Source: Candidatus Aenigmatarchaeota archaeon
GTDB taxonomy: Archaea > Aenigmatarchaeota > Aenigmatarchaeia > QMZP01 > QMZT01
Assembly: GCA_043808015.1 (NCBI GenBank)
Contig: JAZDFI010000030.1
Coordinates: 1 to 58,371, forward strand
DNA length: 58,371 bases
Reading direction: 5' to 3'
Of the stretch, positions 1-58,371 are shown piece after piece. How positions within the stretch are numbered: position 1 is the first letter of the stretch; each line of letters begins with the position of its first letter. The notes beneath the pieces are model-generated. The model was not told the DNA's origin. It did not search any database and saw only the letters and a list, made by a program, of their open reading frames with translations. The position numbers and the translations under genes were made by a program.

Positions 1-467
1 AATTCAGTGTCGGCGAATATGCTCTTTTCAATGCCCTTCTGCACGGGCCTGAACATGTGATATGTGAAAAGCGATGTCAGCGCGCTATCCGTGACAATCG
101 TGACCGGTAACGAATACGACGTGTCGGCTCCGAGCGTGCGGTTCTTCATGTAAAGCGTTTTTTTCTTCGCGAGAGTTTTCAGCGCGTCCTCGATAAGCAT
201 ATCGAAAGTCTCTGGTGTCATCGGATTGCTGTTAGGGGAATCCCAGTCGACCGTTTTTTTGGTGATGTCGTTTTTTACAATGTAAGTGTCTTTCGGGCTG
301 CGGCCAGTCGATTCTGGCGGCGTCCACTTGGCGAGCGCGCCGTTCTCCGAAACGATGGCTTCCTTTTTCTGGATGACGTCCTGTATCAGGTCCTCGCGCC
401 TCGTGTTCCTGCGTACATCTTTGTGCTTCGCAATCATCGCGTCGAGCGCCTTCCTGAAATCCGCCAT
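1..467 (-). CDS. pckA: phosphoenolpyruvate carboxykinase (ATP), N-terminal part; runs off the window start
   Basis: Manual translation of the minus strand from ATG at 467 (alternative in-frame ATG at 479): MADFRKALDAMIAKH...NGALAKWTPPESTGRSPKDTYIV...LGADTSYSLPVTIVTDSALTSLFTYHMFRP. TGRSPKD and GAD..Y.LPV motifs are typical of ATP-PEPCK. Not in the ORF track because it is truncated. Confidence 0.85.
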   Translation of the reverse strand, partial: MADFRKALDAMIAKHKDVRRNTRREDLIQDVIQKKEAIVSENGALAKWTPPESTGRSPKDTYIVKNDITKKTVDWDSPNSNPMTPETFDMLIEDALKTLAKKKTLYMKNRTLGADTSYSLPVTIVTDSALTSLFTYHMFRPVQKGIEKSIFADTE

Positions 468-574
468 AAGCAACACCATTTGACTCCCGTGGAATTTATT
501 TATAACCGGTTCCAGATTTATAAGTTTTGGCTCGTTTGTCGCATCTTTAAAATTGATTATATAATATAGTTAGC

Positions 575-1669
575 ATGGTTAAGATAAAACAGCTTCCGGA
601 GGACTTTGTCGTCCGCGAGATCTTCGAGAAGCAGCCGCGCAGGGAAGGATGGAAAGGCGAGGAAGATGAAAGAGGAAGCTACATATGGTGCGACCTGACC
701 AAGCGCAACTACGACCTTTTTCGCGCGTTAAAATTCCTGTCCGGCAGGCTCGGCGTCTCGCCGAAGCGCTTCGGCTACGCAGGCACCAAGGACAAGCGCG
801 CCGTCACCACGCAGAAAATATCGGTGTGGAACATTCCTCTCGAACGGCTTCAGGCGGTTCGCCTAAGGGATATCGAACTCTCGAATTTTGAAGAGGCAAG
901 GGAGCGTATCACCCTCGGCGACCTTAAAGCGAATGATTTCGAGATAACGGTGAGAGACGTCGAAGAGCATGCGCAGAAAGCGGCTGAGCACAATCTGGAA
1001 AAAATAAAGAAAAATGGTTTCATCAATCTCTTCGGCGGGCAGAGATTCGGTAACCGGAATAATACTCATCTGGTCGGCAGGGAAATCCTGCGCGGCAACC
1101 TGAAGGAAGCAGTCTGGCTATATCTCGCCGGCGAGGGCGATAACGACGAGGAAATACAGGCATTCAGGAAGCGCCTTCGCGAGAGCGGCGACGTGAAAGC
1201 CGGCCTTAGCGAATGTCCGCGCGTCCTGCGCAACGAACTCATCATGCTGAACCACCTCGTGCACGAACCGAGCGATTATGCGGGCGCGCTGAGGCGCCTT
1301 CCCAAAAAGATGCGCACGATGCTGGTCCACGCATACCAGTCTTACCTGTGGAATGAGATGGCCAGGGCATGCGACGAAGCGACAATTCCCATGGTAGGGA
1401 TGGACACGGATTTTTCCAAATACAAGACTGCTGGAAAAATGCAGGAAATAATGGATAACGAAGGCGTCAAATGCGCCGATTTCAAGATAGATTCGATGCC
1501 CGAGCTTTCTTGTGAGGGCGCGGAACGCGAGCGCGTCGCCGTGGCTGAAAAAATGCAGTGGGCTTTCGCCAGCGACGAGCTGAACGCCGGAAAAATAAAA
1601 TGCATCCTGCACTTCGCGATACCGAAGGGATCGTATGCGACAGTCCTGATCGATGAGGTGTTCGCATGA
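575..1669 (+). CDS. truD: tRNA pseudouridine(13) synthase TruD/Pus7
   Basis: IKQLPEDFVVRE, YAGTKDKRAVTTQ, N.FG.QRFG, HAYQSYLWN and F.IPKGSYATV motifs. Confidence 0.95.
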   Translation: MVKIKQLPEDFVVREIFEKQPRREGWKGEEDERGSYIWCDLTKRNYDLFRALKFLSGRLGVSPKRFGYAGTKDKRAVTTQKISVWNIPLERLQAVRLRDIELSNFEEARERITLGDLKANDFEITVRDVEEHAQKAAEHNLEKIKKNGFINLFGGQRFGNRNNTHLVGREILRGNLKEAVWLYLAGEGDNDEEIQAFRKRLRESGDVKAGLSECPRVLRNELIMLNHLVHEPSDYAGALRRLPKKMRTMLVHAYQSYLWNEMARACDEATIPMVGMDTDFSKYKTAGKMQEIMDNEGVKCADFKIDSMPELSCEGAERERVAVAEKMQWAFASDELNAGKIKCILHFAIPKGSYATVLIDEVFA

Positions 1670-2367
1670 AGGAAAATTTCGTCTCAGTTATAGTCCCGAC
1701 GTATAATGAGAGAGAGAACATAGCGATTCTCATCCCGCGCATTTTTTCGTCCCTCGAAAATAACGCCATGCACGGCGAAGTTATCGTCGTCGATGACGGC
1801 TCACCCGACGGCACCGCTGACGTTGCAGAGAAGCTGGGCGGCGAATATGCGGTCAGGGTCCTGCGCCGTCCGCGCAAGGCAGGCCTTTCGTCAGCGGTCA
1901 TAGCCGGTTTCGAGAAGGCCGAAGGGGACGTGATAGGCGTGATAGACGCAGACTTATCACACCCGCCCGAGGAGATACCTCGAATGGCAAGGCCAATCAT
2001 GGACGGCAGCACTGACATAACCGTTGCGAGCAGATACATCGCCGGCGGCGGCGTGGAAAACTGGCCGCTCAAGAGGCAGATCATCTCAAACGGCGCGCGG
2101 GCGCTTGCCAGGCCCATCACCGGCCTCAAGGACCCTCTCTCCGGATTTTTCTTTTTCAGGAAATCGGTCATAGAAGGTAAGAAGCTTAATACGACCGGCT
2201 ACAAGATAGGCCTTGAAGTGATAGCGAAAAGCGGCGATGCCAGGATTGTCGAGATTCCCTACACGTTTTCCGACAGGGCGCGCGGAGAAAGCAAACTCGG
2301 CATTGGCGAATATGTCAATTACCTGCGGCACCTTTCGAAGCTATACCTCCACAAAATACGTCGCTAG
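1666..2367 (+). CDS. polyprenol-phosphate mannose synthase-like GT2 glycosyltransferase (DPM1-like)
   Basis: VSVIVPTYNERENI, VVDDGSPDGT, DADLSHPP, DR..GESKL. Confidence 0.9.
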   Translation: MKENFVSVIVPTYNERENIAILIPRIFSSLENNAMHGEVIVVDDGSPDGTADVAEKLGGEYAVRVLRRPRKAGLSSAVIAGFEKAEGDVIGVIDADLSHPPEEIPRMARPIMDGSTDITVASRYIAGGGVENWPLKRQIISNGARALARPITGLKDPLSGFFFFRKSVIEGKKLNTTGYKIGLEVIAKSGDARIVEIPYTFSDRARGESKLGIGEYVNYLRHLSKLYLHKIRR

Positions 2368-2402
2368 GGATAGTTTAAATTATCCAGAACCAATTTATTC
2401 CC

Positions 2403-3653
2403 ATGGACGACCCTGTGATGCTTTTTTCAGGTGCACTGTTTTTCCTGCTTTTCTTAATACTGGGTTTCATGTTCATGATCGTTACCATCGCGTTCTTCAA
2501 GAGAAAGAGATGGACGGATACGTATGAACCTTACGTTAGCATCATAATACCGGCCTTCAACGAGGAGAAAACCATAGGCCCGTGCCTGGAAGCGCTAAGA
2601 AAAAGCGACTATCCGCGTGAAAAAGTGGAGATAATTCTGGTGGATGACGGCTCGACGGACGGGACGATCGACGCAGCTGAAAAGTTCGGCGGGATTAAGA
2701 TAGCGAAACAGCATCACTCCGGAAAGGTTGCCGCGCTCAATCTCGGTCTTTCGGAAGCGAAGAGCGGGATAATAATAACCATAGATTCCGATGTTAAAGT
2801 CGAACAAAACTTCATAAAAAACATAGTGCGCCCGTTTTCGGACAGCAATGTAGGCGCAGTCAGCGGTGCGGCGAAAGCGGCAAATGACAATAAAATGCTC
2901 ACGGCTTTTCAGGCCATAGAATACGTATACCACTCGCTCGTCATGGACAGCTTCTCGGCGGTCTTCGGCACGTCGTTCTGGTTCTGGGGAGCCGTCGCTT
3001 CATACAGGAAGGAATCGCTGACCCGCGCAGGCGGCTTCAGCAGCAGCACGTCGAGCGAGGACCTGGACATGGTGGTCAACATAAAGAAGGCCGGCTACAA
3101 AACGCTAAGTGTCGGCAACGCTGCAGGCAGGACGTTCGTGCCATCGAGCGTTAAATCGCTGTTCAGGCAGAGGATACGCTGGTGGAAAGGCACGCTGCAG
3201 ATGATGCGTAAAAACAAGGGAATGTTCACACCGAGCCAGGGCATGACTTTGATGTTCTTTTTCTTCTCCCAGTTGTTCTGGATCATCTTCTCGTTTCTCG
3301 CGATACCGCTGATAACGTATCAGGTATTTTACTGGCTGCCTTACAACATGGCCAGTGCTAGCGACCTGCTGCTTTACCTTTTCAGGTGGTTCAACATCAC
3401 AGGCCCGCTGTACGCGCTTTACATGATACCGGAATGGGGCATAAACCCGCTGTCGATATTCGGCATACTCTCTGGCGTAATGTCGCTGGTCATGATGATT
3501 TTCGCTTTCGCTTTCTTCAGGGAGAAGGTCACGGTCAGAAAGGCGCTGGGGATATTTTTCTACTTCCCGTACACGCTGCTCATGAACGTCATGATAATGG
3601 CTGGGGCGATAGAATATGCTTTAAATAGAGGCAAAGGAACGTTTATAAAATAG
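2403..3653 (+). CDS. processive GT2 glycosyltransferase (cellulose/hyaluronan synthase-like), membrane-bound
   Basis: IIIPAFNEE, DDGSTDGT, DSD, SED and QRIRW (D,D,D,QxxRW) motifs; N- and C-terminal TM segments. Confidence 0.85.
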   Translation: MDDPVMLFSGALFFLLFLILGFMFMIVTIAFFKRKRWTDTYEPYVSIIIPAFNEEKTIGPCLEALRKSDYPREKVEIILVDDGSTDGTIDAAEKFGGIKIAKQHHSGKVAALNLGLSEAKSGIIITIDSDVKVEQNFIKNIVRPFSDSNVGAVSGAAKAANDNKMLTAFQAIEYVYHSLVMDSFSAVFGTSFWFWGAVASYRKESLTRAGGFSSSTSSEDLDMVVNIKKAGYKTLSVGNAAGRTFVPSSVKSLFRQRIRWWKGTLQMMRKNKGMFTPSQGMTLMFFFFSQLFWIIFSFLAIPLITYQVFYWLPYNMASASDLLLYLFRWFNITGPLYALYMIPEWGINPLSIFGILSGVMSLVMMIFAFAFFREKVTVRKALGIFFYFPYTLLMNVMIMAGAIEYALNRGKGTFIK

Positions 3654-3660
3654 GTGCATA

Positions 3661-5046
3661 TTGATGATGTTCTGTTTGCCTGGTTTACCGTGCTGGGACA
3701 GCACTATAGTGGCAGAGTTCATAGACAACGTCATCAAGCCGCCGATATACTATTCCAGCGACCTAATCTTCAACACGATACTGGTTTTCGCGACAATTTT
3801 TTCAGCGCTTTTCTACATTCTGGCCATAAACGGCGTTTTCTCCAAGCCCAGAAAAGGCAAGGTGTATGCAGAAGTCCCGGAGAAAAAGCTACCTTTCGTC
3901 ACTATACACATCCCGACTTTCAACGAACCCGTCGCGCTGCGCTGCGCGGAGAAATGCCTCGGATTCGACTACCCCAAGGACAAGTTCGAAATAATGATAG
4001 GCGACGACAGCAATGACGGGAAAACCAGCGACATGATAGACGCGTTCGCAGCAAAGCACAAGGACCTCGTCAGGGTGATGCGCAGGTCAGACAACAAAGG
4101 CTACAAGGCTGGCAATCTCAACAACATGCTGAAGCATTCGAAAGGCGAGATAATAGCGATATTCGACTCGGACTTCGTGCCGACTAGCGACTTCCTGAAG
4201 AAAATATCCGTGCCCTTCCAAGACGAGAAAGTCGCCGGCGTCCAGGCGCGCTGGGAATTCATGAACGCGGGTCAGAACCTCGTTTCGCGCCTGTCGTCAA
4301 GCATTCTCATCGTTTACCACCACCTGACGCTGCCGCTCATAAACAGATTCGGCGTTTCCTTCATATGCGGCTCCGCCGAAGCCGTCAGGAAGGACGTGCT
4401 GCTCAAGCTGGGCGGATGGCAGAACGGCAGCCTGACCGAAGACACTGAATTTTCGATAAGAATAATGGAGATGGGTTACAAGAACGTCTATCTTCCGGAA
4501 CTGGTCACTCCCGGTGAGAGCCCGTTCACGTTTAAAGGTTTCGAGCGCCAGCAGATGCGCTGGGCTTACGGTACAATACGCGCTTTCATCGACCACAGGA
4601 AGCAGATATTCTTCAACAAGAACTTCAACATAAAGCAGCGACTGATGCTGTTCTTCGTGCTCCTAGGCTACGTCACCGCGCCGCTGCTGGCGCTGCTTTT
4701 CGTCTCCGGATGCATATCCTTCATAACCAACGTACCTGGGCCGATTGACTGGTTCGAATTCACCAGGTCGATGAGCAGGAATATCGCGCTCACTTCGGGC
4801 TTCATAGCCGCGAGCGTTGTGGCGCTAAAGAAGAACAACAGACTTTCCATGTTTCCCCAGTTGCTCGTATCGTCCTTCACGGTAGGCATACTTATCACAT
4901 TCTCGGTGTCGCTAGCGATATTCAAGGCTGTCGTCAAAAGGCCCATGGAATGGTACATGATACAGAAAACAGGGAACCAGCAATACTCGCTGGTCAATGG
5001 CTCCGCTAGCACGATGCCGTCCATAAAAGGCACATTATCAAAATGA
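3661..5046 (+). CDS. processive GT2 glycosyltransferase (cellulose synthase-like/CSLA-like)
   Basis: IPTFNE, DDS, GYKAGNL, FDSDF, TED and QQMRW motifs plus TM helices; true start may be ATG 3664/3667. Confidence 0.85.
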   Translation: MMMFCLPGLPCWDSTIVAEFIDNVIKPPIYYSSDLIFNTILVFATIFSALFYILAINGVFSKPRKGKVYAEVPEKKLPFVTIHIPTFNEPVALRCAEKCLGFDYPKDKFEIMIGDDSNDGKTSDMIDAFAAKHKDLVRVMRRSDNKGYKAGNLNNMLKHSKGEIIAIFDSDFVPTSDFLKKISVPFQDEKVAGVQARWEFMNAGQNLVSRLSSSILIVYHHLTLPLINRFGVSFICGSAEAVRKDVLLKLGGWQNGSLTEDTEFSIRIMEMGYKNVYLPELVTPGESPFTFKGFERQQMRWAYGTIRAFIDHRKQIFFNKNFNIKQRLMLFFVLLGYVTAPLLALLFVSGCISFITNVPGPIDWFEFTRSMSRNIALTSGFIAASVVALKKNNRLSMFPQLLVSSFTVGILITFSVSLAIFKAVVKRPMEWYMIQKTGNQQYSLVNGSASTMPSIKGTLSK

Positions 5047-5095
5047 ATGCGCTGCTATTTCATGTTATTTTAAAAAGCGCCAGCAAATTTATATC

Positions 5096-6469
5096 ATGGA
5101 AGATTTTTCCAGGTATTTGATTCTCTCGCTGATTGCAGCCTCTTTCATCGCCAAGGTAGTACTTGTTTTTGCAAATCAGGGCTTGTGGTGGGATGAAGCG
5201 GTTTACATGGGCCTGGGCAGAGGAGTAGCAAACGGTTTCTACTCGCTTGATCAGGGCACCAACATAGAATCATTCAGACCTCCGCTGTTCCCGTTTCTGA
5301 TTTTCCCGCTTTCAGAAAGCATACTCGCCGTCAGGTTTTTTGTCGTATTGATTTCAGCCATCTCAGTTTTAACGGCTTACTATCTGGCAAAGGGAATGTT
5401 CGGCAAGGACTGCGCGCTATGGACGTCGCTTTTCCTTTCGACGAGCCAGCTATTCGTTTTCTTCAGCACTAAAGCGCTTACAGAGCCGCTTTTCATATCG
5501 CTGGTTTCGTTTTCGCTCCTGTTTTTCATCAAAGGCGGAAAGGGATACAAAACTTACGCGCTGCTGTCGGGAGCGCTGGCGGGATTGGCGCTTATAACGC
5601 GCTACCTTGGCACGGTCCTTCTGGTAGCGTATGCGCTTTATCTCGTTTTCCTTCTATGGAAAAGGGACGATGTCAGGAAAACGCTGGTTAAATATGCGCT
5701 TTTTTGCATCGGTTTTTTGCTGGCTATTGCGCCGTGGCTTTCCCTCAGTTACGCTTATTACGGCAATCCGCTGGGCGCATACTTCACCAATATGGCGATA
5801 TACGCTTCGTCGATGCCGTCCGGCCTGTTTGATTACCTAGCGGGATTTTACGAGTTTTCCGGGCCGATGGTAGTGTTTTACGCGCTCGGCGCGTATGCCA
5901 TGCTAAAAGTAAAAAGAAAGGACAAAATCCTGCTATTTCTGCTGTTATGTCTGCCCATAATATTCTACGCGCTAGCGCCTCACAAGGAGCCCAGATATAT
6001 GCTCTCGTATGCGCCTGTTTACGCGATTTTCTCGGGCCTGGCGCTGACGCACAAGTTCAAGTTTGCAGGCAAAAGCATGCAATATCTCGCTATTCTTGCG
6101 TGCGTTGTATGCCTCGTTACTGGCATAAGTTTCATATGGAATGACAGGCAGAACGGAGAGGGTCTGGTCACGGCTGCGAATTACCTGAAAGGCATCACGG
6201 GCGCGAAGGACATGGTGATGACGGAATCCTATCCCTACACGTATTATTTCTCGGAAAGAAGGGCCATAAGGTTCCCTGCAAACGCCGAAGATGTGAATAA
6301 AACGATAGAGGCTCAGGATATAAAATACGTCCTCCTCTACAAGTTTGAGCCCGGCAATCCGGCGTACGTGACGGGTTATTTCGAAAGCGATGCCAGGTTT
6401 TCCCGTCTTATGTCGTTCAGCCAGTGGGGCGACCAGGAAGCCGTGATCATCTACAAAGTCAACTTCTAG
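5096..6469 (+). CDS. GT-C fold glycosyltransferase (ArnT/PMT, family 39/83-like)
   Basis: WWDEAVY, RPPLFP, KEPRY motifs; many TM helices. Confidence 0.8.
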   Translation: MEDFSRYLILSLIAASFIAKVVLVFANQGLWWDEAVYMGLGRGVANGFYSLDQGTNIESFRPPLFPFLIFPLSESILAVRFFVVLISAISVLTAYYLAKGMFGKDCALWTSLFLSTSQLFVFFSTKALTEPLFISLVSFSLLFFIKGGKGYKTYALLSGALAGLALITRYLGTVLLVAYALYLVFLLWKRDDVRKTLVKYALFCIGFLLAIAPWLSLSYAYYGNPLGAYFTNMAIYASSMPSGLFDYLAGFYEFSGPMVVFYALGAYAMLKVKRKDKILLFLLLCLPIIFYALAPHKEPRYMLSYAPVYAIFSGLALTHKFKFAGKSMQYLAILACVVCLVTGISFIWNDRQNGEGLVTAANYLKGITGAKDMVMTESYPYTYYFSERRAIRFPANAEDVNKTIEAQDIKYVLLYKFEPGNPAYVTGYFESDARFSRLMSFSQWGDQEAVIIYKVNF

Positions 6470-6509
6470 TTATTAAAAATCATTCAGTAGGGATAGACTC
6501 ACGTCTGTA

Positions 6510-6550
6510 AGGAAAAAATAAAAGAAAAGGGAAAGGGGCAAATGCCCCAA
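6510..6550 (-). terminator. hairpin plus oligo-U terminator downstream of the S-layer gene
   Basis: Minus strand reads GGGGCA-TT-TGCCCC followed by TTTCCCTTTTCTTTTATTTTTT, about 20 nt after the stop codon. Confidence 0.55.
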
Positions 6551-6569
6551 TTAACTGACTTCGGTTAAA

Positions 6570-8924
6570 TTACGCTGCGCCTTTGTACTGAGCGACTGCG
6601 CCAAGCGCCTTGAACTCGGTCGGCTTAATAGCTTTGTTGGCTATCAAGTTTCTCGTGTCCTGAGCACTTGTACCAGCGACGATCAGTGCTTTCTTGCCGG
6701 AACCGAAGATGTTCTCAACAACCTGGATCAGACCCTTTCCGTTGTCTTTAAGGTCAGCGTCTGCAAGCCAAGCTGCACAAGAATCTGTCGAGCTCCACGC
6801 AGTGTCAAGCAAAGTCTTCACAAGCGCGTTCGCGCATGGACCACCCACAAGGATAAGATCCTTGTCGAGAGCGGCTGTCTGCGTTACCTCGCTCGGGAAC
6901 TTCGCTATCGGGTTCGTTACAGGGACTGCCGCGTTGTATGTTCCGCCTGCAGCTCCTGCGCTTGTTGACAGCACTGGATTCGTTCCGATGGCTATGTTTG
7001 CCGGTGCAGGTCTCTGGCCAGCTCCGTATATGGAAACGCTGCTCTTGCCGTTGTTGTCTCCAGTTACGTCGACGTAGCTGCCGTAGCTTGTTATGTACTT
7101 CCACTCGTTCGCAGTTCCGACCTGGGTCGGGTTCGGCGTCATGCTGAACCTAATGCCCGTCGATGAACTGTACGTCGAGTTCACGAGGAACTTCTGCCTG
7201 GTCGGGTCGTTGCCGCCCGTAAGGGTGTACAGGATGACCTCGTCGATGTACATGCCTGTGTTGGCACTCGTTACGTCTATCTTTGCGCCGGATTCCGTGG
7301 TTATGTTGACATAACCTGCGTTTATTGTTCCGCCGTCAAGCGCTACGCAAACGTTTCTGTTGGTTCCCAAGAAGGGAGTCACGTCGAACGTCACCGAGCC
7401 GATTGTAAGGTCTTCCGAGCTTGGATAAACCTTGTAGTTGGTGTTCGATGACATATCCGTGAAGACCACGTAGTCTTTGGTGTCGTCGCTAGAGTCGTCA
7501 TTGTAGTTTGTGTACTTCAGGATGTACGAGTAATCACCACTCGATACGACGAAGTAATCGTTCTTCGCTATCGTGTTGTTTTCACCCGTAGAGTTGTAGC
7601 ACTCTCTTGTCCTGAAGAAATACGCGTTGTTGACCTTGCCGTATACTGGCTCTGTCGAAGAGTTCGCGTAGAACACTGGTATGTTCGTGTACTGCATGCC
7701 GTCTTTGTTCTTGAACGACAACTTGACATTCGAAGAGTCCGAAACTACCTTTATCAGGTCTCTGGACGCGTCCGTTATGCCAGGTGTCATTCCGCTAAGC
7801 ACAGTCTTGAACGAACCGAATACCGGGTCCACAAATGGCATTCCGTCCTTCACAACCGCATCCTCGTCTGGATAGACGACGAATGTCAACGCGTTTATCT
7901 TGTTTGCGAGTGTGGAACTGAAATACACGAGTGTGTTCTTTGACAAGTCGTTCTTCTCGATGGCGCTGCCGTGCGTAAGTTTCAGCTTGTCCGTTCCTAC
8001 GAAAAGCTTCACCATACCTGTCGAATCTGTGCCGCCAGTTTGTATCACGTCAACAGACTGCACGTAGAATTTAACGCCACCTATCGTGTAAGTGCCGCCT
8101 TCGTTCCACGTGTATGAGACACCGTTAACTACTACGTATGCCTTGTCTGTCGTTCCAGCGTACCAACCGTTCAGCTTTATGACGAACGATGTTCCGCCGA
8201 CGTCGACGGTTCTCTCGTCTCCTGCTCCGCTAAGGTCAAGAACCTGCGCTCCTACCGAAGAGTACAATTCAAGCGTCGTGTTGGTGTGCGTGTTGCCGAA
8301 CGTGTAGTCCTTGCCGAACAGTTTCATGGCGTATGTCGTGTCTACTGCCGACGGGTCAAGACCACCGATGAACGTCACTGTCAGGTTGTACGGGGTTGCT
8401 GACGATGATATCGGTACGTTCAGAACCGGGTCTGTCTCTCCGCTTGGGACGCTGAATGTCGCGTATGCCGCTGAGTTAAGCACTATCTTCTGCGTTATTG
8501 TCGAAGTCGTCGAGTTCGAGTCAGTGAATGTGCTCTTTACCAAAAGGTCCGGAAGGTCCGTCTCAGTTATGACGCTTTTGACAGCGCTAAGGTTGCCTGT
8601 GCTGCCTACGTATGTTTTCATAAGGTCGCTGTCTATCAGCACACCACCAGATACGCCTGTCGTCGCTCCTGTTGAAGGTATTTGCTTAACTTCGATGGCA
8701 TAGTTCGAGACCAAGCTCGCTGCTATGTCCGCTGCACCAAGAACGTCGGTCGTGTCGACTCCAGCTCCGACCACTATGACCGGAGATGTAAGTGTACCGC
8801 CGCTCACGGTTACGAACTCGCCCATGCCTTTATCGAAAGTTGTCGCTGCCAATGCTCCTCCTGCAATTATTGTCGCTCCTATCGCTGCAGTTATTCCTCC
8901 TGCAATCAATCTCTTTATTTTCAT
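6570..8924 (-). CDS. S-layer protein (S_layer_N/S_layer_C type)
   Basis: Signal peptide MKIKRLIAGG...; N-terminal VIVVGA..DVLGAADIAASL; C-terminal LILVGGPCANALV and ALIVAG...DTR; Thr/Ser/Asn-rich with many NxS/T sequons. Confidence 0.85.
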   Translation of the reverse strand: MKIKRLIAGGITAAIGATIIAGGALAATTFDKGMGEFVTVSGGTLTSPVIVVGAGVDTTDVLGAADIAASLVSNYAIEVKQIPSTGATTGVSGGVLIDSDLMKTYVGSTGNLSAVKSVITETDLPDLLVKSTFTDSNSTTSTITQKIVLNSAAYATFSVPSGETDPVLNVPISSSATPYNLTVTFIGGLDPSAVDTTYAMKLFGKDYTFGNTHTNTTLELYSSVGAQVLDLSGAGDERTVDVGGTSFVIKLNGWYAGTTDKAYVVVNGVSYTWNEGGTYTIGGVKFYVQSVDVIQTGGTDSTGMVKLFVGTDKLKLTHGSAIEKNDLSKNTLVYFSSTLANKINALTFVVYPDEDAVVKDGMPFVDPVFGSFKTVLSGMTPGITDASRDLIKVVSDSSNVKLSFKNKDGMQYTNIPVFYANSSTEPVYGKVNNAYFFRTRECYNSTGENNTIAKNDYFVVSSGDYSYILKYTNYNDDSSDDTKDYVVFTDMSSNTNYKVYPSSEDLTIGSVTFDVTPFLGTNRNVCVALDGGTINAGYVNITTESGAKIDVTSANTGMYIDEVILYTLTGGNDPTRQKFLVNSTYSSSTGIRFSMTPNPTQVGTANEWKYITSYGSYVDVTGDNNGKSSVSIYGAGQRPAPANIAIGTNPVLSTSAGAAGGTYNAAVPVTNPIAKFPSEVTQTAALDKDLILVGGPCANALVKTLLDTAWSSTDSCAAWLADADLKDNGKGLIQVVENIFGSGKKALIVAGTSAQDTRNLIANKAIKPTEFKALGAVAQYKGAA

Positions 8925-9017
8925 AATTTCCTCCTAGTTTTAAACATCAAACCCCAAATGAAAGTCTATTGCTAGACCTTCTTGGGTTCGAGTCTTGAAA
9001 TTACTTTGCCGAAGGGG

Positions 9018-9030
9018 GTATATATAAGTT
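9018..9030 (-). promoter_or_regulatory. probable TATA box of the S-layer gene
   Basis: Minus strand AACTTATATATAC about 95 nt upstream of the start codon. Confidence 0.4.
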
Positions 9031-9157
9031 GCATGAAACGGTTGCGAAACAATGAAAACACTATCTTTAAACCGTTTTTATGGTTCCAAATATGATAAAA
9101 ACATACTTTTATCGTTCCAAAAGGTCTAAAAATGCTTTATTTTTAAAAATAAGTCAT

Positions 9158-9997
9158 TTAAACGAATAAAAATATAAGATCTCCCCAGAATACCGTTATG
9201 ACTATGGTGATTACGAATACGGGGGCGAATCTCACGCCTTCCTTTATCCACACGTGCTTGCTTCGCTTCCTGAGCGCGGCTATATCTTTCTTGCTCAGGC
9301 CTTTCCATCTTCCGTCGAGCGCGACATCGCCTTCCCTGAGCTCTGAAGTCCTGACTTTTTTCTTGAAAAGGTGCTTCTCGACGACTTTTGCGTAGTATGA
9401 GAACAACAAAACGAAAGTGAGCAGGAACGGCAGGAAGACGAATTGGTTCATGCTGACCGGATTCGTGACTGAAGGCAGTGTTGTCATGAAGAAGGCGAAG
9501 GACCAGGAGAACGCGAAGAAAAATGCCACCATCGCTATCAGCTTTATCTTCTGTTCCTTCAGATGCTGCAGGTATTTGCTGTTCACGGATGTGTGCCTCA
9601 GGCCCAGGTAAACGGAGTATGCTATAAGATATACAAGCGAGACCAGCAGGAAGTTGAAAAGCATCGCTAACGGGAAGGGGAGCGCGGTCGTGACGCCGAA
9701 TTCCAGTTGTTCTGGTAAAAGAAAGCCCATTGCACCGAGCAGCCAGGCATCGCCGTCGCCCCATTGCCTGGCGAAATACATCAAAAGGCCTATTCCCAGG
9801 AATGCGAGGCCTATGAATATCGAGCTGGCCAGTATCATCCAGTCCCCCGTGATGAAAGAGAACACACCTCTCGCACCCAGAGACAATATTATTATAGAAT
9901 ATGGCAGCCAGTCCGGGAATTCCGTCGTCTTTATATCCCAGTAGGCGCCCAGGCCGAAGCCGATGATGCCTATGGCCAGAAGTATTACACTCAACAT
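9158..9997 (-). CDS. prepilin/preflagellin peptidase (A24, PibD/FlaK-like)
   Basis: AYWDIKTTEFPD and WGDGDAWL aspartate motifs; C-terminal VWIKEGVRFAPVF; multi-TM. Confidence 0.85.
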   Translation of the reverse strand: MLSVILLAIGIIGFGLGAYWDIKTTEFPDWLPYSIIILSLGARGVFSFITGDWMILASSIFIGLAFLGIGLLMYFARQWGDGDAWLLGAMGFLLPEQLEFGVTTALPFPLAMLFNFLLVSLVYLIAYSVYLGLRHTSVNSKYLQHLKEQKIKLIAMVAFFFAFSWSFAFFMTTLPSVTNPVSMNQFVFLPFLLTFVLLFSYYAKVVEKHLFKKKVRTSELREGDVALDGRWKGLSKKDIAALRKRSKHVWIKEGVRFAPVFVITIVITVFWGDLIFLFV

Positions 9998-10000
9998 ATA

Positions 10001-10112
10001 TGGGGTCGCTGAGATTCGAACTCAGGTCGCAGGCTCCCGAAGCCTGAATGCTAGACCACTGCAGAGCCCTTTTCACGTTTTTCTGGAAAGGGCTTAGCTA
10101 CACCACGACCCC
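10001..10112 (-). tRNA. tRNA-Pro(CGG) with a 37-nt D-loop intron (10059-10095, position 17/17a)
   Basis: Acceptor GGGGTCG/CGACCCC, anticodon arm CAGGC-TTCGGGA-GCCTG, T arm CTGAG-TTCGAAT-CTCAG. Splice motif: GTAG/CTGC helix with CT|A and AG|T bulges, giving a 75-nt mature tRNA. Confidence 0.93.
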
Positions 10113-10255
10113 GTATTTGACGAATGACGCAGGCTACGCCTGCGCCTGTGTGCCAGGCCGACGCAAGCGCCGGCCTGCCTTTGACGTGCTGATAGATAGT
10201 ATTATTGAAATTATAATATTAAAAATAAAAGGGAAGAAAAGGCTTTTTATTGTTT

Positions 10256-12442
10256 TTAAGCCGCGTCCGTTATGCCCTTTCTCTGCTTTATCTGGCCTAT
10301 GACTCTCGGCTCGAGCTCCCTGGGCATCGGTTCGTAGATGATGTCTATTAGCCAGTAGAAGCCTTTGCCGCCAGTCGATGACTTGAGGGCGGAGTTGAAG
10401 CCGAACATATCTGCGACGGGAAGCTTTGCGGTAATCGTCGTCGTGCCGCGCTCCTCGCTCATCTCTAGTATTTGCCCGCGGCGGTTCTGGACTTCTTTCA
10501 TGGCCCCGCTCATCTGCTCCGAAGGGACGTCTATCCTTATCACCTGCTTGGGTTCAAGTATGAAAGCCTTCGCGGCGACCATCGAATCCCTTACAGCCGC
10601 ACGGACAGCTGGTATGACCTGCGCCGGGCCCCTGTGTATGGCGTCCTCGTGAAGCTTCGCGTCGACAATCTTTATCTTCACAGCGTCGCACGGCTCTTTC
10701 GCCAGCGGGCCCTCGTCCATCGCTTCCACAAATGATTCTTTAAGCATTTCCATGATTTCAAGGATCGAGTGAACTCCTCGCGTCGCGTCCACGAACATGT
10801 TCCTGTTATGTATGAGCTTGACCTTCTTCGCTTCGTCGCGGTCCAGACCGAGGTTTATGAGCTTTTCCACAACCTCGACATCCTTTTTCTTGAACTCAAA
10901 CGTCGATGGTACATCGCCTCTCACCATGGCCTCGTGTATCTTCGGGTCGAGCGGCTCTGCCACGAGATAGAATCTGTTGTGCTTGTTGGGCGACTTGCCT
11001 TCGATCGCCTCAGGGCTCGTGCTCCTCACGGATTCCCTGTAGATCACGATTGGAGGCGAAACGTCGACTTCTATTTCAGCTTCCTTTAGCGGGCGCTCTA
11101 TCTTCGCGTCGATGTGCAGCTCACCCAATCCCGAAACGAGATACTCTCCAGTCTCCTCGTTAATCTTGACTCTGAGCGTCGGATCTTCTTTGGCGACGCG
11201 CCTCAGGAAATCGATGAGCTTTGTCAGTTGCTGCGGCTTCTTGGGTTCTATCGCCTTGACCACAACCGGCTCGAATATGTGCGATATCGACTCGAAACCC
11301 GGTATGGGATTTTCAGGGTCGCAGATGGTTTCGCCGGAGAACGAGTCCTTAAGACCAACGATTCCGACGATGTTGCCTGCATCGACCTCATCCATGCTTA
11401 TCCTCTGCGCTCCCTTGTAAACGGAAACCTGCTGTACCTTCTGCGATTTGGCCATGCCGACCAGATAGACTTCCTGGCCGACCTTCATCTTGCCCGAGAA
11501 TATCCTGACCGTCGCGACGTAACCTGCATGCGGGTCAGGGTAGAGTTTCGTGACAATCGCCGCCAGTTTGCCGTTGGGGTTGCAGCTTGCCATGTCCTTC
11601 CCCACTTCAGAATCCTTCTCGCCCGGCCATATCCTCGGTATCCTGTACTTCTGCGCGTTGAGCGGGTTTGGTAAATGCGTGATTATCATATCAAGGACAA
11701 CGCCGTGCAGCGGCGCTAGTTTCGCCAGCTCTTTCTCGCCTTCAGCACCCCTTTCGGTGAAGTCTATTATGTCCTTGAACGTCATTTTCGACGTCATCAT
11801 GAATGGGACGGAAATCGCCCAGTTCTTGACGGCCGAGCCGAATGCGACGCTCCCGTCGTTTACGCTGATAATGCACCTCTCAGCGAATTCTTTCTCAGCG
11901 TATTTCTGGATGAGAGCATTGACGTCAGTGATTATTTTTTTGAACCTATCCTGCATCTGCTCTGGCGTGAGTTTCAATTCTTTTATCAGCCTGTCGACCT
12001 TGTTGACGAAAAGAACCGGTTTTACGCGCTCTTTTAGCGCTTGTCGTATTACGGTCTCGGTCTGCGGCATGACAGCTTCGACTGCGTCGATAAGCACGAT
12101 TACGCCGTCTACCGCGCGCATCGCTCTCGTCACGTCGCCGCCGAAGTCCACGTGACCTGGCGTGTCAATAAGGTTGATGAGGTAGTCCTCGCCGTGGAAA
12201 TCGTGAATCATGCTCGCGTTCGCGGCGAATATAGTGATGCCACGCTCCTGCTCCTGCGCGTCGAAGTCCATCGCCAGCTGCTTGCCTGCAAGTTCCTGCG
12301 ATATCATGCCGGCGCCTGCGAGCAGGTTGTCTGAGAACGTCGTCTTGCCGTGGTCTATGTGGGCGACGATGCCTATGTTGCGGATTTTTTCCGGCTTAAG
12401 CATAAGGTCCCTGATTGTTGAAGTCACATCTTTTGTTGCCAT
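10256..12442 (-). CDS. fusA: translation elongation factor aEF-2
   Basis: AHIDHGKTT, RGITI, DTPGHVDF, NKVD; diphthamide loop LHEDAIHRGPAQVIP. Confidence 0.98.
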   Translation of the reverse strand: MATKDVTSTIRDLMLKPEKIRNIGIVAHIDHGKTTFSDNLLAGAGMISQELAGKQLAMDFDAQEQERGITIFAANASMIHDFHGEDYLINLIDTPGHVDFGGDVTRAMRAVDGVIVLIDAVEAVMPQTETVIRQALKERVKPVLFVNKVDRLIKELKLTPEQMQDRFKKIITDVNALIQKYAEKEFAERCIISVNDGSVAFGSAVKNWAISVPFMMTSKMTFKDIIDFTERGAEGEKELAKLAPLHGVVLDMIITHLPNPLNAQKYRIPRIWPGEKDSEVGKDMASCNPNGKLAAIVTKLYPDPHAGYVATVRIFSGKMKVGQEVYLVGMAKSQKVQQVSVYKGAQRISMDEVDAGNIVGIVGLKDSFSGETICDPENPIPGFESISHIFEPVVVKAIEPKKPQQLTKLIDFLRRVAKEDPTLRVKINEETGEYLVSGLGELHIDAKIERPLKEAEIEVDVSPPIVIYRESVRSTSPEAIEGKSPNKHNRFYLVAEPLDPKIHEAMVRGDVPSTFEFKKKDVEVVEKLINLGLDRDEAKKVKLIHNRNMFVDATRGVHSILEIMEMLKESFVEAMDEGPLAKEPCDAVKIKIVDAKLHEDAIHRGPAQVIPAVRAAVRDSMVAAKAFILEPKQVIRIDVPSEQMSGAMKEVQNRRGQILEMSEERGTTTITAKLPVADMFGFNSALKSSTGGKGFYWLIDIIYEPMPRELEPRVIGQIKQRKGITDAA

Positions 12443-12468
12443 AAAAAACACCTGCCTATAGAAAAATT

Positions 12469-13065
12469 TTACCTGGCACCTTCCGCTTCCTTCTCGAGCC
12501 TCTGGCGCTCTCGGATGACGTTGCTTCTCTGGTCGTTCGCGGCTATCTCAATCAGCGAATCCGCAAGCACATTGGCAAAAGTCTTTTTGTTGTGGAAGGA
12601 TTTGAAGAAAATTTCCTGAGCAATCAGCCTTAGCGCCATGTCCAGTCGCCTTTGAGGCGATACGACGACCGCTTTTCGCGATATCATGCCGCCGACCCTG
12701 TAGCCCATTACTTCCTCGTACATGGCGCCGTTTTCTATCGCATCGATGAGAACCTGTATCGGGTTCTTTTTCGTCTTGGTCTCTATTATAGCGAAGCCGT
12801 CCCTGACGGAGCCGGCGATGTTCTGGTAGGTTCCAACCACATGACCCGAAGTCAGCTTGTGCTTCTTGCCCTTGTGACCCGGGACGAAAAGCTTCGTGAT
12901 TAAGCGCTCCACGATGCTCATCTTGACCTTGTGAATCGACATTGTGCCGTATTTGCCGTTTGTCTTCGGCACCACAATAGGCACGAGATTGATGTATTTC
13001 TTGAGGCCCTGGTCTTTAACCTGGACCGAGGAGAAATCCCACCTGTTGAAAAGAAGAATTGCCAT
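12469..13065 (-). CDS. rps7: 30S ribosomal protein S7 (uS7)
   Basis: NPIQVL, VSPQRRLDMAL; position in the str cluster. Confidence 0.95.
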   Translation of the reverse strand: MAILLFNRWDFSSVQVKDQGLKKYINLVPIVVPKTNGKYGTMSIHKVKMSIVERLITKLFVPGHKGKKHKLTSGHVVGTYQNIAGSVRDGFAIIETKTKKNPIQVLIDAIENGAMYEEVMGYRVGGMISRKAVVVSPQRRLDMALRLIAQEIFFKSFHNKKTFANVLADSLIEIAANDQRSNVIRERQRLEKEAEGAR

Positions 13066-13067
13066 GT

Positions 13068-13496
13068 TTATCCGCTTCCCTTACCTTTTTCCTTCTTGCC
13101 CTTGAGAATCTCCGGCAAAGAAACGCCGTTGACTGCTATGACCCTGAACTGCACGCCGTGCATCGAACCGATTGCGCCGCCCTGCGACGCTCCCAGTCCC
13201 TCTATGGTGACTTCGTCGTGCTCGTCTATGTGCTTTATGGAGCCGGTCTTCGGCGTGAACGCCGTTACCTGGATGCCGTTCTTTATGAGCTGGCACCTGA
13301 CGGCCTTGATTATGCCCGAGTGCGGCTGCTTCTGCTCTATGCCTTTCTTCTTTAGGACCAGCGCGCGTCCCATGGGCGCTCCCTTGAGAGGGCCTTTCCT
13401 CCACAGCTGCAAAAGCTTGCGCTTTTTGTGGTCAGCCTTCCATCTAAAGCGCTTCCTATTTTTCTTCAGATTCCTTGCAGCGAATGTTCCTGGCAT
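13068..13496 (-). CDS. rps12: 30S ribosomal protein S12 (uS12)
   Basis: KQPHSGIIKAVRCQLIKNG, IDEHDEV. Confidence 0.95.
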   Translation of the reverse strand: MPGTFAARNLKKNRKRFRWKADHKKRKLLQLWRKGPLKGAPMGRALVLKKKGIEQKQPHSGIIKAVRCQLIKNGIQVTAFTPKTGSIKHIDEHDEVTIEGLGASQGGAIGSMHGVQFRVIAVNGVSLPEILKGKKEKGKGSG

Positions 13497-13526
13497 AGTT
13501 ATCTCACGTATTAATCCTTAGATATA

Positions 13527-13931
13527 TTATTTGAGCCTTAAATTCTTGATGGCGAAGTGCCTGTCTAGGAACAGCCTTATTATCTTTATGTTCTTGCCGC
13601 TTTTGCCTATGACAGCCGACCGTTCGGATGCGGGCACCGAGACCGTCACGACGCCGTTGCTTATGTCAAGCGAGTTTATGCTCGGTATGAGGCTCCTGAC
13701 GAGCTTCTCGGGCGTGTCGGCGTATTCGAATATCTTGACCTTCTTGCCGAGCGTTCCTGATATGTTCTTTATGTTCGCTCCATTCCTGCCTATGGCAAGA
13801 CCCATCTTGCCCGGTTCTATCAGGAAATATACAGTATCATCATCGACGATGCAGTCCCTTACGTGCACGCCTATGAGGCGCTCGAAAGTTCCGACTATGC
13901 GCACGTCCTCAGTTGTAAGTTTGATGGTCAT
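13527..13931 (-). CDS. nusA: archaeal NusA-like KH-domain protein
   Basis: Two KH motifs (AIGRNGANIK, VIGKSGKNIK); lies between L30e and S12. Confidence 0.93.
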   Translation of the reverse strand: MTIKLTTEDVRIVGTFERLIGVHVRDCIVDDDTVYFLIEPGKMGLAIGRNGANIKNISGTLGKKVKIFEYADTPEKLVRSLIPSINSLDISNGVVTVSVPASERSAVIGKSGKNIKIIRLFLDRHFAIKNLRLK

Positions 13932-13943
13932 ATGTGTGTCAGC

Positions 13944-14207
13944 TCACTTTTTCACGCCGAGCAGCATTATATTGAACGGCTTTCCGCATATTTCTCCGAG
14001 CTGCCTCGAATTGCCAGTGAACTTCTTTACATCAAGACCGAAGTTCCTGTTGTAGTAATCCAGGTCGCTTCTGACTTCCTGGCTGCAGTTCTCGGGGCAG
14101 ATGACGTATTTTATCGCCTCGTCCTTTATGCCCTTCATGACCATCCTGGTGCCGATTATTAATTTCTCCTCTCTCATCGCGTCCTTGACTTCTTTTTCTA
14201 TGGTCAT
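13944..14207 (-). CDS. rpl30e: 50S ribosomal protein L30e
   Basis: LIIGTR, GNSRQLGEICGKPF. Confidence 0.92.
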   Translation of the reverse strand: MTIEKEVKDAMREEKLIIGTRMVMKGIKDEAIKYVICPENCSQEVRSDLDYYNRNFGLDVKKFTGNSRQLGEICGKPFNIMLLGVKK

Positions 14208-14223
14208 ACGATCACATGCAACA

Positions 14224-14610
14224 TCAATATATGAATCCCAGCAGCGCGCCGCCGACTCCTTCTTTTTTCGCGGTCCTGTGGTCCAGCAAACCCTTCGACG
14301 TCGTGATGAAAAGTATGCCTACGCTCACAGACGGAAGGTATCTCTTCTCCCAGGTTATGAACTCCTGCTTGTTTATGTAGAATCTCGGCCTTATCGAGCC
14401 GCAGTCGTTTATCCTGCCGAGCAGCTCTATTTTGAAATGCCCGCTCTTGCCGTCGTCCATGAACTCGAACGAGCCGATGTATTTGTTCTTCTGCATTATC
14501 TTGAGTACGTCCTTCACAGTCTTTGAGCTCGGGACTATGCACTCCTTCAGGCCAATCATCTCCGCGTTCTTTACGATGGCAAAAATGTCGGATAAAGTAT
14601 CATGTCTCAT
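14224..14610 (-). CDS. rps8: 30S ribosomal protein S8 (uS8)
   Basis: DDGKSG..IELLGRINDCG.I.PRF, TTSKG, GGALL; GAGGT SD before ATG 14610. Confidence 0.95.
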   Translation of the reverse strand: MRHDTLSDIFAIVKNAEMIGLKECIVPSSKTVKDVLKIMQKNKYIGSFEFMDDGKSGHFKIELLGRINDCGSIRPRFYINKQEFITWEKRYLPSVSVGILFITTSKGLLDHRTAKKEGVGGALLGFIY

Positions 14611-14621
14611 AATCAAACCTC

Positions 14622-14843
14622 TCACTGGTATTTTTCAAAGCCAAGCTCCCTGGCAATCTCCCTGAAGCACTGCCTGCAGTAGCTGAGGCCGTACTTGTGC
14701 ACGACTCCTTCAGTCTTCCCGCATCTCCTGCATGGCTTCATTGCCTTGCCGAATTTTCTGGGTTTTGAACTGTTGAACTTCATGAACCTCGCCAGTTTTA
14801 CTGGATTCGACTCAATCTGTTTCTTGGCATTTTCGAAACTCAT
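14622..14843 (-). CDS. rps14: 30S ribosomal protein S14 (uS14), Zn-type with N-terminal extension
   Basis: CRRC...CRQCFRE.A..LGF.KY. Confidence 0.93.
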
Positions 14844-14865
14844 ATGAACACCTTTTGAATATGAC

Positions 14866-15384
14866 TTATTCCTCCACCATCATTGTTATCTTCACATTGA
14901 ACTCTTTCTGTAACCATTCCTTCGCCTCTTCCGGAGTGATCCTGTGAGCCTTGCCTATCTTGCTCGGGCGGATTTTTTTCCTGCTCACCCTGTATCCCGG
15001 CCTTGTGAGCGTCGCGCAGACGTCCATGCCCATTATGCCTATCTCCGGGTCGTATTTGATGCCCGGGAGGTCTATGTATTCCTTTATGCCGAATGAAAAA
15101 TTGCCGTGCCTGTCGAACTGCGTCGGCTTGATTTTATTCTCGATTGCCTTGAGCGCGTTGATGAGGAACGTTCTCGCATTCTCGCCGCGCATCGTGGTCT
15201 TGACTCCTATGGGTTTGTTCTTGGCGCCGCCGAAAGTCGAGCGTTTATGAGTGGTGGTTATAACGATTTTCGTGCCTGCGAGCTTTTCGATGAGCCTTTT
15301 GGCCATTTCGAGCTTCGGGCCTGCCTCTCCAGCGCCTATGTTAATCGTGATCTTCTCCAAGCGTATCTTTCTCATGGGATTCAT
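14866..15384 (-). CDS. rpl5: 50S ribosomal protein L5 (uL5)
   Basis: [28 protein letters not shown]. Confidence 0.96.
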
Positions 15385-16064
15385 TTGAACTCACCAACAA
15401 GCAAATATTCCTTTACTGTTTCTATATCGCCATCTTTCGTTTCCAGCACTATCCTGTTCCTGCCTATCATGGTCTTGCGGTCGAATATTTCCTTGACCTT
15501 GCCGTGCAGGCCGACGTTCTTGCCGGACATAACCATGGCGGATGAATTTTTCTCGAACTTGAAGTGCTGCAGGATTTTCTGGCTCGGCAGCTCTATGAGC
15601 AGCGAATCGTTCGGCCTGAACTCGTTCTTGTCGGTCAGGATATTCCTGCCGTCGTGCAGGTTCAGCTGGAAGCCGCCGCCTTTGACGATTGTCTTGTCCT
15701 GTATCCTGCAGAGTTTTTTGTCAGCTTCCTCGGCCGTTATCTCGTTGAGAAAAAGCCCGCTCTTGTTGACCATGACCCTGTAATGTTTGCCTATGCTCGG
15801 TATCTCGACGACGTCCATCAAGCCGACCGGGTAATTCGGGTCCTTCCTGGCTTTCTTGTCGACGAGAATCTCGCCTTTCTTTATGACCATCGACGCCTCT
15901 TTGGCGTTCCTGCAGACCTTGAGGACGTCCCTCAGAACGACCAGAAGCGGTATGCACTCGAACTTTTTGTGAGGTCCCGGCCTGGGAGCTATGACGAACT
16001 TGCGCTCCTTTTTTGACACGTGCCAGTATTTCGGAATCGAGTATCTCTTGAGATGCATAATCAT
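15381..16064 (-). CDS. rps4e: 30S ribosomal protein S4e
   Basis: HLKR, PRPGPH, YPVGLMDV, QLNLHDGRN. Confidence 0.96.
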   Translation of the reverse strand: MIMHLKRYSIPKYWHVSKKERKFVIAPRPGPHKKFECIPLLVVLRDVLKVCRNAKEASMVIKKGEILVDKKARKDPNYPVGLMDVVEIPSIGKHYRVMVNKSGLFLNEITAEEADKKLCRIQDKTIVKGGGFQLNLHDGRNILTDKNEFRPNDSLLIELPSQKILQHFKFEKNSSAMVMSGKNVGLHGKVKEIFDRKTMIGRNRIVLETKDGDIETVKEYLLVGEFK

Positions 16065-16516
16065 TCACCTTTCTTCTCGGCTTTGTTATCTTTTGTATCC
16101 TTCGCTTCTTTTGTTTTTTCAGGTTTGCTCTTAGCTCTCGAACGCTCTACAATCATCTGCCTTCTCTTGTCGTCCATCTTGGGATCGACCAGCAGCAGGT
16201 TCGAAGGATGCACGGATTTCATGATTTCGGAGCCGTCGACTTTCTTGACGTTGTAACCCTCGATGTAGATCTTGCTGTGTTTTAGATCGACCCTGTCGAC
16301 CTTGCCTTTGTAACCGGCGTTGGAGCCGCGCATTACCTTTACCTCATCGCCCTTCCTGATAGGAAGCGAACGCTTGCCGAACCTGTTTCTGAGCGCTTCG
16401 GAAAGATGGGCCGAGACGAACTTCTGCCTGATGTGCAGGGGGGCGTTGTACACATATTTCCTCTGCTTCCTCGGCTGCGTGCTCGAGACCCACTTGTTTG
16501 ACCATGCTTTTTTCAT
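16061..16516 (-). CDS. rpl24: 50S ribosomal protein L24 (uL24)
   Basis: QPRKQRK..YNAPLH, IRKGDEVKVMRG, HPSNL. Confidence 0.96.
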   Translation of the reverse strand: MKKAWSNKWVSSTQPRKQRKYVYNAPLHIRQKFVSAHLSEALRNRFGKRSLPIRKGDEVKVMRGSNAGYKGKVDRVDLKHSKIYIEGYNVKKVDGSEIMKSVHPSNLLLVDPKMDDKRRQMIVERSRAKSKPEKTKEAKDTKDNKAEKKGE

Positions 16517-16517
16517 A

Positions 16518-16916
16518 TCATACCACTATCGTTGCGATTTTGCCGACGGATGGGAAGCGCTCGACCGCTTCTTTAGCGACCGGTCCCTTGATTTGCGTTC
16601 CCTTCGGCTCGCCTTTTTCATCGATTATGACCGCGGCATTGTCCTCGAACTGGATGCGTATGCCGTCTGCTCTGGCGAACTCTCTTCGCTGGCGGATAAT
16701 CACCGCTCGGAAGACCTGATGGCGGACCTTTTCATCGCCGCTGTAAACCCTGCAGAATATGAGGTTTCCTACGCCGGCTTTCGGACGCATTCGCCTGCGG
16801 CCCTTGTAGCCGCTGGCTGCTATCATTTCCAGTATCTTCGCGCCGCTGTTGTCAGCGCATTTGAGTTGCGTCTTAGTGAAGACGCCGTAAGTCATCTTGG
16901 ATGTTAAGCCTTTCAT
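16518..16916 (-). CDS. rpl14: 50S ribosomal protein L14 (uL14)
   Basis: CADNSGAK, FEDNAAV, GTQIKGPVAKE. Confidence 0.97.
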   Translation of the reverse strand: MKGLTSKMTYGVFTKTQLKCADNSGAKILEMIAASGYKGRRRMRPKAGVGNLIFCRVYSGDEKVRHQVFRAVIIRQRREFARADGIRIQFEDNAAVIIDEKGEPKGTQIKGPVAKEAVERFPSVGKIATIVV

Positions 16917-16917
16917 T

Positions 16918-17277
16918 TCATTCCCCTTTCGCTTTCTGGACGTTGACTATGACGAAGTTTTTGGTTTTAGAGAGCGGCCTGCATTCCGCGACCGTGACTA
17001 AGTCGCCTTCGCGCGCTTTCATGCAAGGTGGGTTGTGGGCGACTATGCTGGACCGTCTCCTCTCGAATCTCTGGTATTTTTTGACGAACCTGTGGTAGCC
17101 CCATTCGACGATAGCGCTGTTCTTCGCCTTCGTCGATTTTACCTCGCCTTCAAAAATCCTGCCGCGCACCGGAAGCTTTCCGTGCCACGCGCATTTTACG
17201 TCAGAACATGATTCCTTTGGCTGGGGCAAACCGAGGCCGATATCCCTCTCTCTCGCTTTGGTGGTCATAATATTCAC
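16918..17277 (-). CDS. rps17: 30S ribosomal protein S17 (uS17)
   Basis: C.D.KC..HG.L.VRG, AHNPPC, ECRPLSKTK. Confidence 0.96.
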   Translation of the reverse strand: MNIMTTKARERDIGLGLPQPKESCSDVKCAWHGKLPVRGRIFEGEVKSTKAKNSAIVEWGYHRFVKKYQRFERRRSSIVAHNPPCMKAREGDLVTVAECRPLSKTKNFVIVNVQKAKGE

Positions 17278-17396
17278 ATAGACGGATGTATTATTTAAAT
17301 ATTATATATTAATAGTTTTGACATATTCTTACTGATTATATAGGTTTATGGATTATACTAATAGCGTGAAATACTTATAAAGCCAGTAGCTTACGA

Positions 17397-17675
17397 CTAC
17401 CACTGTCTGAGTTTCTTTTTTATCCTGTCTTCGGGCCGGCCGATGATGATTCTTCCATCCACTTTTACCCAAACAGAATCGACGCAGAAAGAGAAAACAC
17501 CTGTTTCTTTCGCGACTGAGATTTCTTTGCCCGCGGTTGTCTCGATGACCAGCATGTTCCGCGTCTCGTCTATCACTTTTCCGTTCAACCCGGCCAGCTT
17601 TTTATCGGCGTCGCTGACGATTCTTATCTTGAGGCCTATGAGTTCGTGCCTGACCAGATTTTCCGGGGTTATCAT
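17397..17675 (-). CDS. rnp1: ribonuclease P protein subunit Rpp29/POP4
   Basis: HELIGL, G.VIDETRN, GRPEDR; conserved position in the operon. Confidence 0.93.
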   Translation of the reverse strand: MITPENLVRHELIGLKIRIVSDADKKLAGLNGKVIDETRNMLVIETTAGKEISVAKETGVFSFCVDSVWVKVDGRIIIGRPEDRIKKKLRQW

Positions 17676-17733
17676 AAATAGAATATGTTCTCCTGTTTGT
17701 AAAAAACTTCCTGTGCGTTACACCAGCGGCTGC

Positions 17734-18039
17734 TCAGGAGACTTCTATTTTTTCCACCGGGAAACCGATTCTTACGAGCAGGTCCTTTATTTTCCTCCGG
17801 TGGTCTCCCTGCAGCTCTATGACGCCGTCCTTCATCGTGCCGCCGCATGCCAGCTTCATTTTAAGCTCTTTCAGGACATTCCTTATGTCCACGTCCTTGC
17901 TTATGCCCATGACAGTCGTGACGCTTTTGCCGAATCTCTTCTTTATCGAGGAGATGCGTATTTTCTCCTCTTCTTTGGCGATTGTCTGGCATGCGCATAT
18001 GTCCTTTGGCAGGCCGCAATTGGGGCAAATTTCTGTCAT
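17734..18039 (-). CDS. sui1: translation initiation factor aIF-1 (SUI1)
   Basis: CPNCGLPKDICAC, LACGGT, IELQGDH. Confidence 0.95.
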   Translation of the reverse strand: MTEICPNCGLPKDICACQTIAKEEEKIRISSIKKRFGKSVTTVMGISKDVDIRNVLKELKMKLACGGTMKDGVIELQGDHRRKIKDLLVRIGFPVEKIEVS

Positions 18040-18125
18040 TCCCTTAATCCACCCTCCGCTATTGAGAAAATGATGCTTTTGTCCGAGAGAATAAGGCTGT
18101 TCGCAGCGCTGGAATAAGCCATCAT

Positions 18126-18335
18126 TTATTTCTTCCTTTTCTCTCTTTTAATAGTTTTTATCCTGGCAAGGGTTCTGCGCACTTCCCTAATCCTGCCGGG
18201 CGACGTGACGGATGCGCCGATGTGTATGCTGGCGCGCTCCTTTGCGAGCTCGAGATGAAGATCCCTCGTCTGCTTTTCGAGCTCCTTTTCGTCCATTTTC
18301 CTGATGTCTTTCGGTCTGAGAATTGCCATAAGCAT
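18126..18335 (-). CDS. rpl29: 50S ribosomal protein L29 (uL29)
   Basis: DIRKM..KEL, PGRIREVRRTLARIKT. Confidence 0.93.
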   Translation of the reverse strand: MLMAILRPKDIRKMDEKELEKQTRDLHLELAKERASIHIGASVTSPGRIREVRRTLARIKTIKREKRKK

Positions 18336-18338
18336 TAC

Positions 18339-19004
18339 CTACTCTTTCTTCGCTTCTTCTTCCGCTTTCGCCTCTTCCTTGGGTTTTGTCTCGTGCTTTT
18401 TGACTTTTTCTTTCTTCTTTTCCACGACGTCAGTCGCCAATATCGGCACGGACTTCATTATCTTGACCTTGACGCCTATCTTGCCGGGCCTGGTCTGCGC
18501 TTCCTCGAACGCGGAATCTACCAGCTCCTTCGCCGGCTGGCCGCAGTGTTTCAGGTAGCCCTGAAGGAACTTGCCCGTTCTCGACTTCGAGCCGCCCAGC
18601 TTGCCCGCTATGACGATCTCGACGCCTACCGCTCCAGCATCCATGATCCTCTTGAGCATGATGTTGCCGATTTTCTTGTAGTTGTATCCCTTCTCGAGCG
18701 CGGTCGTTATTTTCTTCGCCATGATTTTCGCGTCGAGGTCCGGCCTGTTTATCGACTTGACGTCGACCTGCGGGTTCTCCAGCTTGAATTCGGCCTTCAG
18801 CCTGTCGGTCATCTCGTTTATCTTCCTGCCGCCGGCGCCGATTATCCTGCCCGGCCTGTCGGTGTGTATTATTATTTTTATGCCGAGCGGCGTGCGCTCG
18901 AGCTCGATCTTCGAATAGCTCTCCTCGGGGAAGTATTTCTTGATGAACGCCTCTATTTTCATCTTCCTTACAGAGTAGTCCACGAAGAATTTTTTCATCA
19001 ACAT
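18339..19004 (-). CDS. rps3: 30S ribosomal protein S3 (uS3)
   Basis: RTPLG, RPGRIIG..G, GA.GVEI.I.GKL, GKIGVKVKIM. Confidence 0.96.
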   Translation of the reverse strand: MLMKKFFVDYSVRKMKIEAFIKKYFPEESYSKIELERTPLGIKIIIHTDRPGRIIGAGGRKINEMTDRLKAEFKLENPQVDVKSINRPDLDAKIMAKKITTALEKGYNYKKIGNIMLKRIMDAGAVGVEIVIAGKLGGSKSRTGKFLQGYLKHCGQPAKELVDSAFEEAQTRPGKIGVKVKIMKSVPILATDVVEKKKEKVKKHETKPKEEAKAEEEAKKE

Positions 19005-19016
19005 AACATCATGACC

Positions 19017-19400
19017 TTATTTCTGGTGCAGGACAATCTGCACGTTCGTCACCTTTTTCTGCATCCTCTTCATCTTGGTTCGCCTTGGCCTGTAGAATGT
19101 GAAGCCCTGGTGCGCCGATGCGTAGATTATCATCCTCGTCGTGTCGAGGCCCTTGAACTCGGCGTTAGATTCCGCTGATTTAAGCAGGCTGAGAATCTCC
19201 TTGGTCGTGTTCGTGTAGAACTTGCCCTCGAGATTCCGCTTTCCGGTCAGCAGGTCATCCAAAAGACTCTTGCCCTTGATGAGATTCATGCCGGAAATCA
19301 CCCTGCAGATTATGACGGAGCTTTTCGTCGATATGGAGAGCGACCTGCCATAGGCTCTGGACGACTTCTTCGGATTCAGTTCAAGAGCGTATTTTAACAT
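19017..19400 (-). CDS. rpl22: 50S ribosomal protein L22 (uL22), shortened
   Basis: LSISTKSS..IC..I.GM, LLKSAESNAEFKGLD; position between S19 and S3. Confidence 0.9.
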   Translation of the reverse strand: MLKYALELNPKKSSRAYGRSLSISTKSSVIICRVISGMNLIKGKSLLDDLLTGKRNLEGKFYTNTTKEILSLLKSAESNAEFKGLDTTRMIIYASAHQGFTFYRPRRTKMKRMQKKVTNVQIVLHQK

Positions 19401-19411
19401 GCAATATCACT

Positions 19412-19792
19412 TTACTTGAGCGGCACGAACTTCGAGGATCTGGTCGCGCCGAAACCGGGGGCAGAGTGCTTTACCTGCTTCCTGGTGGGCGAAAATTCTC
19501 CGAGCCTGTGGCCCAGCATGTCCGCCTTCATCTCGAGTATCACGTACTCGCGTCCGTTGTAAACGCCTATCTTTGTGCCTATCATTTCAGGCAGTATGAC
19601 CATGTCTCTCTCTCGGGTGCGGTGGAATTTATTGTGATTCTTCCTTATCTTCTCGAGCAGCTTTTTCTGCCTATCAGTCATGCCCCTCTTAAGGCTTCGC
19701 CTTTGTCTCGACTTCAGCATGTTGCTGAACTCTTCCATTGTGAGCTTGCTTATTTCATCGAAGCTTTTCCCGCGGAATTCAAATTTCGCCAT
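19412..19792 (-). CDS. rps19: 30S ribosomal protein S19 (uS19)
   Basis: RDMVILPEMIG, MLGHRLGEFS.TRK, GATRSSKFVPLK. Confidence 0.97.
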   Translation of the reverse strand: MAKFEFRGKSFDEISKLTMEEFSNMLKSRQRRSLKRGMTDRQKKLLEKIRKNHNKFHRTRERDMVILPEMIGTKIGVYNGREYVILEMKADMLGHRLGEFSPTRKQVKHSAPGFGATRSSKFVPLK

Positions 19793-19825
19793 ACAGCATC
19801 ACATTAAGTTATCCTTATCCTACTT

Positions 19826-20500
19826 TTATATCTTACCTCTCCTGCGGCCCGTTCTCCTCGCGCCCCATGCGCCGACCTTCTGCCCCGGCGGAGCGTGCCT
19901 GCTGACTGTCTTGGGTCTTCCGGGTCTCGTCGCGCCACCGAACGGATGGCACAGCGGAGTCATGGCGCCTCCTGACGTTCTCGGGTACTTTTTTCCGCGC
20001 GGGCGCATGGCCTTGAATCTCTTGCCTGCCTTCAGCCACGGCTTGTCTTTAAGGCCGTCTCCCGCAGGCGTTCCGATGCTGGCCCTGCAGTTGAGGTCGA
20101 ATTCTTTAGTCTTTTTCGAAGGCATCTGGACAATGCACCTGTCTTTCGCCTTCGTGAGAAGTACTGCGAACGTTCCCGGCGTGTTGCAGAGTTTCGGTCC
20201 GGAGTGCGGGAACAGTTCGAGGCCGAATATCTGGGAACCCAGCGGAATGTTGGAAAGCGTCTGGATGTAGTTGGTTGTGCTGTCGCCGACCTTTATGCCG
20301 TGGGGTGCGATAAGGTAGCTTATTTTACCGTCGGAATATTTCACCTTGGCGACGGGCGCGTTCCTCCCGGGGTCGTCGACAATATCGACGACGGTGCCGC
20401 CGAAGTTCCTGTATTCAACGTTTATCCACTCGCCTCTTCTGGGGACTCTGTAAGTCGACGTGCCTCGCCCCTTCCTTTGCGACCTTATCCTTTTTCCCAT
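19826..20500 (-). CDS. rpl2: 50S ribosomal protein L2 (uL2)
   Basis: MGKRIRSQRKGRG, DPGRNAP, HPFGG, PPGQKVG. Confidence 0.96.
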   Translation of the reverse strand: MGKRIRSQRKGRGTSTYRVPRRGEWINVEYRNFGGTVVDIVDDPGRNAPVAKVKYSDGKISYLIAPHGIKVGDSTTNYIQTLSNIPLGSQIFGLELFPHSGPKLCNTPGTFAVLLTKAKDRCIVQMPSKKTKEFDLNCRASIGTPAGDGLKDKPWLKAGKRFKAMRPRGKKYPRTSGGAMTPLCHPFGGATRPGRPKTVSRHAPPGQKVGAWGARRTGRRRGKI

Positions 20501-20516
20501 GTTAAACCAACATAAT

Positions 20517-20864
20517 TTATATCATGCCAAGCTTTGAGGCGATGTCCGCCGCCGAGAACTCGGGGCTTATCTTGATATACGCCTTCTTCTGGCCGCGGGT
20601 CGTTATCTCCGTCTTGACCCATTTGACCTTGACGCCGAACTCGCTTTCAATCGCTTCCTTTATCTCCTTCTTGTCGGCGTCTTTGCTGACTATGAAAACA
20701 AGCTTGTTCTCAAGCTCGACCATGTTCATCGACTTTTCAGTGAGATGCGGGTAGCTTATGATTGACCATGCATCTTTCGTCTTAGTAACTGGCTTCGCTG
20801 TCTCTGCCTTAATCTTCGCTTCCGCTTTCGGCTTAGCGGCTTTACTTTGACTTTGCTTTGCCAT
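20517..20864 (-). CDS. rpl23: 50S ribosomal protein L23 (uL23)
   Basis: TEKSM..VE.ENKLVFIV, KKAYIK, A.DIASKLG. Confidence 0.95.
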   Translation of the reverse strand: MAKQSQSKAAKPKAEAKIKAETAKPVTKTKDAWSIISYPHLTEKSMNMVELENKLVFIVSKDADKKEIKEAIESEFGVKVKWVKTEITTRGQKKAYIKISPEFSAADIASKLGMI

Positions 20865-21663
20865 AAGTACCAAGTTCCTTCATGTCGTTTATAGCTGATT
20901 TCGTGTAAATCGCAAGCCTTCCGGGCTGCGTTCCTGGCGCGAGCATGCTGACTTTAAGCTCCTTCGCCAGCGAGACATCCACGCCTCGTATGTTGCTTAT
21001 CGCCTTCATCACGCCTTCGTCCTTTCCTATGATTATGACCGGGCCTTTCTTGCCCCTGTAGCGTCGGCCGCGCATCTTGCCCCTGCCGGCGCGCACTTTC
21101 TTCTGCGAGCATCGCGTCAGTTCCTGCGCAAGCCCGAGCTTCATGAGGAGCGCGATGACTTCGGAAGTCTTGTTTATCTTCTGGAAGTCGTCCTCGAGAA
21201 CGATGGGAACATGCTTCGCTTCGGTTATTATGTGGCCCCTCTGCGTGACCAGCTCCTTCACGAGCGTCGCGGAGAGCGCGGACATGAGCGCCTTCATGTG
21301 CTCCTTCTGGTTCATCTTCATCGCCCAGACCCTCTCGATTTTCGGCGGGTGCGCCCTTCGTCCCTTTCGGGTGCGCGGGTTGAACCTTGCCGTCATGTTA
21401 AGATTGCCCTGGCTGTGGATTCTTTTCTGCCTGGCCATTTCCCTGTTCATCTGTGAGTAGCGCGAATGCCTCATTCCATGGTAATGCGCAGAAGTGCGAT
21501 GGCCTGCAAGCGGGTCGCTCGCATACGGCTGACGAGTTTTGCTCGCCTCGACGACGACTGCTTTCTGGATAAGGTCCTTGCGCACCTTCTCGTCGAAAGC
21601 CTTGGGTAAGGAAATCTTCTCCTTCTCCTTCCCTGCCATGTCGAATACGGGCAACGAGTGCAT
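20842..21663 (-). CDS. rpl4: 50S ribosomal protein L4 (uL4)
   Basis: AGHRTSA, GRRAHPPK, RAGRGKMRGRRY, LAPGTQPGRL. Confidence 0.96.
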   Translation of the reverse strand: MHSLPVFDMAGKEKEKISLPKAFDEKVRKDLIQKAVVVEASKTRQPYASDPLAGHRTSAHYHGMRHSRYSQMNREMARQKRIHSQGNLNMTARFNPRTRKGRRAHPPKIERVWAMKMNQKEHMKALMSALSATLVKELVTQRGHIITEAKHVPIVLEDDFQKINKTSEVIALLMKLGLAQELTRCSQKKVRAGRGKMRGRRYRGKKGPVIIIGKDEGVMKAISNIRGVDVSLAKELKVSMLAPGTQPGRLAIYTKSAINDMKELGTYGKAKSK

Positions 21664-21749
21664 AAAGCGTCTCTTATTTTATTATTATCCTATATATACG
21701 GTCAATGTAATGACACTTATTTATGTTAAACTAATTTAAATATATATAG

Positions 21750-21785
21750 TAAGCTCTTTTCAGGAAAGAGCTTAAGCAGAAAGGA
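21750..21785. repeat. palindromic intergenic repeat (REP-like), copy A
   Basis: TAAGCTCTTT-TCAGG-AAAGAGCTTA 10-bp stem followed by AGCAGAAA; similar hairpins at 52863-52995 and inside tRNA introns. Confidence 0.55.
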
Positions 21786-21883
21786 GCATCGCTCCACTGC
21801 GTTTCGCTCGCTTCCTGTTGTCCAAAATCCGTCTTAAAGGCGGTGTTGGCAAAATGGTTTAAGGAAGCCGATATATAAACCTT

Positions 21884-22120
21884 GTGGTCACCTTGGCATT
21901 CAAGAAAGACGAGATTCATGTGAAGGAGCTGAGCAGGAAGACCAAGGTCATAGTCGCGCTTCTCTGCTTTGCCGCAATCCTGTTGCTTGTTTACCTGACC
22001 GTATATGCGTATAACAACGTGAGCCCGTTCATTGCCATATTGCTGATGATTGTCCTGCTTATCGTCGCAGCCGTCGCGATTTTCGCGCTGGATATCGCGC
22101 TTTACAGGGAAATCAGCTAA
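21884..22120 (+). CDS. small two-TM membrane protein, hypothetical
   Basis: Two hydrophobic stretches; fills the gap before the convergent dph5; start uncertain. Confidence 0.6.
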   Translation: MVTLAFKKDEIHVKELSRKTKVIVALLCFAAILLLVYLTVYAYNNVSPFIAILLMIVLLIVAAVAIFALDIALYREIS

Positions 22121-22128
22121 AATTAAAA

Positions 22129-22863
22129 TTACACGGGCTTGTCTAGCGTGTCTAGGAACTCCTTTTCAAGAAAGTGCAGCTTGCCAGGGATTATTATGAC
22201 TGCCGGTGCAGGAAGCTCTATATCGAGAAGGTCGCTGGTCCTGCCGTAAATGACGCGCTCGTTCTCCGAGCCTAGCGCGGAGCATATGACAGCTTCTTTC
22301 AGTGCGCTGGCTTTTTTCTTTTTTTCGATGGCGAGCAGGATATCGAAAGCCTGTTTCGTCCCCATGTTAACGTCCAGCAGCAGCAATGTGTGCAGCCCAT
22401 GTTTATGATTCTCGGCAAGCGCGTCGTAAAAACTCTCGCTCTCGTATCCCTTAGCCGGGGTTATGACAGTCGCCGTCCGTCCAAACTTGTACAGCTGTAG
22501 TCCGCTCTTCGCGATGGCAGTGTATATCGATGACGCATGCACGACTTCGTAATCAATCCCTTTTTGTCTGCATTCCATCACCAGATGGACGTGCGTCGTC
22601 GCCGTCAGCGGGTCCCCAGGCGCTAGTAACGCGATGCGTTTCGTCTTCGCCTCTTCAACAAGCTTGTCTGAATCGTCCTCTACGTCGGAGCGCTCGACGA
22701 CCTGTATTTTCTTGCCCACCAGCTTCTCCAGCTTCGCGATGTCTCCGCCCCACGCGGCCGTGTAGAGCTCACAGTAGAGCTTGTCCGCGCGCTTGCACGC
22801 GTCGACGCCGCGCAGCGATAAGTCACGCTCGTCCCATATGCCCAGTCCTATCAGCGAAAGCAT
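22129..22863 (-). CDS. dph5: diphthine synthase
   Basis: LIGLG, ELYT, GDPLTATTH, SGLQLYKFG.T, GLHTLLLLD, IIIPGKLHF.EKE. Confidence 0.96.
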   Translation of the reverse strand: MLSLIGLGIWDERDLSLRGVDACKRADKLYCELYTAAWGGDIAKLEKLVGKKIQVVERSDVEDDSDKLVEEAKTKRIALLAPGDPLTATTHVHLVMECRQKGIDYEVVHASSIYTAIAKSGLQLYKFGRTATVITPAKGYESESFYDALAENHKHGLHTLLLLDVNMGTKQAFDILLAIEKKKKASALKEAVICSALGSENERVIYGRTSDLLDIELPAPAVIIIPGKLHFLEKEFLDTLDKPV

Positions 22864-22919
22864 GAATAGAATTTCATTCGCGATTTTAATAGTTTTAAAC
22901 CTTCGGGCGAAATCTGAAT

Positions 22920-24203
22920 ATGGTGCGCAACGACCTCTTCATGGCGACGCTCGACAACGACGCGGGCTTCGACTTGGGCGACTTCGCCAGGAAGAGCGGC
23001 AAGAAAGCTTATTTTACGTGGCACATGGAAGAGGGCGGAGGCAGCATAAACTCTTCACCCGTGATAAAGGATGAACATATATACATAGCCGCGCTCGACG
23101 GATATCTTTACAAAATCAAGAAATCCAGCGCAGAACTTGCATGGAAGTTCAAGGCGGGCGGCATGTTCAGCGACGCTTACCCTGTCATAAAGGACGGCAT
23201 AATCTATCTCGGCTGCTACAACCACAACGTGTATGCCATCGACGAAATGACGGGCAAAGAACTCTGGCGCTTCAGGACCGGCGGCAGGATAGAAGGCTCT
23301 GCAGTCCTCCCGCTCGATGACATGGTTATTTTCACATCCGGTGATTATTATGTTTACGCCATCCACCAGAAAACAGGAAAAATGTGCTGGGCTTTCAGGA
23401 CAGGCGGCTGGTCGTATTGCTGCCCCACTGAACACGAAGGGAAAATAATAGTCAGCTCTTCCGACGGAAACCTTTATCTTCTCGGCAAGGATGGCAGGGA
23501 GATATGGAGGTTCAAGACCGGTGGCAACATATTCACACAGAACAGGTTCTGCATACATGATGGGGTTGTATATTTCGGCTCGGACGATTTCAACGTGTAC
23601 GGCGTGCGGCTTTCTGATGGCATGGAAGTCTGGAGATACAGAACCGGCAGTTACGTGAATGTAGTGCCTACGATACACGAAGGCATGATTTACATATCAT
23701 CCGACGACGAGAATCTTTACGCAGTCGACCTGGCCACAACAAGAACAATCTGGAAATTCAGGATGGGCGAGCGCGCGGCCGGCAGCATGCCGGTTATACT
23801 TGGAAATAACGTGATATTCGGCTCCGCCGACCACAACGTGTATTGTCTTGACGCAAAGACCGGCAAAGAAGTCTGGCGCTTCAAAACTTACGGCCACATT
23901 TTCGGCGAGACGCTCATCGACGGCAACAGGATATACGTGCCTTCATACGACTGCCATCTTTACTGCATAACTACCGATGGCGAGCTGGTGTGGAAGTTCC
24001 GCACTTCCACCAGCAGGCAGAGCACATACAAATACGAAGAGGAGACCGTCATCGAATTCAACGCGCCCAAATTCGATGAAACGAAAGGCGAAAAAGACGA
24101 CAGGTATGCGGTCAGCGCTGAAAACGTCGTAAGCCACGACTACGCCTTCAAGAGCGAGTACAGTTTCAAAAGTGAATACCAGTCGAAAAGCGAGTATCGA
24201 TAA
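22920..24203 (+). CDS. PQQ-binding-like beta-propeller repeat protein (BamB-like), no signal peptide
   Basis: About eight repeats of ...S.D..LYA.D..TGKE.W.F.TG; C-terminal KSEY repeats. Confidence 0.85.
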   Translation: MVRNDLFMATLDNDAGFDLGDFARKSGKKAYFTWHMEEGGGSINSSPVIKDEHIYIAALDGYLYKIKKSSAELAWKFKAGGMFSDAYPVIKDGIIYLGCYNHNVYAIDEMTGKELWRFRTGGRIEGSAVLPLDDMVIFTSGDYYVYAIHQKTGKMCWAFRTGGWSYCCPTEHEGKIIVSSSDGNLYLLGKDGREIWRFKTGGNIFTQNRFCIHDGVVYFGSDDFNVYGVRLSDGMEVWRYRTGSYVNVVPTIHEGMIYISSDDENLYAVDLATTRTIWKFRMGERAAGSMPVILGNNVIFGSADHNVYCLDAKTGKEVWRFKTYGHIFGETLIDGNRIYVPSYDCHLYCITTDGELVWKFRTSTSRQSTYKYEEETVIEFNAPKFDETKGEKDDRYAVSAENVVSHDYAFKSEYSFKSEYQSKSEYR

Positions 24204-24206
24204 CGT

Positions 24207-25412
24207 CTATTTGCTGAAAAGAATTTCTATCACGTCGCCGTCATTCACTGCGTGTTCCGCGCCGAGCTTGCGTTTCGTCGCGAAGTCGATGCCTCCGATG
24301 AACTTGTCCGCCATTTCGCTATGGACTTTCGCTGCAAAATCCCTGAGTTTCGTCCCTTTTGGCACGAGCAGCGCGTCGGGAAGGACGGTCCCCTTTTTAT
24401 CCGTCATTTTATTAACATTCGCTACCGGATAGACGACGATGTGGTCGAGCAGCTCGAATACCGCTTTGTCCACGCATTCCTGCACGCCGGTCGAGCCGAA
24501 CTTTTCCAGTATGTTGTGCTTCACGAATTCCAGCGCTTTCTTCTGCCTGTCACTGAGTTTGTCCGGCTCGAGAATTTCAAAGCTATTGCAGCCCGGAAGG
24601 TATTTTATCAGGCTGTGCTTATCGGCTTCGCGTAAGGCGAGCTCGCTTTCAGCAGAACAAGGTATTATGGTATAATCAGGGAATTCGCTTTTCAGGCGCT
24701 CTATGTTTTTGTCCGCGCCGGGCATATCGATTTTGTTGGCCGCGATTATCATGCGCTTCGAAAGGCGCCTCAGCTCGAAGGCGAATTTGCGGAGGTCTTC
24801 GTCGCTCCATCTGGTAGGAGAAGTTTCATATAGAGTGAATTTTTCAAGCACCTTCAGTATCTGGTCCTCGGTTATCTTCAGGCCGGAAAACTGCTGGAAA
24901 AGCGATTCGAGTATGTTCTTCTTGTTCATCTCCACGTCTTTCGAGAATTTAGACCAGTTCTTTTTCAGCATGCCGTAAAACCAGTAGCCAATTTCCTCCT
25001 CGAGAAAACGCACGTCATTCGCCGGGTCATAGCTGCCGCAGGCGACGGATTCGCCGTTCTCGTTTGTCGAGCCTGACGCATCTATAACATGAATGAATGC
25101 GTCCGCCTGTCTCAGGTCATCGAGAAATTTCAGGCCAAGGCCTTTGCCGGTGTGCGCGCCCGGGACGAGGCCCGCGACGTCGAGCAGCTCGACAGGCACG
25201 AAGCGCATGTTCTGTTTGCAGTAGCCGACCTTCGGTTTGCACGGCGTCCCGACCTTGACGGCCGGGCATTTGACCTTGACGTAGCCCATGGCGTGATTTG
25301 GTTCGATCGTCGTGAAAACGCGGTTCGATATTTCCACGTCCACGAGCGTGAGCGCTTTGAGCATGCAACTTTTTCCTACATTCGTTTTTCCTACCAAAGC
25401 AATTAGGACCAT
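24207..25412 (-). CDS. ychF: YchF/Obg-family P-loop NTPase
   Basis: GKTNVGKS, FTTIEPN, DVAGLVPGAH.G.GLG, AANKID, C-terminal TGS-like domain. Confidence 0.93.
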   Translation of the reverse strand: MVLIALVGKTNVGKSCMLKALTLVDVEISNRVFTTIEPNHAMGYVKVKCPAVKVGTPCKPKVGYCKQNMRFVPVELLDVAGLVPGAHTGKGLGLKFLDDLRQADAFIHVIDASGSTNENGESVACGSYDPANDVRFLEEEIGYWFYGMLKKNWSKFSKDVEMNKKNILESLFQQFSGLKITEDQILKVLEKFTLYETSPTRWSDEDLRKFAFELRRLSKRMIIAANKIDMPGADKNIERLKSEFPDYTIIPCSAESELALREADKHSLIKYLPGCNSFEILEPDKLSDRQKKALEFVKHNILEKFGSTGVQECVDKAVFELLDHIVVYPVANVNKMTDKKGTVLPDALLVPKGTKLRDFAAKVHSEMADKFIGGIDFATKRKLGAEHAVNDGDVIEILFSK

Positions 25413-25464
25413 TCGGAAAATACTCCTTGTAAAGTATTTATTTATCTCAATTCATATATTTATT

Positions 25465-26868
25465 ATGGAAGAGATTCACGTAAATGATTTGAAAGGAGTA
25501 AATATAAACATTCTATTAAGAGAAAAATTTGAAATTGAATTTTTTAGAAAAATAAAAGAAAGCAAAATCAAATCACCAAAACTCTACAGAGAAATCAGAT
25601 CGGAAATGCCATTTTCTACATTCAAAGCAATATTGAAACCATCTTATAAAAATTTCAGACCGTTATGGCTTATTCTCGACGTGTGCGAAAGAATAAAAAT
25701 AAATACAAATGAACTTGAAAAAAACATAATTTCCTATAGGACAAAAAAGAGCAGAAATATAGTCATTAAACCAAAATTTCCTATAACAATAACGCCTGCG
25801 TTCGATATGATAGTGGCGCATATTATGGGTGATGGTCACTGTTTTAACATAGAAGGAAGAGATCCGTATTTTGGTTACAAACAGAACAACATCGATTTGT
25901 TGATGAATTTTTTAGAAAAGACGGAAAGTGTTTTTGGAAAAATTCAATATGAAAATGAATATTTCACTAGATCAAAAACTATACATCTACCTTCGGCAAT
26001 CAGCTGCATTATGATGAAACACTACAAACTTAATCCTGAAAATTTTCTCGAAGAAAATTCCAGGTTGACAACAAAAATGCTAAATAGTAATAAAGAGAAT
26101 TTACTTGGAATTTTGATAGCCTTTATAATAGATGAGGGACATGTTGATTCTTCCAACATTGTGATAGGAATGTATAACAGTGGCCTGCTTGAGGATTTGC
26201 AGAAAATTTGCAGAAATCTTAATTATGAAAACAAAATAACAAGCGACGGTAAAAGAAGTTTTCTTTACATTTTGTCTGATGGTGTCAAAAAATTATGGCA
26301 TGACTATCTCATACTGAAGAAAAAGTATCCAGAAATAAAAATGGGATATAAAGAGGATTTGATACATGATTTCATACTTAGAAAAGAGAAACTGTGGCGA
26401 ACAAAAGGACACGGCGAGAGCAAGAATTCAATAGTTGAACTTTTGAATGAAAAACCAAGAACAGTCATTGAAATATCGAAGATATTGAGAATATCACGGC
26501 AGGGCGTGAAATATCATTTATCATTTCTTAGAAAAAAAGGAATAGTCGATATTGCAGGAGTTGGATATGCCGGCGGTCACATATACAAATTAAAAAAATA
26601 TATTAAATTTGCCGTAATAAAGAAAGGCATTAGTAGACAAAACGGTGCGACCCAGAATTTTATAATAGAAATGCTGAAAAACAAAAATATGACAACTACA
26701 GAAATTGCCAAAAAAACTGAGATAACACGAGCTACGGTTCTGCACTTTCTATATAATTTGGAAAAAATAGGTATTATTGAGAGAAAAGGCAAAGAAATTC
26801 ATAGGACACATCCTTCTATAGTCTGGTCTTTGTTTAATGAAAAAGTGATTAATCGGATTCGGGTTTAA
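25465..26868 (+). CDS. LAGLIDADG-like domain fused to two C-terminal winged-helix domains
   Basis: IVAHIMGDGH and ILIAFIIDEGHV motifs; RTVIEISKILRISRQGVKYHL and MTTTEIAKKTEITRATVLHFL HTH motifs; AT-rich; ATG at 25465 preferred over 25312. Confidence 0.65.
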   Translation: MEEIHVNDLKGVNINILLREKFEIEFFRKIKESKIKSPKLYREIRSEMPFSTFKAILKPSYKNFRPLWLILDVCERIKINTNELEKNIISYRTKKSRNIVIKPKFPITITPAFDMIVAHIMGDGHCFNIEGRDPYFGYKQNNIDLLMNFLEKTESVFGKIQYENEYFTRSKTIHLPSAISCIMMKHYKLNPENFLEENSRLTTKMLNSNKENLLGILIAFIIDEGHVDSSNIVIGMYNSGLLEDLQKICRNLNYENKITSDGKRSFLYILSDGVKKLWHDYLILKKKYPEIKMGYKEDLIHDFILRKEKLWRTKGHGESKNSIVELLNEKPRTVIEISKILRISRQGVKYHLSFLRKKGIVDIAGVGYAGGHIYKLKKYIKFAVIKKGISRQNGATQNFIIEMLKNKNMTTTEIAKKTEITRATVLHFLYNLEKIGIIERKGKEIHRTHPSIVWSLFNEKVINRIRV

Positions 26869-26901
26869 AATGGTTTTCAGATGCCGGTCATAAGCGCTTG
26901 T

Positions 26902-27861
26902 CTAGTCCGGCACTATGGTAAGCTTCGGGAAAACGAAGAAGCTGAAATACTCGTATGAATTTATAACACCTTTGAAAGCGATTATCATGTCGTTCATCAT
27001 TTTAAGCAGTTCGTCCATGTCTTTGACGATAACTTCCAGTTCCAGGTCAGCGCCTCCGATGGAATCGTTTATCTGGTATATGTTGTAAAGGTTCTTGCAA
27101 TAATCAAACAGTTCTTCCCTCCGCTCGTTGGAATTGAGATAAAGGTCCAGTCTGTATCCCTGATAGCCCATCCTGCTCTGGTCCATGTCCACTTTGCAGC
27201 CGACTATTATTTTTTTCTTCCTGAGAATCTTTATGCGGTTCGCCACCGTGTTTGGAGTCGTTTTCAGTTTTTTGGCTACGTCTTTAAGCGACTGCCGGAC
27301 ATCGGCGCCCCATATGTTTATTATCGCCAGATCGAGCTCGTCCGCTTTCTCCTCGATGCTGACGCCAGTCGTCCTTTCGGTGATTTTCGCTCCCTTTTGC
27401 ATGAAAAACCTTTTGTTGAAGTTGTGAATCGGCGAATAAAGGGCTATCTTGCTTTCCTTTATATTTTTCTTGAAATTTAGAAGGAAGCCTTTCCATATCT
27501 TGTGAAATTCCGGTATTTTTTTGACGCCGACGAAAAATGCGTAATCCCATTTGCCATGCAACTTTGCTACCGTCCAGACCCTATCCTCTTTTTTCAGATA
27601 TTCCACCATTTCCATTATTTTTGCATCGTCGGTGTCCTGGAACCTGAGATATACCCTGAAAGTGAAGAAGCCCAACCTCGACATGTCCACTATCGCCGTA
27701 TAGCCGTTTATGACTTTCCCTTCCTCGAGCTTTTTTATCCTGTAGGCGACAAACTCTTTCGAACGCCTTATAGTTCTGGAAAGATTGCTGAGACTTATGC
27801 TCGCGTCCTTGTCAAGCTCGTAAAGTATTTTCCTGTCCCAGTCGTCCAGTTTCACTTCCAT
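26902..27861 (-). CDS. tandem (double) Lrp/AsnC-family transcriptional regulator
   Basis: Two HTH+RAM units: LDDWDRKILYELDKDAS...VAYRIKKLEE and DELDLAII...DVRQSLKDVAKKL...VANRIK. Confidence 0.88.
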   Translation of the reverse strand: MEVKLDDWDRKILYELDKDASISLSNLSRTIRRSKEFVAYRIKKLEEGKVINGYTAIVDMSRLGFFTFRVYLRFQDTDDAKIMEMVEYLKKEDRVWTVAKLHGKWDYAFFVGVKKIPEFHKIWKGFLLNFKKNIKESKIALYSPIHNFNKRFFMQKGAKITERTTGVSIEEKADELDLAIINIWGADVRQSLKDVAKKLKTTPNTVANRIKILRKKKIIVGCKVDMDQSRMGYQGYRLDLYLNSNERREELFDYCKNLYNIYQINDSIGGADLELEVIVKDMDELLKMMNDMIIAFKGVINSYEYFSFFVFPKLTIVPD

Positions 27862-27971
27862 TTTTAATATTTTGTAATTATGTATATAAATATTTCTATT
27901 TGTCAAAAATAATAAGAATTATTTTTATATATATTAAATACCACTCATTAGTAGCGATAACAGGTATTATT

Positions 27972-29114
27972 ATGATTGATAAAACAAACATCAGGGATAT
28001 ACCGGAGATTTACTCAGGGAATTTCCCACAGGATTACGTCAATGGTATCGATGGCTGGAATTTCAGCAGAGAGGAGCTGGAAAAAAACAAGGGCAAGCTT
28101 CTGACCATGGACATTGACTTCGGCAACGACTGCAATTTCATTTCATGCCCCCATTGTTTCAGGCGGGGAGGCAAGCTCGAAAAAGAGTCTGGTCCACCGC
28201 TCACATACAAAGAAACAACCAGTTTAATAGAGCAGGCAAAAGTTTTGGGCCTGCGCTCTGTAAAGTTTCTAGGCGCAGGTGAACCTTTCGAAGAGCGCAA
28301 TCTGCTTGAGTTCCTAGAATTCCTTAAAAACAATGAAGTCAAGCCGCTGATATTCACGAAGGGTCATATAATAGGAGACAATCTTTTTGCCCATGGCTTT
28401 CACAGATATCACGGAGGGAATGACAGCCAAAAACTGGCAGAGAGGCTTTACGAGTTGGACGCGAAAATCCTTCTTGGCTTTAGGTCATTCAATCATGCGA
28501 AAGAAGATAGAAACGTCGGTATGCAAGGTTATTCTGAGAAAAGAGACAGGGCCCTCAGAGTTCTTGTTGAAACCGGGTTCAACAAAACAAACCCGACGAG
28601 CATGGGTCTGATGCCACTGCCTATAACAAAAGAAAATTATGATGAGGCCTTTGAAATATACGAATTCGGCAAAAGAAGGAATATGGGCATCATAGTCACT
28701 CCTACGATGGTCAGCGGAAGATGTGCCAAAAAAAGTTATAGAAAAGTCATAGACATAACAGACGAGCAGAAAATCGAGCTTTACAGGAAAATATACGCGT
28801 GGAACATAAAAAACGGCATTCAAACACCGGATGATTTGAAGAGAGATGGGTTATCTGCATACGCTGGAGAATTTCCTTGCCAGCAAGTCGGCTGCGGATT
28901 GTATGTGACTCTCGACGGGACCGTTTTAAGATGTCCGGGAGATGATGTCACTGTTTTCGGGAACGTGAGGGAAAAACCGCTGAAGGATATATGGGAAGGC
29001 AGCGAGAACTATGCAAGAGCAGGCACGTATAATTGCAGATGCCCGCCAAAAGACGGCGTGACCATTCCCAATAATCTTTACACAGAAGTTATCAGAAGAT
29101 TGGAAATCTCTTAA
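27972..29114 (+). CDS. radical SAM protein with C-terminal SPASM/twitch domain
   Basis: CNFISCPHC cluster motif, GAGEPF, C-terminal CQQ..CGLYV..DG.V.RCPG...GNV.E.PL..IW...CRC. Confidence 0.85.
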   Translation: MIDKTNIRDIPEIYSGNFPQDYVNGIDGWNFSREELEKNKGKLLTMDIDFGNDCNFISCPHCFRRGGKLEKESGPPLTYKETTSLIEQAKVLGLRSVKFLGAGEPFEERNLLEFLEFLKNNEVKPLIFTKGHIIGDNLFAHGFHRYHGGNDSQKLAERLYELDAKILLGFRSFNHAKEDRNVGMQGYSEKRDRALRVLVETGFNKTNPTSMGLMPLPITKENYDEAFEIYEFGKRRNMGIIVTPTMVSGRCAKKSYRKVIDITDEQKIELYRKIYAWNIKNGIQTPDDLKRDGLSAYAGEFPCQQVGCGLYVTLDGTVLRCPGDDVTVFGNVREKPLKDIWEGSENYARAGTYNCRCPPKDGVTIPNNLYTEVIRRLEIS

Positions 29115-31196
29115 TTATTTGACTTTGCCTTCTATCTTCTTGTCGACCTGTACATCGCCTTCGCCAGTCCTGAGCGTCCTGTCCTTATAATACGCTTTCC
29201 CGTCTTTCGCGACGAGCTCGAATTTCGCGAAGTCCTTGATGGTCAGCTCTTTCGCCGGCCGCTTTTCGACGCCGTCGATGACGACATGCGTGCCCGGCTT
29301 GTCTTTTGAGAAAAGAACTCCGACATCCTTGCCGTCGTCAGCCGCCAGAAGCATACCCTCGGATTCGACGCCTTTAAGATTCGCTTTCTTCAGGTTGCAC
29401 ACGACGACGATGTGCTTGCCTTTCAGGTCGCTTTTCGAGTACTTGTCTTTCAGGCCCGCGACTAACGTACGTTTTTCGTCGCCCAGGTCGATTGATAGGA
29501 CGTATAGTTTCTCCGAATCAGCGATATCGTCGACTTTCTCGACTTTTGCCACGCGCAGGTCGAGCGTCGAGAACGCGTCGGAAAATTCGACTCTCTCGAT
29601 TTTCTGGAAAAGAATTTCCGGTTTGTGTACCTTGTGGTTTTCCAGTGTCTCCCTGAAATCGTCCCATTTCACATCCTTGAGATTCAGGGACTTGAATATT
29701 TTCTCTGAGAATATGGGAAGTATGGGATTGAGCGTGATGGCGAGCTTCTTGACGAGGTTCGCGGCTATCGCTAGCACCTCAGCCATGCGCACAGGGTCCT
29801 CTTTCGCGAGCTTCCATGGTGCGTTCTCCTGGAAATAGCGGTTGCCCACGTTGCTGATTTCGAGTGCGTTCTTAACCGCTTCGCGCAGGGCGAAGCCATG
29901 GTAATTTTTCTCGGCCTTTCTGACAAGATCGTCTGCGCGTTCTAGCGCCATGAGGTCAGCGTTTCTCGCGCCGGTCTTGCCTATCTTACCTTCCGCATAT
30001 TTATCGATGAAGCTCAGCGTGCGATAGCAGAAATTCGCAATGTTCCCTATGAGCTCGTTGTTGGCCCTGTTCTTGAAATCCTCGAAGCTCAGGTCGATGT
30101 CGCCGGTCGTATGGGTAAGATTCGAAGCATAATGGTAACGCAGGAATTCGGGATCGAGAATCTGCAGGTATTCGCGCGCGGTTATGAACGTCCCTCTCGA
30201 TTTTGACATCTTCTCCCCGTTCACTGTGAGGAATCCATGAACTACGACGTTGTCCGGCGTCTTGAATCCCGAGCCCATCAGAACTGCGGGCCAGAATATG
30301 AGATGGAAGTAGGCTATATCCTTCCCGATGAAATGGATTATCTGAGAATTTTTCGACTTCCAGTACGCGCCTTCAGCAGAACATTTGTGATCCTTGCAGT
30401 AATTCTCCGTAGATGCGATATACCCTATCGGCGCGTCCAGCCAGACGTAGAAATACTTGTCCTCTTCGCCCGGGATTTTGAAGCCGAAGTAAGGCGCGTC
30501 CCTTGAGACGCACCAATCCTCAAGGCCCTTGTCGATCCATGAGAGCACGTAATTCTTTATGTCGCTCTGGAGCGCTTTGTTGTCGTTGAGCCACGCGCGC
30601 AGCCGCTCGGAGAAGTCGCCAAGCCTGAAAAAATATTGCTCCGAATCTTTCATGACCGGCGTCGACTTGCATATGCCGCAGAAAGGCGATTTCAAATCGA
30701 TGGGCTTGTAAGTCGAGCCGCACGCCTCGCACACGTCGCCGTACTGGTCCTGCGCGCCGCATTTGGGGCACGTGCCTTTCACGAACCTGTCCGGGAGGAA
30801 GCGCTTGCATTTATCGCAGTAGAGCTGCCTGAGCGTTTTCTTGTAGATGTGGCCGTTGTCCTTCAGCGCCTTGAAAATCGTGCGCGTGAACGCTTCGTTT
30901 TCTTTCGAATGGGTTGTGTAATAGCTGTCAAAATGTATGAGAAAATCTGAAAAGTCTTTCACGTGCTGGTCATACCATGTTTTGATGAATTCCTCGGACG
31001 TCACGCCTGCCTTGAGCGCGGAAATCTCGATTGGCGTGCCGTGCGTATCGTCGGCGCAGCAGTATATCGCGTCGTGGCCGCTGAACTTCAGGAAGCGCGT
31101 GTAGATGTCCGTCTCTATGTATTCCACCAGATGGCCCAGATGGACGGGACCGTTCGCGTATATCAGGGCCGCGGTTATCAGCGTCTTGTCAGTCAT
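29115..31196 (-). CDS. metG: methionyl-tRNA synthetase with C-terminal tRNA-binding domain
   Basis: YANGPVHLGH, DDTHGTPI, Zn knuckles, YVWLDAPIGY, KMSKS. Confidence 0.98.
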   Translation of the reverse strand: MTDKTLITAALIYANGPVHLGHLVEYIETDIYTRFLKFSGHDAIYCCADDTHGTPIEISALKAGVTSEEFIKTWYDQHVKDFSDFLIHFDSYYTTHSKENEAFTRTIFKALKDNGHIYKKTLRQLYCDKCKRFLPDRFVKGTCPKCGAQDQYGDVCEACGSTYKPIDLKSPFCGICKSTPVMKDSEQYFFRLGDFSERLRAWLNDNKALQSDIKNYVLSWIDKGLEDWCVSRDAPYFGFKIPGEEDKYFYVWLDAPIGYIASTENYCKDHKCSAEGAYWKSKNSQIIHFIGKDIAYFHLIFWPAVLMGSGFKTPDNVVVHGFLTVNGEKMSKSRGTFITAREYLQILDPEFLRYHYASNLTHTTGDIDLSFEDFKNRANNELIGNIANFCYRTLSFIDKYAEGKIGKTGARNADLMALERADDLVRKAEKNYHGFALREAVKNALEISNVGNRYFQENAPWKLAKEDPVRMAEVLAIAANLVKKLAITLNPILPIFSEKIFKSLNLKDVKWDDFRETLENHKVHKPEILFQKIERVEFSDAFSTLDLRVAKVEKVDDIADSEKLYVLSIDLGDEKRTLVAGLKDKYSKSDLKGKHIVVVCNLKKANLKGVESEGMLLAADDGKDVGVLFSKDKPGTHVVIDGVEKRPAKELTIKDFAKFELVAKDGKAYYKDRTLRTGEGDVQVDKKIEGKVK

Positions 31197-31232
31197 ATCA
31201 AATAGTTTTCGTTGTTTACTTAAAAAATGATT

Positions 31233-31254
31233 TGCGCGCGAAATGCGCGCGAAA
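31233..31254. repeat. 11-bp tandem repeat / GC hairpin in a divergent intergenic region
   Basis: TGCGCGCGAAA x2, also foldable as a stem-loop. Confidence 0.5.
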
Positions 31255-31316
31255 GCGTTCCGTAAGGATAAATAACTAAATAATTATTATTATTCTGGCG
31301 AAAGCGGTTTGATTTT

Positions 31317-32876
31317 ATGACAGACGAGATACAGAAAATTGTGATGGAAGCGGAGAGGGCGAAAGTCTGGCTGAAAGAAGCGGACCACGTGCGCGTCGTG
31401 TCGCATTATGATGCCGACGGCATCACGTCCGCGTCGATAATGACTAAAACGCTCGTCCGCATGGGCAAGGACTTCCATTTGTCGATGGTCAAGCAGCTTA
31501 GCAGTCGCGTTCTCGAATCACTGGCAAGCGAGAAGCGGAGCCTCTACGTATTCCTTGACATGGGCTCCGGCCAGATAGAGGGGATAAAGACGGCTCTAGC
31601 GCACGCGAAGGTCATAATCTGCGACCATCACCAGCCCGGTGGCGTCGCTAACGAGAGCGTTGTCCACATAAACTCGACGCTCGCCGGCATAGAGAACAGC
31701 ATTTCCGGCTCTGGGGTGACGTATCTTTTCAGCAAGACGCTCAACCCTATAAACGAGGACCTCAGCCCGCTTGCGGTCATAGGCGCGATAGGCGATTCGC
31801 AGATAGACGCCATAGGCCTCAACTGGGGCCTGAGCGGTCCGAACAAGATAATTCTCAAAAGCGCAGAGGCGCAGAAAAAGATTCGCGTCTCGAAAGGCCT
31901 GCGGCTATGGGGACGTTATACGCGGCCGCTGCACAAAGCGCTTGCATACTCCATCGATCCGCACATTCCTGGGATAAGCGGCTCCGAGTCGGCGAGCATA
32001 CAATTCCTCACGGACCTGGGCATCCCGACGAAGAAAGGCGATGACTGGAGGACTATCGCCGACCTGACGACGGATGAGCAGAAAACGCTCGCGAGCGGCA
32101 TGATAAAGGAGCGCGTCCGAGCAAACCAGGAGAACCCCGAATACATATTCGGCGACGTTTACGACCTGCTCGACAAGGAAGGCGATTTCCGGGACGCGAA
32201 TGAATTTGCCACTATACTCAACGCCTGCGGCAAGATGGGCCAGGCGAGCCTCGGCGTGGCGCTGTGCCTCAATGTCAAAGACGCTTTCGTGAAAGTGAAG
32301 GATATATTCGAAAGCTATCGCCGGGAGATTGGCAAAGGCGTGAGCTGGATCGAAACAAACCTTAAAAACTCTGACATAGTAAAAGATATGAACGGCGTTT
32401 ACGTTTTCGCCGGCGACAACGTTTCGGAACACATGATTTCGAACGTCATTTCGGTCATAAGCCATTCCGGCCTGCTGCCCGTAAAGCCGCTGTTCGGCAT
32501 AGCGAACGCGGAGGACGGGATAAAAATATCGGCCAGGGCGCACAACTCGCTAGTGGATAACGGCCTCAAGCTCAACGAGATAATGAGTTCCGTCGCTGGT
32601 CAGCTCGGCGGCGAAGGGGGCGGCCACATGGGAGCCGCGGCGGCCGTCATACCTCGGGAAAGGCAGGAGGAATTTATAAATATGACCGAACTAATACTAA
32701 CATCTATTATTGGTGAAAATAATGGGCATGAAGAACAAGCCAAAACTGAAGGAAGATGCGGAAGTCCAGAAGAAAGAAGCGACTCTCGAGAAGGAAGCCA
32801 CTCCGGACCAGGTGGAAGAGAAGATACAACTCAAAAAATGGAAAGGAAAGGACTGGTTCAATATATTGGCTCCTAG
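31317..32876 (+). CDS. recJ: DHH-family phosphoesterase, archaeal RecJ/Cdc45-like (GAN-type)
   Basis: HYDADG, DMGSG, DHH, SGSG, GAIGD, EFATILNACG, GGGH; next to S3ae. Confidence 0.88.
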   Translation: MTDEIQKIVMEAERAKVWLKEADHVRVVSHYDADGITSASIMTKTLVRMGKDFHLSMVKQLSSRVLESLASEKRSLYVFLDMGSGQIEGIKTALAHAKVIICDHHQPGGVANESVVHINSTLAGIENSISGSGVTYLFSKTLNPINEDLSPLAVIGAIGDSQIDAIGLNWGLSGPNKIILKSAEAQKKIRVSKGLRLWGRYTRPLHKALAYSIDPHIPGISGSESASIQFLTDLGIPTKKGDDWRTIADLTTDEQKTLASGMIKERVRANQENPEYIFGDVYDLLDKEGDFRDANEFATILNACGKMGQASLGVALCLNVKDAFVKVKDIFESYRREIGKGVSWIETNLKNSDIVKDMNGVYVFAGDNVSEHMISNVISVISHSGLLPVKPLFGIANAEDGIKISARAHNSLVDNGLKLNEIMSSVAGQLGGEGGGHMGAAAAVIPRERQEEFINMTELILTSIIGENNGHEEQAKTEGRCGSPEERSDSREGSHSGPGGREDTTQKMERKGLVQYIGS

Positions 32877-33546
32877 GGAGCTCGGATCGAAGCTTCTCGG
32901 ACAGTCGCCAGCGACGGATTCCAAGACACTCATAGGCAGGACCATGGAATTCGGCGCTGCAGAAATCACGGGCGACAATTCCAAGTATTACATGAAACTC
33001 AACGTCAGGATTATCAACGTCGAGGGCAGGACATGCAACACGTCGTTCAACGGCTTCGAATGCACCCGCGACCACCTGCTCAGGATGGTCAGGAAGAGAA
33101 ACCAGAAAGTAGAGACGGTCATAGACGTCTCGACGAAAGACGGCTGGATTCTCAGAATGAAGCCGTGGACAATCCTTAATGGCAAACCGCCCACGAAGGT
33201 CGAAACGAAGGTGCGACACTTCGTAATGAACTTCTTCAACGACGTCGCCTCCAAGAGCAACATGAACGACATGCTGAGGAAGATACTCACGACCGAGATG
33301 CAGATGATGCTCAAGAAATCGGGCAGCAAGATTTACCCGATTCGTTTTTCTGAAGTGGCCAGGATAAAGGTGATCAAGTCGCCTGAGTTCGTGCCTGAGA
33401 CGATAGCGCCAGCCGAGGAAGTTAAGGCAGAAGCAGCAGAAGCCAATGAAAAACCGGCCAAGAAGGAAAAGAAAAAGGTACCCAAAAAAGAGAAAGCCGA
33501 GAAGGCCGAAGAAAAGGAAAGCAAGAAAAAGCCTGAAGCCGAATAA
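32722..33546 (+). CDS. rps3ae: 30S ribosomal protein S3ae (eS1)
   Basis: KWKGKDWFNILAP, LIGRT.E, TKDG, KIYPIRF.EV; GGTGA SD 5 nt before ATG 32722. Confidence 0.92.
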   Translation: MGMKNKPKLKEDAEVQKKEATLEKEATPDQVEEKIQLKKWKGKDWFNILAPRELGSKLLGQSPATDSKTLIGRTMEFGAAEITGDNSKYYMKLNVRIINVEGRTCNTSFNGFECTRDHLLRMVRKRNQKVETVIDVSTKDGWILRMKPWTILNGKPPTKVETKVRHFVMNFFNDVASKSNMNDMLRKILTTEMQMMLKKSGSKIYPIRFSEVARIKVIKSPEFVPETIAPAEEVKAEAAEANEKPAKKEKKKVPKKEKAEKAEEKESKKKPEAE

Positions 33547-33551
33547 ATAAC

Positions 33552-34343
33552 ATGGCTGATTCATCCGTTCTGAAAAAAGGCGTTGTCCTGATAGACAAAC
33601 CTGCAGGCATGACCAGCTTCGACGTCGTCGAGGAAACGTGCAAACTTCTGGGAGCCAGCCGCGGCGGCCACACGGGCACTCTGGACCCGAACGTAACGGG
33701 CCTCATGCTCGTCGCCCTCGAGGAAGCGAGGAAGGCGATGCCCGTTCTTTTCGGCATGGACAAGGCGTACGTTGGTAAAATGCTGCTGCATCAGGACGTG
33801 GATCGTGAGGCGCTGGTTGCTGCGTTCGAGAAGTTCACAGGCGAGATTTTGCAGATGCCGCCCGTCAAGTCGCGCGTCGCGCGCGTCGAGCGCAAGCGGA
33901 CGGTGCGCTCGCTAGAACTATTGAAACTCGAAGGCCGCGAAGCCGAGTTTCACGTCGTGTGCGAGGCGGGGACGTACATCCGCAAGCTGGTCCACGACAT
34001 CGGCCAGTCGCTAGCATGCGGCGCGCACATGACCGAGCTGCGCAGGACGAAGATTGGCCCTTTCGATATAAGCGAGGCCGTGCATCTTTCCATGCTGACC
34101 GAAAAGAACGTCATGCCGCTGGAAAAGATTCTGGAGCGCCTGAAGCTGAAAAAAGTCGTCGTCAAAGACGAAGCACTCGCTAAAATAAGGAACGGCAGCC
34201 CTGTTTTCAGCGACATGATAGTTAAGAGCGACATCCTCGCCGAAAACGAGATGGCAGGCATTTTCGACAAAAACGGTTCCATAATAGCGCTGGCTAAGAA
34301 CGCTGGCGATAAGATAAAGACGGAAAGAGTATTCCTCCTTTAG
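33552..34343 (+). CDS. cbf5: RNA-guided pseudouridine synthase Cbf5 (TruB family)
   Basis: IDKPAG.TS, GHTGTLDP.VTG, QMPPVKS, CEAGTYIRKL, ELRR, PUA-like C-terminus. Confidence 0.93.
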   Translation: MADSSVLKKGVVLIDKPAGMTSFDVVEETCKLLGASRGGHTGTLDPNVTGLMLVALEEARKAMPVLFGMDKAYVGKMLLHQDVDREALVAAFEKFTGEILQMPPVKSRVARVERKRTVRSLELLKLEGREAEFHVVCEAGTYIRKLVHDIGQSLACGAHMTELRRTKIGPFDISEAVHLSMLTEKNVMPLEKILERLKLKKVVVKDEALAKIRNGSPVFSDMIVKSDILAENEMAGIFDKNGSIIALAKNAGDKIKTERVFLL

Positions 34344-34398
34344 GTTTCGCCCGTCATCTAACAAATAAAAAGAATCACTAGTATTATTATCACATCAA

Positions 34399-34510
34399 GC
34401 CTCGGTGGCTCAGTGGTAATTTCGAAGGAAGCAGGTTTTACCTGCTTCAGTCGCTAAAGAGCGTTCGCTTGGTAAGCGAAAGGTCGCGAGTTCAATTCTC
34501 GCCCGGGGCT
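34399..34510 (+). tRNA. tRNA-Thr(GGT) with a 40-nt D-loop intron (34418-34457, position 20/21)
   Basis: Acceptor GCCTCGG/CCGGGGC, anticodon arm TTCGC-TTGGTAA-GCGAA. Strict BHB: GCTC/GAGC outer helix, AGTG/CGCT central helix, GT|A and AA|A bulges, restoring GCTCAGTGGTAGAGC. Confidence 0.93.
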
Positions 34511-34592
34511 TTCCATTTTTAATTTTCAAAATTCTCATAAAACCAATTACCAATATAAGAGAGTCACGCCAAATATTAATTGGGGTGTTTTT

Positions 34593-34685
34593 ATGTGTCC
34601 TTGTGGTAGAAAGCGCAAGAAAAAGAAAATCAAAAAACACAAGCTCAAGAAGAGACGAAAAAAGATGCGCCACCGAAAGAAGTGA
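34593..34685 (+). CDS. 30-aa highly basic protein, bS22/mS38 (AURKAIP1/COX24-domain)-like putative ribosomal protein
   Basis: MCPCGRKRKKKKIKKHKLKKRRKKMRHRKK*; GGGGTG SD-like motif just upstream; below the ORF-track size cut-off. Confidence 0.7.
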   Translation: MCPCGRKRKKKKIKKHKLKKRRKKMRHRKK

Positions 34686-34743
34686 TGTTTTTAACTACTT
34701 ACTGAAGATAAAAACATTTAAATACTGAAATCAACACTAAACC

Positions 34744-35457
34744 ATGCAATACAGGCCAGAACTTATACTGCTGGTCAATTTCGGGGAATACAACCAAGGC
34801 AGAAAAACTTCGCCCGCAGTAGACTTGATACCACTTCTCGATTTCGGCGGATTAGGCTATGCCGCCGATTTTTTAGCTAATCCGGAAGGCCTGAAAAATC
34901 TCGCTCCTTACGACAGAAGACAGATAGATAATGTCATCGACGCTTACAAAAAATTCGACGTCAAAATAAAATGCGTGGGCAAATACGGCGAATGCAAGGA
35001 GCCAGCCCAGAAAGTCGCTCTCGCTTGGGAGCATGTTCACAAGCATGAAAAACAAAGTGGCCCTGAAATAAGAGTCCAGCTTGACGTTAAGGACAGGCCT
35101 TTTTATTGTGGCGATTGTGCTGAAGAATTCAAATACAACATATCAGATGGCAATACAATGGAGTTCCCTATAAATTTCGGCATACTTGGTTCACATCCGC
35201 AAGACTGGAATCTAGACAGGACTCGCTTGCACATGGCTCTCAAAAAAATAGCATACCAGCTCATAGAGCAGACGGCCGATGATTTGATAGACACTTCAAG
35301 GATGAAGAAACCTGAAAGAATGGAAATAAGCAATCAGCAGGCCAAGAAAATAGTCAACAGACTTCTGCGTGCTCCTGTGAACATGAGTCTTTTTGGAAAA
35401 GAAGAATACACGGAAAGGCCACTTTATCGCATAACCAGAAACCCACGTTGCGGATGA
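34744..35457 (+). CDS. hypothetical protein
   Basis: 237-aa ORF with a TTTAAATA box about 20 nt upstream; contains C..C and CGDC; no family recognised. Confidence 0.7.
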   Translation: MQYRPELILLVNFGEYNQGRKTSPAVDLIPLLDFGGLGYAADFLANPEGLKNLAPYDRRQIDNVIDAYKKFDVKIKCVGKYGECKEPAQKVALAWEHVHKHEKQSGPEIRVQLDVKDRPFYCGDCAEEFKYNISDGNTMEFPINFGILGSHPQDWNLDRTRLHMALKKIAYQLIEQTADDLIDTSRMKKPERMEISNQQAKKIVNRLLRAPVNMSLFGKEEYTERPLYRITRNPRCG

Positions 35458-35491
35458 AAAGATTTAAAGCACCTTCTGACAACTTTATAGA

Positions 35492-35743
35492 ATGAACGAC
35501 CTTAATGTTTCGAGAATATCGCTGAGCGTCCACACCGTTGCCGGCATACTGGCCGGATACGCTTCTCACGTTCTGGTCAGCAGCTACTATGCATTCGGCG
35601 CCATGCTGGCAATACTGCTCATCACCGGATACGGGACTGAGTTCGTATTGAAGAAGAAAGGCATCAAGTGGTGGATGGCGAACGGCGGCGCGCTTTACAT
35701 AATGGTCTGGCTCATAAGCTGGATTTTCCTTTTCAACATGTAA
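35492..35743 (+). CDS. archaeal EMC6-like three-TM membrane protein
   Basis: 83 aa, three TM helices, H...GI.AGY.S N-terminus and KWW.ANG...YI.VWL.SWI.LFN C-terminus resembling archaeal EMC6-like proteins. Confidence 0.65.
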   Translation: MNDLNVSRISLSVHTVAGILAGYASHVLVSSYYAFGAMLAILLITGYGTEFVLKKKGIKWWMANGGALYIMVWLISWIFLFNM

Positions 35744-35760
35744 TTCGCTGGAGGGGTTTA

Positions 35761-36711
35761 ATGGTGCACCTTGGCAAGAAGGAAACGCAGTTCTATCTTT
35801 TCGCAGGCAAAGGCGGCGTCGGCAAGACCAGCATCGCCGCTGCGACGGCTCTTTATTTTGCAGGGAAGAAAAAGAAGACGCTGATAATATCGACTGACCC
35901 GGCGCATTCGCTCACAGATTCTTTCGAGAAGAAGATAGGCGGGGATATCGTCGATGTGAGCAGGAACCTCTCTGCGGTGGAAATTGATCCGAAGAAAGCG
36001 ATGGAGGAATACAAGCAGAAAATAGCTCCCAAGATGGACAAACTCGATTTTCTCAAAGGCCTGGACCTTGGCGACGCTTTCGACTTCGCAGGCAACACTC
36101 CGGGCATAGACGAGCTCGCCGCTTTCGACAAGTTCATGCAGTACATGCAGTCGAAAGAGTACGACGTCATCGTTTTCGATACCGCGCCCTTCGGGCATAC
36201 GCTGCGCTTCCTCTCGCTTCCCGACCTGCTCGACTCCTGGGTGGGCAAGATGATAAACATCCGGCTGAAACTGTCCGGCATGATGAACATGTTCAAGAAG
36301 TTCGTGCCCTTCGGCGACGCCGGTGACGACTCAAAACTGGGCACAGAGCAGCTGGAGCTGGTCAAAACGCGCATCGCTGAGGCGAGAAAGATACTCGGCG
36401 ACAAAAAACGCACGCGTTTCAACCTGGTTTTGATTCCCGAGGCGATGAGCATTTACGAATCCGAGCGCTCCGTCAAGACGCTCGCCGAATACGGCATACC
36501 TGTCAATTCGATTTACGTGAACCAGCTCATCCCGGAGAACACGAAATGCGCGTTCTGCAGCGAACGGCGAAAGATGCAGCAAGAGCGGCTGAAGGAGATT
36601 CGCTCGAAGTTCAAAGGCCTCAGCGTCGCGCAGGTTCCGCTCTACAACAGGGAAGTCAAAGGCATGAGCATGCTGGCGACCGTCGGGAAGGAACTTTACA
36701 GCAAGCAGTGA
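35761..36711 (+). CDS. Get3/TRC40-like ArsA-family ATPase
   Basis: GKGGVGKT, STDPAHS, PGIDE, DTAPFGHT, Met-rich insert, CAFC motif; single ATPase domain; GGAGG SD before ATG 35761. Confidence 0.88.
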   Translation: MVHLGKKETQFYLFAGKGGVGKTSIAAATALYFAGKKKKTLIISTDPAHSLTDSFEKKIGGDIVDVSRNLSAVEIDPKKAMEEYKQKIAPKMDKLDFLKGLDLGDAFDFAGNTPGIDELAAFDKFMQYMQSKEYDVIVFDTAPFGHTLRFLSLPDLLDSWVGKMINIRLKLSGMMNMFKKFVPFGDAGDDSKLGTEQLELVKTRIAEARKILGDKKRTRFNLVLIPEAMSIYESERSVKTLAEYGIPVNSIYVNQLIPENTKCAFCSERRKMQQERLKEIRSKFKGLSVAQVPLYNREVKGMSMLATVGKELYSKQ

Positions 36712-36759
36712 ATATGAGATTGAAATTACTTTATAAATGCTACTTTTAGATAGTAAAAT

Positions 36760-37407
36760 ATGATTATAAATATACGCGATGTGCCGGAGTCAAAATACGT
36801 TAATACAATGATGTTTCTGACCGAAACCGGGAGCAATTATGAAAAATACATGAGTGATTATCACCCTGAAATCAGAATCGGCTCCGCCATGCTATATTCA
36901 AACGTGTTCATAAAAATGCTCGGCCTTCTCGGAAGCTCCGAAGGTAAAAGCTTCATTGAAATCGGCTGCGGTCCGGCTTATTTCTTGCACGCACTGAAAA
37001 AAATGGGAGCGGAAGTGTACGGGTTGGACATGAACGAAAACGGCGGAAATCAGCAAAAATACGGTGTAAATTTTGCCTTAAAAAACATTCTTGAATTTCC
37101 GGATGATGCTGTTCTTTCACCGCAAGACTTGTTTCCTCAAAGCCGCGTAAAAAAGTTTGATGCCCTGCTGACGAGGGATTTTCTGGAAAAATATCTATAT
37201 TTTGGCATGCAGGGTTTCAGCGAGGAAGATGTTGAAAAAATGCTTAAAATGACTAGAAATCTTTCGGACCTGCAGATACATGAGACAGGATTAAATACGT
37301 CGCTTTTGCGCGGCATTGACGTTGGTAAACTTGGGTATGACGTCTTGGATTTTGAGGAGACCTACCACCCTAATTGTGATTTACATGTATTAAAGGTGAA
37401 GACTTAA
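36760..37407 (+). CDS. class I SAM-dependent methyltransferase
   Basis: FIEIGCGPA motif I, VYGLD motif II, KFDALL. Confidence 0.75.
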
Positions 37408-38654
37408 GTTCCCTCTTTCCAGTCAGACAGGTAGCGCTTCTGCTCGGGAGTGAGCGAATCGATCTTCACGTTCATCGATTCGAGTTTCAGCCTCGCGACG
37501 TTCATGTCTATGTCCTCCGGGACGGTGTACACTTTCGCTGCGAGCTTGCCCCTGTTCTTCGTTATGTATTCGGCCGAAAGCGCCTGGTTGGCGAAGCTCA
37601 TGTCCATCACTTCGCTCGGATTGCCTTCTGCCGCCGCCAGATTTACAAGCCTTCCTTCAGCGAGCAGGTAGATTTTGCGGCCGCTCTTCAGCGTGTGCTC
37701 GTCTACGTTGGGCCTTATGGTTTTCTTCGATTTCGTAAGCGAATCGAGGTCCTTCTTGTTTATCTCCGCGTCGAAGTGGCCTGAATTCGCGAGAATCGCG
37801 CCGGACTTCATTTTTGCGATGTGCTCCTTTCTCACGATGTCCTTGCAGCCGGTCGCCGTCACGAATATGTCGCCGATTTCCGCTGCGCTGATGAGCGGCA
37901 TGACAGAGAAGCCGTCCATCACGGCTTCCAGCGCCTTAAGCGGGTCGACTTCCGTCACAATCACGTTCGCTCCCATGCCTTTCGCGCGCATCGCTATGCC
38001 GCGCGAGCACCATCCATAGCCTGAAACGACGAAATTCTTGCCGGTTATGAGAACGGACGTCGCGCGCAGAATGCCGTCGATGGTTGACTGGCCCGTGCCG
38101 TAGCGGTTGTCGAAAAGATGCTTCGTGTAAGCGTCGTTTATGGCAATGACAGGATATTTCAGGACGCCGTCCTTTTCCATGGCGCGGAAACGGATTACGC
38201 CCGTAGTCGTCTCTTCAGTGCCGGCCACTATGCTTTTGAGAAGCTCCGGCCTCTTGGTGATTATCCTGGTGACCAGATCGCCTCCGTCGTCCATGGTTAT
38301 GTTCGGCTTCGCGTCAAGGACCTGGTCGATGCACCAGTAGTATTCGTCATTTGTCACCCCTCTCCACGCGAAGACGTTTATTCCATCGTCAGCGAGCGCC
38401 GCAGAGACGTCGTCCTGCGTGCTCAGGGGGTTGGAACCGCATATGTAAACATTAGCTCCGCCTGCTTTCAGTGTCTTCATAAGAACCGCAGTCTCTTTCG
38501 TGACGTGTAAACAGCAGGCCAGCGTAAGGCCTTTCAGCGGCTTCTCTTTCTCGAAGCGCTTCTTGATGTTCATGAGAACGGGCATGTGATCCTCAGCCCA
38601 CATTATTTTCATCGCACCTTCTTTGGCCAGATTCATATCCTTTACCTTGCTCAT
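37404..38654 (-). CDS. ahcY: adenosylhomocysteinase
   Basis: [43 protein letters not shown]. Confidence 0.97.
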
Positions 38655-38754
38655 AAGTCCACCCCTCTGAAATTAAAATGACCATCAGGTTTTATCCTTT
38701 TTTGCTTCAGCCTGATGTCCTACATTTAAAGTCCATAATATAAAAAATAATACT

Positions 38755-39771
38755 ATGCCAGCACATGTGGAAGAGATGCTCGAGGCGATGCAAAAGCCCG
38801 GCACGTATGACGAGCGAGTCGACGCGATCAGCATGGTGCAGACGCACATATCATGGGTTTTTCTCATTGGCAAGTTCGCATACAAGATAAAGAAGCCGGT
38901 CAACTTCGGCTTCCTCGATTTCACCACGCTAGATAATCGCAAGAAGTTCTGCGACCTGGAGATGCGCATAAACAGCATGTTCTCGCCTGATATTTATCTC
39001 GGCGTCGTGCCTCTCAAAAAGTCCGGTAACAATCTTAAGTTTTCAGGCATCGGTGAAACGATAGAATACGCCATAAAGATGCGCCAGCTGCCGCAGGAGG
39101 GACTGATGAACAGGCTCCTCGACCAGAACGAGATAAAAACCGATATCATAGACAAGATAGTAGCCAAGCTCGCGGATTTTTATTCCAAGACGCAGACATA
39201 CACAAAAAAAGACGCCATCGGTTCGCTCGATACGGTCGCGTTCAACTGGAAGGAGAATTTCGACCAGACGCTCCCGTTCGTCGGCAAGACGCTCAGTCAG
39301 GAAACCTTCGACTCCATAAAGCAAAAAGTCGAAGCCTTCATGGCGGACAATGAGCGGCTTTTCGCGCACAGGGTGCGCAACGGCAACGTCAAGTGGTGCC
39401 ATGGCGATTTGCACTCGGGCAACATTTTCGTCATCAATGGCGACGTGTACATATTCGACGCCATCGAGTTCAACGAGCGCTTCGCCTGCTCCGACGTGGC
39501 CAGCGATATAGCGTTTCTCTGCATGGACCTGGATTTCCGCCACAGGTCATACCTGTCGGATTATTTCGTCAAAAAATACATCGAGGAAAGCGGCGACAGC
39601 GAAATGCTGCGTTTGCTTGATTTCTACAAGTGCTACCGCGCGTACGTCCGCGGGAAGGTCATCGGCTTCCGTCTCAACGACCCTCACATACCGGAAAAAG
39701 AAAAGCAGGAAGCAGCCGGCACAGCGAGGCTGTACTTCCAGCTGGCTCTGCAATACGCGAAGAATTTCTGA
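38755..39771 (+). CDS. aminoglycoside-phosphotransferase-like kinase (COG2187 type), without the usual C-terminal P-loop kinase domain
   Basis: QTHISWVFL, YKIKKPV.FGFLDF, CHGDLHSGNI, FDAIEFNERF, YKCYRAYVRGKV. Confidence 0.85.
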   Translation: MPAHVEEMLEAMQKPGTYDERVDAISMVQTHISWVFLIGKFAYKIKKPVNFGFLDFTTLDNRKKFCDLEMRINSMFSPDIYLGVVPLKKSGNNLKFSGIGETIEYAIKMRQLPQEGLMNRLLDQNEIKTDIIDKIVAKLADFYSKTQTYTKKDAIGSLDTVAFNWKENFDQTLPFVGKTLSQETFDSIKQKVEAFMADNERLFAHRVRNGNVKWCHGDLHSGNIFVINGDVYIFDAIEFNERFACSDVASDIAFLCMDLDFRHRSYLSDYFVKKYIEESGDSEMLRLLDFYKCYRAYVRGKVIGFRLNDPHIPEKEKQEAAGTARLYFQLALQYAKNF

Positions 39772-39793
39772 AAATTAATTTTAAAAGAAAAGA

Positions 39794-39970
39794 TAGCGGG
39801 GGATGGAACTTCAGAAGGAAACAGATTTTCTATTTCTTTCTTTTGAACCATCGACCTCTGGGTGTCCCACTGGAACTAGTTCCAGCGATTCTAGAGCCGC
39901 TATGGGCCCAGCGAGCACTCCAGGCGTTGAGAGCAACCGAATAATTCGATATGCTTTGCTCCACCCCGCT
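39794..39970 (-). tRNA. initiator tRNA-Met(CAT) with three introns: 14/15 (39926-39956), 37/38 (39864-39900), 59/60 (39808-39841)
   Basis: Removing the three segments at BHB-type bulges (CA|A..AC|G, TA|G..AC|A, AA|A..GT|T) gives a 75-nt AGCGGGGTGGAGCAGCCTGGAGTGCTCGCTGGGCCCATAACCCAGAGGTCGATGGTTCAAATCCATCCCCCGCTA, with A1-U72 and three G-C pairs in the anticodon stem. Confidence 0.92.
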
Positions 39971-40520
39971 ATTGTTTGGCTTTAATTGAATTATTACTTG
40001 TCTTTATAAATTTAAATGAAATGTAAAGAGCGTAAGATGGGAGTTTATCTTTTTTTGATTTCACTCTTTTAGCCAAAGTAGAATCGAGATCGAAATTTTT
40101 TAATAAAGATTTTATCTTCTCAAGAAGCTTTTTGTCTGTATTGATTATTTGAATATAACTTTTTTTCCAACTTACGTAACCATCAGAATCTATAAGACCA
40201 GAAATCACTCCCATATTAAAATTTTTATTTTTTGTGAATCTGAAACTGGAAATATACGAAAACAATTCTTTTGATCTGACTCTTATCTTATTACAATTAT
40301 ATCTTTTATCTTTTGTCACCGTTGGGGCTAAATTTATTTTTTCAAGAATTTTAATTAGGTATTTTTGTATTTCTCTATCTTTCACGGAGTTTAGATAAAA
40401 TTCTACATCGTAATGTCTGTTTTTAATATCGTGATAGATATACCCATCACCTAAAAATAAACCTATCAAATAACCCGTATCTTTGTCACTTAATTTTGAA
40501 AATATTTCTCCACTCCGCAT
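39969..40520 (-). CDS. free-standing double-motif LAGLIDADG homing endonuclease
   Basis: YLIGLFLGDGYI and VISGLIDSDGYV motifs; very AT-rich; stop codon TAG overlaps nt 1-2 of tRNA-iMet. Confidence 0.85.
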   Translation of the reverse strand: MRSGEIFSKLSDKDTGYLIGLFLGDGYIYHDIKNRHYDVEFYLNSVKDREIQKYLIKILEKINLAPTVTKDKRYNCNKIRVRSKELFSYISSFRFTKNKNFNMGVISGLIDSDGYVSWKKSYIQIINTDKKLLEKIKSLLKNFDLDSTLAKRVKSKKDKLPSYALYISFKFIKTSNNSIKAKQ

Positions 40521-40541
40521 AATTACTATATCTATCTAAAA

Positions 40542-40549
40542 TATTTAAA
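40542..40549 (-). promoter_or_regulatory. TATA box for a leaderless LAGLIDADG transcript
   Basis: TTTAAATA with 21 nt between it and the ATG at 40520. Confidence 0.5.
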
Positions 40550-40591
40550 TATTTCTCCACCCCGCTGTGCTATAATGTATGAAGAATAATG

Positions 40592-40608
40592 TTTATAAAT
40601 AACTTTTA
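40592..40608 (-). promoter_or_regulatory. BRE/TATA positioned for the orphan 12-nt tRNA 5' fragment (probable original tRNA-iMet promoter)
   Basis: AAAAGTTA-TTTATAAA on the minus strand, 25 nt upstream of AGCGGGG at 40566. Confidence 0.5.
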
Positions 40609-40625
40609 CGAGCGCGGCTGAAGGT

Positions 40626-41165
40626 TTACTTTTTCCTGGCGGGCTTTTCCTTATCCTCTTTTTTGCATTCCGCAGCCTTGTGTTTGTGACCAGCGAAGCG
40701 GTCATAGAAAATGCCCAGTATGTATCCATACGCCACGAAGAATGCCGCGCTGATGGGTGCGAGCAGGATGAAGCGCGTCTGCACCATGAACAGGCCGCCT
40801 ATGAAGCCGGGGTATGCAAGCTCGCCCAGTATTATGCCGACAAGCAGCAGCAGGCAGAGGAAAATTCCCTTCCTCTTCGAACTACTGCCCATAAGGCTTT
40901 CGTACATGAGGGCGAATATGAATGTCATTATTATACCCGCTATGATGCCGCCGACTATCGAGCCCGGTATGGCGGCCATCATGCCTATGTCGGCAAGCTG
41001 GTCCATGGTCATGGGTATGTTTGTGCTGGATGGTATCGATGCCCGGATAATCGCCTTTATCTCTTCCCTGTAGAAAACGTACGAGAGAACGCTGGTTATG
41101 CCCTGCATCACACCATAGATGATGCCTGAAACCAGACCGGTCTTAAGCACCCTGGAAAAGTCCAT
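40626..41165 (-). CDS. hypothetical four-TM membrane protein
   Basis: Hydrophobic Gly-rich helices and a basic tail. Confidence 0.7.
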   Translation of the reverse strand: MDFSRVLKTGLVSGIIYGVMQGITSVLSYVFYREEIKAIIRASIPSSTNIPMTMDQLADIGMMAAIPGSIVGGIIAGIIMTFIFALMYESLMGSSSKRKGIFLCLLLLVGIILGELAYPGFIGGLFMVQTRFILLAPISAAFFVAYGYILGIFYDRFAGHKHKAAECKKEDKEKPARKK

Positions 41166-41217
41166 GAATATACATGGTCTTGCGTGTTTTTATTGGTTCA
41201 TACCCCATAAAATAAAT

Positions 41218-41394
41218 ATGAGCAAAAAAGGCATCATGCCGAAATGGACCACGGCCATGCTTGGCTTCCTGCTTTTGGTCATCGGGATTTACCTTGCAAT
41301 AACTTTCTTCGCGGCACCAGCATTCTTCTGGACAGGCGTGATTCTGGTAATAATAGGCATAGTGATGATATTCATCACTGCGGTTCTACCCTAG
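41218..41394 (+). CDS. small two-TM membrane protein
   Basis: MSKKGIMPKWTTAMLGFLLLVIG...; ATG at 41218. Confidence 0.55.
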   Translation: MSKKGIMPKWTTAMLGFLLLVIGIYLAITFFAAPAFFWTGVILVIIGIVMIFITAVLP

Positions 41395-41397
41395 CGT

Positions 41398-42147
41398 TTA
41401 CTCTTCCACGCGCGGCGCCAGGATGAAGGACAGGTGTATCTTGTCTATGTCCTTGAACACCATCTTCAGCGGGTAGTCGTTAGAGAATTCGAGAAGGACC
41501 TTGTCCGCGAACTTCGACGCCTTTATCATCTTCTTCAGGTACTCGATGGGGTAGCGGGATTTCAGCGCCTCCGGAATCTCGATTTTATCGAGGCCGTGCT
41601 CGCCCCTCTTGAGTTCCATCTGTGACGAGTTCACGTCACCCTTTGCCCATATTTTGAAGGAGTGCGGCTCACCTTCAAACACAATCGAGTCGTCGACTAT
41701 GTCCGCGTCCGTTATGCCTTCTTCAAGGACGTTAGAATCAAGTTCTATCCTGGCCTTGAATTTGAGCTGATCGAGAGGGGGCTTCTCTGCTGTGATGTTG
41801 AGCAGGGGAATTTCGAATTTCCTCGTGCCTTTGCCTTTCATGACGATCTCCAGGTTGTTGGAGTCGTCGTTCTTTGAAAGAGTGACCTTATCGCCGGATT
41901 TTATTCTCTTTATGACGGCCACGAGGTTCGCCAGGTTGAGGCCGAGAAGATTTTCGCCCGTCACCTTGAAATCCTCGAACGCCGTAGAGAGCAGCTGGAA
42001 ATCGACAAGCGCTATCATGCTCCTGTCAGGCGAGACCAGCGACAGCCCCTTCGCGTCGACCTTGAATACGCCTTCGTCAATTATCTCCGATATTATCGGT
42101 ATGGAATTCTTAATCAGATCCGCATTACCCAAAGTTATCTTGAACAT
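41398..42147 (-). CDS. pcn: DNA polymerase sliding clamp PCNA
   Basis: ISEIIDEG.F, D.SMIALV, YLKKM.KA, F.NDYPL, FILAPRVE; GGAGGTG SD. Confidence 0.96.
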   Translation of the reverse strand: MFKITLGNADLIKNSIPIISEIIDEGVFKVDAKGLSLVSPDRSMIALVDFQLLSTAFEDFKVTGENLLGLNLANLVAVIKRIKSGDKVTLSKNDDSNNLEIVMKGKGTRKFEIPLLNITAEKPPLDQLKFKARIELDSNVLEEGITDADIVDDSIVFEGEPHSFKIWAKGDVNSSQMELKRGEHGLDKIEIPEALKSRYPIEYLKKMIKASKFADKVLLEFSNDYPLKMVFKDIDKIHLSFILAPRVEE

Positions 42148-42213
42148 ATCACGCACCTCCACTCAAAGACGGTTTCAATATAAACTCTAAACTCAACTAG
42201 TCAGCCAAGTTTT

Positions 42214-42549
42214 TTATAGGCCTTTTTCCAGTTCCACGGCCTTTTTGTAGAGGCTGACATCGACGTTTCCCATATCCTGCAGGATCTCTCCCTCAATTTC
42301 ATACCCGTCCTCTGCGGGCATGACCTTGCCGAATATCCTCACGGTCCTGCCGGGCTTCGCTTCCACGGGGTCTCTGAAGTTCACGCTTATCTTGCCCGTG
42401 CCGTCGTCTAGGATGACGAGATTGTCGCTGTTGTGTATCACGGTGCCGAAAAGCCTGACACGCATGTCTTCCTTGGTTATCTCGGATATTTTTTTTTCGT
42501 GTGCGGCGAGCCTTCTCGGCGCGGCAAAACCCTCAAGACCTTCTGGCAT
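42214..42549 (-). CDS. single OB-fold protein, RPA small subunit-like
   Basis: KKISEI...D.RVRLFGTV, ILDDGTGKI.V, VRIFGKV, EI.QDM; co-oriented with PCNA. Confidence 0.75.
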   Translation of the reverse strand: MPEGLEGFAAPRRLAAHEKKISEITKEDMRVRLFGTVIHNSDNLVILDDGTGKISVNFRDPVEAKPGRTVRIFGKVMPAEDGYEIEGEILQDMGNVDVSLYKKAVELEKGL

Positions 42550-42605
42550 TATTTCAATTTAAAAACAAAATTTATAAGCTTAACTTCATCTCGTCGCTAG
42601 CGGCG

Positions 42606-43955
42606 TCAAACAGGTATTACGTCTTCTTTGGCCTTGCACTTTCCCGGGTCTTCATAATAGTTGAAAATGTAAGTCAGCTTCTGTCCAAATACGCCAGGGT
42701 CTATTTCCACGGCATAGCTGCCTTCCGGCGGCTTTCCCTGACCGCAAAGGAAATTGCTTATGGTGTATGATTCAAAATACTCACCGTAAACTTCTATGGT
42801 GTTTTCGCAAAACTTCTGCGAGCCGGGGCCCCTGATTGTAATGTTATCAATTCCGAACCTGGAAAGGCCGTTATAATATATATCTATGGTCGTCTGGTTG
42901 CCGCATACGTTTGCGCCGTCGATGAAAAGGCGGTCATTGACATAGAACCTGAGCTCTGCCCTCCCAGGGGAACTGGACGGATTAACAAACGCCTTCGTCT
43001 CTTCCAGCTTTTTCCAGCAGTTCTTGAAGTCGCGCTTTTCCAGGCAGTCTATTATCTTTACTTTTTTCATGACGAAAAAATTCGGGTTCAGGACCTGATC
43101 CATTTCGTTTCCTATTTTGACGCAGCTGCTTTCCACGTCATTATTTAGATTCTCGAATATCTCACCGCCGATGTAACCCTCGTTAAGGTTGAATATTATC
43201 TGGTTTATGTACGCGCCCGTCATCATTCCATGCGTTATGAAGTTGTTCAGTGCAGTCGCTAGGAATGCATCACCGTTCTCTGCGTATGCTGATGCCAGCA
43301 GGCTCGAATTGGTCAGAAGCCCGGTAGCTTTGCCAGCGGGACTGCTTGTCTGCATAATAGCGCCGCCGAGCTTATAGAACTCGCTTTCGTATGAGTCAAG
43401 CTCGCTCTCAAAGCCGGTTCCGAGATAAGAGCATACGCCCAGATTAAAGGCAGACTCCTTGTCAAAGTTCTTTACCTGAACGAAGTCGGATGCCAGCTTT
43501 TTCTTCTGGTTTGCAATGCTCAGCGCGTTGTTCTCAAAGACGGGTGTTATCATGATTTTGCCGTCGTATTTGTCGCTGCCTACGGACTGGTTTGAAAACT
43601 TCCTGTAAAAATACAGGTTCAGGTCGCATTCGAGCGGATTGGCGCTCTGCAGCTTTACCAGAGGGTCTATAATGAAGTAGCACGTGTGAAGGTTCTCGTC
43701 GCGCGTGCAAACATCGTTGTACGTTTTTATTTCTGCCTTGCCGCATGAAAGCTCAAGGTCGGCTTCGATCTCGTTTGCCTCGCTCCTCACTGTGACGTAG
43801 AACTGGTTATTCACCATCTGGCATTCGGGCGCCGTGTTTATTATCTGGCACGCGAAACTGGTCTTGGAAACTTCTATGATCTTGAAATCTTCCGCCATAG
43901 CGCTGGCGCTGAACAACAACACGAACATTGCCACCATTAAGATTATCTTTTTCAT
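42606..43955 (-). CDS. hypothetical secreted protein
   Basis: Sec signal MKKIILMVAMFVLLFSASAMA; paired cysteines; directly downstream of the class III signal protein. Confidence 0.7.
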   Translation of the reverse strand: MKKIILMVAMFVLLFSASAMAEDFKIIEVSKTSFACQIINTAPECQMVNNQFYVTVRSEANEIEADLELSCGKAEIKTYNDVCTRDENLHTCYFIIDPLVKLQSANPLECDLNLYFYRKFSNQSVGSDKYDGKIMITPVFENNALSIANQKKKLASDFVQVKNFDKESAFNLGVCSYLGTGFESELDSYESEFYKLGGAIMQTSSPAGKATGLLTNSSLLASAYAENGDAFLATALNNFITHGMMTGAYINQIIFNLNEGYIGGEIFENLNNDVESSCVKIGNEMDQVLNPNFFVMKKVKIIDCLEKRDFKNCWKKLEETKAFVNPSSSPGRAELRFYVNDRLFIDGANVCGNQTTIDIYYNGLSRFGIDNITIRGPGSQKFCENTIEVYGEYFESYTISNFLCGQGKPPEGSYAVEIDPGVFGQKLTYIFNYYEDPGKCKAKEDVIPV

Positions 43956-43956
43956 G

Positions 43957-45786
43957 TCATACACACGGAACTGTTACACTCTGCGCCTGTTCGCTCACTA
44001 TATCCATGCCGCATTTCTGCAGGGCGGCCTCCAGCTTGTATATATCTCCGGGGCTTAGCGACGTGAGCTGGCCCTCCACTATTGGCACATACACATACAA
44101 TTCCTTCTCGCCGCCGGACATGTAGCTGCCGTCGGCGTATCCCGCAGCATTGCCGTTGCCCGTGTCTGTCGCCGCGATGAAAATATCAAAAACCTCTGAT
44201 CTCAGGGTTGCGTTCGAAAATCCATTGAAGCCGTTCGCGCCGATGTTGTAAAGCATTATGCTTTCGCCGTTGCCCTGCTTGATGTAAGCAAGCACGAAAT
44301 ACTTTTTGGAAAATAAATCAATTGATTTGGGCTGGCCCGTGACAGTATAGTCCTTGTAGCTGCCTCCACTCATAAGCTCCCCGGGTTTCATGGGCACGCC
44401 ATAGAAGTGAACCGTTATTTCACCGGCACCCTTATCCAAAACAGCAGCGTAATCCCTGAGATCGGAAGACTTTACCAGTTTTTTGTATTCCATGTAGCCT
44501 TCCTTTTGAGCTGCCATTTCACCTATCATGCAGGGCACTTTTGAACTGACAAAACCCAGGCTGTTCGTTTCGCCCAGCGTGCAGCCGCCGAAAGTCACGA
44601 GCGCGCCGTTAATCCCCATGCCTTTACCATCTTTTATCTGGACGTGCGCTTCGCAGGCGCTTTCTGCAGTGCATCTCTCAAAATATGCGTTTTCGCCAGG
44701 TGACGAAAAACCGCAGCCCGGCTTGTTGTCGTTTATGCTGACCATAATGGCGAAAGTGAAAAGCTGGCCGAGGGCTTCGTCTTTTATGGCGACGACTGCC
44801 GGATAACGCATCGAATATCTGACGTTCATGGTCTCTATGCATTCCGACGAGAAATCCAGTATATGCCGCGGGTAGAATGCCGCCGGGCTGGGATTGACCG
44901 TGAGCTTTGATGCAAGGTTCCAGCCGTCCGGGTATACGAAGGCGACGTCCATCGGCACGTCAGAAATGCCCATTACGTAAAACGGGTTCCCGTTCAGGTT
45001 CATGACATCCCTGTTGAATACCGTGTGGCTCGTGGTGTACTTTACAATTTCCTCCATGGAGCTGGTTATCTCGCTATCTGTTTTGAAAAAAGCACCGGAA
45101 CATCCGGTTTTCAGGTCAGCGGTGGGCAGCCACATATTCTCGGGATTCGAATGAAGCAGCGTGTTTATGGTCGCTGTCTCAAGGAATTGCGATGCATTGT
45201 TCTGGCTTACTATCTGCTGTGCGGTTGCCATTATGTTTTTGAGCGCAGTCTGCATGAAAATGCTGTATGGCTGGGGAATGGCCGAATTCTCCACGGACGT
45301 CGGCATGGCAACGTCAATCTTTATGCCGTTGCCCTGAAGGCTCACAGTAACGTCAATCTTTTTGACGTCAAAGCGCGCGGTCTTGCCTGCAAAATCCATC
45401 TCGGATTTGAAGGTTTCCTTGAGCTTTTTTTCAAGTCGCGTTTCGAGAGTTTTCTCCACGTTTGGGATCGCGATGTCGCCGCAGTCATACCATACTCCCA
45501 CATCTCTCGCGCCGTATTTCACGGTGTAACCGGTCGTGTTCAGGACCCCGCCGCTTTTGTAAATTTCGAGCAGTTCGTCTCTTGCGTATGCCCTGATGGC
45601 GTTAGTGACGGAATCGCTCACGGTTTTCTTTTCCTGTTCGAGTCCCGTGACTGCTGGATTGGCCTCCGGGATCACGGCAGAGCGCGAGGCAACGACCACC
45701 ACGACTATGCCAATCAGAACGAGCGCGATTATGACTATGAACTCGACCTGTGCCTTCATGGTTTTTTTCTTCATAATCCAATACAT
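43957..45786 (-). CDS. large protein with class III (prepilin-type) signal peptide
   Basis: MKKKTMKAQ-VEFIVIIALVLIGIVVVVV matches the archaeal K-[G/A]-Q..E hydrophobic pattern; carboxypeptidase-regulatory-like segment (V.IKD.KG..I.GA.V.FG). Confidence 0.7.
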   Translation of the reverse strand: MYWIMKKKTMKAQVEFIVIIALVLIGIVVVVVASRSAVIPEANPAVTGLEQEKKTVSDSVTNAIRAYARDELLEIYKSGGVLNTTGYTVKYGARDVGVWYDCGDIAIPNVEKTLETRLEKKLKETFKSEMDFAGKTARFDVKKIDVTVSLQGNGIKIDVAMPTSVENSAIPQPYSIFMQTALKNIMATAQQIVSQNNASQFLETATINTLLHSNPENMWLPTADLKTGCSGAFFKTDSEITSSMEEIVKYTTSHTVFNRDVMNLNGNPFYVMGISDVPMDVAFVYPDGWNLASKLTVNPSPAAFYPRHILDFSSECIETMNVRYSMRYPAVVAIKDEALGQLFTFAIMVSINDNKPGCGFSSPGENAYFERCTAESACEAHVQIKDGKGMGINGALVTFGGCTLGETNSLGFVSSKVPCMIGEMAAQKEGYMEYKKLVKSSDLRDYAAVLDKGAGEITVHFYGVPMKPGELMSGGSYKDYTVTGQPKSIDLFSKKYFVLAYIKQGNGESIMLYNIGANGFNGFSNATLRSEVFDIFIAATDTGNGNAAGYADGSYMSGGEKELYVYVPIVEGQLTSLSPGDIYKLEAALQKCGMDIVSEQAQSVTVPCV

Positions 45787-45814
45787 TTATAGTTTGCCTT
45801 GTTAAGTAATTAAT

Positions 45815-48800
45815 ATGAAATCGGGATTCTTCGTCTTAGTTTTATCTGTCATCTTCATTTCCTCTTTTTTGTCCGTTTCTGTTCACGCTGACAGAACAAG
45901 AAACATAATAGACGATTTGAATACCGGGCTGACTTCGACCAATGCCGAAGCGCTGATATCGGATGCCGAAAACCAAATCGGCGTCAAGATAAAGGTTTAT
46001 ATCGCGGGCGCGGGCGAACACATGACTTACAAAGAATTTACCGATGCCGGCAGAGAGCTTTTTTACGATACCTACAATCTTGATGAGGAGGGACTCCCCG
46101 CGTACAACGTTCTTATATATGCGGTCGTTGTTGAAGGAAAACAGACCGTGGGCTATTTCCACAACGGGAAGTGTGAGAGTTTTGATTATTTCCTCAACAA
46201 CGAAATATATGATCCTGAAGGCGCATCTTTGGACGATGGCACAATTGTGGAAAAAATACAGCGGATAATCGATTTCATAAAAAAGGCCAAAAGCCAATAC
46301 GGGCCGGAATGCGCTGCCAAGACCGTGAAAGGCGAGACTGACATCATCATAGGCACGTTCGTCTACCTTATAGATGACACTGATTGGAAAAACGTCCTCA
46401 GCCTGATACCTCTCACAACCTGGCACGACGTTCCTAATGCAATGCTGTCATTGTCAGACGAAGAAAAGATGAAGGAAAGGAAAAACCACATAAAATATAA
46501 ACCAACATTAGTGTATCACAGGGAAGGCGAAAACCTAGACTTGGAGTCGATCAACCTTTTCCTGCAGCAATTCGGAAAAGCCACTAAGATTATCGCCGTT
46601 TATGGCGATACAGTGCCTAAAAAACTGTCAGGCGTCGCCAATGACAAACTGTCGGTCGAAGATTATAAAACGGAATGGAAGAAGTGGGGTTACGAATACC
46701 TGGTTTTGTCCGAGGATAATTACAAGACAGGCCTGATGGCAAGCGTTTTTGCCTCATACCTGCACGCTCCATTGATATTCTCGTCTTCTGAGCTGAAGGA
46801 TTACCCGGATGCCAAAGAAATATATTGCATAGGCAATGTACAAAACGATAAGTGCAAAAAGAATTTCACCCTGGGAGAACTTCAAAAGTACTACAGCGGA
46901 ATAACAGGAACCGACAAGAACATGCTCGTTAACCCCAATGACATATACGACAAAAACTGCGAAAACTTCATATATTACCGAGAAACCGGAAAGCTGACGA
47001 AAGCGTATTGCAAGGACTCGCTCGTCGCCCCGATACTGGCCAGCGTGAAGAACGAGCTTATCATCTTCACCGATGCCGAGCCACTAAGCGAGGGCCTGAG
47101 ATTTACGAATCCTGAATATTCCGAAGGCTTCTATGTCGAGCAACCAGATTCGAACAACTACGATGACATTTACTTCTATTTTTTCTATAAGAACAATATT
47201 GAGAAAGTTAACTTCGGCAAAAAGACAAAGGAAATACTGGAATACGGCTTGCAAAAATACCCCACGACCAGTTTTGAAAAGAAAGAATATTATAGAAATT
47301 TATTCGAAAACAATAAGCTTAAGCAAACTCCGTCGATAAAGGACATTTTCCTTGACGAAAAAACCGAAACTGTCTATGTTTTGTATAAAAACGGAGCCAT
47401 AGAGCTAATCAAAAACATAAAAACCGACCCTAATACGGAATCATTTTCAAGTTCAATAAAATTGTTTAATTCCAGGCACACTTGTTATGGAATTTATAAT
47501 GATTTGTCAATGCAGGGAATAAATGAGGAGAAGTCGAGTTTTGAAGCGGAATTGGAAGATAAACATGTTTCAGTCATTTTAGACATGACAAAGCAAACCG
47601 ATATGCTGCTGAACAACTATCTTACCATAATTGCTTCTCCCAGGGCAATACCTAACAGCGGATATTCATATTGCATAGTGAACTCATTGAAAGGCGAGTT
47701 TGTGGATTTCAGATATACCTTCGACATTCAATACTCCCAAGGCAAGGCCGTTGGAAGGATATTCGGCATAACGGTTTCAGACACGTCCAGCTACATAAAC
47801 AGGGTAATAGTTTTCTCAAAAAACGGCTATTCATACGTTACACAAAAAGGGGAAACGAAATCGTTCACAAACATCGGCCTGCTCGCGGCTTATAATCCTA
47901 CCTATCAGGGCTACATAAACCAGCTGGAAGAGCAATTGACCGATAACGACTATGAAACATCGTGTTTTGTGAGCAATCCGGGGCTTGCGGAAAACGGCTG
48001 CGAAGAGACGCAAACTTTCACAGACACAATGAAAAAAGACCTGTTCCAGAATAATGACATAATAATATACGACGACCACGGGGACGTATTTTCTTGGGTT
48101 TATCCAGGAATCACTAAAACTGATTTAGAAAAGTACAACATCAGCTCAGCAATTGTCATCGCAGCCACATGCTCCGGCCTGGATTATTACTCATCATTAG
48201 GTTATGATTTACTGGCTTCCAATTTCATAAAAAACGGCGGCCTGGGCTATTACGGATCCGTGAGCGCAACGCTGTGGAGCTATATTTCAAGAGAAGTGTC
48301 GACAAGAATCCTGGCAACGAACCTGGGCGAGGACAAGATACTGAGCGTCAGAACCGGCCTTCAGGGATATGACTTGGGCAACGCTTTGTCGTCTGCCCTC
48401 AGGGACGCAGATATAAAAACAACTTTCGATATCAAAAAAGTCGACCCCAACTATGCACTTCTCGGCGACCCGACCATTCTTCTGGCACTGCCTCAAAAAA
48501 TCGACCTGGCGTTCCAGGAGCAGCAGAAAGCCCAGAGGGAATATTATTGCGGAGTAAACGGGTGCGAGAGAACAGCAAAATGTGTATATTTAAACGAAGC
48601 GGAAGGAGCAACAACGTGCAAAAAAGAATACTGCAATGAATGCAATTCAAAAAGCACGAATGCTGAGATTAAAAAATGCTGCGATAGCGGCAGGATTGAC
48701 AAAAATATGGATTGCTGCTTTGTTGATGAGGGGATAGATGCCGTAAAGGCCAAAAAAGATGCTGAAAAAGCCAAATGCATCACCATCCAGAACGCCGAAT

Positions 48801-49228
48801 GGATAACCGGAAAGACAGCGGCAAATAGCTATTGCGTTTGCAAAAACGAATATGATTGGTGCAATGGCAAGTACCTTACGGGCTGCTGCGTAATCAACAA
48901 CAAATGCTCGAAAGAAAAGGAAGGCACTCCGTGCCCGCTGAACAAGGGAAAAGGCAAAGTGTGGACAACCGTTGGTTATAACTGCCTTTGCGAATGTCCT
49001 TATGGCTCAGAAGAGGACCCATTCACTGAGGATTGCACTAAGATTCAATGTCCAACCGGAAAGAAGCTGGGCGACTCTTGCGATCAGGGCAGTGATTATA
49101 AAAATGTCGTATACGGGATATGCTCAGGTTTAGAAGGCAAGGTATGCGATTGTTGCGAATGCAAAAAAGGATGCATCAGAAATAACGCTTATGATGCGAG
49201 CTACAGAACCGGATGCAAGTGTAATTGA
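45815..49228 (+). CDS. large secreted protein with C25 (gingipain-like) cysteine peptidase domain and Cys-rich tail
   Basis: Signal peptide; YLTIIASP.AIP, AVGRIFG, YDDHG, AATCS and YALLGDP motifs; about 32 Cys in the last ~225 aa. Confidence 0.7.
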   Translation: MKSGFFVLVLSVIFISSFLSVSVHADRTRNIIDDLNTGLTSTNAEALISDAENQIGVKIKVYIAGAGEHMTYKEFTDAGRELFYDTYNLDEEGLPAYNVLIYAVVVEGKQTVGYFHNGKCESFDYFLNNEIYDPEGASLDDGTIVEKIQRIIDFIKKAKSQYGPECAAKTVKGETDIIIGTFVYLIDDTDWKNVLSLIPLTTWHDVPNAMLSLSDEEKMKERKNHIKYKPTLVYHREGENLDLESINLFLQQFGKATKIIAVYGDTVPKKLSGVANDKLSVEDYKTEWKKWGYEYLVLSEDNYKTGLMASVFASYLHAPLIFSSSELKDYPDAKEIYCIGNVQNDKCKKNFTLGELQKYYSGITGTDKNMLVNPNDIYDKNCENFIYYRETGKLTKAYCKDSLVAPILASVKNELIIFTDAEPLSEGLRFTNPEYSEGFYVEQPDSNNYDDIYFYFFYKNNIEKVNFGKKTKEILEYGLQKYPTTSFEKKEYYRNLFENNKLKQTPSIKDIFLDEKTETVYVLYKNGAIELIKNIKTDPNTESFSSSIKLFNSRHTCYGIYNDLSMQGINEEKSSFEAELEDKHVSVILDMTKQTDMLLNNYLTIIASPRAIPNSGYSYCIVNSLKGEFVDFRYTFDIQYSQGKAVGRIFGITVSDTSSYINRVIVFSKNGYSYVTQKGETKSFTNIGLLAAYNPTYQGYINQLEEQLTDNDYETSCFVSNPGLAENGCEETQTFTDTMKKDLFQNNDIIIYDDHGDVFSWVYPGITKTDLEKYNISSAIVIAATCSGLDYYSSLGYDLLASNFIKNGGLGYYGSVSATLWSYISREVSTRILATNLGEDKILSVRTGLQGYDLGNALSSALRDADIKTTFDIKKVDPNYALLGDPTILLALPQKIDLAFQEQQKAQREYYCGVNGCERTAKCVYLNEAEGATTCKKEYCNECNSKSTNAEIKKCCDSGRIDKNMDCCFVDEGIDAVKAKKDAEKAKCITIQNAEWITGKTAANSYCVCKNEYDWCNGKYLTGCCVINNKCSKEKEGTPCPLNKGKGKVWTTVGYNCLCECPYGSEEDPFTEDCTKIQCPTGKKLGDSCDQGSDYKNVVYGICSGLEGKVCDCCECKKGCIRNNAYDASYRTGCKCN

Positions 49229-49231
49229 TAG

Positions 49232-50050
49232 GTGAATTCAATGACCAGAAAAGCGATATTTATCAGCGCAATTGCAGTCTTTATTTTATTTTCCGTGCCG
49301 GTTTACTCCATCGAAATCGCAAGTTTTGAGAACAATGAAGGCAGGACGTTCTACCCGGGCGATGTCATTGACCTTGGCGTGGTGCTTATCAACAACGAGA
49401 GCGGGCAAGTCAACCTTATTGTCGAGCAAGACGTTTCTATCCCAGACACCGTCCCGATGCCGCTTTATGAAATTTTTGTTATAGGGCCGGGTAATAACAC
49501 GATGATTGCCGACTTGAGTTTTGCAGTTTCGGATAATTCCAGACCGGGTGAGTATGCCCACATGGTAAGAGTTTATGTGGGAGATGACTTGATCGGAGAA
49601 AAAATAACTTTGTTTTACATCAATGGGACGACGATAAGATTCAGCGATTATGGCATGGTCATCTGCGCGGACGAGAAATGCGATGACGTAAAGTCCAGTT
49701 TTAATGTCGGGGAAACAGTTTACATAAAGGTAGAATCGGCCCAGAATCCAATTATGGAAGGATTTCTTGACATGCCTGACGGCAATCACACGGTCATGCA
49801 AATCTCAGGCGGCATGGCTCAATTCATTCCTGTTTCAGCCGGAACGTACAAGATAAACGTTGTTCTCTCCAAAGACGGCTTCGCGCCGGAAACGATAGAG
49901 AAGGAGATAACCGTCACTGGTGAAATGACAGGCGAATCGCTTACCGGAGAAGTTCCCCAAAATCCTTTTGTGTGGTTAATCGTAGGCTTTGCTGCGGCTG
50001 TTGTCATTGCCGTTATAGCCGCGCTTTTGCGAAGGCATAAAGGCAAATAG
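49232..50050 (+). CDS. secreted, C-terminally anchored Ig-like surface protein
   Basis: N-terminal signal, beta-rich body, C-terminal TM plus RRHKGK. Confidence 0.7.
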   Translation: MNSMTRKAIFISAIAVFILFSVPVYSIEIASFENNEGRTFYPGDVIDLGVVLINNESGQVNLIVEQDVSIPDTVPMPLYEIFVIGPGNNTMIADLSFAVSDNSRPGEYAHMVRVYVGDDLIGEKITLFYINGTTIRFSDYGMVICADEKCDDVKSSFNVGETVYIKVESAQNPIMEGFLDMPDGNHTVMQISGGMAQFIPVSAGTYKINVVLSKDGFAPETIEKEITVTGEMTGESLTGEVPQNPFVWLIVGFAAAVVIAVIAALLRRHKGK

Positions 50051-50080
50051 TATTTATTCTGTCCGCGCAAATTAGATTAT

Positions 50081-51535
50081 ATGAAAGGGTTTTTGATAGC
50101 GTCAATAACTTTTCTGCTGGCAGTTTCTTTTGCAGCTCATTTTGCTAATGCGCTTGAGAGCGGCACCGTTTTCTCCGTGGGTCCGGACACGGGATACAAA
50201 TGCGTTTACGTGAACCTGCCGCAGGACCTTGGCATCGGCGCGGTTAACCAGAAATCAGAGACAATCATAGAGTCGAACAAGGACAGCAGCCCGTGGGTCG
50301 ATACGACATACAGCAAGGTCGTCATAGAACCGGGCGTGCAGAACAAGAACCCGGTGTGCTTCTATTATTCAGGCAGGGAGGAAGGCGAGTTTTCCTTTTA
50401 CAGCATAAAGCTGTCGTCGCTCGGTCTGGGGGTCAAGAATACGATTTCTGGCGGACTCTGCATCTCAAATTATGCGGACGTTGACACGGGCGTGGACACT
50501 GAAAATGCAAACGATGTTTGCAAACTGCTAAATGACAACGCCGACATAATAGACCTGAGCTTTGCAGAGGACGTGACGCAGGCGAAACCGGGCGAAGTCG
50601 TGAGCAAGACGCTTTACGTCACATCTTATGCGAACCTGCGCATGAGACTTTCCATAAGTTCCGACATGCAGAACGATTTTGGAGAGCCTGTCGTGACAAC
50701 ATCGCCTTCTAAGCCCATGCTGAGCAGGACGTTCAAGATAAAGGCGCCTGACCATGAGGGTGATTTCGGGTTCACGGTACAGGCCCAGGTAGAAGGATGC
50801 ACCATAAACGCCTGTACCAAGCAGAAGCAGGGCACGATATCCGTAAGCCAGGACGCAAAGGAAGGATTTTCAGTTTCTGTCATACCACGGAACATAAACC
50901 TGAAAGACGCTGAGGAAATGCTCTTCAGGGTCGTCATCACTAACAAAGAGGATACCAAAAATTTCACCATAGAGGCAACCTCGGACCCGTCGCTAGCGAT
51001 GGAGCCGGAAACCAAGGACGTGAGCGTCGAGAAAGACGAGGAAAAGACGACGCTTTTCAAAGTCACGCCGGGCAGCGAAAAGCTTTACAGGCTTGACTTC
51101 AAGATAAGCACGGCTACCGAGGAAACTACAACTAGCGCCTACGTAACCATAGGCGAGCTGCTGACCGACGCCCTAAGATACTCGGAAGAAGTTGAGAAAA
51201 ACGCTCCGCCAAGCCTACTGGAAGAAATAACAAAGGCCAAGGAAGATTACAAAAAGAAATACAACCAGACGTCTTATGGCAACGAACTGAAAGACTACGA
51301 GGACTTCCAGAAGACGCTCGAAGATGCGGAAATGGAGATTAGCGGCGGCGAGGGAAATAACACGATTACTCCACCAAAACCGGACAATGGCGGGGGATTC
51401 AACTTCATGTTCATTGCCATACCGCTAGTGATTGTCGCAGCCGTCGTGCTGATTTTCATAGCGTTCAAGAAGGCGAAGACATCGGATGCGGGCGGCTATC
51501 AGTCCGGCTACGGCCCCAGAGACGAGCGTTACTAA
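50081..51535 (+). CDS. secreted, C-terminally anchored surface protein
   Basis: Signal peptide, beta-rich domains, coiled segment, C-terminal TM plus KKAK. Confidence 0.7.
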   Translation: MKGFLIASITFLLAVSFAAHFANALESGTVFSVGPDTGYKCVYVNLPQDLGIGAVNQKSETIIESNKDSSPWVDTTYSKVVIEPGVQNKNPVCFYYSGREEGEFSFYSIKLSSLGLGVKNTISGGLCISNYADVDTGVDTENANDVCKLLNDNADIIDLSFAEDVTQAKPGEVVSKTLYVTSYANLRMRLSISSDMQNDFGEPVVTTSPSKPMLSRTFKIKAPDHEGDFGFTVQAQVEGCTINACTKQKQGTISVSQDAKEGFSVSVIPRNINLKDAEEMLFRVVITNKEDTKNFTIEATSDPSLAMEPETKDVSVEKDEEKTTLFKVTPGSEKLYRLDFKISTATEETTTSAYVTIGELLTDALRYSEEVEKNAPPSLLEEITKAKEDYKKKYNQTSYGNELKDYEDFQKTLEDAEMEISGGEGNNTITPPKPDNGGGFNFMFIAIPLVIVAAVVLIFIAFKKAKTSDAGGYQSGYGPRDERY

Positions 51536-51607
51536 GGCGAAGGCATAAATATTAATTCTGATGCGAAATAATTCAGATACCAAATAATATTCAGGGAGGT
51601 CATTGAC

Positions 51608-51904
51608 ATGAAAGAGGTATTTTTCATACACATGGAGAATTACTCGAAAGCGAAGAACGTAGTCTTCACGGACGACGTGGTCGCCAGGCAGACTGTCAAC
51701 TTCAGGGAGGCGCGAGCGTTGGGCATGCAAAAGGACGGCTATTACCTGGAGATAGACGGCCCGCAGGAGGCGATACACCGGGCAAAAGAGCTCCTCGCAG
51801 AGATAGCGAAGGTAGTCGAGCACAAGGAGAAGGAAGAAGTTCTGCAGAAGATAAAGGCAGAGGAAGACAAGGCAGCAGAAGGCTTCGGCAGCCTTTTCGG
51901 CTGA
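51608..51904 (+). CDS. conserved archaeal hypothetical protein
   Basis: GGAGGT SD; ends KIKAEEDKAAEGFGSLFG. Confidence 0.75.
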   Translation: MKEVFFIHMENYSKAKNVVFTDDVVARQTVNFREARALGMQKDGYYLEIDGPQEAIHRAKELLAEIAKVVEHKEKEEVLQKIKAEEDKAAEGFGSLFG

Positions 51905-51962
51905 GCAGGAAGCATTTAAATTTAAGCTCGGCAAAGAAATAATACATCTTTGATTCGTTGTT

Positions 51963-52035
51963 GCGTCGGTAGTCTAGCCTGGTAGGACACAGGCTTGCCA
52001 AGCCTGTAACCCGGGTTCAAATCCCGGCCGACGCA
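51963..52035 (+). tRNA. tRNA-Gly(GCC), no intron
   Basis: GCGTCGG/CCGACGC acceptor, CAGGC-TTGCCAA-GCCTG anticodon arm, CCGGG-TTCAAAT-CCCGG T arm. Confidence 0.97.
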
Positions 52036-52122
52036 TGTTGCAAAACCGGCAGCCAACGCCTGTAAAAGCAGAAAACAGTGACCCGAAAAACCTATTTATT
52101 GTCTAAAGGGGATATTATAAAC

Positions 52123-52668
52123 ATGAAGTTTCTCAAAATGCGCTCCAAAGAAGTAAAGGAGCTGCAGCCCGAAACCCAGGAAAGCGCTAGCGAAGAGAAC
52201 ATCCAAGCCCCCGAGCGAGCAGAAGATGATAATTACGGTCCGCCATCAAAGCTGCCTGAGATAAAGAGGGCGCTTCCAAGACCGGCGCCGAGGGTCGCTT
52301 CATCCGGTTCGCCGCCGCTTTTCATAAAAGTCGACAAGTACAGGGAGATCGTCAAGGGCATACGCGAACTCAGATCTTACATTCTCAACCTCAAGGACAC
52401 GCTGGACGTCCTCAGCGATATGCAGCGCGAAGTCGGGAACGGCGTCCAGATAGCGCACAAATCACTCGACGAACTCAATTCGCTGGTTTCCGACCTTGAC
52501 TCTTTCTTCATGAAGCCGCAGACCATGAGCGGCGGCAGGGCGCAGGAATACGACGCTGACGACATAGAGGAAGAAGCGGACACGCACGCGAACGAAATAC
52601 GCAGTTCCATGAAAGACGTCTATGGCCAGCTGGAGAAATTGCGCTCCCAGCTCAGGTCCATACAGTAA
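52123..52668 (+). CDS. hypothetical coiled-coil protein
   Basis: Disordered N-terminus, PLFIKVDKY motif, heptad-rich helices. Confidence 0.7.
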   Translation: MKFLKMRSKEVKELQPETQESASEENIQAPERAEDDNYGPPSKLPEIKRALPRPAPRVASSGSPPLFIKVDKYREIVKGIRELRSYILNLKDTLDVLSDMQREVGNGVQIAHKSLDELNSLVSDLDSFFMKPQTMSGGRAQEYDADDIEEEADTHANEIRSSMKDVYGQLEKLRSQLRSIQ

Positions 52669-52702
52669 TTTAAATAAATAGCTCCACTTCTAAATTCTAT
52701 AT

Positions 52703-52861
52703 GCGGGGGTAGCCAAGCGGTTAAAGGCGATAGAACGGTCTTGAACTCTGATTCAAGATGATGTCGACGCTCAAGACCTATTCACTTAGAGTGCCTTTCG
52801 CGGACAGGAACCGCGAAGAACGCGAGGAGTGTGTTCCAGGGTTCGAATCCCTGCCCCCGCA
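52703..52861 (+). tRNA. tRNA-Leu(CAA) with two introns: 30/31 (52734-52768) and variable arm (about 52790-52829)
   Basis: Acceptor GCGGGGG/CCCCCGC; T arm CAGGG-TTCGAAT-CCCTG. CGAT/GTCG helix with AG|A and AC|G bulges restores ATAGG-CTCAAGA-CCTAT. The second excision restores variable arm TCACTTAGTGTGTTC; about 84 nt mature. Confidence 0.88.
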
Positions 52862-52862
52862 T

Positions 52863-52995
52863 TAAAGCTTTTTAGAAAAAAGCTTTAGCAAAAAACGGGA
52901 CTTAGAAAAAGGCTTTAGCGAAAAACGGCGAACTGTTTTACGAAAGTCGGTTTTCCGCGGGCGCTTTTTTCAAAAGAGCCCCTTTTCACGTTTTT
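52863..52995. repeat. cluster of palindromic REP-like repeats downstream of tRNA-Leu
   Basis: 11-bp stem TAAAGCTTTTT-AGA-AAAAAGCTTTA; 27-nt direct repeat at 52872 and 52902 (2 mismatches); degenerate inverted copy at about 52951-52980. Confidence 0.7.
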
Positions 52996-53019
52996 AAAGC
53001 GGTTTTTCAACTTTAAAAC

Positions 53020-53271
53020 ATGAGCGACAAGAAGCTCGTGGGAAAGGTAAGGCATTACTTCAGCAACATAAGCGTCGCGGTCATCGACCTGAGCTCGACG
53101 CTCAAGGTCGGCGACGAAATATCGATAGAAGGCTCTTCTACGAACGTTACGCAGAAAGTCGATTCAATGCAGATCGAGCACAAGAACGTCGAGGAAGCGA
53201 AGAAGGGGCAGTCCATCGGTATGAAGGTCGCGGACAGGGTGAGGGAAGGCGACGTCGTATTCAGGATGTAG
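53020..53271 (+). CDS. small beta-barrel protein (translation-factor domain II / U32 C-terminal-like)
   Basis: VGKV.HYF.NISVA, LKVGD.I.I.G, Q.V.SMQI, VREGD.V. Confidence 0.75.
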   Translation: MSDKKLVGKVRHYFSNISVAVIDLSSTLKVGDEISIEGSSTNVTQKVDSMQIEHKNVEEAKKGQSIGMKVADRVREGDVVFRM

Positions 53272-53322
53272 CGAGACGATTGCAGCAAACCTTTTAAACA
53301 TGAGCACGGTTTAATAACTAAT

Positions 53323-55524
53323 ATGCCTTACACCCTGATAATATCCGAAAAGCCCAGCGCAGCGCAGAGGATAGCGCAGGCCCTAGCCGAAGGCAAGGTC
53401 GAAAAAGTCGGCAAGGCTACTTATTATTTCAAGTTCAAGCGCGGCGGCAAGGACATGATAGTCGTTCCGGCCGTAGGGCATCTGTTCGTTCTTGACGAGA
53501 AAGGCAAGAAGGCCAAATGGACGTATCCAGTATTCGACGTCGAATGGAGACCGACTTTCGCGGATAAAAACAGCCAGTGGGCAGAAAAGTATTATGAAGC
53601 GATTGCGAAGCTTGCTAAAGGAGCGAGTGAATACGTCTCGGCATGCGACTACGACATCGAGGGCTCGACCATCGCCTTCAACATCATCCGCTTCATATGC
53701 GGCGCCAAAGACGGCAGGCGCATGAAATTCTCGACTCTTACAGACGAGGACATAGTGGAAGCCTTCAAGAACGCGTCGCCTCACCTCGACTTTCCGCAGA
53801 TAGAGGCCGGACTCACGCGACACACGCTGGACTTCATGTGGGGCATTAACATGTCACGAGCGTTAACGCTGGCCCTGGAGAAAGCGAACGGCTACTGGAC
53901 GCTCTCAATCGGCCGCGTGCAGGGACCGACGCTCAAGATTCTGGAGGACAGGGAGCGCGAAATCGAAAGCTTCGTGTCAGAGCTTTTCTGGACGCTTGAA
54001 ATGCACGGGACGGTAAAGGGAAACAAGATAATCGCATTCCACGCGACGGACAGGTTCTGGGAAAAAGAGCAGGCCGCCGAAGTTTTCAGCAGGTGCAGCG
54101 GTAAAAAGGCGCATGTTGAATCCCTGGAGAAGAAGATGGTAAAGCAGATGCCGCCCACGCCTTTCGATCTTACAACGCTGCAGCGCGAAGCGTTCAACTG
54201 CTTCGGCTACTCGCCGAAAATGACCCTTGATGTGGCTCAGACGCTTTACGAGCAGGCGCTCATATCATACCCCCGCACGTCGAGCCAGAAGCTGCCGCAG
54301 AAACTCGGTCTCAAGGCCATCATAGAGAAGCTGGCGGGCCAGAGCGCGTATGCGGCCGTCTGCAGCAAGCTGGTGAAAAAGACGGAACTCGTCCCGAGGG
54401 AAGGCGAGAAGGAAGACATGGCGCACCCTTCGATATTCCCGACAGGCCAGGCGCCGTCGAAACTCAATGGTTACCAGCACAACATTTATGATTTGGTCGT
54501 CCGGCGCTTTCTTTCGACGTTCGGCAACCCCGCGATAAGGGAGCGCATAACCGTCGTTATCGATTCGAACGGGGAAAAATTCAAGTCCTTCGGAGTCAGA
54601 ACGATAAAGCCCGAATGGATGGAATTCTATGGACGTTTCGCTAAGTTCAAGGAGCAGCTGCTGCCCGCGATGGAGAAAGGCGACACCGTCGATGGTCCGG
54701 ACATAAAAATGAACGAGAAGGAGACGACCCCGCCCGACCGCTTTTCGCAGGCTTCGATACTCAAGAACATGGAGGATAGAAATCTTGGGACGAAGGCGAC
54801 GCGCGCCCAGATACTGCAGACGCTTTACGACAGGGATTACATAAAGGACAAGTCGATACGCGTCACGCCGCTCGGCTCAGCGGTCATAGAATCGCTGGAG
54901 AAACACTGCCCTGAAATCATCTCCGAGGAAATGACCAAGACACTCGACGCCGAGATAGAGCTGATACAGAAGGGCAAGAAGAAGCGCGAGGAAATAGTGG
55001 AGCACTCAAAAAATGACCTGGAAAAAATACTGGTTAAATTCAAGGAGCACGAGCTGCACATAGGCAACGAGTTGAAAGAGGGCGTCAAAGAGTTCCAGGA
55101 AATAGCCCATTACGTGGGCGTGTGCCCGACCTGCGGCGGCGAGCTGCGCATCATACGCTCCCACATGACCAAGAAATACTTCGTCGGCTGCTCGGGCTAC
55201 CCGAAATGCAGGCAGAGCTACCCGCTGCCGCAGAAAGGGCAAGTCGTAGCGAGTGACGAGAAATGCGAGAAGTGCGGCCTCAACATCGTGCTTATCCGTC
55301 AGTTCAAGCGGAGACCATGGAAATTGTGCGTAAAAGACGGATTCGTCGGCATGAAATTCGACAAGAAAAAGAAGGACGAGCAAGCGAAAGGGAAGGAAGG
55401 AGAAAAGGCTCCCGCGCAGGCAAACGCGCCGCAGAAGCCGGCTGAATCGGTCCAAAAAGCCGCGAAGGAAGCGCCAAAGGCACAGCCACCGAAGAGGAAG
55501 CATGCTGCAAAAACCAAGGTTTAG
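53323..55524 (+). CDS. topA: DNA topoisomerase I (type IA)
   Basis: ISEKPSAA, GHL, ACDYDIEG, SIGRVQGP, ISYPRT, GTKATR, C-terminal Zn ribbons. Confidence 0.97.
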   Translation: MPYTLIISEKPSAAQRIAQALAEGKVEKVGKATYYFKFKRGGKDMIVVPAVGHLFVLDEKGKKAKWTYPVFDVEWRPTFADKNSQWAEKYYEAIAKLAKGASEYVSACDYDIEGSTIAFNIIRFICGAKDGRRMKFSTLTDEDIVEAFKNASPHLDFPQIEAGLTRHTLDFMWGINMSRALTLALEKANGYWTLSIGRVQGPTLKILEDREREIESFVSELFWTLEMHGTVKGNKIIAFHATDRFWEKEQAAEVFSRCSGKKAHVESLEKKMVKQMPPTPFDLTTLQREAFNCFGYSPKMTLDVAQTLYEQALISYPRTSSQKLPQKLGLKAIIEKLAGQSAYAAVCSKLVKKTELVPREGEKEDMAHPSIFPTGQAPSKLNGYQHNIYDLVVRRFLSTFGNPAIRERITVVIDSNGEKFKSFGVRTIKPEWMEFYGRFAKFKEQLLPAMEKGDTVDGPDIKMNEKETTPPDRFSQASILKNMEDRNLGTKATRAQILQTLYDRDYIKDKSIRVTPLGSAVIESLEKHCPEIISEEMTKTLDAEIELIQKGKKKREEIVEHSKNDLEKILVKFKEHELHIGNELKEGVKEFQEIAHYVGVCPTCGGELRIIRSHMTKKYFVGCSGYPKCRQSYPLPQKGQVVASDEKCEKCGLNIVLIRQFKRRPWKLCVKDGFVGMKFDKKKKDEQAKGKEGEKAPAQANAPQKPAESVQKAAKEAPKAQPPKRKHAAKTKV

Positions 55525-55529
55525 TTATC

Positions 55530-56423
55530 TCAGATGTATTTTGTAGTGTCTAGTATTCTGTTGCGATTGTCAAAAACCACGAAGTACTTGTCCATGTGCT
55601 TGAATAACGCCACAGCGTCTTCGTGGCCGTTCACACCGCTGCCGCAGTTTATTATGTACTGAGATTGCTGGTCGCGTCCGTTTCTCTTGACGTCTATTTT
55701 CCTGACATATGGCAGATTTTCTATTTTGTTTGAAACCATGCACTCCCCATCCCTGCTGATCTGCTCGAAATAAGTGTCGTGGGTGTGGCCGAGTACAAGG
55801 AACCTGACATTGCGTCTGCTGGACAGCGACTGCTCCACGTTCTTGTAGAACTTGTCTTTGTGCTTGTATTCCTTTCCGTTTTTCTTTTCCGTCAGGTGTT
55901 CGAACCACACGTCTATGTCCTTGTTAAAATACCTTTCAAGAAGACCCAAAAATCTCAGCGCGGGCTCCTCTATTTTGGGGTTGCCTATTACCAGATTCGG
56001 CGCAGAGTATAAGTGGCCGTGTTCCGCTTCGAGGTTGTTGCCGCCATACATCGGGACAAAAAGCCTGCTCTCGGGTTTGAACCTTTTCCATAACTTTGCA
56101 AGCTTAACGTCGTGGTTGCCGCGTACGTATCTGGCTTTTCCGCTTGCCAGCATCTCCTCAACCTTTGATATCGTCTGAGGATGAGCGTCTTTTATGAATT
56201 TATAGAGGTCGCAGGAATCCAGCCTGAATATGTCAAATATGGAGTTTCTTTTTACATCGTATGCCTGGTTGAGGTCGACGATGTCGCCTACGAGGAAAAG
56301 CTCGGCTTCATTGTCCCTGTCTATTTTTTCGAGAAATTCCGGCAACTGCTTTGGGTTTGTGGTGTCCTCTGCCTTGCTCCCGTCAACCAGATGCCAGTCG
56401 CTGGTGAATATGCGCTTCTTCAT
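55530..56423 (-). CDS. metallophosphoesterase (LpxH-like calcineurin fold)
   Basis: SDWH, GDIVD, GNHD, EHGH, GHTH motifs. Confidence 0.85.
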   Translation of the reverse strand: MKKRIFTSDWHLVDGSKAEDTTNPKQLPEFLEKIDRDNEAELFLVGDIVDLNQAYDVKRNSIFDIFRLDSCDLYKFIKDAHPQTISKVEEMLASGKARYVRGNHDVKLAKLWKRFKPESRLFVPMYGGNNLEAEHGHLYSAPNLVIGNPKIEEPALRFLGLLERYFNKDIDVWFEHLTEKKNGKEYKHKDKFYKNVEQSLSSRRNVRFLVLGHTHDTYFEQISRDGECMVSNKIENLPYVRKIDVKRNGRDQQSQYIINCGSGVNGHEDAVALFKHMDKYFVVFDNRNRILDTTKYI

Positions 56424-56499
56424 GTTTTAATGTTAAAAACAAGCTTTAAATTCACTACTTTTTGGTTATTTATAAAATATAAAATGGCCTGAAGACGGT

Positions 56500-57195
56500 T
56501 CAGAAAATCCTGAAACCGGCGGGCTTTACACCATCCTGCACTATGTCGAATTTCACGTTTTTGCCTTCAGGTATTGAGCGGTGCTTGATTATCGTCGCCT
56601 TGCGCTCGCTCATCCTGCCCGTGCGCTCGAGAAAGACCATCGACTTAGACCAGTATTTTATGGCGTCCCCGCCTATTATCTGTTCTTCGTTGCTTTCCCA
56701 TTTCCTGAAAGAGTGCGCCGTTATAATGACGGGGATTTTCATTTTTCTGGCAAGATTCGAAAGGCATGAAAGCTGGACCGAAAGCTCCTTGTTCGCTTCC
56801 TTGGCATCGCATTCATGGTCGGCGCATTTGAGACGGTAGAGCGCGACAGCCGAATCTAGAATCACCATACCAGCGTCACTGAACTGTTTTTCCAGGTTTT
56901 TTATCACATCACTCTGTTCTTCAAAGGTCTTTGGCTCCATGACTATTATTTTGTCCAGATCGCTTTCGTCGCCGCTTATCTGCAGTATGCGCTCGGGCGA
57001 GAGCCCGCCTTCCGTGTCTATGTATACCGCTTTTTTTCCGCTCTTCACGCATTCCAGCGCGGCCAGTATGCAGATGTTCGTCTTGCCTGTGCCGGGATTG
57101 CCGTAGAAGTTCGTCAGAGCGCCTCTTTCTATGCCGCCCGTGAGCGAATGCAAAGGCTCCGGCAGAAGCAACCGTCCTTCATTCATGCTAAACAC
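56500..57195 (-). CDS. radB: DNA repair protein RadB
   Basis: L.GGIE.G..T.FYG.PGTGKTN, YIDTEGG.S.ER, LDS, YWSK, KHRS. Confidence 0.92.
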   Translation of the reverse strand: MFSMNEGRLLLPEPLHSLTGGIERGALTNFYGNPGTGKTNICILAALECVKSGKKAVYIDTEGGLSPERILQISGDESDLDKIIVMEPKTFEEQSDVIKNLEKQFSDAGMVILDSAVALYRLKCADHECDAKEANKELSVQLSCLSNLARKMKIPVIITAHSFRKWESNEEQIIGGDAIKYWSKSMVFLERTGRMSERKATIIKHRSIPEGKNVKFDIVQDGVKPAGFRIF

Positions 57196-57215
57196 TTAAT
57201 CCTGATAATTAAATA

Positions 57216-57365
57216 CGCCGGGACTGGGATTCGAACCCAGGACCCCGTAAGGAGACTAGCTGTCTGGGAAAATCTCAAAACGCAAACACGGAGTTTCGTT
57301 TTTTCGATAAAGCCTTTTTTCAAAAGGCTTTCCAGGCTAGCGCGTTACCGTTCCGCCATCCCGGC
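57216..57365 (-). tRNA. tRNA-Ser(GGA) with a 68-nt canonical 37/38 intron (57262-57329)
   Basis: GCCGGGA/TCCCGGC acceptor, G73, long variable arm; CTGG/CCAG helix with AA|A and AC|A bulges; 82 nt mature. Confidence 0.93.
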
Positions 57366-57378
57366 GTGATATTATATT

Positions 57379-57573
57379 CTAGCGCCTTATTTTTAAGTTT
57401 GTTCGGGGAGGCGCTGGCGGCCTGCTTTCCACCATTTTCAGCCTGCCTCTGCAGCGCGGGCAGAAGCCGGACGTGAAATCGTAATGGTCCGCGCACACTA
57501 TCGCCCCGCAAGACAGGCACGTGTGCGGCGTTTTGGTCGCCTTGCCGCACATGGAGCACAATCCCGTTATCAT
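57379..57573 (-). CDS. small zinc-finger protein
   Basis: CSMC..CLSCG..VC.DH..CPRC; ATGA overlap with the upstream gene. Confidence 0.75.
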   Translation of the reverse strand: MITGLCSMCGKATKTPHTCLSCGAIVCADHYDFTSGFCPRCRGRLKMVESRPPAPPRTNLKIRR

Positions 57574-58371
57574 GTTTTCACCGCCTTTTTACTCGCTTCC
57601 GCGCGCCTCTCTATCAGGAGGTAAGCCAGTATCGAGACGAGCGCTATAGCAAGGAATGCCATGATTATTTCGTTGAGCGGAATGTTCGCCGTCTCGGGCG
57701 TGACCCTGCGTTTCGTCGCGTTCGAATAGCTTATTATGTCCCTGCAGTTGTCCAGCGCCGTTTCAGTCAGTTCCTGCGCCTTGTTCATGTTGTTCTGGCC
57801 AATCGCCGTTTCAGCCTGGACTATCAGCTCCATGAGGTCGAGACATTCTGGATTGTCCTCGAAAAGGTCTTTCACGAACTGCAGCTTTTCTTCGACCTTC
57901 GTCTCGTTGAATATGGGCCTTATGTAAATGACGGACGTCTGGTTCAGCTTGGGGTCGCTTGCGGCGGCCGTGAGCTTTATCTCGTAGCTGCCCTTGGTCA
58001 GCTGGTATGTTATGATGTTGAGGGTGGTGGTGGCGCTCTGGTCCACGGCAAGCGAGCTTATGTAAGAAGTTGTGAGGCTCGGCGTTATCTCATTGGCATC
58101 GCTGGTGTCTGCTGAGATGCGTATGCCGCTAAGGGCGACCTGGCCGGTGTTCTTCAGCGTGACGAGGGCGGACGTCCTGTTGTATGACTTTATGTTTTCC
58201 ATGGGCGAAATTGCTATGCTCAGCGAAGCGATTTTCGTGCCCGACGCGCTCCCACCGCCTCCTCCCCCTCCTGACTGCTGCACGATGGTCTGAGTCTGGG
58301 TCTCCGTGTAGCTGACGTTGAGTGATATGTTGTTGCTGCTCACGGCAAGCAATGAGTCGTTGACCGTGAAA
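57570..58371 (-). CDS. C-terminal part of a large surface protein (CARDB/Ig-like domain, helical stalk, TM anchor); runs off the window end
   Basis: Frame open to the window edge; poly-Gly linker, V.LKN.G...L..I motif, C-terminal TM plus basic tail. Confidence 0.75.
   Translation of the reverse strand, partial: FTVNDSLLAVSSNNISLNVSYTETQTQTIVQQSGGGGGGGSASGTKIASLSIAISPMENIKSYNRTSALVTLKNTGQVALSGIRISADTSDANEITPSLTTSYISSLAVDQSATTTLNIITYQLTKGSYEIKLTAAASDPKLNQTSVIYIRPIFNETKVEEKLQFVKDLFEDNPECLDLMELIVQAETAIGQNNMNKAQELTETALDNCRDIISYSNATKRRVTPETANIPLNEIIMAFLAIALVSILAYLLIERRAEASKKAVKT

Follow-up and report, generated by a model that had tools for sequence, protein, structure and literature searches.

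A hairpin-plus-tail repeat family in tRNA introns, tRNA trailers and intergenic DNA of an Aenigmatarchaeota genus, and its relation to the D-loop intron of tRNA-Pro(CGG)

The window analyzed here is a 58,371-nt stretch of the genome (G000) of a Candidatus Aenigmatarchaeota archaeon, and its tRNA-Pro(CGG) gene is interrupted in the D-loop by a short intron. Units that consist of a hairpin and a tail form a repeat family that extends through the genus, occupies tRNA introns, tRNA 3' trailers and other intergenic sites, and comes and goes between related genomes. The Pro intron is probably a shortened and decayed member of this family that is spliced through a relaxed motif, the family itself being copied or exchanged at the DNA level. 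The arrival of archaeal tRNA introns is an open question, and the shared module is a concrete lead on their gain. The gene and its predicted splice motif comprise the following parts.

10001-10112, minus strand: tRNA-Pro(CGG) gene, 112 nt including the intron; CCA is not encoded, and the Rfam tRNA match covers the 3' part
10096-10112, minus strand: 5' exon, nucleotides 1-17 (GGGGTCGTGGTGTAGCT); junction set by the intronless G007 ortholog and by ARAGORN on the spliced form
10059-10095, minus strand: D-loop intron of 37 nt, AAGCCCTTTCCAGAAAAACGTGAAAAGGGCTCTGCAG
10001-10058, minus strand: 3' exon
10098-10101, minus strand: exon strand (GUAG) of the central 4-bp helix, paired with CUGC at 10061-10064 in the minimum-energy folds of G000, G001, G002, and G003
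10061-10064, minus strand: intron strand (CUGC) of the central helix, followed by the 3' splice site A, G / U (10060, 10059, 10058)
10095-10097, minus strand: 3-nt bulge of the 5' splice site in the folds, C U / A, with the cut placed from the splice product
10087-10094, minus strand: 5' arm of the intron-side helix, AGCCCUUU, which is the 5' arm of the family hairpin
10065-10072, minus strand: 3' arm of the intron-side helix, AAAGGGCU

Excision of 10059-10095 by script yields a sequence that ARAGORN calls as a 75-nt tRNA-Pro(cgg); the unspliced gene is not called by this program. The predicted splice product is also the sequence of the intronless ortholog in G007 (GTGTAGCTTGGTCTAGCAT). The orthologous D-loop introns are 65 nt long in G002 and G004, 85 nt in G003, 127 nt in G001, and 30 nt in G008, and their 3' end, CTGCA(A/G), is kept in all six intron-bearing orthologs. 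The ends of the five orthologous Pro introns can be aligned, but the interior is too rich in indels to tell the ancestral form. A UGUAG/CUGCA helix, a CUA bulge, and a helix formed by the intron ends are common to the minimum-energy folds of G000, G001, G002, and G003. As the preliminary description had proposed, the hairpin arms serve as the intron-side helix of the splice motif: this helix lies beside the 5' splice-site bulge in four of the five same-genus ortholog folds, and where the 5' arm has changed from C to U, in G001 and G003, pairing persists as G-U. The fold of G004 deviates, although that of the near-identical G002 shows the arm helix, and the more distant G008 ortholog folds without it. 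At the other end of the motif, AG/U is correctly spaced after the 4-bp helix for a strict second 3-nt bulge, yet the exon-side helix is absent (a U-G pair only is possible). The intron as modeled has a relaxed bulge-helix-bulge motif of the HBh' kind, in the naming of the available sections of PMC3488258. Residues 10059-10095 are a genuine intron of the tRNA-Pro(CGG) D-loop, predicted from the fold to be protein-spliced in vivo. The sequencing runs found by search had small shares only (0.16 at most), and the one RNA run gave no contigs on 9600-10500 and is uninformative on transcription and splicing. A search of G000 with PF01974 (EndA) identified one gene, encoding 395 aa, with a full-length match (E 2e-105) to 4FZ2, the epsilon2 enzyme of ARMAN-2, which cuts relaxed motifs according to the available sections of PMC3488258. 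The single endonuclease gene of G000 appears from this similarity to be of the epsilon2 type and is putatively able to cut relaxed motifs. ARAGORN without its intron mode found two of the five tRNA genes of the window, and standard tRNA finders overlook many genes in G000.

The unit of the repeat family comprises a 10-bp hairpin, (T)AAGCyyTTTT-loop-AAAArrGCTT, and a tail, AAGC/TAGC-(A/G)AAAA(CG), which is often followed by a further GGAG...CGyTTCGC block. At E<0.05, nhmmer located the unit at 20 distinct loci in the 934-kb G000 genome: six in tRNA introns, seven in the 3' trailers of five tRNAs, seven at other non-ORF sites, and none in ORFs, the ORF map being a crude longest-ORF call. Fourteen loci are therefore outside introns, and 13 of the 20 are in tRNA territory, which makes up 7.7% of the non-ORF DNA (binomial, 1.5e-10). 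The AAGC-GAAAA tail is common to copies of all three kinds, in introns, in trailers, and free-standing. Pairing in the hairpin is 92%, with 20 double-change cells as compared with 7.3 +/- 2.7 in shuffles (none of 500 shuffles as high), and the 10 G-U cells versus 5 A-C cells do not discriminate an RNA hairpin from a DNA palindrome. In addition to the six intron-bearing tRNA genes above the threshold, the family includes tRNA-Ala(UGC) on C16 at E 0.38 and tRNA-Pro(CGG) by orthology. The module is found in introns of the D-loop (Pro, C12, and C16), the anticodon loop (Ser-GGA, C8, and C9), and the T-loop (C29 and C18), and those intronic copies that can be placed directly adjoin the 5' exon at the 5' splice site. 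One of the anticodon-loop copies is in the window.

57294-57333, minus strand: 5'-terminal family unit of the anticodon-loop intron in tRNA-Ser(GGA), whose gene spans 57215-57366; 44.4 bits with the family model, R1

In tRNA-Arg(CCU), the 33-nt T-loop intron is one whole unit, the tail of which (CGAA) pairs with UUCG of the T-loop. The other genomes of the genus contain 7 (G001), 12 (G002), 18 (G003), and 6 (G004) model matches at E<=0.01, the range over the genus being 6 to 21 per genome, and 8 of the 18 in G003 are tRNA-associated. Outside the genus (G024, G028, G040, and G013), matches to this short and A/T-rich model are mostly not beside tRNA matches and may be generic hairpins, so no claim for the family is made there. 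A second hairpin, GACGCAnnn-loop-nnnTGCGTC-WTTCG, is of a leader type and lies 5-8 nt before seven tRNA 5' ends.

The relation of the Pro intron to this family was examined through a free-standing copy in the window, designated locus A.

21748-21815, plus strand: free-standing composite element with the hairpin, the tail, and a GGAGC...CGCTTCC block; it lies immediately 3' of a conserved TTTAAATATATA box and has 38.3 bits with R1

The intron hairpin had been described as a mirror of the intergenic hairpin at 21751 (21750-21775), and the arms are indeed alike at 10 of 12 and 11 of 12 letters. The orthologous intron of G003 extends this likeness, with 84.8% identity over 66 nt to 21750-21815 (E 9e-13), 63 of 77 aligned columns being identical to locus A and 76 of 84 to the Pro intron of G001. 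Judged from these alignments, the likeness of the hairpins in the Pro intron and locus A is homology within one repeat family. Model R1 does not recognize the G000 intron itself, which gave 10.4 bits and E 5.4 over the hairpin part only, on the opposite strand, so its membership is assigned through its orthologs in G001 and G003, which have full copies. Most of the unit has been lost from the G000 intron, and the splice helices are kept. In G008, which belongs to a different genus (g5), an intron at the same D-loop site has an unrelated hairpin and is without the element; the element could therefore have entered, or have been exchanged into, an older intron. The proposal that the tRNA-Pro intron arose by insertion of a palindromic repeat is thus sustained in part: the shared family, the copies that come and go, and one gain in G001 favor it, but the G008 intron occupies the same site without the element. 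Among the tRNA-Pro alleles compared, G007 has the intronless form and G008 an intron without the element; an origin of this particular D-loop intron by insertion is conjectural.

The starting observation of the preliminary description was a 16-mer within the intron that recurs 43 kb away, at a site designated locus B.

10067-10082, plus strand: first copy of the 16-mer, CCCTTTTCACGTTTTT (AAAAACGTGAAAAGGG in the RNA sense), a family-type tail and then an arm
52980-52995, plus strand: second copy; it shares bases with the beginning of a weak family unit on the minus strand and with the BRE/TATA region belonging to the gene that starts at 53020
52945-52984, minus strand: the weak family unit, hairpin and GCGGAAAACCG tail; 18.9 bits and E 0.096 with model R1, filters off
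52703-52861, plus strand: intron-bearing tRNA, presumptively Leu(CAA); Rfam tRNA 37.9 bits
52862-52931, plus strand: 3' trailer of this tRNA, consisting of two family units (52862-52901 and 52906-52931) found with nhmmer; 51.1 and 20.2 bits with R1

The recurrence of CCCTTTTCACGTTTTT on the plus strand is exact. If one additional C is allowed for in the second copy, the alignment continues on the 5' side across AGAGC, to a total of 20 matching letters with a single gap. The second copy, said to be in free intergenic DNA, precedes the ATG at 53020 by 25 nt and overlaps the conserved TTTTTAAAG box of that gene; the tRNA at 52703-52861 lies about 115 nt upstream of it. The match exceeds shuffled controls only weakly: an exact match of at least 16 nt somewhere in the genome was obtained for 38 of 2000 dinucleotide-shuffled introns and for 272 of 3000 random real intergenic 37-mers (130 of these being full-length repeats), and a gapped score of 18 was attained by 2 of 400 shuffles. 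The pair is not kept in the sister genome G003, where locus B reads GGGCCCTTTTCGCGTTTTT, and near-identical environmental strains vary within 10070-10082. Part of the 16-mer, CACGTTTTTAAAG, is a promoter box that is also present in G004, which has no insert. The spacer at locus B is 40 nt in G001 and G002 and about 158 nt in G000 and G003, and these last two are the only genomes among the five of the genus with the weak unit. In 701 nt around 52500-53200, searched against Rfam at a loose threshold, only the tRNA reached a gathering score, with IMES-5 and others far below. The junction AAAACG-N(1-5)-AAAAGG occurs 10 times, the mean over 20 block shuffles being 1.7, and the 16-mer may be the junction of a tail and the next arm that is typical of tandem units, sharpened by chance; the copies at 10067 and 52980 would then have no direct donor-recipient relation.

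These controls bear on the idea that the D-loop intron is old, that its hairpin answers to the needs of the splice motif, and that the intergenic likeness and the 16-mer arise from convergence or base composition. The frequency of 16-nt matches in both controls, the loss of the pair in G003 and its variation among near strains, the promoter box in G004, the unrelated hairpin of G008, and the 10.4-bit score of the G000 intron are all in keeping with it, and for the 16-mer taken alone it is a fair reading. For the hairpin family it is largely refuted. The AAGC-GAAAA tail is shared by all classes of copy although the splice motif has no need of a tail, the 66-nt alignment of the G003 intron with locus A indicates homology rather than composition, and neither the enrichment in tRNA territory nor exact identities of 31 and 28 nt between introns and their flanks are accounted for. 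As an explanation of the whole it is improbable.

The distribution of the family as a genus-wide feature is accompanied by turnover at every orthologous site that was compared (locus A, locus B, the tRNA-Pro(CGG) trailer, and the G001 T-loop), where presence and absence differ. At locus A, G004 has no element, G001 has a short one, G000 and G003 have the composite form, and G002 has a double one. The element in the tRNA-Pro(CGG) trailer is present only in G001 and G003. G001 alone has an extra intron in the T-loop of tRNA-Pro(CGG), the first 31 nt of which are identical to the trailer of that same gene; it folds as T-stem, 3-nt bulge, UUCGA x UCGGA helix, bulge, and element hairpin. Sequence comparison points to this intron as one clear gain carrying the element, apparently a recent one. 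The G001 tRNA-Pro gene contains a stretch of N that is flanked on either side by repeated sequence, so the assembly is imperfect there. The D-loop intron of G001 has the element and then a leader-type hairpin, and in G000 the intron of tRNA-Tyr repeats its own leader exactly over 28 nt. Family sites show no clear target-site duplication: ATATATA, of low complexity, is on both sides of locus A, and TCGAA and TCGGAA flank the G001 T-loop intron, where they are equally demanded by the splice helix. Profile searches of G000 (90.7% complete) with PF01797, PF07282, PF01609, and PF00078, which cover Y1 transposase, TnpB, DDE_Tnp_1, and reverse transcriptase, gave no match. Classical transposition is therefore unsupported. 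A more far-reaching proposal, that new tRNA introns of the genus are actively supplied by this non-autonomous repeat, is tentative and somewhat less likely than not to hold.

Capture of flanking sequence would produce introns with no mobile element at all. The module would be a structured 3'-end sequence of tRNAs and genes in this lineage, with the second hairpin as its leader sequence, and local duplication of part of a tRNA gene would trap the trailer, and sometimes the leader, between two halves of the gene, much like a split tRNA that has become fused. The placement of the copies is suggestive in this respect, since 12 of the 14 non-intronic ones are at gene ends: seven are in tRNA trailers, the first unit beginning 1-3 nt after the discriminator, and five of the seven others are at most 45 nt from a stop codon, with C35 and C38 overlapping TAA. 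Intronic copies adjoin the 5' exon as trailer copies adjoin the end of the tRNA, the G001 T-loop intron repeats its own trailer (31 nt) and the G000 Tyr intron its own leader (28 nt), and the G001 D-loop intron has the order trailer then leader. The leader motif 5-8 nt before seven tRNA 5' ends and the absence of a transposase from the G000 searches also fit. However, each intron demands one duplication and two deletions, the 5' part of the Tyr intron is unlike the Tyr trailer, and locus A is in a promoter or 5'-UTR position rather than at a gene end and is polymorphic. The module is not a general 3'-end signal, because only about 14 of about 1000 gene ends carry it. Runs of T4-T5 tend to terminate archaeal transcription; they are kept in the intron copies, where they would tend to halt it if the module were a terminator. 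Flank capture is rather unlikely on balance, and the repeat family copied or exchanged at the DNA level is the preferred account.

Selection for binding of a factor or for pre-tRNA processing could also place a functional RNA or protein-binding module in introns. Compensatory changes in the stem, the conserved tail, the retention of the locus A element in four of the five genus genomes despite flanks that are only about 74% identical, and the tRNA-Arg(CCU) intron, a single unit whose CGAA pairs with the UUCG of the T-loop, could all reflect such a role. Against it are the variable presence of the module at every orthologous site compared, the loss of most of the unit from the G000 Pro intron with its splice helices still in place, and the lack of any Rfam family at locus B (701 nt, loose threshold) other than tRNA at the gathering score; we give this explanation little credence. 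Two further ideas were set aside. Pairing of trailer AGCGAAA with leader TTTCGCT in a processing stem looks plausible for the spacer tRNA-Ala on inspection, but most module-bearing trailers have no such leader motif, and endonuclease cutting of trailers at a helix-bulge-helix of the acceptor stem and hairpin would produce the wrong 3' end.

In the favored model of a repeat copied or exchanged at the DNA level, exon GUAG and intron CUGC are predicted to form the central 4-bp helix, with the CU/A bulge carrying the 5' cut, and the two intron ends to pair as the intron-side helix, leaving the 3' cut at AG/U without a good exon-side helix. The module supplies the first nucleotides of the introns of at least eight G000 tRNA genes, in the D-, anticodon, and T-loops; because its hairpin sits directly after the 5' exon, a helix for the splicing endonuclease is ready-made. 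Beyond the hairpin, only about 4 nt complementary to the exon end would be required. The GCGAAA tail, or a few added bases, could provide these, pairing in the T-loop with the universal UUCG. A copy that entered a tRNA loop, often from the trailer of the same gene only some dozens of bases distant, would thus be instantly spliceable by an epsilon2 endonuclease of broad specificity, since hairpin and tail supply the helices. The family may spread or be exchanged by DNA-level copying, sometimes from nearby copies, the direction and mechanism being conjectural. If the repeat is indeed a source of introns, it represents a concrete route by which archaeal tRNA genes gain introns at the DNA level, and the T-loop of G001 would show that route in progress. 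The occurrence of the module in introns, trailers, and free DNA, its filled and empty sites, and a G001 gain with a donor-like copy in the same trailer make the question of intron gain testable within one genus by comparative genomics and small-RNA analysis.

In non-coding DNA, bacterial REP/BIME and MITE repeats form short, imperfect palindromes that are dispersed and often come just after stop codons. The present family resembles them in its dispersed copies, its conserved palindrome, and its filled and empty alleles among relatives. It differs in that G000 has no cognate transposase among the profiles searched and no clear target duplication, in its strong linkage to tRNA genes, and in that copies within genes are tolerated as they are spliced out. 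Families of transposed tRNA introns were reported for Thermoproteales (Fujishima et al. 2010), as summarized in the available parts of PMC4090602 and of section 2.5 of preprint 10.64898/2026.10.13.758758. In these summaries tRNA intron gain is placed at the DNA level, and PMC4090602, a 2014 review, calls the mechanism of transposition unknown. As in those families, related intron sequence is found in at least two isotypes of one genome and at different structural positions. In contrast to the families as summarized there, the shared part is a hairpin-plus-tail module of about 40 nt rather than a whole intron, and the module of G000 is also in tRNA 3' trailers and at other intergenic sites; the host is a DPANN archaeon (Aenigmatarchaeota), and introns are identical to their own flanks over 31 and 28 nt. 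Ca. Micrarchaeum acidiphilum ARMAN-2 has non-canonical introns and the epsilon2 splicing endonuclease (PMC3239211 and PMC3488258, in the available sections; PDB 4FZ2). Like G000, it is an ultrasmall archaeon with a single EndA of three-unit length (395 aa here), D-loop and T-loop (59/60) introns, and relaxed motifs. The available sections of the ARMAN-2 accounts describe no intron module that recurs in trailers or between genes, and the enzyme of G000 is known from its sequence. Full-text literature searches gave no account of an intron module shared with trailers in DPANN archaea. Split tRNA genes of Nanoarchaeum equitans have complementary trailers and leaders, according to the available sections of PMC4090602. 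Unlike the pieces of those split tRNAs as described there, the pieces here are contiguous in one gene and are known from genes alone; as in N. equitans, a trailer-like sequence after the 5' tRNA piece forms the splice motif.

The genome under study (G000; 934 kb in 39 contigs, 90.7% complete; the window is contig C30) is that of a DPANN archaeon, as its nearest EF-2 loci among named records belong to Candidatus Aenigmatarchaeota MAGs. Three minus-strand features of the window are listed first.

Minus-strand features of the window
10112..10001, minus strand: the tRNA-Pro(CGG) gene, anticodon loop TTCGGGA
10121-10146, minus strand: a second repeat, in the leader of tRNA-Pro, also found on contigs C6, C7, C8, C9, C22 and C29
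52945-52984, minus strand: a weak unit of the hairpin-plus-tail family, overlapping the 16-mer common to the tRNA-Pro intron and 52980-52995 (covariance model 18.9 bits, E 0.096)

The tRNA-Pro(CGG) gene reads, in RNA sense, GGGGTCGTGGTGTAGCT / AAGCCCTTTCCAGAAAAACGTGAAAAGGGCTCTGCAG / TGGTCTAGCAT.... ARAGORN, run on the unspliced sequence, did not call it at 10112..10001, and the Rfam match is restricted to the 3' part of the gene. When 10059-10095 was excised by script, ARAGORN returned tRNA-Pro(cgg) of 75 nt, and the intronless ortholog in another genus of the same family (G007), GTGTAGCTTGGTCTAGCAT, is identical to the predicted splice product. The D-loop intron proposed in the preliminary description is therefore exact to the base. 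Among same-genus orthologs the intron is 37 nt long in G000, 65 nt in G002 and G004, 85 nt in the sister genome, G003, and 127 nt in G001; the ends are kept (AAGCCyTTT ... GGCTCTGCAR) and the interior is rich in indels. Between G003 and G001, 76 of 84 aligned intron columns agree, and the G001 intron has an extra second hairpin, GACGCAGGT-TTC-ACCTGCGTC-GTTCG. A more distant genome of another genus (G008) has a 30-nt intron of unrelated sequence at the same site.

When D-arm and intron were folded together by minimum energy, four of the five same-genus orthologs (G000, G001, G002 and G003) shared an architecture in which the helix UGUAG/CUGCA joins the 5' exon to the final intron bases, followed by a 3-nt bulge, CUA, and in which both intron ends pair as a long helix; in these folds the hairpin arms form the intron-side helix, as had been suggested. 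The G004 fold deviates despite a sequence nearly equal to that of G002, and the shared architecture is absent from the G008 ortholog, folded likewise. Predicted cuts at the canonical 4-bp spacing, after CU in CUA and after AG in AGU, give the observed intronless product. No exon-side helix was seen beside the 3' cut in the tRNA-Pro(CGG) fold, so the predicted splice motif is a relaxed rather than a strict bulge-helix-bulge. The single splicing-endonuclease gene of G000 encodes 395 residues with a full-length match to PDB 4FZ2 (E 2e-105), the structure published with the study of the ARMAN-2 epsilon2 enzyme, a three-unit endonuclease that cleaves both strict and relaxed motifs (PMC3488258). In the one RNA run compared with the window, no RNA contig mapped to 9600-10500.

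The intron hairpin had also been likened to a hairpin at 21751. In G003 the 85-nt intron starts AAGCTCTTTTCAAGAAAGAGCTTAAGCAGAAAGGAGC, and a stretch of it aligns with 21750-21815 of the window (84.8% identical in 66 nt, E 9e-13), by which the likeness proves to be homology. The G003 Pro(CGG) trailer matches 21750-21782 at 93.9%, and further G000 matches lie on C39, C32 and C15 and in two trailers, one belonging to tRNA-Pro(UGG) on C28 and the other to the tRNA at 52703-52861. The homology exposes a repeat family that links tRNA introns, trailers and spacer DNA. An nhmmer profile (three iterations, E<0.05) gave 27 hits at 20 distinct loci in G000. The aligned unit is a 10-bp hairpin, (T)AAGCyyTTTT-loop-AAAArrGCTT, with a tail, AAGC/TAGC-(A/G)AAAA(CG). 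Stem pairing is 92% across aligned copies, and changes on both sides of the stem occupy 20 cells vs 7.3 +/- 2.7 in column shuffles, none of 500 shuffles equalling 20; the G-U (10) and A-C (5) cells do not discriminate between an RNA hairpin and a DNA palindrome. The Pro D-loop intron, a weak or decayed family copy, may have arisen by insertion of the element at birth or may have acquired the element afterwards.

The match originally highlighted between this intron and the region downstream of tRNA 52703-52861 (locus B) is a weak, partly fortuitous symptom of the family. The 16-mer is exact at 10067-10082 and 52980-52995, extends via AGAGC and one extra C to 20 matches with one gap, and outranks every other non-self match that the intron has in the genome (runner-up, a 13-mer). 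Its excess over controls is modest: exact matches of at least 16 nt were obtained with 38 of 2000 dinucleotide shuffles of the intron and 272 of 3000 random real intergenic 37-mers, and a gapped score of 18 was attained by 2 of 400 shuffles. Of the 272, 130 are copied exactly at full length elsewhere in G000, so longer exact intergenic repeats exist in this genome. Nor is 52980-52995 free, neutral spacer. It stops 25 nt short of the ATG at 53020, and its right half is a conserved box, CACGTTTTT(AAAG), that precedes that gene in every one of the five genus genomes; in G004 the box reads CACGCTTTTAAAC and the remainder of the 16-mer site is missing. The G003 site reads GGGCCCTTTTCGCGTTTTT vs AGAGCCCTTTTCACTTGG in the G003 intron, so the pair is not conserved. 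Near-identical strains, represented by DNA contigs, have the same short intron with variation inside 10070-10082 (two T>C changes, one 2-nt deletion and one 1-nt insertion). The family covariance model gives the G000 Pro intron only 10.4 bits (E 5.4), and from this and the low score at 52945-52984 both partners are decayed members. The 16-mer consists of a family tail (AAAAACG) and then an arm (AAAAGGGCTCT), a junction also present in tandem trailer units; AAAACG-N(1-5)-AAAAGG occurs 10 times, whereas 20 block shuffles gave 1.7 on average and 7 at most. A third site, C25:5068-5100, reads AAAACG-CAG-AAAAGGGGCTCTG, similar to AAAACG-TG-AAAAGGGCTCTG of the intron and to locus B.

Of the 20 G000 loci, six lie within tRNA introns, seven in the trailers of five tRNAs, where the first unit begins 1-3 nt past the discriminator, and seven elsewhere in non-ORF DNA; our rough ORF map places no copy within an ORF. 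Thirteen are thus within tRNA territory (tRNA spans plus 80-nt trailers), which makes up 7.7% of non-ORF DNA (binomial 1.5e-10). Five of the seven other copies are at most 45 nt from a stop codon, on either strand, and two of these overlap the TAA. Intron copies occur at three structural positions (D-loop, anticodon loop and T-loop), and the hairpin starts 0-3 nt past the 5' exon in all those with a placeable junction. The D-loop intron of tRNA-Ala on C16 has a weaker copy (E 0.38). In tRNA-Arg(CCU), C29:51371-51478, a 33-nt T-loop intron is one complete hairpin-plus-tail unit; in its fold the hairpin is the intron-side helix and the central helix is built from the tail CGAA and the T-loop UUCG, so that the unit alone makes both splice helices.

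A covariance model built from the unit had matches at E<=0.01 in 36 of 41 genomes searched, including G000. Counts within the genus were 21 (G000), 7 (G001), 12 (G002), 18 (G003) and 6 (G004), and in G003 8 of 18 hits at E<=0.001 are inside or abutting a tRNA; outside the genus the hits of this short, A/T-rich model are mostly away from tRNA hits. Within the genus, the orthologous alignments show presence and absence varying site by site. The free-standing element at 21750 (locus A) directly follows a conserved TTTAAATATATA box; G004 lacks the element, G001 has only its hairpin and tail, G000 and G003 have a composite form and G002 has a double one. The tRNA-to-ATG spacer of locus B is 40 nt in G001 and G002 and about 158 nt, packed with units, in G000 and G003, and only G001 and G003 have an element in the Pro(CGG) trailer. 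In the tRNA at 52703-52861, probably Leu-CAA, some 40 nt ahead of the T-arm (GAGTGCC...GCGAGGA) are missing from the G001 ortholog, which makes this a further intron polymorphism; at this locus G003 is longer by about 640 bases and carries the tRNA 3' end a second time.

G001 alone has a second intron in tRNA-Pro(CGG), in the T-loop. Its first 31 nt (ATAAGCTTTTTACCCAAAAAGCTTAAGCAAA) equal the start of the trailer of its own gene, and AAAACCAGGAGC is also common to both, after an extra block in the trailer. It folds as T-stem, 3-nt bulge, UUCGA x UCGGA helix, bulge and element hairpin. Since the T-loop is uninterrupted in the other four genus genomes and in the G007 and G008 orthologs, the intron is, by parsimony, apparently a gain in G001, in a gene with an N run in the assembly. 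In G000 the intron of tRNA-Tyr (C9:57553-57700) has a 28-nt exact copy (GACGCATGCGCAGCATGCGTCATTCGCT) of its own leader, -34 to -7.

The second repeat, also present within the tRNA-Tyr intron, is a 9-bp hairpin, GACGCAnnn-loop-nnnTGCGTC, followed by WTTCG. Its core, TGCGTCnTTCG, ends 5-8 nt before the 5' end of seven tRNA genes (Pro-CGG, Tyr, Val-GAC, Gly-CCC, spacer Ala, Gln-UUG and one Ile/Met-like), and it may be a leader structure, an RNase P signal or a promoter. The spacer tRNA-Ala, in the 16S-23S spacer (C8:61255-61560), is interrupted by introns in both the D-loop and the T-loop, is preceded at 8 nt by the leader motif and has a family unit for a trailer; its leader GCGTCTTTCGT and trailer ACGAAAGCGC look complementary by eye. 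Two tRNA-Thr genes of 67 nt (window 34444-34510 and C28:46202-46268; GGU and CGU) show, when aligned to the Rfam model, mismatches in the acceptor stem and a very short D-arm. One genome of the same family (G013, 90% complete) has a single Rfam tRNA match at E<=0.01, compared with 11-32 in each of the seven other relatives searched, of which the genus members have 17-32; the G013 tRNA genes may be missing from the assembly or interrupted to a still greater degree.

The modeled folds show an intron with a relaxed motif whose intron-side helix comes from family arms, and the alignments show a homologous family common to introns, trailers and other spacers, together with introns identical in stretches to their own flanks. 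These observations suggest copying at the DNA level, at least sometimes from neighboring copies. Copies within genes would persist because a hairpin with about 4 nt complementary to the exon end can be spliced out by an endonuclease of broad specificity. No Y1 transposase, reverse transcriptase, TnpB or DDE_Tnp_1 was found in G000 (90.7% complete), so classical transposition and retro-insertion are unsupported; hairpin-borne template switching or ectopic recombination is possible. The main rival is that partial duplication of a tRNA gene traps trailer and leader sequence, also possible, which accounts for the identities between introns and their own flanks and for the order in G001, element and then leader hairpin, but requires several steps for each intron and leaves locus A unexplained.

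The closest known case is the Thermoproteales, in which intron families are common to different tRNA isotypes (Fujishima 2010, as reviewed in PMC4090602). A 2026 Asgard preprint (10.64898/2026.10.13.758758) re-measures these, assigning 28.3% of 272 intervening sequences to families that cross isotypes, and reports that no general arrival route was found for introns of Asgard archaea. A literature search over the main texts of papers gave no description of an intron module shared with trailers in DPANN archaea. In contrast to the Thermoproteales families, the repeat described here is a sub-intron module that doubles as trailer and spacer DNA, its host is a DPANN archaeon, and the likely donor copies are in the flanks of the same gene.

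Follow-up and report, generated by a model that had tools for sequence, protein, structure and literature searches.

The window, i.e., the whole 58,371-nt stretch of DNA analysed in this work, belongs to a DPANN archaeon with a genome of about 0.93 Mb (hereafter G000; assembly of 934 kb, 90.7% complete), and it carries on its minus strand an initiator tRNA-Met(CAU) gene of 177 nt (39794..39970) constituted by four exons and three introns, with no encoded CCA. In this orientation, tRNA nucleotide 1 corresponds to position 39970 and the discriminator A to position 39794, and all parts of the gene are given here from 5' to 3' on that strand. Exon 1 (39957..39970, 14 nt) comprises tRNA positions 1-14 and is followed by intron 1 at 14/15 (39926..39956, 31 nt), which has a relaxed splice motif and is found as the same 31-mer in the same-genus genome G003. 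Exon 2 (39901..39925, 25 nt) comprises positions 15-37 with 17a and 20a, holding the anticodon CAT and C33, and precedes intron 2 (39864..39900, 37 nt), of the hBH type, at the canonical 37/38 site. Exon 3 (39842..39863, 22 nt; positions 38-59) is separated by intron 3 at 59/60 (39808..39841, 34 nt), with a strict hBHBh' motif (3-4-3), from exon 4 (39794..39807, 14 nt; positions 60-73), after which a T-rich trailer is found. These coordinates are exactly those proposed in the first-pass annotation of this DNA, in which the strand was absent; the share of intronic sequence it had counted, 102 of 177 nt, agrees with the lengths of the three introns (31 + 37 + 34 nt).

For the comparative analyses, 61 genomes of the same order were searched with the 177-mer, and the orthologue was recovered in 38 of them, G000 included; no locus was fetched for 23 of the 61 genomes, and two weak matches (L042 and L043) held no orthologue and were dropped. 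The exon borders were fixed independently of splice motifs, by aligning the mature 75-mer to the related genomes with long gaps allowed. The exons joined by script amounted to 75 nt, and ARAGORN folded this product into a perfect cloverleaf (7, 4, 5 and 5 stem pairs), identifying it as tRNA-Met(cat); together with the alignment of relatives, this confirmed both the initiator tRNA-Met identity and the location of the introns at exactly 14/15, 37/38 and 59/60, as had been previously suggested. The joined exons are colinear with the intron-less orthologues of G022, G005, G011 and G048, and the mature sequence is identical (75/75) to those of G002, G003 and G004, three genomes of the same genus whose intron sets differ. 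Marks of archaeal initiator tRNAs include A1:U72, A11:U24 and three G:C pairs at the foot of the anticodon stem; all are displayed by the spliced 75-mer (the latter as G29-31:C39-41), and among the 23 distinct mature sequences of the orthologue set A1:U72 and the 29-31:39-41 G:C pairs were invariant. These 23 sequences also showed two-sided changes at 7 of 21 stem pairs, with a single non-standard cell out of 483. Position 33 (window 39904) is occupied by C and not by U, the latter being near-universal in tRNAs; C33 is common to 19 of the 38 orthologues, distributed in all examined genera of the host's family except g8, plus G054. Since C33 is also present in intron-less genes, it constitutes an encoded lineage trait and not an error in a splice border.

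On the unspliced stretch, no tRNA was detected by ARAGORN or by Rfam, the latter at both the gathering threshold and E 10. The sole Rfam match, mir-9228 (E 0.3; 17.8 bits vs. a cut-off of 100), was discarded as a chance match. As the unspliced gene is missed by both programs, automatic annotation would report a genome without an initiator tRNA, and the importance of the three-intron initiator gene by itself is chiefly for annotation. The first-pass annotation had called for a check that this is the sole initiator gene. A genome-wide spliced (gapped) alignment was carried out over the 934-kb assembly, in which the locus scored 128 and the runner-up 52.7, with no second initiator-like locus in this 90.7%-complete assembly.

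The splice motifs of the three introns were assigned with a classifier based on a 4-bp central helix (H), two 3-nt bulges, and outer helices on the exon (h) and intron (h') sides of at least 2 bp, following the bulge-helix-bulge definition (H of 4 bp, 3-nt bulges with the cut sites, h and h') given in section 4.8 of 10.64898/2026.10.13.758758. The 59/60 intron (H 4/4, h 5, h' 3) has the strict hBHBh' form of the published definition, with the elements originally described for it: the GATGG/CCATC helix, the TTCA/TGAA helix, and the bulges AAA and GTT, each divided after its second base, followed by the h' helix. The 37/38 intron (H 4/4, CCCA/TGGG; h 5; h' 1) is of the hBH type and has no proper h' helix. 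The 14/15 intron (H 3/4, h 0, h' 4) is relaxed, its h' being continued by a hairpin; GGAG faces CTCA, as initially noted; three of the four pairs are formed (G9 lies opposite A), and G10-G12 of the D-stem are used. Among random sites of the window, the corresponding chance rates were 0.04% for hBHBh', 0.23% for hBH and 1.6% for relaxed motifs with h', and the observed motif was matched in 6, 61 and 115 of 20000 shuffled introns for introns 3, 2 and 1, respectively. Ten orthologues share the 14/15 layout, with an h' whose sequence varies yet stays paired (covariation), and 8 of these 10 (all except L026 and L038) retain the purine-purine mismatch opposite position 9. In addition, intron 2 contains the perfect 16-nt palindrome that had already been noticed (39870..39885), which forms a hairpin of 6 bp adjacent to the central helix. 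Four perfect 16-nt palindromes, including this one, are found in the window, vs. a mean of 0.93 in 100 shuffles; it is retained in G003, and other hairpins are found instead in G001 and in other genera.

The enzymes expected to process such introns are encoded in the genome. A splicing endonuclease of the epsilon2 type, EndA (395 aa; contig C9:15186-16370), has two PF01974 matches in one frame and is a single polypeptide of three units, two catalytic-type and one structural; its residues 2-395 align with residues 5-387 of the ARMAN-2 chain 4fz2 (E 2.3e-105). The search for loci related to EndA returned one locus only, and the ligase RtcB is encoded as well (E 5.9e-155). According to the passages of PMC3239211 on cleavage, the ARMAN-2 enzyme cuts strict 37/38 and relaxed hBH 59/60 motifs in vitro, and PMC12397907, in its part on the ARMAN-2-specific loop, describes that mutation of Y160/K161 abolishes cleavage; a Tyr-Lys pair is aligned in the specificity loop of EndA, hand-counted as 159-160, that is, one off the published numbering. 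Near-full-length matches to the three-unit enzyme were found in 53 of the 61 genomes, and six more had partial matches, at contig ends or split. Two genomes had no three-unit match, G005 (none at all; 83% complete) and G048 (a short alpha-like match only; 88% complete), and both carry intron-less initiator genes. By the account in PMC5829648, the epsilon2 type was known in 2018 only from Micrarchaeum and Mancarchaeum; its distribution across this Aenigmatarchaeota order would thus widen the enzyme type beyond the published Micrarchaeum group. From these elements, a maturation pathway can be proposed: a primary transcript would contain the three short introns, each folded locally into a bulge-helix-bulge-type motif; the epsilon2 endonuclease, an orthologue of the ARMAN-2 enzyme, would cut within the bulges, with exon ligation by RtcB and, lastly, the addition of CCA.

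Immediately upstream of the tRNA, and absent from the first-pass annotation, an intact double-motif LAGLIDADG homing-endonuclease ORF of 183 codons was identified on the same strand (39969..40520), whose TAG stop codon covers the base preceding tRNA nucleotide 1 plus nucleotides 1-2. The ORF matches PF14528 in two stretches (E 2.7e-20), its translation displays the two LAGLIDADG motifs and their acidic residues, and its best match among solved structures is I-DmoI (E 9e-5, residues 15-149). It lies within an AT-rich cassette (39971..40554, minus strand; 584 nt, with 25.7% GC vs. 49% for the window) that is not found at this site in the same-genus genomes G003 and G002. Beyond the cassette, a relic copy of tRNA positions 1-12 (40555..40566, minus strand) is still attached to the ancestral upstream flank, and a third copy of the 5' 12-mer, matching at 10 of 12 positions, overlaps the start codon of the ORF (40508..40519, minus strand). 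In G003, which is devoid of the ORF, the upstream flank can be aligned (89%) as far as window position 40552, where the alignment enters the relic 12-mer, and in G002 28 nt are identical at the flank of the relic copy. This comparison defines the layout of the locus as the old promoter, the stranded old 5' end, the cassette, and a replacement 5' end joined to the gene. The cassette brought replacement tRNA positions 1-12, stranding the old copy beside the old promoter. A TATA-like octamer (40592..40599, minus strand), which precedes the relic copy by 26-33 nt, is probably the ancestral tRNA promoter. With the old 5' end stranded, the tRNA probably derives from a transcript starting in or upstream of the cassette, from which it would be released by RNase P. 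At its left edge, the cassette bears a perfect A/T palindrome of 16 nt (40539..40554), centered about 27 nt before the ATG of the ORF, which is a possible TATA element for a leaderless endonuclease mRNA; an A/T run resembling it is also found in G018.

The arrangement is not exclusive to G000, as G018, G004, G035 and G044, which represent two families of the order, also have a member of this endonuclease family immediately preceding the initiator gene in the same orientation, with the end of the ORF ranging from 16 nt before to 31 nt inside the tRNA. The stranded 12-mer is kept in G018 and G004 and is not found in G035, and the contig of G044 starts inside the ORF. Contigs of relatives in public metagenomes displayed the cassette together with other intron sets. 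Elsewhere in G000, a 260-codon frame contains a weak LAGLIDADG paralogue (E 7e-4 and 4e-3; C15:2894-3361, plus strand), located 84 nt upstream of an interrupted tRNA match on the same strand (C15:3445-3554).

With the integration of these findings, we consider it highly probable that the locus is the single working initiator tRNA-Met gene, interrupted by three bulge-helix-bulge-type introns, with its front end invaded by the LAGLIDADG cassette. The alternative of a decayed or redundant copy that yields no product, with the working initiator gene located in the missing ~9% of the genome, could appeal to the completeness of the assembly (90.7%) and to the disruption of the original 5' end by a mobile cassette. 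We regard it as very improbable, since the exons of the three same-genus genomes mentioned above are fully conserved while their flanks are only 69-92% identical, every stem is intact, the orthologue was found at one place in the examined loci of each of the 38 genomes, and a complete replacement 5' end is supplied by the cassette itself. An even more remote reading would place the ORF inside a giant intron, with the upstream 12-mer as the real exon 1, spliced in the manner of the endonuclease-bearing rRNA introns of Crenarchaeota; the upstream copy does adjoin the ancestral promoter, and I-DmoI, the closest solved relative, is a homing endonuclease according to its depositors. However, over 13 registers of the resulting 596-nt intron at most two of four central pairs were formed, with no outer helix, a 629-nt version reaching position 15 failed too, and the upstream copy comprises positions 1-12 only; with no splice motif in any of the 13 registers, this reading was rejected.

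A further question concerns the three possibly ordered splices suggested by the first-pass annotation. An obligatory order would arise if the intron-2 palindrome and the D-stem competed with the splice helices, and some features point in this direction: pairing is possible between the two bases that flank the palindrome and the initial TG of TGGG in the 37/38 central helix, a potential competition that had been correctly anticipated; the 14/15 central helix recruits G10-G12 of the D-stem; and the minimum-energy fold pairs the 3' part of intron 2 with the D-stem and an anticodon-stem strand instead of forming the motif. In relatives bearing both 32/33 and 37/38 introns, moreover, the 37/38 motif drops from hBH to 3/4 central pairs in the full precursor; its central helix becomes continuous only after removal of the 32/33 intron, and order may therefore matter there. 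Nevertheless, we judge an obligatory order unlikely for the gene of G000, whose anatomy does not demand it. No nucleotide is common to any two of its three motifs, and a fixed sequence of excision is therefore unnecessary; the class of each motif is unchanged whether the full precursor or a version lacking the other two introns is considered; in silico removal of one or two introns gave no consistent rise in the probability of the remaining motifs; and the palindrome is absent in other genera bearing the homologous intron. In naked-RNA folding, the structure with all three motifs lay 14.5 kcal/mol above the minimum, and the pair probability of the 37/38 central helix was ~0 across all eight splicing states. 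In the control with introns of orthologues, however, the strict 37/38 motifs of L029, L031 and L041 also gave 0.0; as strict motifs of relatives are near zero, folding energies cannot decide order or competence, and this measure was dropped.

The number of introns varied widely among the 38 orthologous initiator genes: 4 genes had none, 11 had one, 10 had two, 9 had three and 4 had four. The most used site was 59/60 (21 genes), followed by 14/15 and 37/38 (11 each), 20a/21 and 29/30 (6 each), 32/33 and 7/8 (5 each), 53/54 (3) and 43/44 (2), with four further sites represented by single cases. One of the latter, an insert at '11/12' in L028, corresponds to masked sequence (a run of N) and cannot be interpreted; for L037, visual inspection merged the two inserts given by the aligner (39 and 8 nt) into a single insert of 47 nt at 14/15. 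Within the host's genus alone, the intron sets were 14/15, 37/38 and 59/60 in G000; 14/15, 32/33, 37/38 and 43/44 in G003; 32/33, 37/38 and 59/60 in G001; 7/8 in G004; and 59/60 in G002. The four-intron genes were L002 (G003), L004 (G015), L005 (G010) and L006 (G019), and these have two introns in the anticodon loop (32/33 and 37/38) with a 5-nt exon in between. The 59/60 intron of L038 (G054) measures 255 nt and contains an internal direct repeat, the introns at this site being of 14-63 nt elsewhere. Four public metagenome runs (DNA) included contigs from relatives, some having particular introns and others lacking them, with a share of 0.11-0.14 of the sampled words.

These data do not sustain the view of the first-pass annotation that a triple-intron initiator gene is rare and notable, given that three introns are present in 9 of the 38 orthologues, four introns in 4, and none in only 4. 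Furthermore, at least 16 of 29 Rfam tRNA matches in this genome span >100 nt, and a broad-specificity epsilon2 endonuclease is encoded. The three-intron state is thus ordinary in this lineage, and the mechanism is the known archaeal one. Two other interrupted tRNA genes were recognized in the window, both missed by ARAGORN and with an anticodon-region insert bridged by Rfam: one of 150 nt on the minus strand (57216-57365; insert of ~70 nt) and one of 159 nt on the plus strand (52703-52861; insert of ~97 nt), the latter being lost at the default filters of Rfam when the whole window was searched. As a whole, the orthologue set presents a near-invariant, essential 75-nt RNA whose gene holds from none to four introns, distributed over about ten sites within one order, with differences even within a genus, and it constitutes a compact natural data set on the speed of tRNA intron turnover in archaea. 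This fast turnover, together with the cassette, is the part of the locus worth following.

Both features may be connected, and we tentatively suggest, from the comparison of sequences, that the endonuclease cassette and its nearest intron could travel as one mobile unit, a possibility that we hold as somewhat doubtful at present. Homing would introduce the ORF together with a new tRNA 5' end. In the gene restored in this way, the enzyme's target would be interrupted by the intron next to it, located at 14/15 for this type of endonuclease and at 7/8 for a second type; a later deletion between the 12-nt repeats would drop the ORF, leaving an orphan intron. The presence of the cassette at the same site varies among relatives, an indirect sign of homing. 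Several circumstantial observations are consistent with the mobile unit. An intron located within 5 nt of the 12/13 junction accompanies 5 of 5 cassette alleles (at 7/8 or 14/15) vs. 13 of 33 alleles in which no cassette was found (hypergeometric ~0.017, calculated by hand and uncorrected for relatedness, one of the 13 being the masked L028 insert). In G004, the stranded old copy is uninterrupted through 7/8 and the replacement copy has the 7/8 intron, and the structure of G003 is exactly that expected after a repeat-mediated loss. Against a mobile unit, no endonuclease remnant or relic is found upstream of two cassette-free 7/8 alleles, the endonucleases are mutually only 46-68% identical, and the 37/38 and 59/60 introns lie far from the cassette. 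The search for remnants or relic 5' copies in the ~1.3-1.8 kb flank upstream of the cassette-free alleles of G031, G046, G034 and G001 gave none, and only weak endonuclease-remnant matches (E 0.002-0.01) were obtained near the genes of G019, G047 and G014. If true, the mobile unit would represent a DNA-level route of tRNA-intron gain, and would explain how 1, 1, 3, 3 and 4 introns at different sites coexist in one genus with identical mature initiator tRNAs.

Regarding known systems, the ORF resembles I-DmoI in being a double-motif LAGLIDADG protein with both motifs and their acidic residues. I-DmoI is encoded inside an rRNA intron, whereas the ORF described here is not contained in any intron and is flanked by two copies of the tRNA 5' end. 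The splicing machinery and introns find a close counterpart in ARMAN-2 (Candidatus Micrarchaeum acidiphilum; Fujishima et al., 2011, PMC3239211), with the same 395-aa three-unit enzyme architecture, introns at 59/60, 53/54 and 37/38 with strict and relaxed (hBH) motifs, and interruption of more than half of the tRNA genes. In contrast, the host here belongs to Aenigmatarchaeota, and a three-intron or initiator tRNA gene is not described in the passages of that paper on these genes. The literature on four-intron archaeal tRNAs, on tRNA introns of Micrarchaeota and Aenigmarchaeota, and on free-standing LAGLIDADG genes at archaeal tRNA genes did not yield this gene layout, and the supplement of PMC3239211 might tabulate a multi-intron initiator gene of ARMAN.

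The known three-intron tRNA genes of Crenarchaeota share with this locus the presence of three bulge-helix-bulge introns, non-canonical sites and relaxed motifs; their hosts differ in having an (alpha-beta)2 heterotetrameric enzyme, and up to four introns occur in this same gene among the relatives studied here. PMC3239211 sets at three the maximum number of introns in an archaeal tRNA gene, and up to five were reported in a 2026 survey of Asgard archaea (10.64898/2026.10.13.758758). As in that survey, introns were detected here through compact relatives and not through their motifs, they lie at splice-motif sites, many gains are apparent and annotators miss them; unlike it, our data come from another superphylum with another enzyme. 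The arrival of introns is a question left open by the Asgard survey, for which the cassette is a concrete and testable candidate. In this respect, the closest published parallel to the cassette layout, going by the description of that locus in its source, is the tRNA-Thr(GGU) locus of Caldiarchaeum subterraneum (Sugahara et al., 2012, PMC3293823), which likewise displays a stranded 5' fragment, a mobile insert and an intact intron-bearing tRNA gene, and for which the authors propose tRNA intron gain via a mobile element; its insert is of 1.8 kb with a predicted recombinase, whereas that of G000 is a 0.6-kb cassette whose LAGLIDADG ORF runs into the tRNA.

What the first reader, a model, noticed from the sequence alone, without database searches (positions are those of the whole stretch)
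39959..40608. Homing endonuclease cassette wedged between the initiator tRNA and its promoter, duplicating the tRNA 5' end
Seen, in minus-strand order: BRE/TATA, 25 nt, orphan AGCGGGGTGGAG (tRNA nt 1-12), a second TATA, a LAGLIDADG ORF whose first codons ATGCGGAGTGGAGAAATATTT are themselves a near copy of that junction, then a stop codon TAG whose AG are nt 1-2 of the intact tRNA. The 14/15 intron lies 2 nt beyond the duplicated segment. Known: archaeal LAGLIDADG genes normally reside in rRNA introns or inteins, and phages show collaborative homing between a free-standing nuclease and an adjacent intron. Inference: a tRNA-targeting selfish element that stays harmless by becoming the pre-tRNA 5' leader (removed by RNase P; Rpp29 is encoded in this window). 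It may cut intronless alleles and so co-spread the introns. This is the best candidate for an undescribed system here.
Basis: partly seen in the sequence, partly recalled or inferred. Interest (0 to 1): 0.9.

Follow-up and report, generated by a model that had tools for sequence, protein, structure and literature searches.

The report
Homing endonuclease gene parked before initiator tRNA
A small selfish DNA-cutting-enzyme gene has inserted between the initiator tRNA gene and its promoter in a tiny archaeon, its relatives always sit at this same tRNA beside a short tRNA intron, and this links such enzymes to the puzzling abundance of introns in archaeal tRNA genes.

Summary
On the minus strand lie a TATA box (40598-40591), an orphan copy of tRNA nt 1-12 (40566-40555), a second TATA, a 183-aa I-DmoI-like LAGLIDADG ORF (40520-39969, GC 27% against about 51% for the genome), and a complete three-intron initiator tRNA (39970-39794).

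The closest relative, G003, has the same promoter joined directly to the same tRNA, so it is an empty allele.

The enzyme belongs to a monophyletic family. Every member with visible context sits at tRNA-iMet: 20 at the 5' end and 1 antisense at the 3' end. It was found in 16 of 371 genomes of the phylum. It is under purifying selection (dN/dS 0.09-0.16), and decayed remnants exist.

All 20 occupied alleles carry a BHB-type intron within tRNA nt 4-15, against 10 of 32 empty alleles. The enzyme clade predicts the intron position.

My reading is a free-standing homing endonuclease that has captured the tRNA promoter and travels with a target-breaking intron, that is, collaborative homing.

Cleavage specificity and the route of tRNA expression are untested. 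The tRNA could come from read-through plus RNase P, or from a TATA inside the ORF's 3' end.

I rate it a new variant of known kinds. Five of nine LAGLIDADG ORFs in this genome overlap tRNA 5' ends.

The parts
40591..40598 (-). P1: the native tRNA promoter TATA box (TTTATAAA). It lies 24 nt before the orphan's first base.
   Evidence: The same box and spacing stand directly before the tRNA in the empty allele of G003 and before copy A in G004. Spacing is within the 22-37 nt seen for other tRNA genes of this genome. Function is inferred.
40555..40566 (-). Copy A: an orphan duplicate of tRNA-iMet nt 1-12. It is left beside the native promoter and probably forms the 5' end of the endonuclease transcript.
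   Evidence: An orphan ending at nt 10-12 stands just before the start codon in 14 of 22 alleles with visible upstream sequence. It is decayed in several of them (L081, L084, G337), so it is not a working exon.
40489..40565 (-). Tandem duplication: two 30-nt units, 47 nt apart. It repeats 'tRNA nt 2-12 + AAATATTT'. The second unit supplies the ATG and the first seven codons.
   Evidence: family D2, 80% identity. The same layout is present in G018 and L081.
40542..40549 (-). P2: a TATA-like box (TTTAAATA) 21 nt before the ATG, which is the geometry of a leaderless mRNA promoter.
   Evidence: The identical 21-nt spacing is seen in all three clade I alleles (G000, G018, L081). Function is inferred.
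39969..40520 (-). Free-standing LAGLIDADG homing endonuclease gene, 183 aa, I-DmoI-like single chain. The stop codon TAG overlaps tRNA nt 1-2.
   Evidence: I-DmoI E 7.3e-7; I-DmoI is the top fold match, TM 0.46-0.48, on a model with pLDDT 65; dN/dS 0.09-0.16; GC about 0.27.
40440..40469 (-). First LAGLIDADG motif (LIGLFLGDGY, residues 18-27) with the invariant acidic residue D25.
   Evidence: G24, D25, G26 and Y27 are invariant in 5 of 5 sequences.
40176..40211 (-). Second LAGLIDADG motif (GVISGLIDSDGY, residues 104-115) with an acidic residue at position 113.
   Evidence: G108, I110, D111, S112, G114 and Y115 are invariant. Position 113 is D or E in all 5 sequences.
40002..40016 (-). P3 candidate: TTTAAATTTATAAAG inside the last codons of the ORF. 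The TATA box ends 32 nt before tRNA nt 1. It is a possible substitute promoter for the tRNA.
   Evidence: It resembles the tRNA-His promoter of this genome. It is conserved in G018 and L081. It is kept, 26 nt before the tRNA, in the G014 remnant allele where the rest of the ORF is gone. Third-codon-position identity is 0.67 there, against 0.36 overall. Function is inferred.
39794..39970 (-). Complete initiator tRNA gene (177-nt precursor, 75 nt when spliced). It has A1:U72 and three G-C pairs at the base of the anticodon stem.
   Evidence: alignment to the intron-free G022 allele; ARAGORN calls the spliced product tRNA-Met CAT. (natural contig lacking introns 2 and 3).
39926..39956 (-). Intron 1 (31 nt, position 14/15). 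It lies 2 nt beyond the end of the duplicated segment and is the proposed target-breaking, immunising intron.
   Evidence: relaxed BHB-like fold. It is identical in G003. Clade I enzymes always accompany a 13/14-14/15 intron.
39864..39900 (-). Intron 2 (37 nt, canonical 37/38).
   Evidence: two 3-nt bulges around a helix.
39808..39841 (-). Intron 3 (34 nt, in the T-loop).

Best explanation
This is a free-standing, I-DmoI-like LAGLIDADG homing endonuclease gene that has colonised the 5' end of the initiator tRNA gene.

It belongs to a family specialised on this one tRNA gene in Aenigmarchaeota-like DPANN archaea. That family is sister to enzymes encoded in 16S rRNA introns.

The insert is about 597 bp. 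It sits after tRNA nt 12 of the original gene and ends with its own copy of nt 1-12. The native promoter and a 12-nt orphan therefore now head the endonuclease transcript, and a complete tRNA gene is rebuilt downstream.

The rebuilt gene always carries a short BHB intron within nt 4-15. I infer three things from this:
- The enzyme recognises the intron-free 5' part of the tRNA gene.
- The intron destroys that site in occupied alleles.
- Enzyme gene and intron spread together, as in collaborative homing.

The orphan may mark the cut site and may serve as a portable left homology arm.

The tRNA is made in one of two ways: from a co-transcript trimmed by RNase P, or from a TATA box embedded in the last codons of the ORF.

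Shown here: anatomy, family, empty and remnant alleles, site fidelity, purifying selection, and the enzyme-intron association. Inferred: cleavage site, immunity, promoter use, and the repair route.
For: Identity of the protein:
- Pfam LAGLIDADG_3, E 2.7e-20.
- Both motifs and their acidic residues are conserved.
- I-DmoI is the best PDB match by sequence profile (7.3e-7) and by fold.

Foreign origin:
- GC is 0.27, against 0.51 for the genome.

Empty allele:
- G003 has flanking proteins 87% and 97% identical.
- G003 has the same TATA box, then AGCGGGGTGGAGC and the identical 31-nt intron, with no ORF.
- G001 and G002 are empty without that intron.
- Environmental contigs join the same promoter plus nt 1-12 directly to nt 13 onwards.

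Site fidelity:
- Close homologues were found in 4 of 60 relatives plus one pseudogene, in 7 new metagenome loci and in 11 further genomes out of 371 in the phylum.
- 20 alleles lie at the tRNA-iMet 5' end and 1 lies antisense at its 3' end. 3 are cut by contig ends. None lies elsewhere.

Family tree:
- The iMet enzymes are monophyletic against the 16S-intron enzymes (100/100).
- Clade I (93/97) goes with 13/14-14/15 introns. Clade II (91/94) goes with 7/8 introns.
- G000 and G004 share genus and locus but carry different clades, at 46% identity.

Selection and decay:
- dN/dS is 0.09-0.16.
- Decay stages exist: G014 and G045 remnants, G032 and G184 pseudogenes.

Intron link:
- 20 of 20 occupied alleles have an intron at nt 4-15, against 10 of 32 empty ones.

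Promoter capture:
- A TATA box lies 20-26 nt before the orphan, and the start codon follows 1-5 nt after it in clade II alleles.

Precedent elsewhere in these genomes:
- Orphan intron-free 5' fragments end near an intron of the complete copy at three other tRNA-endonuclease loci.
Against: - No cleavage, binding or RNA data exist. No RNA run holds the locus.
- The association counts mix related genomes and are not phylogenetically independent.
- The intron is not strictly tied to the enzyme. 10 empty alleles have a 5' intron, and G003 keeps the identical intron without the ORF. The intron could therefore predate the enzyme or outlive it.
- 8 of 22 alleles show no orphan, so the duplication is not obligatory.
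- The orphan matches the host's own tRNA variant in some alleles (G347, L088, L084) and not in others (G018, G300, G249). Its origin is therefore mixed.
- Synonymous divergence among alleles is high (dS above 1.3). Most copies are old, and vertical descent with losses explains part of the pattern.
- A different LAGLIDADG gene at tRNA-Ala in this genome has no 5'-proximal intron. The intron rule is therefore not general to all tRNA-associated enzymes.
Confidence: 0.7

Rival explanations
1. The ORF lies inside a giant BHB intron. The orphan at the promoter would be the true first exon. The splicing endonuclease would remove the ORF together with the downstream copy of nt 1-12, as it does for endonuclease-bearing rRNA introns.
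For: Sister enzymes at 25-34% identity do sit inside 16S rRNA introns. The 3' parts of the small 5' introns pair with the acceptor 5' strand, for example GCGG with CCGC in the 7/8 intron. An upstream copy of that strand could in principle pair there too.
Against: - The downstream gene is complete in all 20 alleles.
- In G000 the orphan is followed by A, not C13, so splicing from it would break a D-stem pair.
- Orphans are mutated or shortened in L081, L084, G337, G074 and G079, and they differ from the host tRNA in G018, G300 and G249.
- 8 of 22 alleles have no orphan.
- The inner helix of the 7/8 BHB forms only with the downstream copy.
Confidence: 0.05
2. The 12-nt direct repeats are attachment-site duplicates made by a site-specific recombinase acting in trans, or the insert is the last remnant of a larger integrated element. 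On this reading the endonuclease gene is cargo, not the motor.
For: The layout (orphan tRNA fragment, insert, reconstituted tRNA with an extra intron, enzyme gene next to the tRNA on the same strand) matches the integrase-type model described for Caldiarchaeum (PMC3293823; abstract and Discussion read).
Against: - The occupied versus empty comparison (G000 against G003) leaves only the LAGLIDADG ORF in the insert.
- No recombinase domain is found in the ORF.
- The same minimal unit recurs at 20 alleles with one ORF each.
- The only conserved gene is under purifying selection.
Confidence: 0.08
3. The protein has been domesticated. It would be a LAGLIDADG-fold factor serving the host, such as a regulator or helper for this heavily interrupted tRNA, kept next to its client gene and no longer mobile.
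For: Purifying selection is strong and synonymous divergence is deep. The location is strict. LAGLIDADG folds are known to be reused as maturases and as WhiA-type regulators (Pfam LAGLIDADG_WhiA E 2.9e-7; WhiA appears among weaker fold matches).
Against: - It is present in only 16 of 371 genomes.
- It is absent from the nearest relative, G003, at the same locus.
- Pseudogenes and remnants exist.
- Its composition is foreign to the genome.
- Acidic active-site residues are retained.
- Two different clades occupy the same locus within one genus.
Confidence: 0.07

Closest known systems
I-DmoI and other archaeal LAGLIDADG endonucleases encoded in rRNA introns
   Same: Same protein family and size class: a single chain of about 180-200 aa with two LAGLIDADG motifs. 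I-DmoI is the best PDB match by sequence profile and by fold. The nearest outgroup of this family sits in 16S rRNA introns of G010 and G025.
   Different: The gene here is not inside an intron. It lies outside the mature RNA, between promoter and tRNA. The target gene is a tRNA, not an rRNA. The accompanying introns are 14-43 nt long and carry no ORF.
Collaborative or trans homing of free-standing phage endonucleases with ORF-less introns (cyanophage F-CphI with the psbA intron; T4 mobE with I-TevIII)
   Same: An endonuclease gene sits beside, not within, an intron-bearing target gene. The intron interrupts the presumed target. Enzyme gene and intron are co-inherited: 20 of 20 alleles, and the enzyme clade predicts the intron position.
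   Different: The phage cases involve group I introns, HNH or Endo VII-like enzymes and protein-coding genes. Here the pieces are BHB introns, a LAGLIDADG enzyme and a tRNA gene in an archaeal chromosome, with a duplicated target segment. For PMC6083498 and PMC2790892 I saw only the search listing and the start of the abstracts. The F-CphI/psbA details are recalled.
Integrase-type element in the Caldiarchaeum tRNA-Thr gene (Sugahara et al. 2012, PMC3293823) and pNOB8- or SSV-type integration into tRNA genes
   Same: An orphan 5' tRNA fragment, then the insert, then a reconstituted tRNA with an extra intron near the fragment's end. The enzyme gene adjoins the tRNA on the same strand. That paper also proposes that the intron blocks further invasion (abstract and Discussion read).
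   Different: That insert is 1.8 kb, encodes a recombinase and is explained by attP x attB recombination. Here the insert is about 0.6 kb and its only gene is a LAGLIDADG endonuclease, so movement must go through break repair.
Phage T4 SegB, a free-standing endonuclease within the tRNA gene cluster
   Same: A free-standing homing endonuclease associated with tRNA genes.
   Different: SegB is a GIY-YIG enzyme in a phage, with no target duplication and no intron partner. This comparison is recalled; no paper was read for it.

Membership tests
LAGLIDADG homing endonucleases (single-chain, I-DmoI type) | Two LAGLIDADG motifs, each with a conserved acidic residue | tested here: met
   Pfam LAGLIDADG_3 E 2.7e-20 in two stretches. 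D25 is invariant and D/E113 is conserved in 5 of 5 aligned sequences.
LAGLIDADG homing endonucleases (single-chain, I-DmoI type) | Pseudo-dimeric alpha-beta fold like the solved enzymes | tested here: inconclusive
   Profile against PDB: I-DmoI 7.3e-7. Foldseek top hits are all I-DmoI (E 1.3e-7), but TM is only 0.46-0.48 on a model of mean pLDDT 65 in which residues 96-119 are poorly predicted.
LAGLIDADG homing endonucleases (single-chain, I-DmoI type) | Site-specific double-strand cleavage of the gene-less allele | not testable with these tools
   Needs the purified enzyme and substrates.
LAGLIDADG homing endonucleases (single-chain, I-DmoI type) | Presence/absence polymorphism at one fixed genomic site, with decay stages | tested here: met
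   G000 is occupied and G003 is empty at the syntenic locus. 16 of 371 genomes carry the family. Remnants and pseudogenes exist.
Archaeal BHB-intron-encoded endonucleases | ORF lies within an intron bounded by a BHB motif | tested here: not met
   The ORF precedes a complete tRNA gene. Orphans are decayed or absent in many alleles. Sister enzymes in 16S introns do meet this feature.
Group I intron with endonuclease ORF | Group I ribozyme structure around the ORF | tested here: not met
   The Rfam E-value search of 39500-40900 gave no intron family, only 5 weak unrelated matches below their gathering scores.
Collaborative homing (free-standing endonuclease + ORF-less intron) | Endonuclease gene outside the intron, adjacent to the intron-bearing target gene; the intron carries no ORF | tested here: met
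   First introns are 14-43 nt long.
Collaborative homing (free-standing endonuclease + ORF-less intron) | Enzyme and intron are co-inherited | tested here: met
   20 of 20 occupied against 10 of 32 empty alleles have an intron at nt 4-15. Clade I goes with 13/14-14/15 and clade II with 7/8. The genomes are not phylogenetically independent.
Collaborative homing (free-standing endonuclease + ORF-less intron) | Enzyme cuts intron-less alleles at or near the intron insertion site, and the intron protects | not testable with these tools
   Inferred only.
Integrase-mediated tRNA-gene integration (pNOB8/SSV type) | Direct repeat of a tRNA segment flanking the insert, and a reconstituted tRNA | tested here: met
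   12-nt repeat at 40566-40555 and 39970-39959. The tRNA is complete.
Integrase-mediated tRNA-gene integration (pNOB8/SSV type) | Element encodes a tyrosine recombinase | tested here: not met
   The only ORF of the insert is LAGLIDADG. The insert is delimited by the G003 empty allele.

The most novel reading that the evidence does not exclude
Endonuclease genes that dock on the ends of tRNA genes are a main driver of the many non-canonical tRNA introns in DPANN archaea, and perhaps in other archaea. Each enzyme lineage would spread together with a short BHB intron that breaks its own target. It would leave immunised, intron-bearing alleles behind when the enzyme gene decays. It would carry a duplicated tRNA end that serves both as its 5' UTR behind the captured tRNA promoter and as a portable homology arm. 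Multi-intron tRNAs would then be the scars of successive invasions.
Probability: 0.35. Interest if true: 0.9.

Novelty: new variant of a known kind. Interest (0 to 1): 0.78.

Why it matters
Why archaeal tRNA genes carry so many introns at odd positions is an old open question. The standing idea is that introns protect tRNA genes from integrating viruses and plasmids. That idea is cited as Randau and Söll in PMC4090602 (passages read).

This locus and its relatives give a concrete, testable system:
- A minimal one-gene selfish element sits on an essential tRNA gene.
- Natural empty, occupied, decayed and intron-only alleles are all available.
- There is an all-or-none association between the enzyme and an intron in the first 15 nt.
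- The enzyme clade predicts the intron position.

It would also be the first case I could find of collaborative homing with BHB introns, and of free-standing LAGLIDADG genes docked on tRNA gene ends in archaea. Seven full-text searches found no description.

The family might also supply new compact endonucleases with tRNA-gene specificities.

Tried and rejected
1. ARAGORN and Rfam do not find the tRNA. I resolved it by alignment to intron-free alleles.

2. ARAGORN's 'tRNA-Glu with a 720-nt intron' on contig C9 looked like a possible endonuclease-bearing intron. On reading it is a false call inside ordinary coding sequence.

3. Giant-intron reading: rejected as the main model (see rivals).

4. 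RNA evidence: no RNA holder was listed for the locus. The four runs laid are DNA contigs with small shares. They show an empty intron-less allele and an allele lacking introns 2 and 3, and nothing about expression.

5. Orphan 3' fragments beside the antisense 3'-side enzymes were sought in 5 such loci and not found. A sixth locus in that call was a 5'-side tRNA-Ser enzyme.

6. Orphan 5' fragments beside other tRNA-linked enzymes were sought in 18 loci by exact match of 7 nt or more. Two matches were significant (L101, 16 nt, 0 of 200 shuffles; L132, 9 nt, 1 of 200). One is suggestive (L094). Thirteen loci had no match at all, and L096 and L137 had only chance-level 7-nt matches. Local alignments extend the three to 22, 26 and 13 nt.

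7. My tRNA detector needs an uninterrupted T-arm. It found a same-strand tRNA at the ORF end in 32 of 57 locus rows. Many rows are the same place under two ids, and several misses are tRNAs with T-loop introns or antisense tRNAs read by eye. This is not a clean frequency.

8. The structure model is mediocre (pLDDT 65), so the fold match is only supportive.

9. Literature: seven searches plus passages of PMC10714607 and of the Nanobdellota preprint gave no description of tRNA-flanking LAGLIDADG genes in archaea. The library omits many subscription papers, and supplements were closed, so this is not proof of absence.

11. Not done: a check of the 16S 3' end to test whether GGAG/GGTG in the orphan can act as a ribosome-binding site; a survey of empty alleles across the 371-genome set; host species trees.
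Full report
**What is in the window**

All of this is on the minus strand.
- A TATA box, TTTATAAA (40598-40591), is followed after 24 nt by AGCGGGGTGGAG (40566-40555).
- Next comes an A/T-rich stretch holding TTTAAATA (40549-40542).
- Exactly 21 nt later the ATG of a 183-aa ORF begins (40520-39969).
- The TAG stop of that ORF supplies the first two bases of a second, exact AGCGGGGTGGAG (39970-39959).
- The 12-mer occurs only at these two places in the 58-kb window, against 0.18 expected.
- The ORF's first codons are one unit of a 30-nt tandem duplication of 'tRNA nt 2-12 + AAATATTT' (80% identity, spacing 47 nt).
- GC falls to 0.25-0.28 across the ORF, against 0.45-0.55 beside it and 0.51 for the genome.

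**The ORF**

- Pfam gives LAGLIDADG_3 (E 2.7e-20, two stretches), LAGLIDADG_WhiA and Hom_end.
- An alignment of five family members keeps both LAGLIDADG motifs and their acidic residues.
- A profile of that alignment hits I-DmoI best among solved structures (E 7.3e-7).
- An AlphaFold model of modest quality (mean pLDDT 65) has I-DmoI chains as its top fold matches (E 1.3e-7, TM 0.46-0.48).
- Pairwise dN/dS between alleles is 0.09-0.16 where dS is measurable. The protein is therefore maintained by selection.

**The tRNA**

- ARAGORN and Rfam miss it.
- Alignment to the intron-free allele of G022 splits the 177-nt stretch 39970-39794 into four exons and three introns. The introns are 31 nt at 14/15, 37 nt at 37/38 and 34 nt in the T-loop.
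- ARAGORN calls the 75-nt spliced product tRNA-Met(CAT).
- It has A1:U72 and GGG/CCC at the base of the anticodon stem. These are the initiator hallmarks as I recall them.
- Local folds of the introns show bulge-helix-bulge-like shapes. The fit is clean for 37/38 and for the 7/8 intron of G004, and relaxed for 14/15.
- An environmental contig that lacks introns 2 and 3 joins exactly at the inferred boundaries.
- Rpp29 is in the window (17415-17663), so RNase P is present.

**Empty alleles**

The window is contig C30 of a 934-kb, 39-contig genome. A near-identical homologue of the G018 locus is titled Candidatus Aenigmatarchaeota.

A conserved 16-nt piece of the tRNA was found in 39 of 61 related genomes. 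I read all of those loci.

- G003 is the nearest relative. Its flanking proteins are 87% and 97% identical to those of G000.
- In G003 the same TATA box and leader (7 differences in 36 nt, counted by eye) run straight into AGCGGGGTGGAGC and the identical 31-nt intron. This is the empty allele.
- The insert in G000 is therefore about 597 bp: the ORF plus one copy of nt 1-12.
- G001 and G002 are empty and lack the 14/15 intron.
- Short contigs from two sediment runs join the same promoter plus nt 1-12 directly to nt 13 onwards (5 differences in 101 nt). They sit beside contigs identical to the window.

**Site fidelity**

- Close homologues occur in G018 (68%), G004, G035 and G044 (46-50%) among 60 relatives.
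- G032 has a broken copy, interrupted by another small ORF.
- The metagenome scan gave seven new loci. Nine were returned, and two repeat G018 and G044.
- A phylum-wide search gave eleven further genomes. 16 of 371 genomes have the family at E <= 1e-25.
- Twenty alleles abut the 5' end of tRNA-iMet on the same strand. One (G110) enters its 3' end antisense. Three are cut by contig ends. None is elsewhere.
- More distant relatives (25-34% identity) lie inside 16S rRNA introns of G010 and G025.
- In the tree, the iMet enzymes are monophyletic against those two (100/100). They split into clade I (G000, G018, L081; 93/97) and clade II (G004, L083-L085, L088, G035, L082; 91/94), plus deeper branches.
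- G000 and G004 share genus and syntenic locus yet carry different clades. At least one horizontal replacement has therefore occurred.
- Remnants of the ORF's last codons survive in G014 and G045. G184 has an in-frame stop.
- The global protein search finds only 33 relatives at E <= 1e-10. Those that carry a name are labelled hypothetical, or generically as an intein or homing endonuclease, with one evident mislabel as DNA gyrase subunit A.

**The intron link**

- All 20 occupied alleles have an intron within the first 15 nt of the rebuilt tRNA. The positions are 4/5 in 3 alleles, 6/7-7/8 in 9, 10/11 in 2 and 13/14-14/15 in 6. These come, with four automatic placements corrected by eye.
- Among the 32 alleles with neither ORF nor remnant, 10 have such an intron. 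One search counted 11, but G037 is a truncated locus and has none by eye.
- Fisher's test gives 0.01 for 5/0 against 11/21, and about 1e-6 for 20/0 against 11/21. These genomes are related, so the values overstate the evidence.
- More telling is that the enzyme clade predicts the intron position across host families. Clade I goes with 13/14-14/15 (3 of 3). Clade II goes with 7/8 (6 of 6 members in the tree with the tRNA visible, plus G347 and the G032 pseudogene, which were not in the tree).
- Several different intron positions crowd into one 12-nt stretch. This is what selection for breaking a roughly 20-bp recognition site would produce.

**The orphan**

- An orphan of tRNA nt 1 (or 2) to nt 10-12 stands just before the start codon in 14 of 22 alleles with visible upstream sequence.
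- A TATA box lies 20-26 nt before it. In clade II the ATG follows 1-5 nt after it. The original tRNA promoter should therefore now drive an endonuclease mRNA whose short 5' UTR is the tRNA's own 5' end.
- Orphans are mutated in L081, lack one base in L084 and are degenerate in G337.
- Orphans match the host's unusual tRNA variant in G347, L088 and L084. They differ from the host tRNA in G018, G300 and G249.
- They are therefore not working exons, and their origin is mixed.
- The constant endpoint suggests either a shared ancestral junction or the position of the cut.
- Two repair routes would each yield this layout. One is one-sided copying from a donor followed by joining to the unresected left end. 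The other is single-crossover integration of a small circle at the break. Both are inference.
- Once the duplication is present, both homology arms lie in the conserved tRNA. This would let the unit enter lineages with unrelated promoters.
- Recombination between the two 12-nt copies would delete the ORF precisely and leave a G003-type allele.

**How the tRNA is expressed**

There are two routes, and neither is shown.

(a) Read-through from P1 or P2, followed by RNase P cleavage at 39970.

(b) A TATA box inside the ORF's last codons.
- TTTAAATTTATAAAG lies at 40016-40002, and the box ends 32 nt before nt 1.
- It looks like the tRNA-His promoter of this genome, and its spacing is within the 22-37 nt seen for other tRNAs.
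- It is conserved in G018 and L081.
- It is what remains, 26 nt before the tRNA, in the G014 remnant.
- The last full window of 15 codons has third-position identity of 0.67, against 0.36 overall. This is a small sample.

**Wider pattern**

- This genome has nine LAGLIDADG ORFs.
- Five overlap the 5' end of a same-strand tRNA: iMet; an Ala-like tRNA on C15; tRNAs on C14 and C8; and tRNA-Ser on C22.
- One starts just after tRNA-Asn, and three show no tRNA nearby.
- The C15 enzyme is 93% identical in G004 and absent from the syntenic, empty loci of G003 and G002. Its tRNA has no 5'-proximal intron, so the intron rule is specific to the iMet family.
- In relatives, other LAGLIDADG ORFs enter tRNA 3' ends antisense, including at iMet in G003, G019, G039 and G047.
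- Three other loci have orphan, intron-free 5' tRNA fragments of 13-26 nt. Each ends within a few nucleotides of an intron in the complete copy.

**Comparison with what is known**

- The protein is an ordinary member of the I-DmoI-type LAGLIDADG family.
- The arrangement combines two described ideas. One is collaborative homing of free-standing phage endonucleases with ORF-less introns (search listing and abstract starts only; details recalled). The other is the 'orphan fragment, insert, reconstituted tRNA with an extra intron' layout that Sugahara et al. ascribed to an integrase-type element in Caldiarchaeum (PMC3293823; abstract and Discussion read).
- What is new is the actor (a lone LAGLIDADG gene), the intron type (BHB), the docking on tRNA gene ends outside the mature RNA, the capture of the tRNA promoter, and the breadth of the pattern in this lineage.
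- I found no description of this in seven full-text searches. The library is incomplete and supplements were closed.

**Verdict**

The leader/RNase P mechanism and the cleavage specificity remain open. I rate this a new variant of known kinds, of high interest.

Noticed in passing
G000 contigs outside the window: C15:2729-3454(+), C14:40628-41392(-), C8:33808-34692(-), C22:5448-6185(-): Four further LAGLIDADG ORFs of this genome end inside the 5' end of a same-strand tRNA. On C15 and C8 the stop TAG is tRNA nt 8-10. On C22 the stop TGA is nt 3-5. On C14 the ORF runs through the first exon into a D-loop intron. The C15 enzyme is 93% identical in G004, and the loci in G003 and G002 are empty.
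   Followed up: partly
L073 (G003), L126 (G019), L120 (G039), L051 (G047), L161 (G110): LAGLIDADG ORFs on the opposite strand run into the 3' end of tRNA-iMet and stop in the T-loop or in a T-arm intron. The 'empty' G003 allele therefore has an endonuclease on its other side. No orphan 3' fragments were found.
   Followed up: partly
L101/L136 (G053), L132 (G002:C4), L094 (G033): Orphan, intron-free 5' fragments of other tRNAs (22, 26 and 13 nt) stand upstream of LAGLIDADG ORFs. In each case the downstream complete tRNA has an intron within a few nucleotides of where the orphan ends.
   Followed up: partly
G000: C6:1218(-), C7:37465(-), C9:57535(+) and 57648(+), C18:23443(-), C22:1901(-), C28:8798(+), C29:79962(+): A hairpin (GACGC...GCGTC) followed by (C/T)TTCG(C/A) sits directly 5' of at least six tRNA genes. 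The same hairpin recurs inside tRNA introns, once in the leader and in an intron of the same tRNA-Tyr. It may be a mobile BHB-like element or a leader-processing signal.
   Followed up: no
window 34400-34510: ARAGORN's 67-nt 'tRNA-Thr' at 34444-34510 is preceded, about 45 nt upstream, by a tRNA-like 5' end (GCCTCGGTGGCTCAGTGG). It is probably another intron-bearing tRNA that was parsed wrongly. The same pattern occurs on C28.
   Followed up: no
L163 (G246): The endonuclease ORF has no stop before the tRNA. It reads through the whole tRNA-iMet gene, giving a 242-aa open frame.
   Followed up: no
L048 (G045): Only the last few codons of the endonuclease remain before the tRNA. Directly upstream lies a long ORF that looks like a transposase by eye, which suggests the enzyme gene was displaced by an insertion sequence. 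The ORF was not checked against Pfam.
   Followed up: no
G004 (L014), L083, L084, L085, G347 (L155): Clade II alleles hold a third partial copy of tRNA nt 1-7 inside the ORF's last codons, 8-20 nt before the real tRNA start. In G347 this copy keeps G2, while the orphan and the real tRNA both have A2. Its origin is unexplained.
   Followed up: partly
   Followed up: yes

Follow-up and report, generated by a model that had tools for sequence, protein, structure and literature searches.

Bacterial REP/REPIN and BIME repeats are short palindromes that occur in tens of copies, form tandem or inverted clusters, lie mostly in non-coding DNA and are mobilised by RAYT. The palindromic elements of Rickettsia, ~100-150 bp long, insert in genes, those for RNAs among them, and remain part of the product. 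Among archaeal introns, the transposed BHB introns of the Thermoproteales are inferred, in the parts of the reports cited here, to have been gained at the DNA level, and their gain to be limited by the need for a BHB (PMC4090602; 10.64898/2026.10.13.758758). In ARMAN-2 (Ca. Micrarchaeum acidiphilum), the cited sections of two further papers describe non-canonical tRNA introns that are cut by an epsilon2 EndA (PMC3488258; PMC3239211). A 2026 preprint on Asgard archaea tests several routes by which introns might arrive and, in its cited part, leaves the arrival open (10.64898/2026.10.13.758758). Here we describe one hairpin module that occurs in three settings: as a whole intron, as an addition to an intron, and as a free copy outside RNA genes. 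A search of one collection of papers, in their main texts, found none that describes this repeat.

The window (the whole 58,371-nt stretch of DNA that was analysed) carries a tRNA-Ser(GGA) gene on its minus strand at 57216-57365 (Rfam RF00005, 48 bits; ARAGORN, Ser(gga) i(38,68)). The Rfam model aligns to the gene from end to end with a single insert after the anticodon, of 70 nt according to Rfam and 68 nt according to ARAGORN, and the ortholog in the related genome G003 is 99% identical. With Rfam, ARAGORN and the fold as guides, we placed a 68-nt intron at 57262-57329, the canonical position 37/38. The 36-nt 5′ exon (57330-57365) ends in A36 A37 of the anticodon loop CUGGAA, a boundary set by the 7-nt anticodon loop and BHB geometry, and the 46-nt 3′ exon (57216-57261), which starts with A38, was read from the sequence and the Rfam alignment; the exon/intron boundaries were counted by hand from the sequence. 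Removal of the insert leaves a standard tRNA, and six genomes have intron-less orthologs with the same exons. One metagenome contig (run X3) has 57263-57329 swapped for 26 other letters, with 30 nt on the shorter side of the joint; we gave metagenome DNA contigs little weight, their short sides at the joints being 21-30 nt and their source possibly other relatives. We infer that the insert is an archaeal BHB intron, and predict that it is spliced.

The predicted splice motif has at its centre a 4-bp helix H, in which the exon strand CUGG (positions 32-35, at 57332-57335) pairs with the intron strand CCAG (57264-57267) with a probability of 0.97-0.99, and the intron strand is followed by the 3′ bulge AC|A (57263, 57262 | 57261). 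The minimum-energy fold for this genome, G000, contains helix H and leaves the 3′ bulge free; the 5′ bulge pairs with the base of an adjoining hairpin, and the open form costs +3.5 kcal/mol. The 3′ arm of that hairpin is not contiguous with helix H, while a strict BHB would have both contiguous. As modelled, the splice motif of the gene is relaxed at best.

The hairpin belongs to a repeat unit at 57297-57331 on the minus strand, recognised by the palindrome scan, the fold and nhmmer (E = 7e-8, with a profile built from nine copies, the Ser-intron copy among them). The hairpin itself (57309-57331) has 10-bp arms and a 3-nt loop and is followed by a tail (57297-57308). It takes in the exon bases A36 and A37, so that the unit consists of these last two exon bases and the first 33 nt of the intron. 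Pair probabilities in the fold are 0.85-1.0 for most stem pairs and 0.65 for the loop-closing pair. Read on the minus strand from 57331 to 57297, the unit is AAAGCCTTTT-GAA-AAAAGGCTTT-ATCGAAAAAACG, as a preliminary description of this DNA had reported, and it does start at the 5′ splice bulge.

That description also pointed to two matches elsewhere in the window. The first, an alignment with 52905-52927, goes beyond chance: a 22-mer composed of the 3′ arm and tail has a second site, with three mismatches, at 52907-52928 (expected number in shuffles, 0.00; two or more matches in none of 100 shuffles). The aligned site is, however, a half unit of 3′ arm and tail (52902-52929, plus strand; E = 7.8e-6, profile positions 11-38 only) in tandem with a full unit at 52863-52899 (plus strand; E = 2.8e-8). 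The full unit lies 1 nt past the 3′ end of a multi-intron tRNA gene (52703-52861, plus strand; RF00005, 37.9 bits in a whole-genome search), which we read as tRNA-Leu with the anticodon CAA, assigned by eye. The second match, the 13-mer CTTTTTTCAAAAG, is indeed exact at 57314-57326 and 52964-52976 (expected, 0.01; two or more matches in none of 100 shuffles), but its copy at 52964 falls in a separate 9-bp hairpin (52959-52981) that was found by the palindrome scan, lacks the arms and tail of the family and reaches an nhmmer E value of only 2.9.

A variant hairpin built like the Ser unit forms essentially all of another intron in the window. The tRNA-Pro(CGG) gene (10001-10112, minus strand) was identified from the sequence and from an Rfam gap at the intron site, and has a 38-nt D-loop intron (10059-10096) with the arms TAAGCCCTTT / AAAGGGCT and GAAAAACG in the loop. 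The hairpin is followed by 4 nt able to pair with the exon and then by AG|, a BHB assigned by eye. In G003 the orthologous gene has a longer intron and a trailer of three units; the G000 trailer has none. An Rfam gathering scan of the window returned four tRNA matches and nothing else, and Rfam searches of 12 stretches from relatives returned rRNA and tRNA only. Because of module inserts, several G000 tRNA genes escaped ARAGORN and Rfam or were modelled wrongly by them.

Across the lineage the module is ~32 nt long: a 10-bp hairpin, with arms that are mostly TAAGCCTTTT / AAAAGGCTTA and a loop of 1-7 nt, and 3′ of it a single-stranded tail that is conserved as AGCGAAAA or in forms close to it. 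In G000, nhmmer gave 18 matches, which fall on 16 loci and reach E values as low as 7e-10, and a scan for hairpins of this generic build gave 16 against 0-3 in five shuffles; the family tail is present on 14 of the 16. Six loci are tRNA introns (Ser and two more at 37/38, one in a D-loop, two in T-loops), five are tRNA trailers, with units 0-2 nt past the tRNA 3′ end, and five are others. The 11 tRNA-linked loci exceed the tRNA share of non-ORF DNA (binomial P = 9e-8), and 15 of the 16 are sense to the adjoining gene (P = 5e-4). At three contigs (C35, C15 and C38) a unit shares the TAA of a stop codon, and on C38 the 37-nt spacer between two convergent ORFs is exactly one unit. An 18-mer core, with at most one mismatch, occurs in 26 of 41 related genomes (two matches for the reversed control pattern) and the core pattern in 84 of 301 genomes of a phylum sample, with 0 to more than 20 copies in a genome, multi-copy genomes mostly from the same order and a reversed control near zero. 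The repeat is thus far from confined to the few sites first described.

To survey its contexts we took 75 copies on 60 stretches from 23 related genomes, the stretches being picked for the core 18-mer and the contexts sorted by hand. Forty-two sense copies lie at or inside tRNA introns, in D-loop, 37/38 and T-loop positions, and 41 of these adjoin the end of the 5′ exon. Four more are sense copies in rRNA introns, one is antisense in 23S, and four lie antisense in long T-loop introns, at the 3′ end, where the hairpin again faces the exon. The copies outside introns comprise five in tRNA trailers, five that provide the upstream ORF with its TAA stop, and 14 others; one antisense copy stands just upstream of a tRNA 5′ end. 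The repeat had been described as intergenic, which is not its main setting: tRNA and rRNA introns contain 51 of the 75 sampled copies, and tRNA introns 6 of the 16 G000 loci. It lives chiefly where the BHB introns of tRNA and rRNA genes face an exon, and, as in a transposed intron family, tRNAs that differ in isotype have similar intron sequence, at more than one position.

The preliminary description proposed that the repeat seeds tRNA introns or hides inside them, and that Ser(GGA) orthologs with absent, short and repeat-bearing introns would order the events. All three forms exist among the 20 genomes compared. Six have no intron at 37/38 (G005, G006, G010, G019, G023 and G036), one has an 11-nt intron (G015), and two have a 34-nt core intron without the hairpin (G021 and G012). 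In nine, the hairpin accompanies the same core (G000, G003, G002, G001, G014, G018, G009, G013 and G008). Of the remaining two, G004 contains just the 3′ arm of the unit, half of the hairpin, plus another hairpin, and G029 has an unrelated 55-nt intron. Since the core intron exists both with and without the hairpin, the Ser unit is best read as an addition to an older intron and not as its seed. From the sequence comparison, the unit is a discrete ~32-nt indel at the 5′ edge of an existing intron. Seeding is possible elsewhere: in tRNA-Arg(CCU), which has its intron in the T-loop, and in tRNA-Pro(CGG), which has it in the D-loop, the hairpin makes up nearly the whole intron.

The position of the hairpin relative to the splice site differs among these nine orthologs. 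In the minimum-energy folds of five of them (G002, G001, G014, G013 and G008), A36 and A37 are unpaired and the hairpin starts from the first intron base; helix H is complete in all of these except G001, which has three of the four pairs. Sequestration of the 5′ bulge by the hairpin, suggested in the preliminary description, is seen in G000 and G003 only, and a 2-nt shortening in these two genomes has probably drawn the hairpin over A36 and A37. Helix H is absent from the fold of G018, and in G009 two of its four pairs match the expected partners.

Other sites also differ in their content of units between close genomes. In G000, units take up ~105 nt of the tRNA-Pro(TGG) trailer; G002, whose aligned flanks are 100% identical, has a single unit there, and G004 has none. 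At the trailer C8:61489, G000 has a unit that is absent from G003 and that in G004 carries a nested hairpin. A 72-nt module intron occupies 37/38 of tRNA-Ala(GGC) in G003, with none there in G000 and flanks 96-97% identical, and a unit of 34-37 nt lies in a 5′ UTR of G002 where the G000 site is empty. In 23S rRNA, a 68-nt insert that begins with a unit in G007 has a counterpart at the same site in G040, and the G000 gene is uninterrupted. The tRNA-Gly(GCC) gene of G000 has no intron; a metagenome contig runs on at 37/38 with a unit. The same nested hairpin, at the same place in the unit, occurs in G004 at both the Ser intron and the C8-type trailer, which on this sequence evidence points to copying between loci. 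The indels could be insertions, deletions or allele exchange by recombination, and their polarity could run either way.

We think it rather probable that the unit is a non-autonomous mobile hairpin module, lineage-wide in distribution, that is tolerated in RNA genes and that was added to an older intron in Ser(GGA). Between congeneric genomes, discrete blocks come and go, be they whole units, half units or nested hairpins, and mobility would account for this. The covariation of the hairpin arms, described below, also counts in favour of this reading. The module would be tolerated in essential RNA genes because it is spliced out. It may even assist its own removal: a hairpin that begins one base past the 5′ cleavage site would serve as the intron-side helix h′, and with h′ so provided, a 4-nt exon complement (helix H) and a bulge further downstream would be all that is needed. 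Not every fold favours this role for the hairpin, as the 5′ bulge is paired in the G000 model and H is lacking in G018 and partial in G009. In D-loop introns, a second copy of the 3′ arm stands right before helix H (by eye), an arrangement that would give a strict BHB. The copies in trailers and at stop codons have no splice partner, and are explained only as tolerated sites.

The removal of such introns would fall to a broad-specificity EndA of the epsilon2 type. G000 encodes a single EndA ORF of 395 aa (PF01974, 96 bits), for which chain 4fz2_A is a full-length match (E = 2e-105); the code 4fz2 appears in the paper on the ARMAN-2 epsilon2 EndA structure, which in its cited part reports the cleavage of strict and relaxed BHB motifs (PMC3488258). 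From this homology, the G000 enzyme is predicted to be of the epsilon2 type and to cut relaxed motifs at non-canonical positions. As for candidate movers, searches of G000 (90.7% complete) returned no match to Y1 transposase (PF01797), for which control genomes were positive, and none to reverse transcriptase or TnpB, and no ORF-bearing element lies beside any of the 16 loci. Target-site duplications, a criterion for a MITE, were not consistent across four filled/empty pairs: the tRNA-Pro(TGG) trailer alone fits a TA duplication, and the other three show none.

A bolder form of the mobile-module reading, which we regard as possible but distinctly tentative, is that the module is the portable intron-side half of a splice motif, with its hairpin as helix h′. 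In the tRNA-Arg(CCU) gene on contig C29, a 33-nt T-loop intron is essentially one whole unit; its tail CGAA can pair with the UUCG of the T-loop, leaving AA as the 3′ bulge (pairing by eye). Orthologs of this minimal intron occur in G000 and G003 only. The T-loop form of the tail would thus supply helix H (CGAA against the universal UUCG) together with the AA bulge, and the CGAAAA tail, conserved with no other use in the D-loop, anticodon-loop, trailer and stop-codon copies, would be a fossil of a T-loop origin. If this is true, the module is a DNA-level element that makes new BHB introns in tRNA and rRNA genes: one unit arriving at T-loop position 59/60 would be a spliceable intron at once, and elsewhere only a nearby 4-nt complement would be needed. 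The idea of a fossil tail agrees with the CGAA subfamily and with the single minimal intron in a T-loop; for the CCAA-tailed subfamily of other families, no founder site could be matched.

Selection on the RNA offers a different account of the conserved structure. The unit might be a functional RNA element, either a site for a processing or chaperone protein or a hairpin that insulates the tRNA body from mispairing, needed at exon boundaries, leaders and trailers. We examined arm covariation in an alignment of 27 copies of 32 nt (A2), leaving out copies of other lengths or with loop inserts; A2 was used because a MAFFT alignment of 69 copies (A1) set length differences at the 5′ end and put the arms out of register. 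In A2, 98.4% of cells are paired and 4 of the 10 pairs show two-sided changes, a level reached by none of 500 shuffles and far above slid controls, and TTTT/AAAA and the tail are invariant. Changes on one side of a pair, read by eye on the sense strand, are four G-U and one C-A, too few to decide between constraint on RNA and on DNA. Covarying arms with an invariant T-run, A-run and tail are what an RNA element would show. The sense bias of the G000 loci and the retention of the unit at the orthologous Ser site in four genera (g1, g6, g10 and g5) fit as well, as does the hairpin end, which always lies toward the mature RNA boundary, even in the four antisense copies at intron 3′ ends and the one upstream of a tRNA. 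However, the unit is dispensable at every site compared, where close relatives have the same tRNA without it, and in G000 just 11 have it among the tRNA genes seen, which number at least 37. Copies are also found in a 5′ UTR, after stop codons and antisense in 23S, and tandem half units and nested hairpins resemble the dynamics of a repeat and not a fixed signal. We consider a selected RNA element unlikely on these grounds. For the mobile module, the invariance of TTTT/AAAA and the tail suggests sequence-specific recognition, for which the h′ idea does not account.

The T4-T5 run within the 5′ arm, the units just past five tRNA 3′ ends, those at stop codons in G000 and in five copies from relatives, and the convergent spacer on C38 would all suit a terminator or 3′-end module that served tRNA and protein genes first and reached introns secondarily. 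Yet there are 16 such hairpins for ~970 ORFs in G000, and a terminator would do damage at two thirds of the sampled copies, which are within tRNA or rRNA genes with essential exons still to come downstream. The T-run is moreover in the ascending arm, the hairpin is followed by an A-rich tail with no 3′ U-run, the arm pattern is unlike that of bacterial-type terminators, and for termination in archaea oligo-T is enough. A general terminator was dropped after the genome-wide hairpin scan and the table of contexts, and we hold the secondary-carriage version to be highly improbable.

A mechanism acting on RNA is, in our estimate, slightly less probable still: excised introns that begin with the hairpin would be re-inserted into other RNAs by EndA and ligase and copied back to DNA. 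The start of the unit exactly at the 5′ cleavage site, seen for 41 of the 42 sense copies in tRNA introns, and the presence of related introns in different tRNAs and positions, are consistent with such a route. It is opposed by the reverse transcriptase search, with zero matches, by the copies in a 5′ UTR, in trailers and after stop codons, and by units gained inside existing introns, as tandem half units and in both orientations. That low-complexity, A/T-rich sequence matches here by chance can be set aside with near certainty: the motif is rich in A/T runs and the 13-mer match at 52964 lies within such runs, but neither match recurred in 100 shuffles, profile E values reach 7e-10 and reversed controls are near zero.

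Three further roles were considered and dropped. A promoter reading of the 3′ arm and tail was rejected because ordinary TATA-like, AT-rich boxes stand elsewhere at the neighbouring genes and tRNAs (by eye), and a C/D-box or H/ACA RNA because the unit contains no C, D or ACA boxes (by eye). EndA cleavage of tRNA trailers at the hairpin was rejected as well, the spacing after the discriminator varying from 1 to 3 nt.

The module is a useful handle on the gain of archaeal tRNA introns, and it matters for tRNA annotation too. Its filled and empty sites in congeneric genomes, with flanks up to 100% identical, are allele pairs with which to measure cleavability by EndA and to search for the mover.

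How does the module compare with the systems described before? Like REP, REPIN and BIME repeats, it is a short palindromic unit in many copies that keeps its hairpin symmetry; it differs in its archaeal host, its habitat inside RNA genes as sequence that would be spliced out, its strong sense bias, and a genome (G000) in which the search found no Y1/RAYT gene. Like the Rickettsia palindromic elements, it is a small palindromic repeat in genes that survives where the product tolerates it, but here the unit would be spliced out or lies outside the mature RNA. With ARMAN-2 it shares a DPANN setting, an EndA of three units (the G000 enzyme matches the ARMAN-2 structure chain along its whole length) and introns that lie in the D-, anticodon- and T-loops, whereas the cited sections of the ARMAN-2 papers report no repeat family shared between introns and flanks (PMC3488258, PMC3239211). 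The Thermoproteales, as far as the cited parts of those reports describe them, resemble this case in DNA-level gain under a BHB constraint and in related introns in different tRNAs. There, the shared part is the whole intron; here it is a ~32-nt module that can join an existing intron and that also occurs in rRNA introns, in tRNA trailers, in a 5′ UTR and after stop codons. The hosts differ too, Crenarchaeota with an alpha2beta2 enzyme in that case and DPANN with a predicted epsilon2 EndA in this one.

The tRNA-Ser(GGA) gene occupies 57216-57365 on the minus strand, where the Rfam tRNA model (48 bits) places a 70-nt insert behind the anticodon and ARAGORN, run with introns allowed, reports a 68-nt intron. 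Counted from the sequence, the 5' exon (57365-57330) ends in CUGGAA, the intron spans 57329-57262 at position 37/38, and the 3' exon runs from 57261 onwards. Read in the sense direction from 57331, a 10-bp hairpin with a 3-nt loop is followed by ATCGAAAAAACG, as in the preliminary description; exon bases A36 and A37 are the first two bases of this hairpin in G000, the genome holding the window (934 kb, 39 contigs, completeness 90.7%). That description had seen in the intron a copy of a palindromic repeat and had named two similarities elsewhere in the window. Both are real and beyond chance: the window holds two occurrences of each pattern against 0.00 and 0.01 predicted from shuffles, and 0 of 100 shuffles gave at least two matches for either. 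The stretch matched at 52905-52927 is half a unit in tandem with a complete one at 52863-52899, which lies one base past the 3' end of the multi-intron tRNA gene at 52703-52861. The second match, of 13 nt, belongs to a different hairpin (52959-52981) without the family's arms or tail, which we leave out of the family. The Pro intron mentioned alongside is presumably the 38-nt D-loop intron of tRNA-Pro(CGG) (10001-10112, minus strand), a variant of the family hairpin with GAAAAACG in its loop.

An nhmmer profile built from nine copies of the ~32-nt unit (hairpin plus A-rich tail) gave 18 convincing matches at 16 loci in G000, a weak match on contig C16 that overlaps an ORF being excluded. Six loci are tRNA introns: at 37/38 in Ser(GGA) on C30 (the window), at C8:33699-33732 and at C9:9261-9289, in a D-loop intron on C12, and in T-loop introns on C18 and C29. 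Five others, with seven matches (C30, C28, C14, C6 and C8:61489), are tRNA trailers in which the repeat starts 0-2 nt past the tRNA 3' end. The five remaining loci include C35, C15 and C38, where the upstream ORF uses the hairpin's opening TAA as its stop codon (on C38 a single unit exactly fills the 37 nt between two convergent ORFs), and C28:12424, antisense relative to its neighbours. Thus 11 of 16 loci are tRNA-linked (P = 9e-8, taking as expectation the fraction of non-ORF DNA covered by tRNA territory in a generous definition), and at 15 of 16 the repeat is in sense orientation relative to the gene next to it (P = 5e-4). A generic scan for hairpins of this build (at least 5 bases, TTTT, loop, AAAA, complement) found 16 in G000 and 0-3 in each of five shuffles, with the family tail on 14 of the 16. 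With 16 such hairpins for ~970 ORFs, this is therefore not the general terminator of the organism.

The family extends to relatives. Its 18-nt core, with at most one mismatch, is present in 26 of 41 related genomes, where a reversed control pattern gave 2 matches. When one tail position may be either G or C, the core is found in 84 genomes of a phylum-wide sample of 301; the many-copy genomes come mostly from the same order plus a few other families of the class, and a minority of the sampled genomes show scattered matches to the control pattern, 1-3 in each. Sixty stretches around core matches, from 23 genomes, yielded 75 profile matches that were classified by hand; since presence of the core motif was how the stretches were selected, these numbers describe contexts and not densities. 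Fifty-one copies are intronic: 42 sense in tRNA introns, 41 of them directly adjoining the end of a 5' exon segment in the D-loop, anticodon loop or T-loop; four sense in rRNA introns (23S at one site common to G007 and G040, 16S twice; Rfam confirms three); one antisense in 23S; and four antisense at the 3' end of long T-loop introns, with the hairpin touching the exon (two checked against the tRNA). Five more are in tRNA trailers, five use the hairpin TAA as a stop codon, and 14 are otherwise intergenic, one of these antisense at a position 1 nt upstream of a tRNA 5' end. As a rule, then, the hairpin end is turned towards the edge of the mature RNA, with the tail on the far side. The inserts of one tRNA-Leu gene in G009 contain four copies, of which one sits at the exon boundary in the D-loop and another at that in the T-loop.

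The rRNA inserts of relatives are 50-70 nt long and open with the unit (stretches L047 of G007 and L070 of G040 in 23S; L071 of G040 and L077 of G018 in 16S); L069 of G040 (23S) is also listed among them, and one 23S insert is antisense. At the site common to G007 and G040, the 23S gene of G000 is uninterrupted (C8:63109/63110). Copies of ~70 nt at C14:40452-40521(-), C6:2817-2887(+) and in L039 of G003 combine the unit with a second, GC-rich hairpin (GGAG...CTCC), which in relatives stands either after the tail in T-loop or D-loop introns or within the first hairpin's loop. This makes at least two kinds of hairpin module that nest in each other. L061 (G028:C4:2351-3092), partly masked as N, alternates units and inverted units, which may point to a hot spot or to faulty assembly.

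We compared the state at 37/38 in orthologous Ser(GGA) genes from 20 genomes, as an unrooted series, and absent, short and repeat-containing introns, the states whose comparison the preliminary description had proposed, were all found. Six genomes have no intron there (G005, G006, G010, G019, G023, G036), spread over two other families of the order and three genera of the window's own family. G015 has an 11-nt minimal intron, and G021 and G012 a 34-nt intron consisting of AA, a small CCAGCAGC...GC hairpin and the 3' splice segment. In nine genomes the repeat unit precedes this same core (G000, G003, G002, G001, G014, G018, G009, G013, G008), G001 having an additional 57-nt second palindrome nested in the tail. 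G004 holds the 3' arm alone, then a different hairpin, and G029 an unrelated 55-nt intron. Since the same core occurs with and without it, the Ser(GGA) unit is a discrete ~32-nt block at the 5' edge of an intron also found in a form lacking it. Of the two proposals, that the repeat seeds tRNA introns or hides inside them, the second holds for Ser(GGA) and the first does not, the core being free of the unit in G021 and G012.

Other sites also differ between close genomes. The tRNA-Pro(TGG) trailer has ~105 nt of units in G000, one unit in G002, with identical flanks in the alignment, and none in G004; the tRNA-Pro(CGG) trailer has three tandem units in G003 versus none in G000; and one 5' UTR carries a unit in G002 at a site that is empty in G000. 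In G003, tRNA-Ala(GGC) has a 72-nt 37/38 intron made of the unit, a second hairpin and a 3' segment pairing with the anticodon loop, whereas its G000 counterpart, with flanks 96-97% identical, has no 37/38 intron and one in the variable region. The trailer unit at C8:61489 is absent from G003 and present in G004 with a nested hairpin; the same nested hairpin stands at the same place of the unit in the G004 Ser intron, which points to probable copying between loci within G004. Two metagenome contigs, one with 26 other letters in place of the Ser intron and one with a unit at 37/38 of a tRNA-Gly(GCC) that is intron-less in the window, lend weak support to turnover because the matching sides are short. 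Ten sites in G003 carry the core pattern; at seven of them G000 has it in the orthologous position, and at three it does not.

The hairpin is conserved as a structure. Across 27 equally long copies, 98.4% of cells are paired, with both-side changes in 4 of 10 pairs; 0 of 500 shuffles reach any of five measures, and slid registers are 19-78% paired. The four T and four A beside the loop and most of the tail are invariant in these copies. Among hairpin-bearing Ser orthologs, the two arms vary together so that pairing is kept: AAGCC/GGCTT, AACCC/GGGTT, AACCT/AGGTT and AAGCT/AGCTT. A purely functional RNA signal would fit this covariation and the orientation, but it fits less well overall, as the unit is dispensable at every site compared.

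Folding bears on how the hairpin meets the bulge-helix-bulge (BHB) splice motif. In the minimum-energy fold of the G000 Ser precursor, the central 4-bp helix H is formed and the 3' bulge is free; A36, A37 and the first intron base pair with three U at the hairpin base, and opening the 5' bulge costs +3.5 kcal/mol. The proposed sequestration of the 5' bulge is seen only in G000 and G003. In G002, G001, G014, G013 and G008 the fold leaves A36 and A37 unpaired and opens the hairpin with the first base of the intron; four of these have a complete helix H, and G001 has three of its four pairs. Helix H is unformed in G018, and in G009 only two of four pairs have the expected partners. By eye, a single unit makes up the 33-nt T-loop intron of tRNA-Arg(CCU), with the CGAA of its tail pairing with the T-loop UUCG and AA as the 3' bulge; D-loop introns carry a second 3'-arm copy immediately ahead of helix H, which would give a strict motif; and the D-loop intron of Pro(CGG) has its 3' arm leading directly into the helix-H strand and bulge. 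These layouts suggest that the hairpin may act as the intron-side helix h'.

Several tRNA genes are affected in annotation. ARAGORN and Rfam call the window's tRNA-Thr(GGU) (34399-34510, plus strand) as a 67-nt gene at 34444-34510 with a truncated D-arm. Upstream, an ordinary acceptor and the beginning of a D-stem are present from 34399 (GCCTCGGTGGCTCAGTGG), followed by a ~38-nt D-loop intron, so the truncation is an annotation artefact. tRNA-Thr(CGU) (C28:46202-46268) is likewise called as 67 nt, and Thr(GGU) in G004, G018, G009, G010 and G008 has a repeat unit at 37/38 instead. The plus-strand tRNA at 52703-52861, Leu-CAA by eye, has two inserts, the first with CTGA and GATGATG words resembling the D and C boxes of C/D-box small RNA. 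Three G000 genes with D-loop and/or T-loop introns, missed by ARAGORN (introns allowed) and the Rfam tRNA search, were seen only via the repeat in or after them: C14:~40530-40700(-), C18:~24060-24260(-) and C8:~61330-61487(+). C15:3445-3554 (+), called Leu(TAA) with an intron by ARAGORN, is by eye tRNA-Ala(GGC) with a G3-U70 pair and a ~38-nt variable-region intron (45/46) that can form a strict BHB.

The data fit a putative non-autonomous mobile hairpin module that would persist where it is spliced out or lies outside mature RNA, and whose hairpin probably helps define the 5' splice site. G000 encodes one splicing endonuclease (EndA), a 395-aa ORF matching PDB chain 4fz2_A over its whole length (E = 2e-105); the paper holding that code describes the ARMAN-2 epsilon2 EndA as cutting both strict and relaxed motifs (PMC3488258). 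Searches of G000 (90.7% complete) for a Y1 transposase, a reverse transcriptase and TnpB gave no match, and no consistent target duplication was seen at the filled and empty sites compared. A terminator fits less well than a mobile module, accounting for the minority of copies at gene ends and for those only. RNA-level reverse splicing also fits less well, with no reverse transcriptase found in G000 and the copies outside introns unexplained. Our search of main texts in one literature library found no published description of the hairpin repeat. Going by secondary accounts, its nearest published parallel is provided by the transposed intron families of Thermoproteales, from which the hairpin repeat differs in being a modular unit that can be added to existing introns, in having rRNA and non-intron copies, and in belonging to another lineage with another EndA type.
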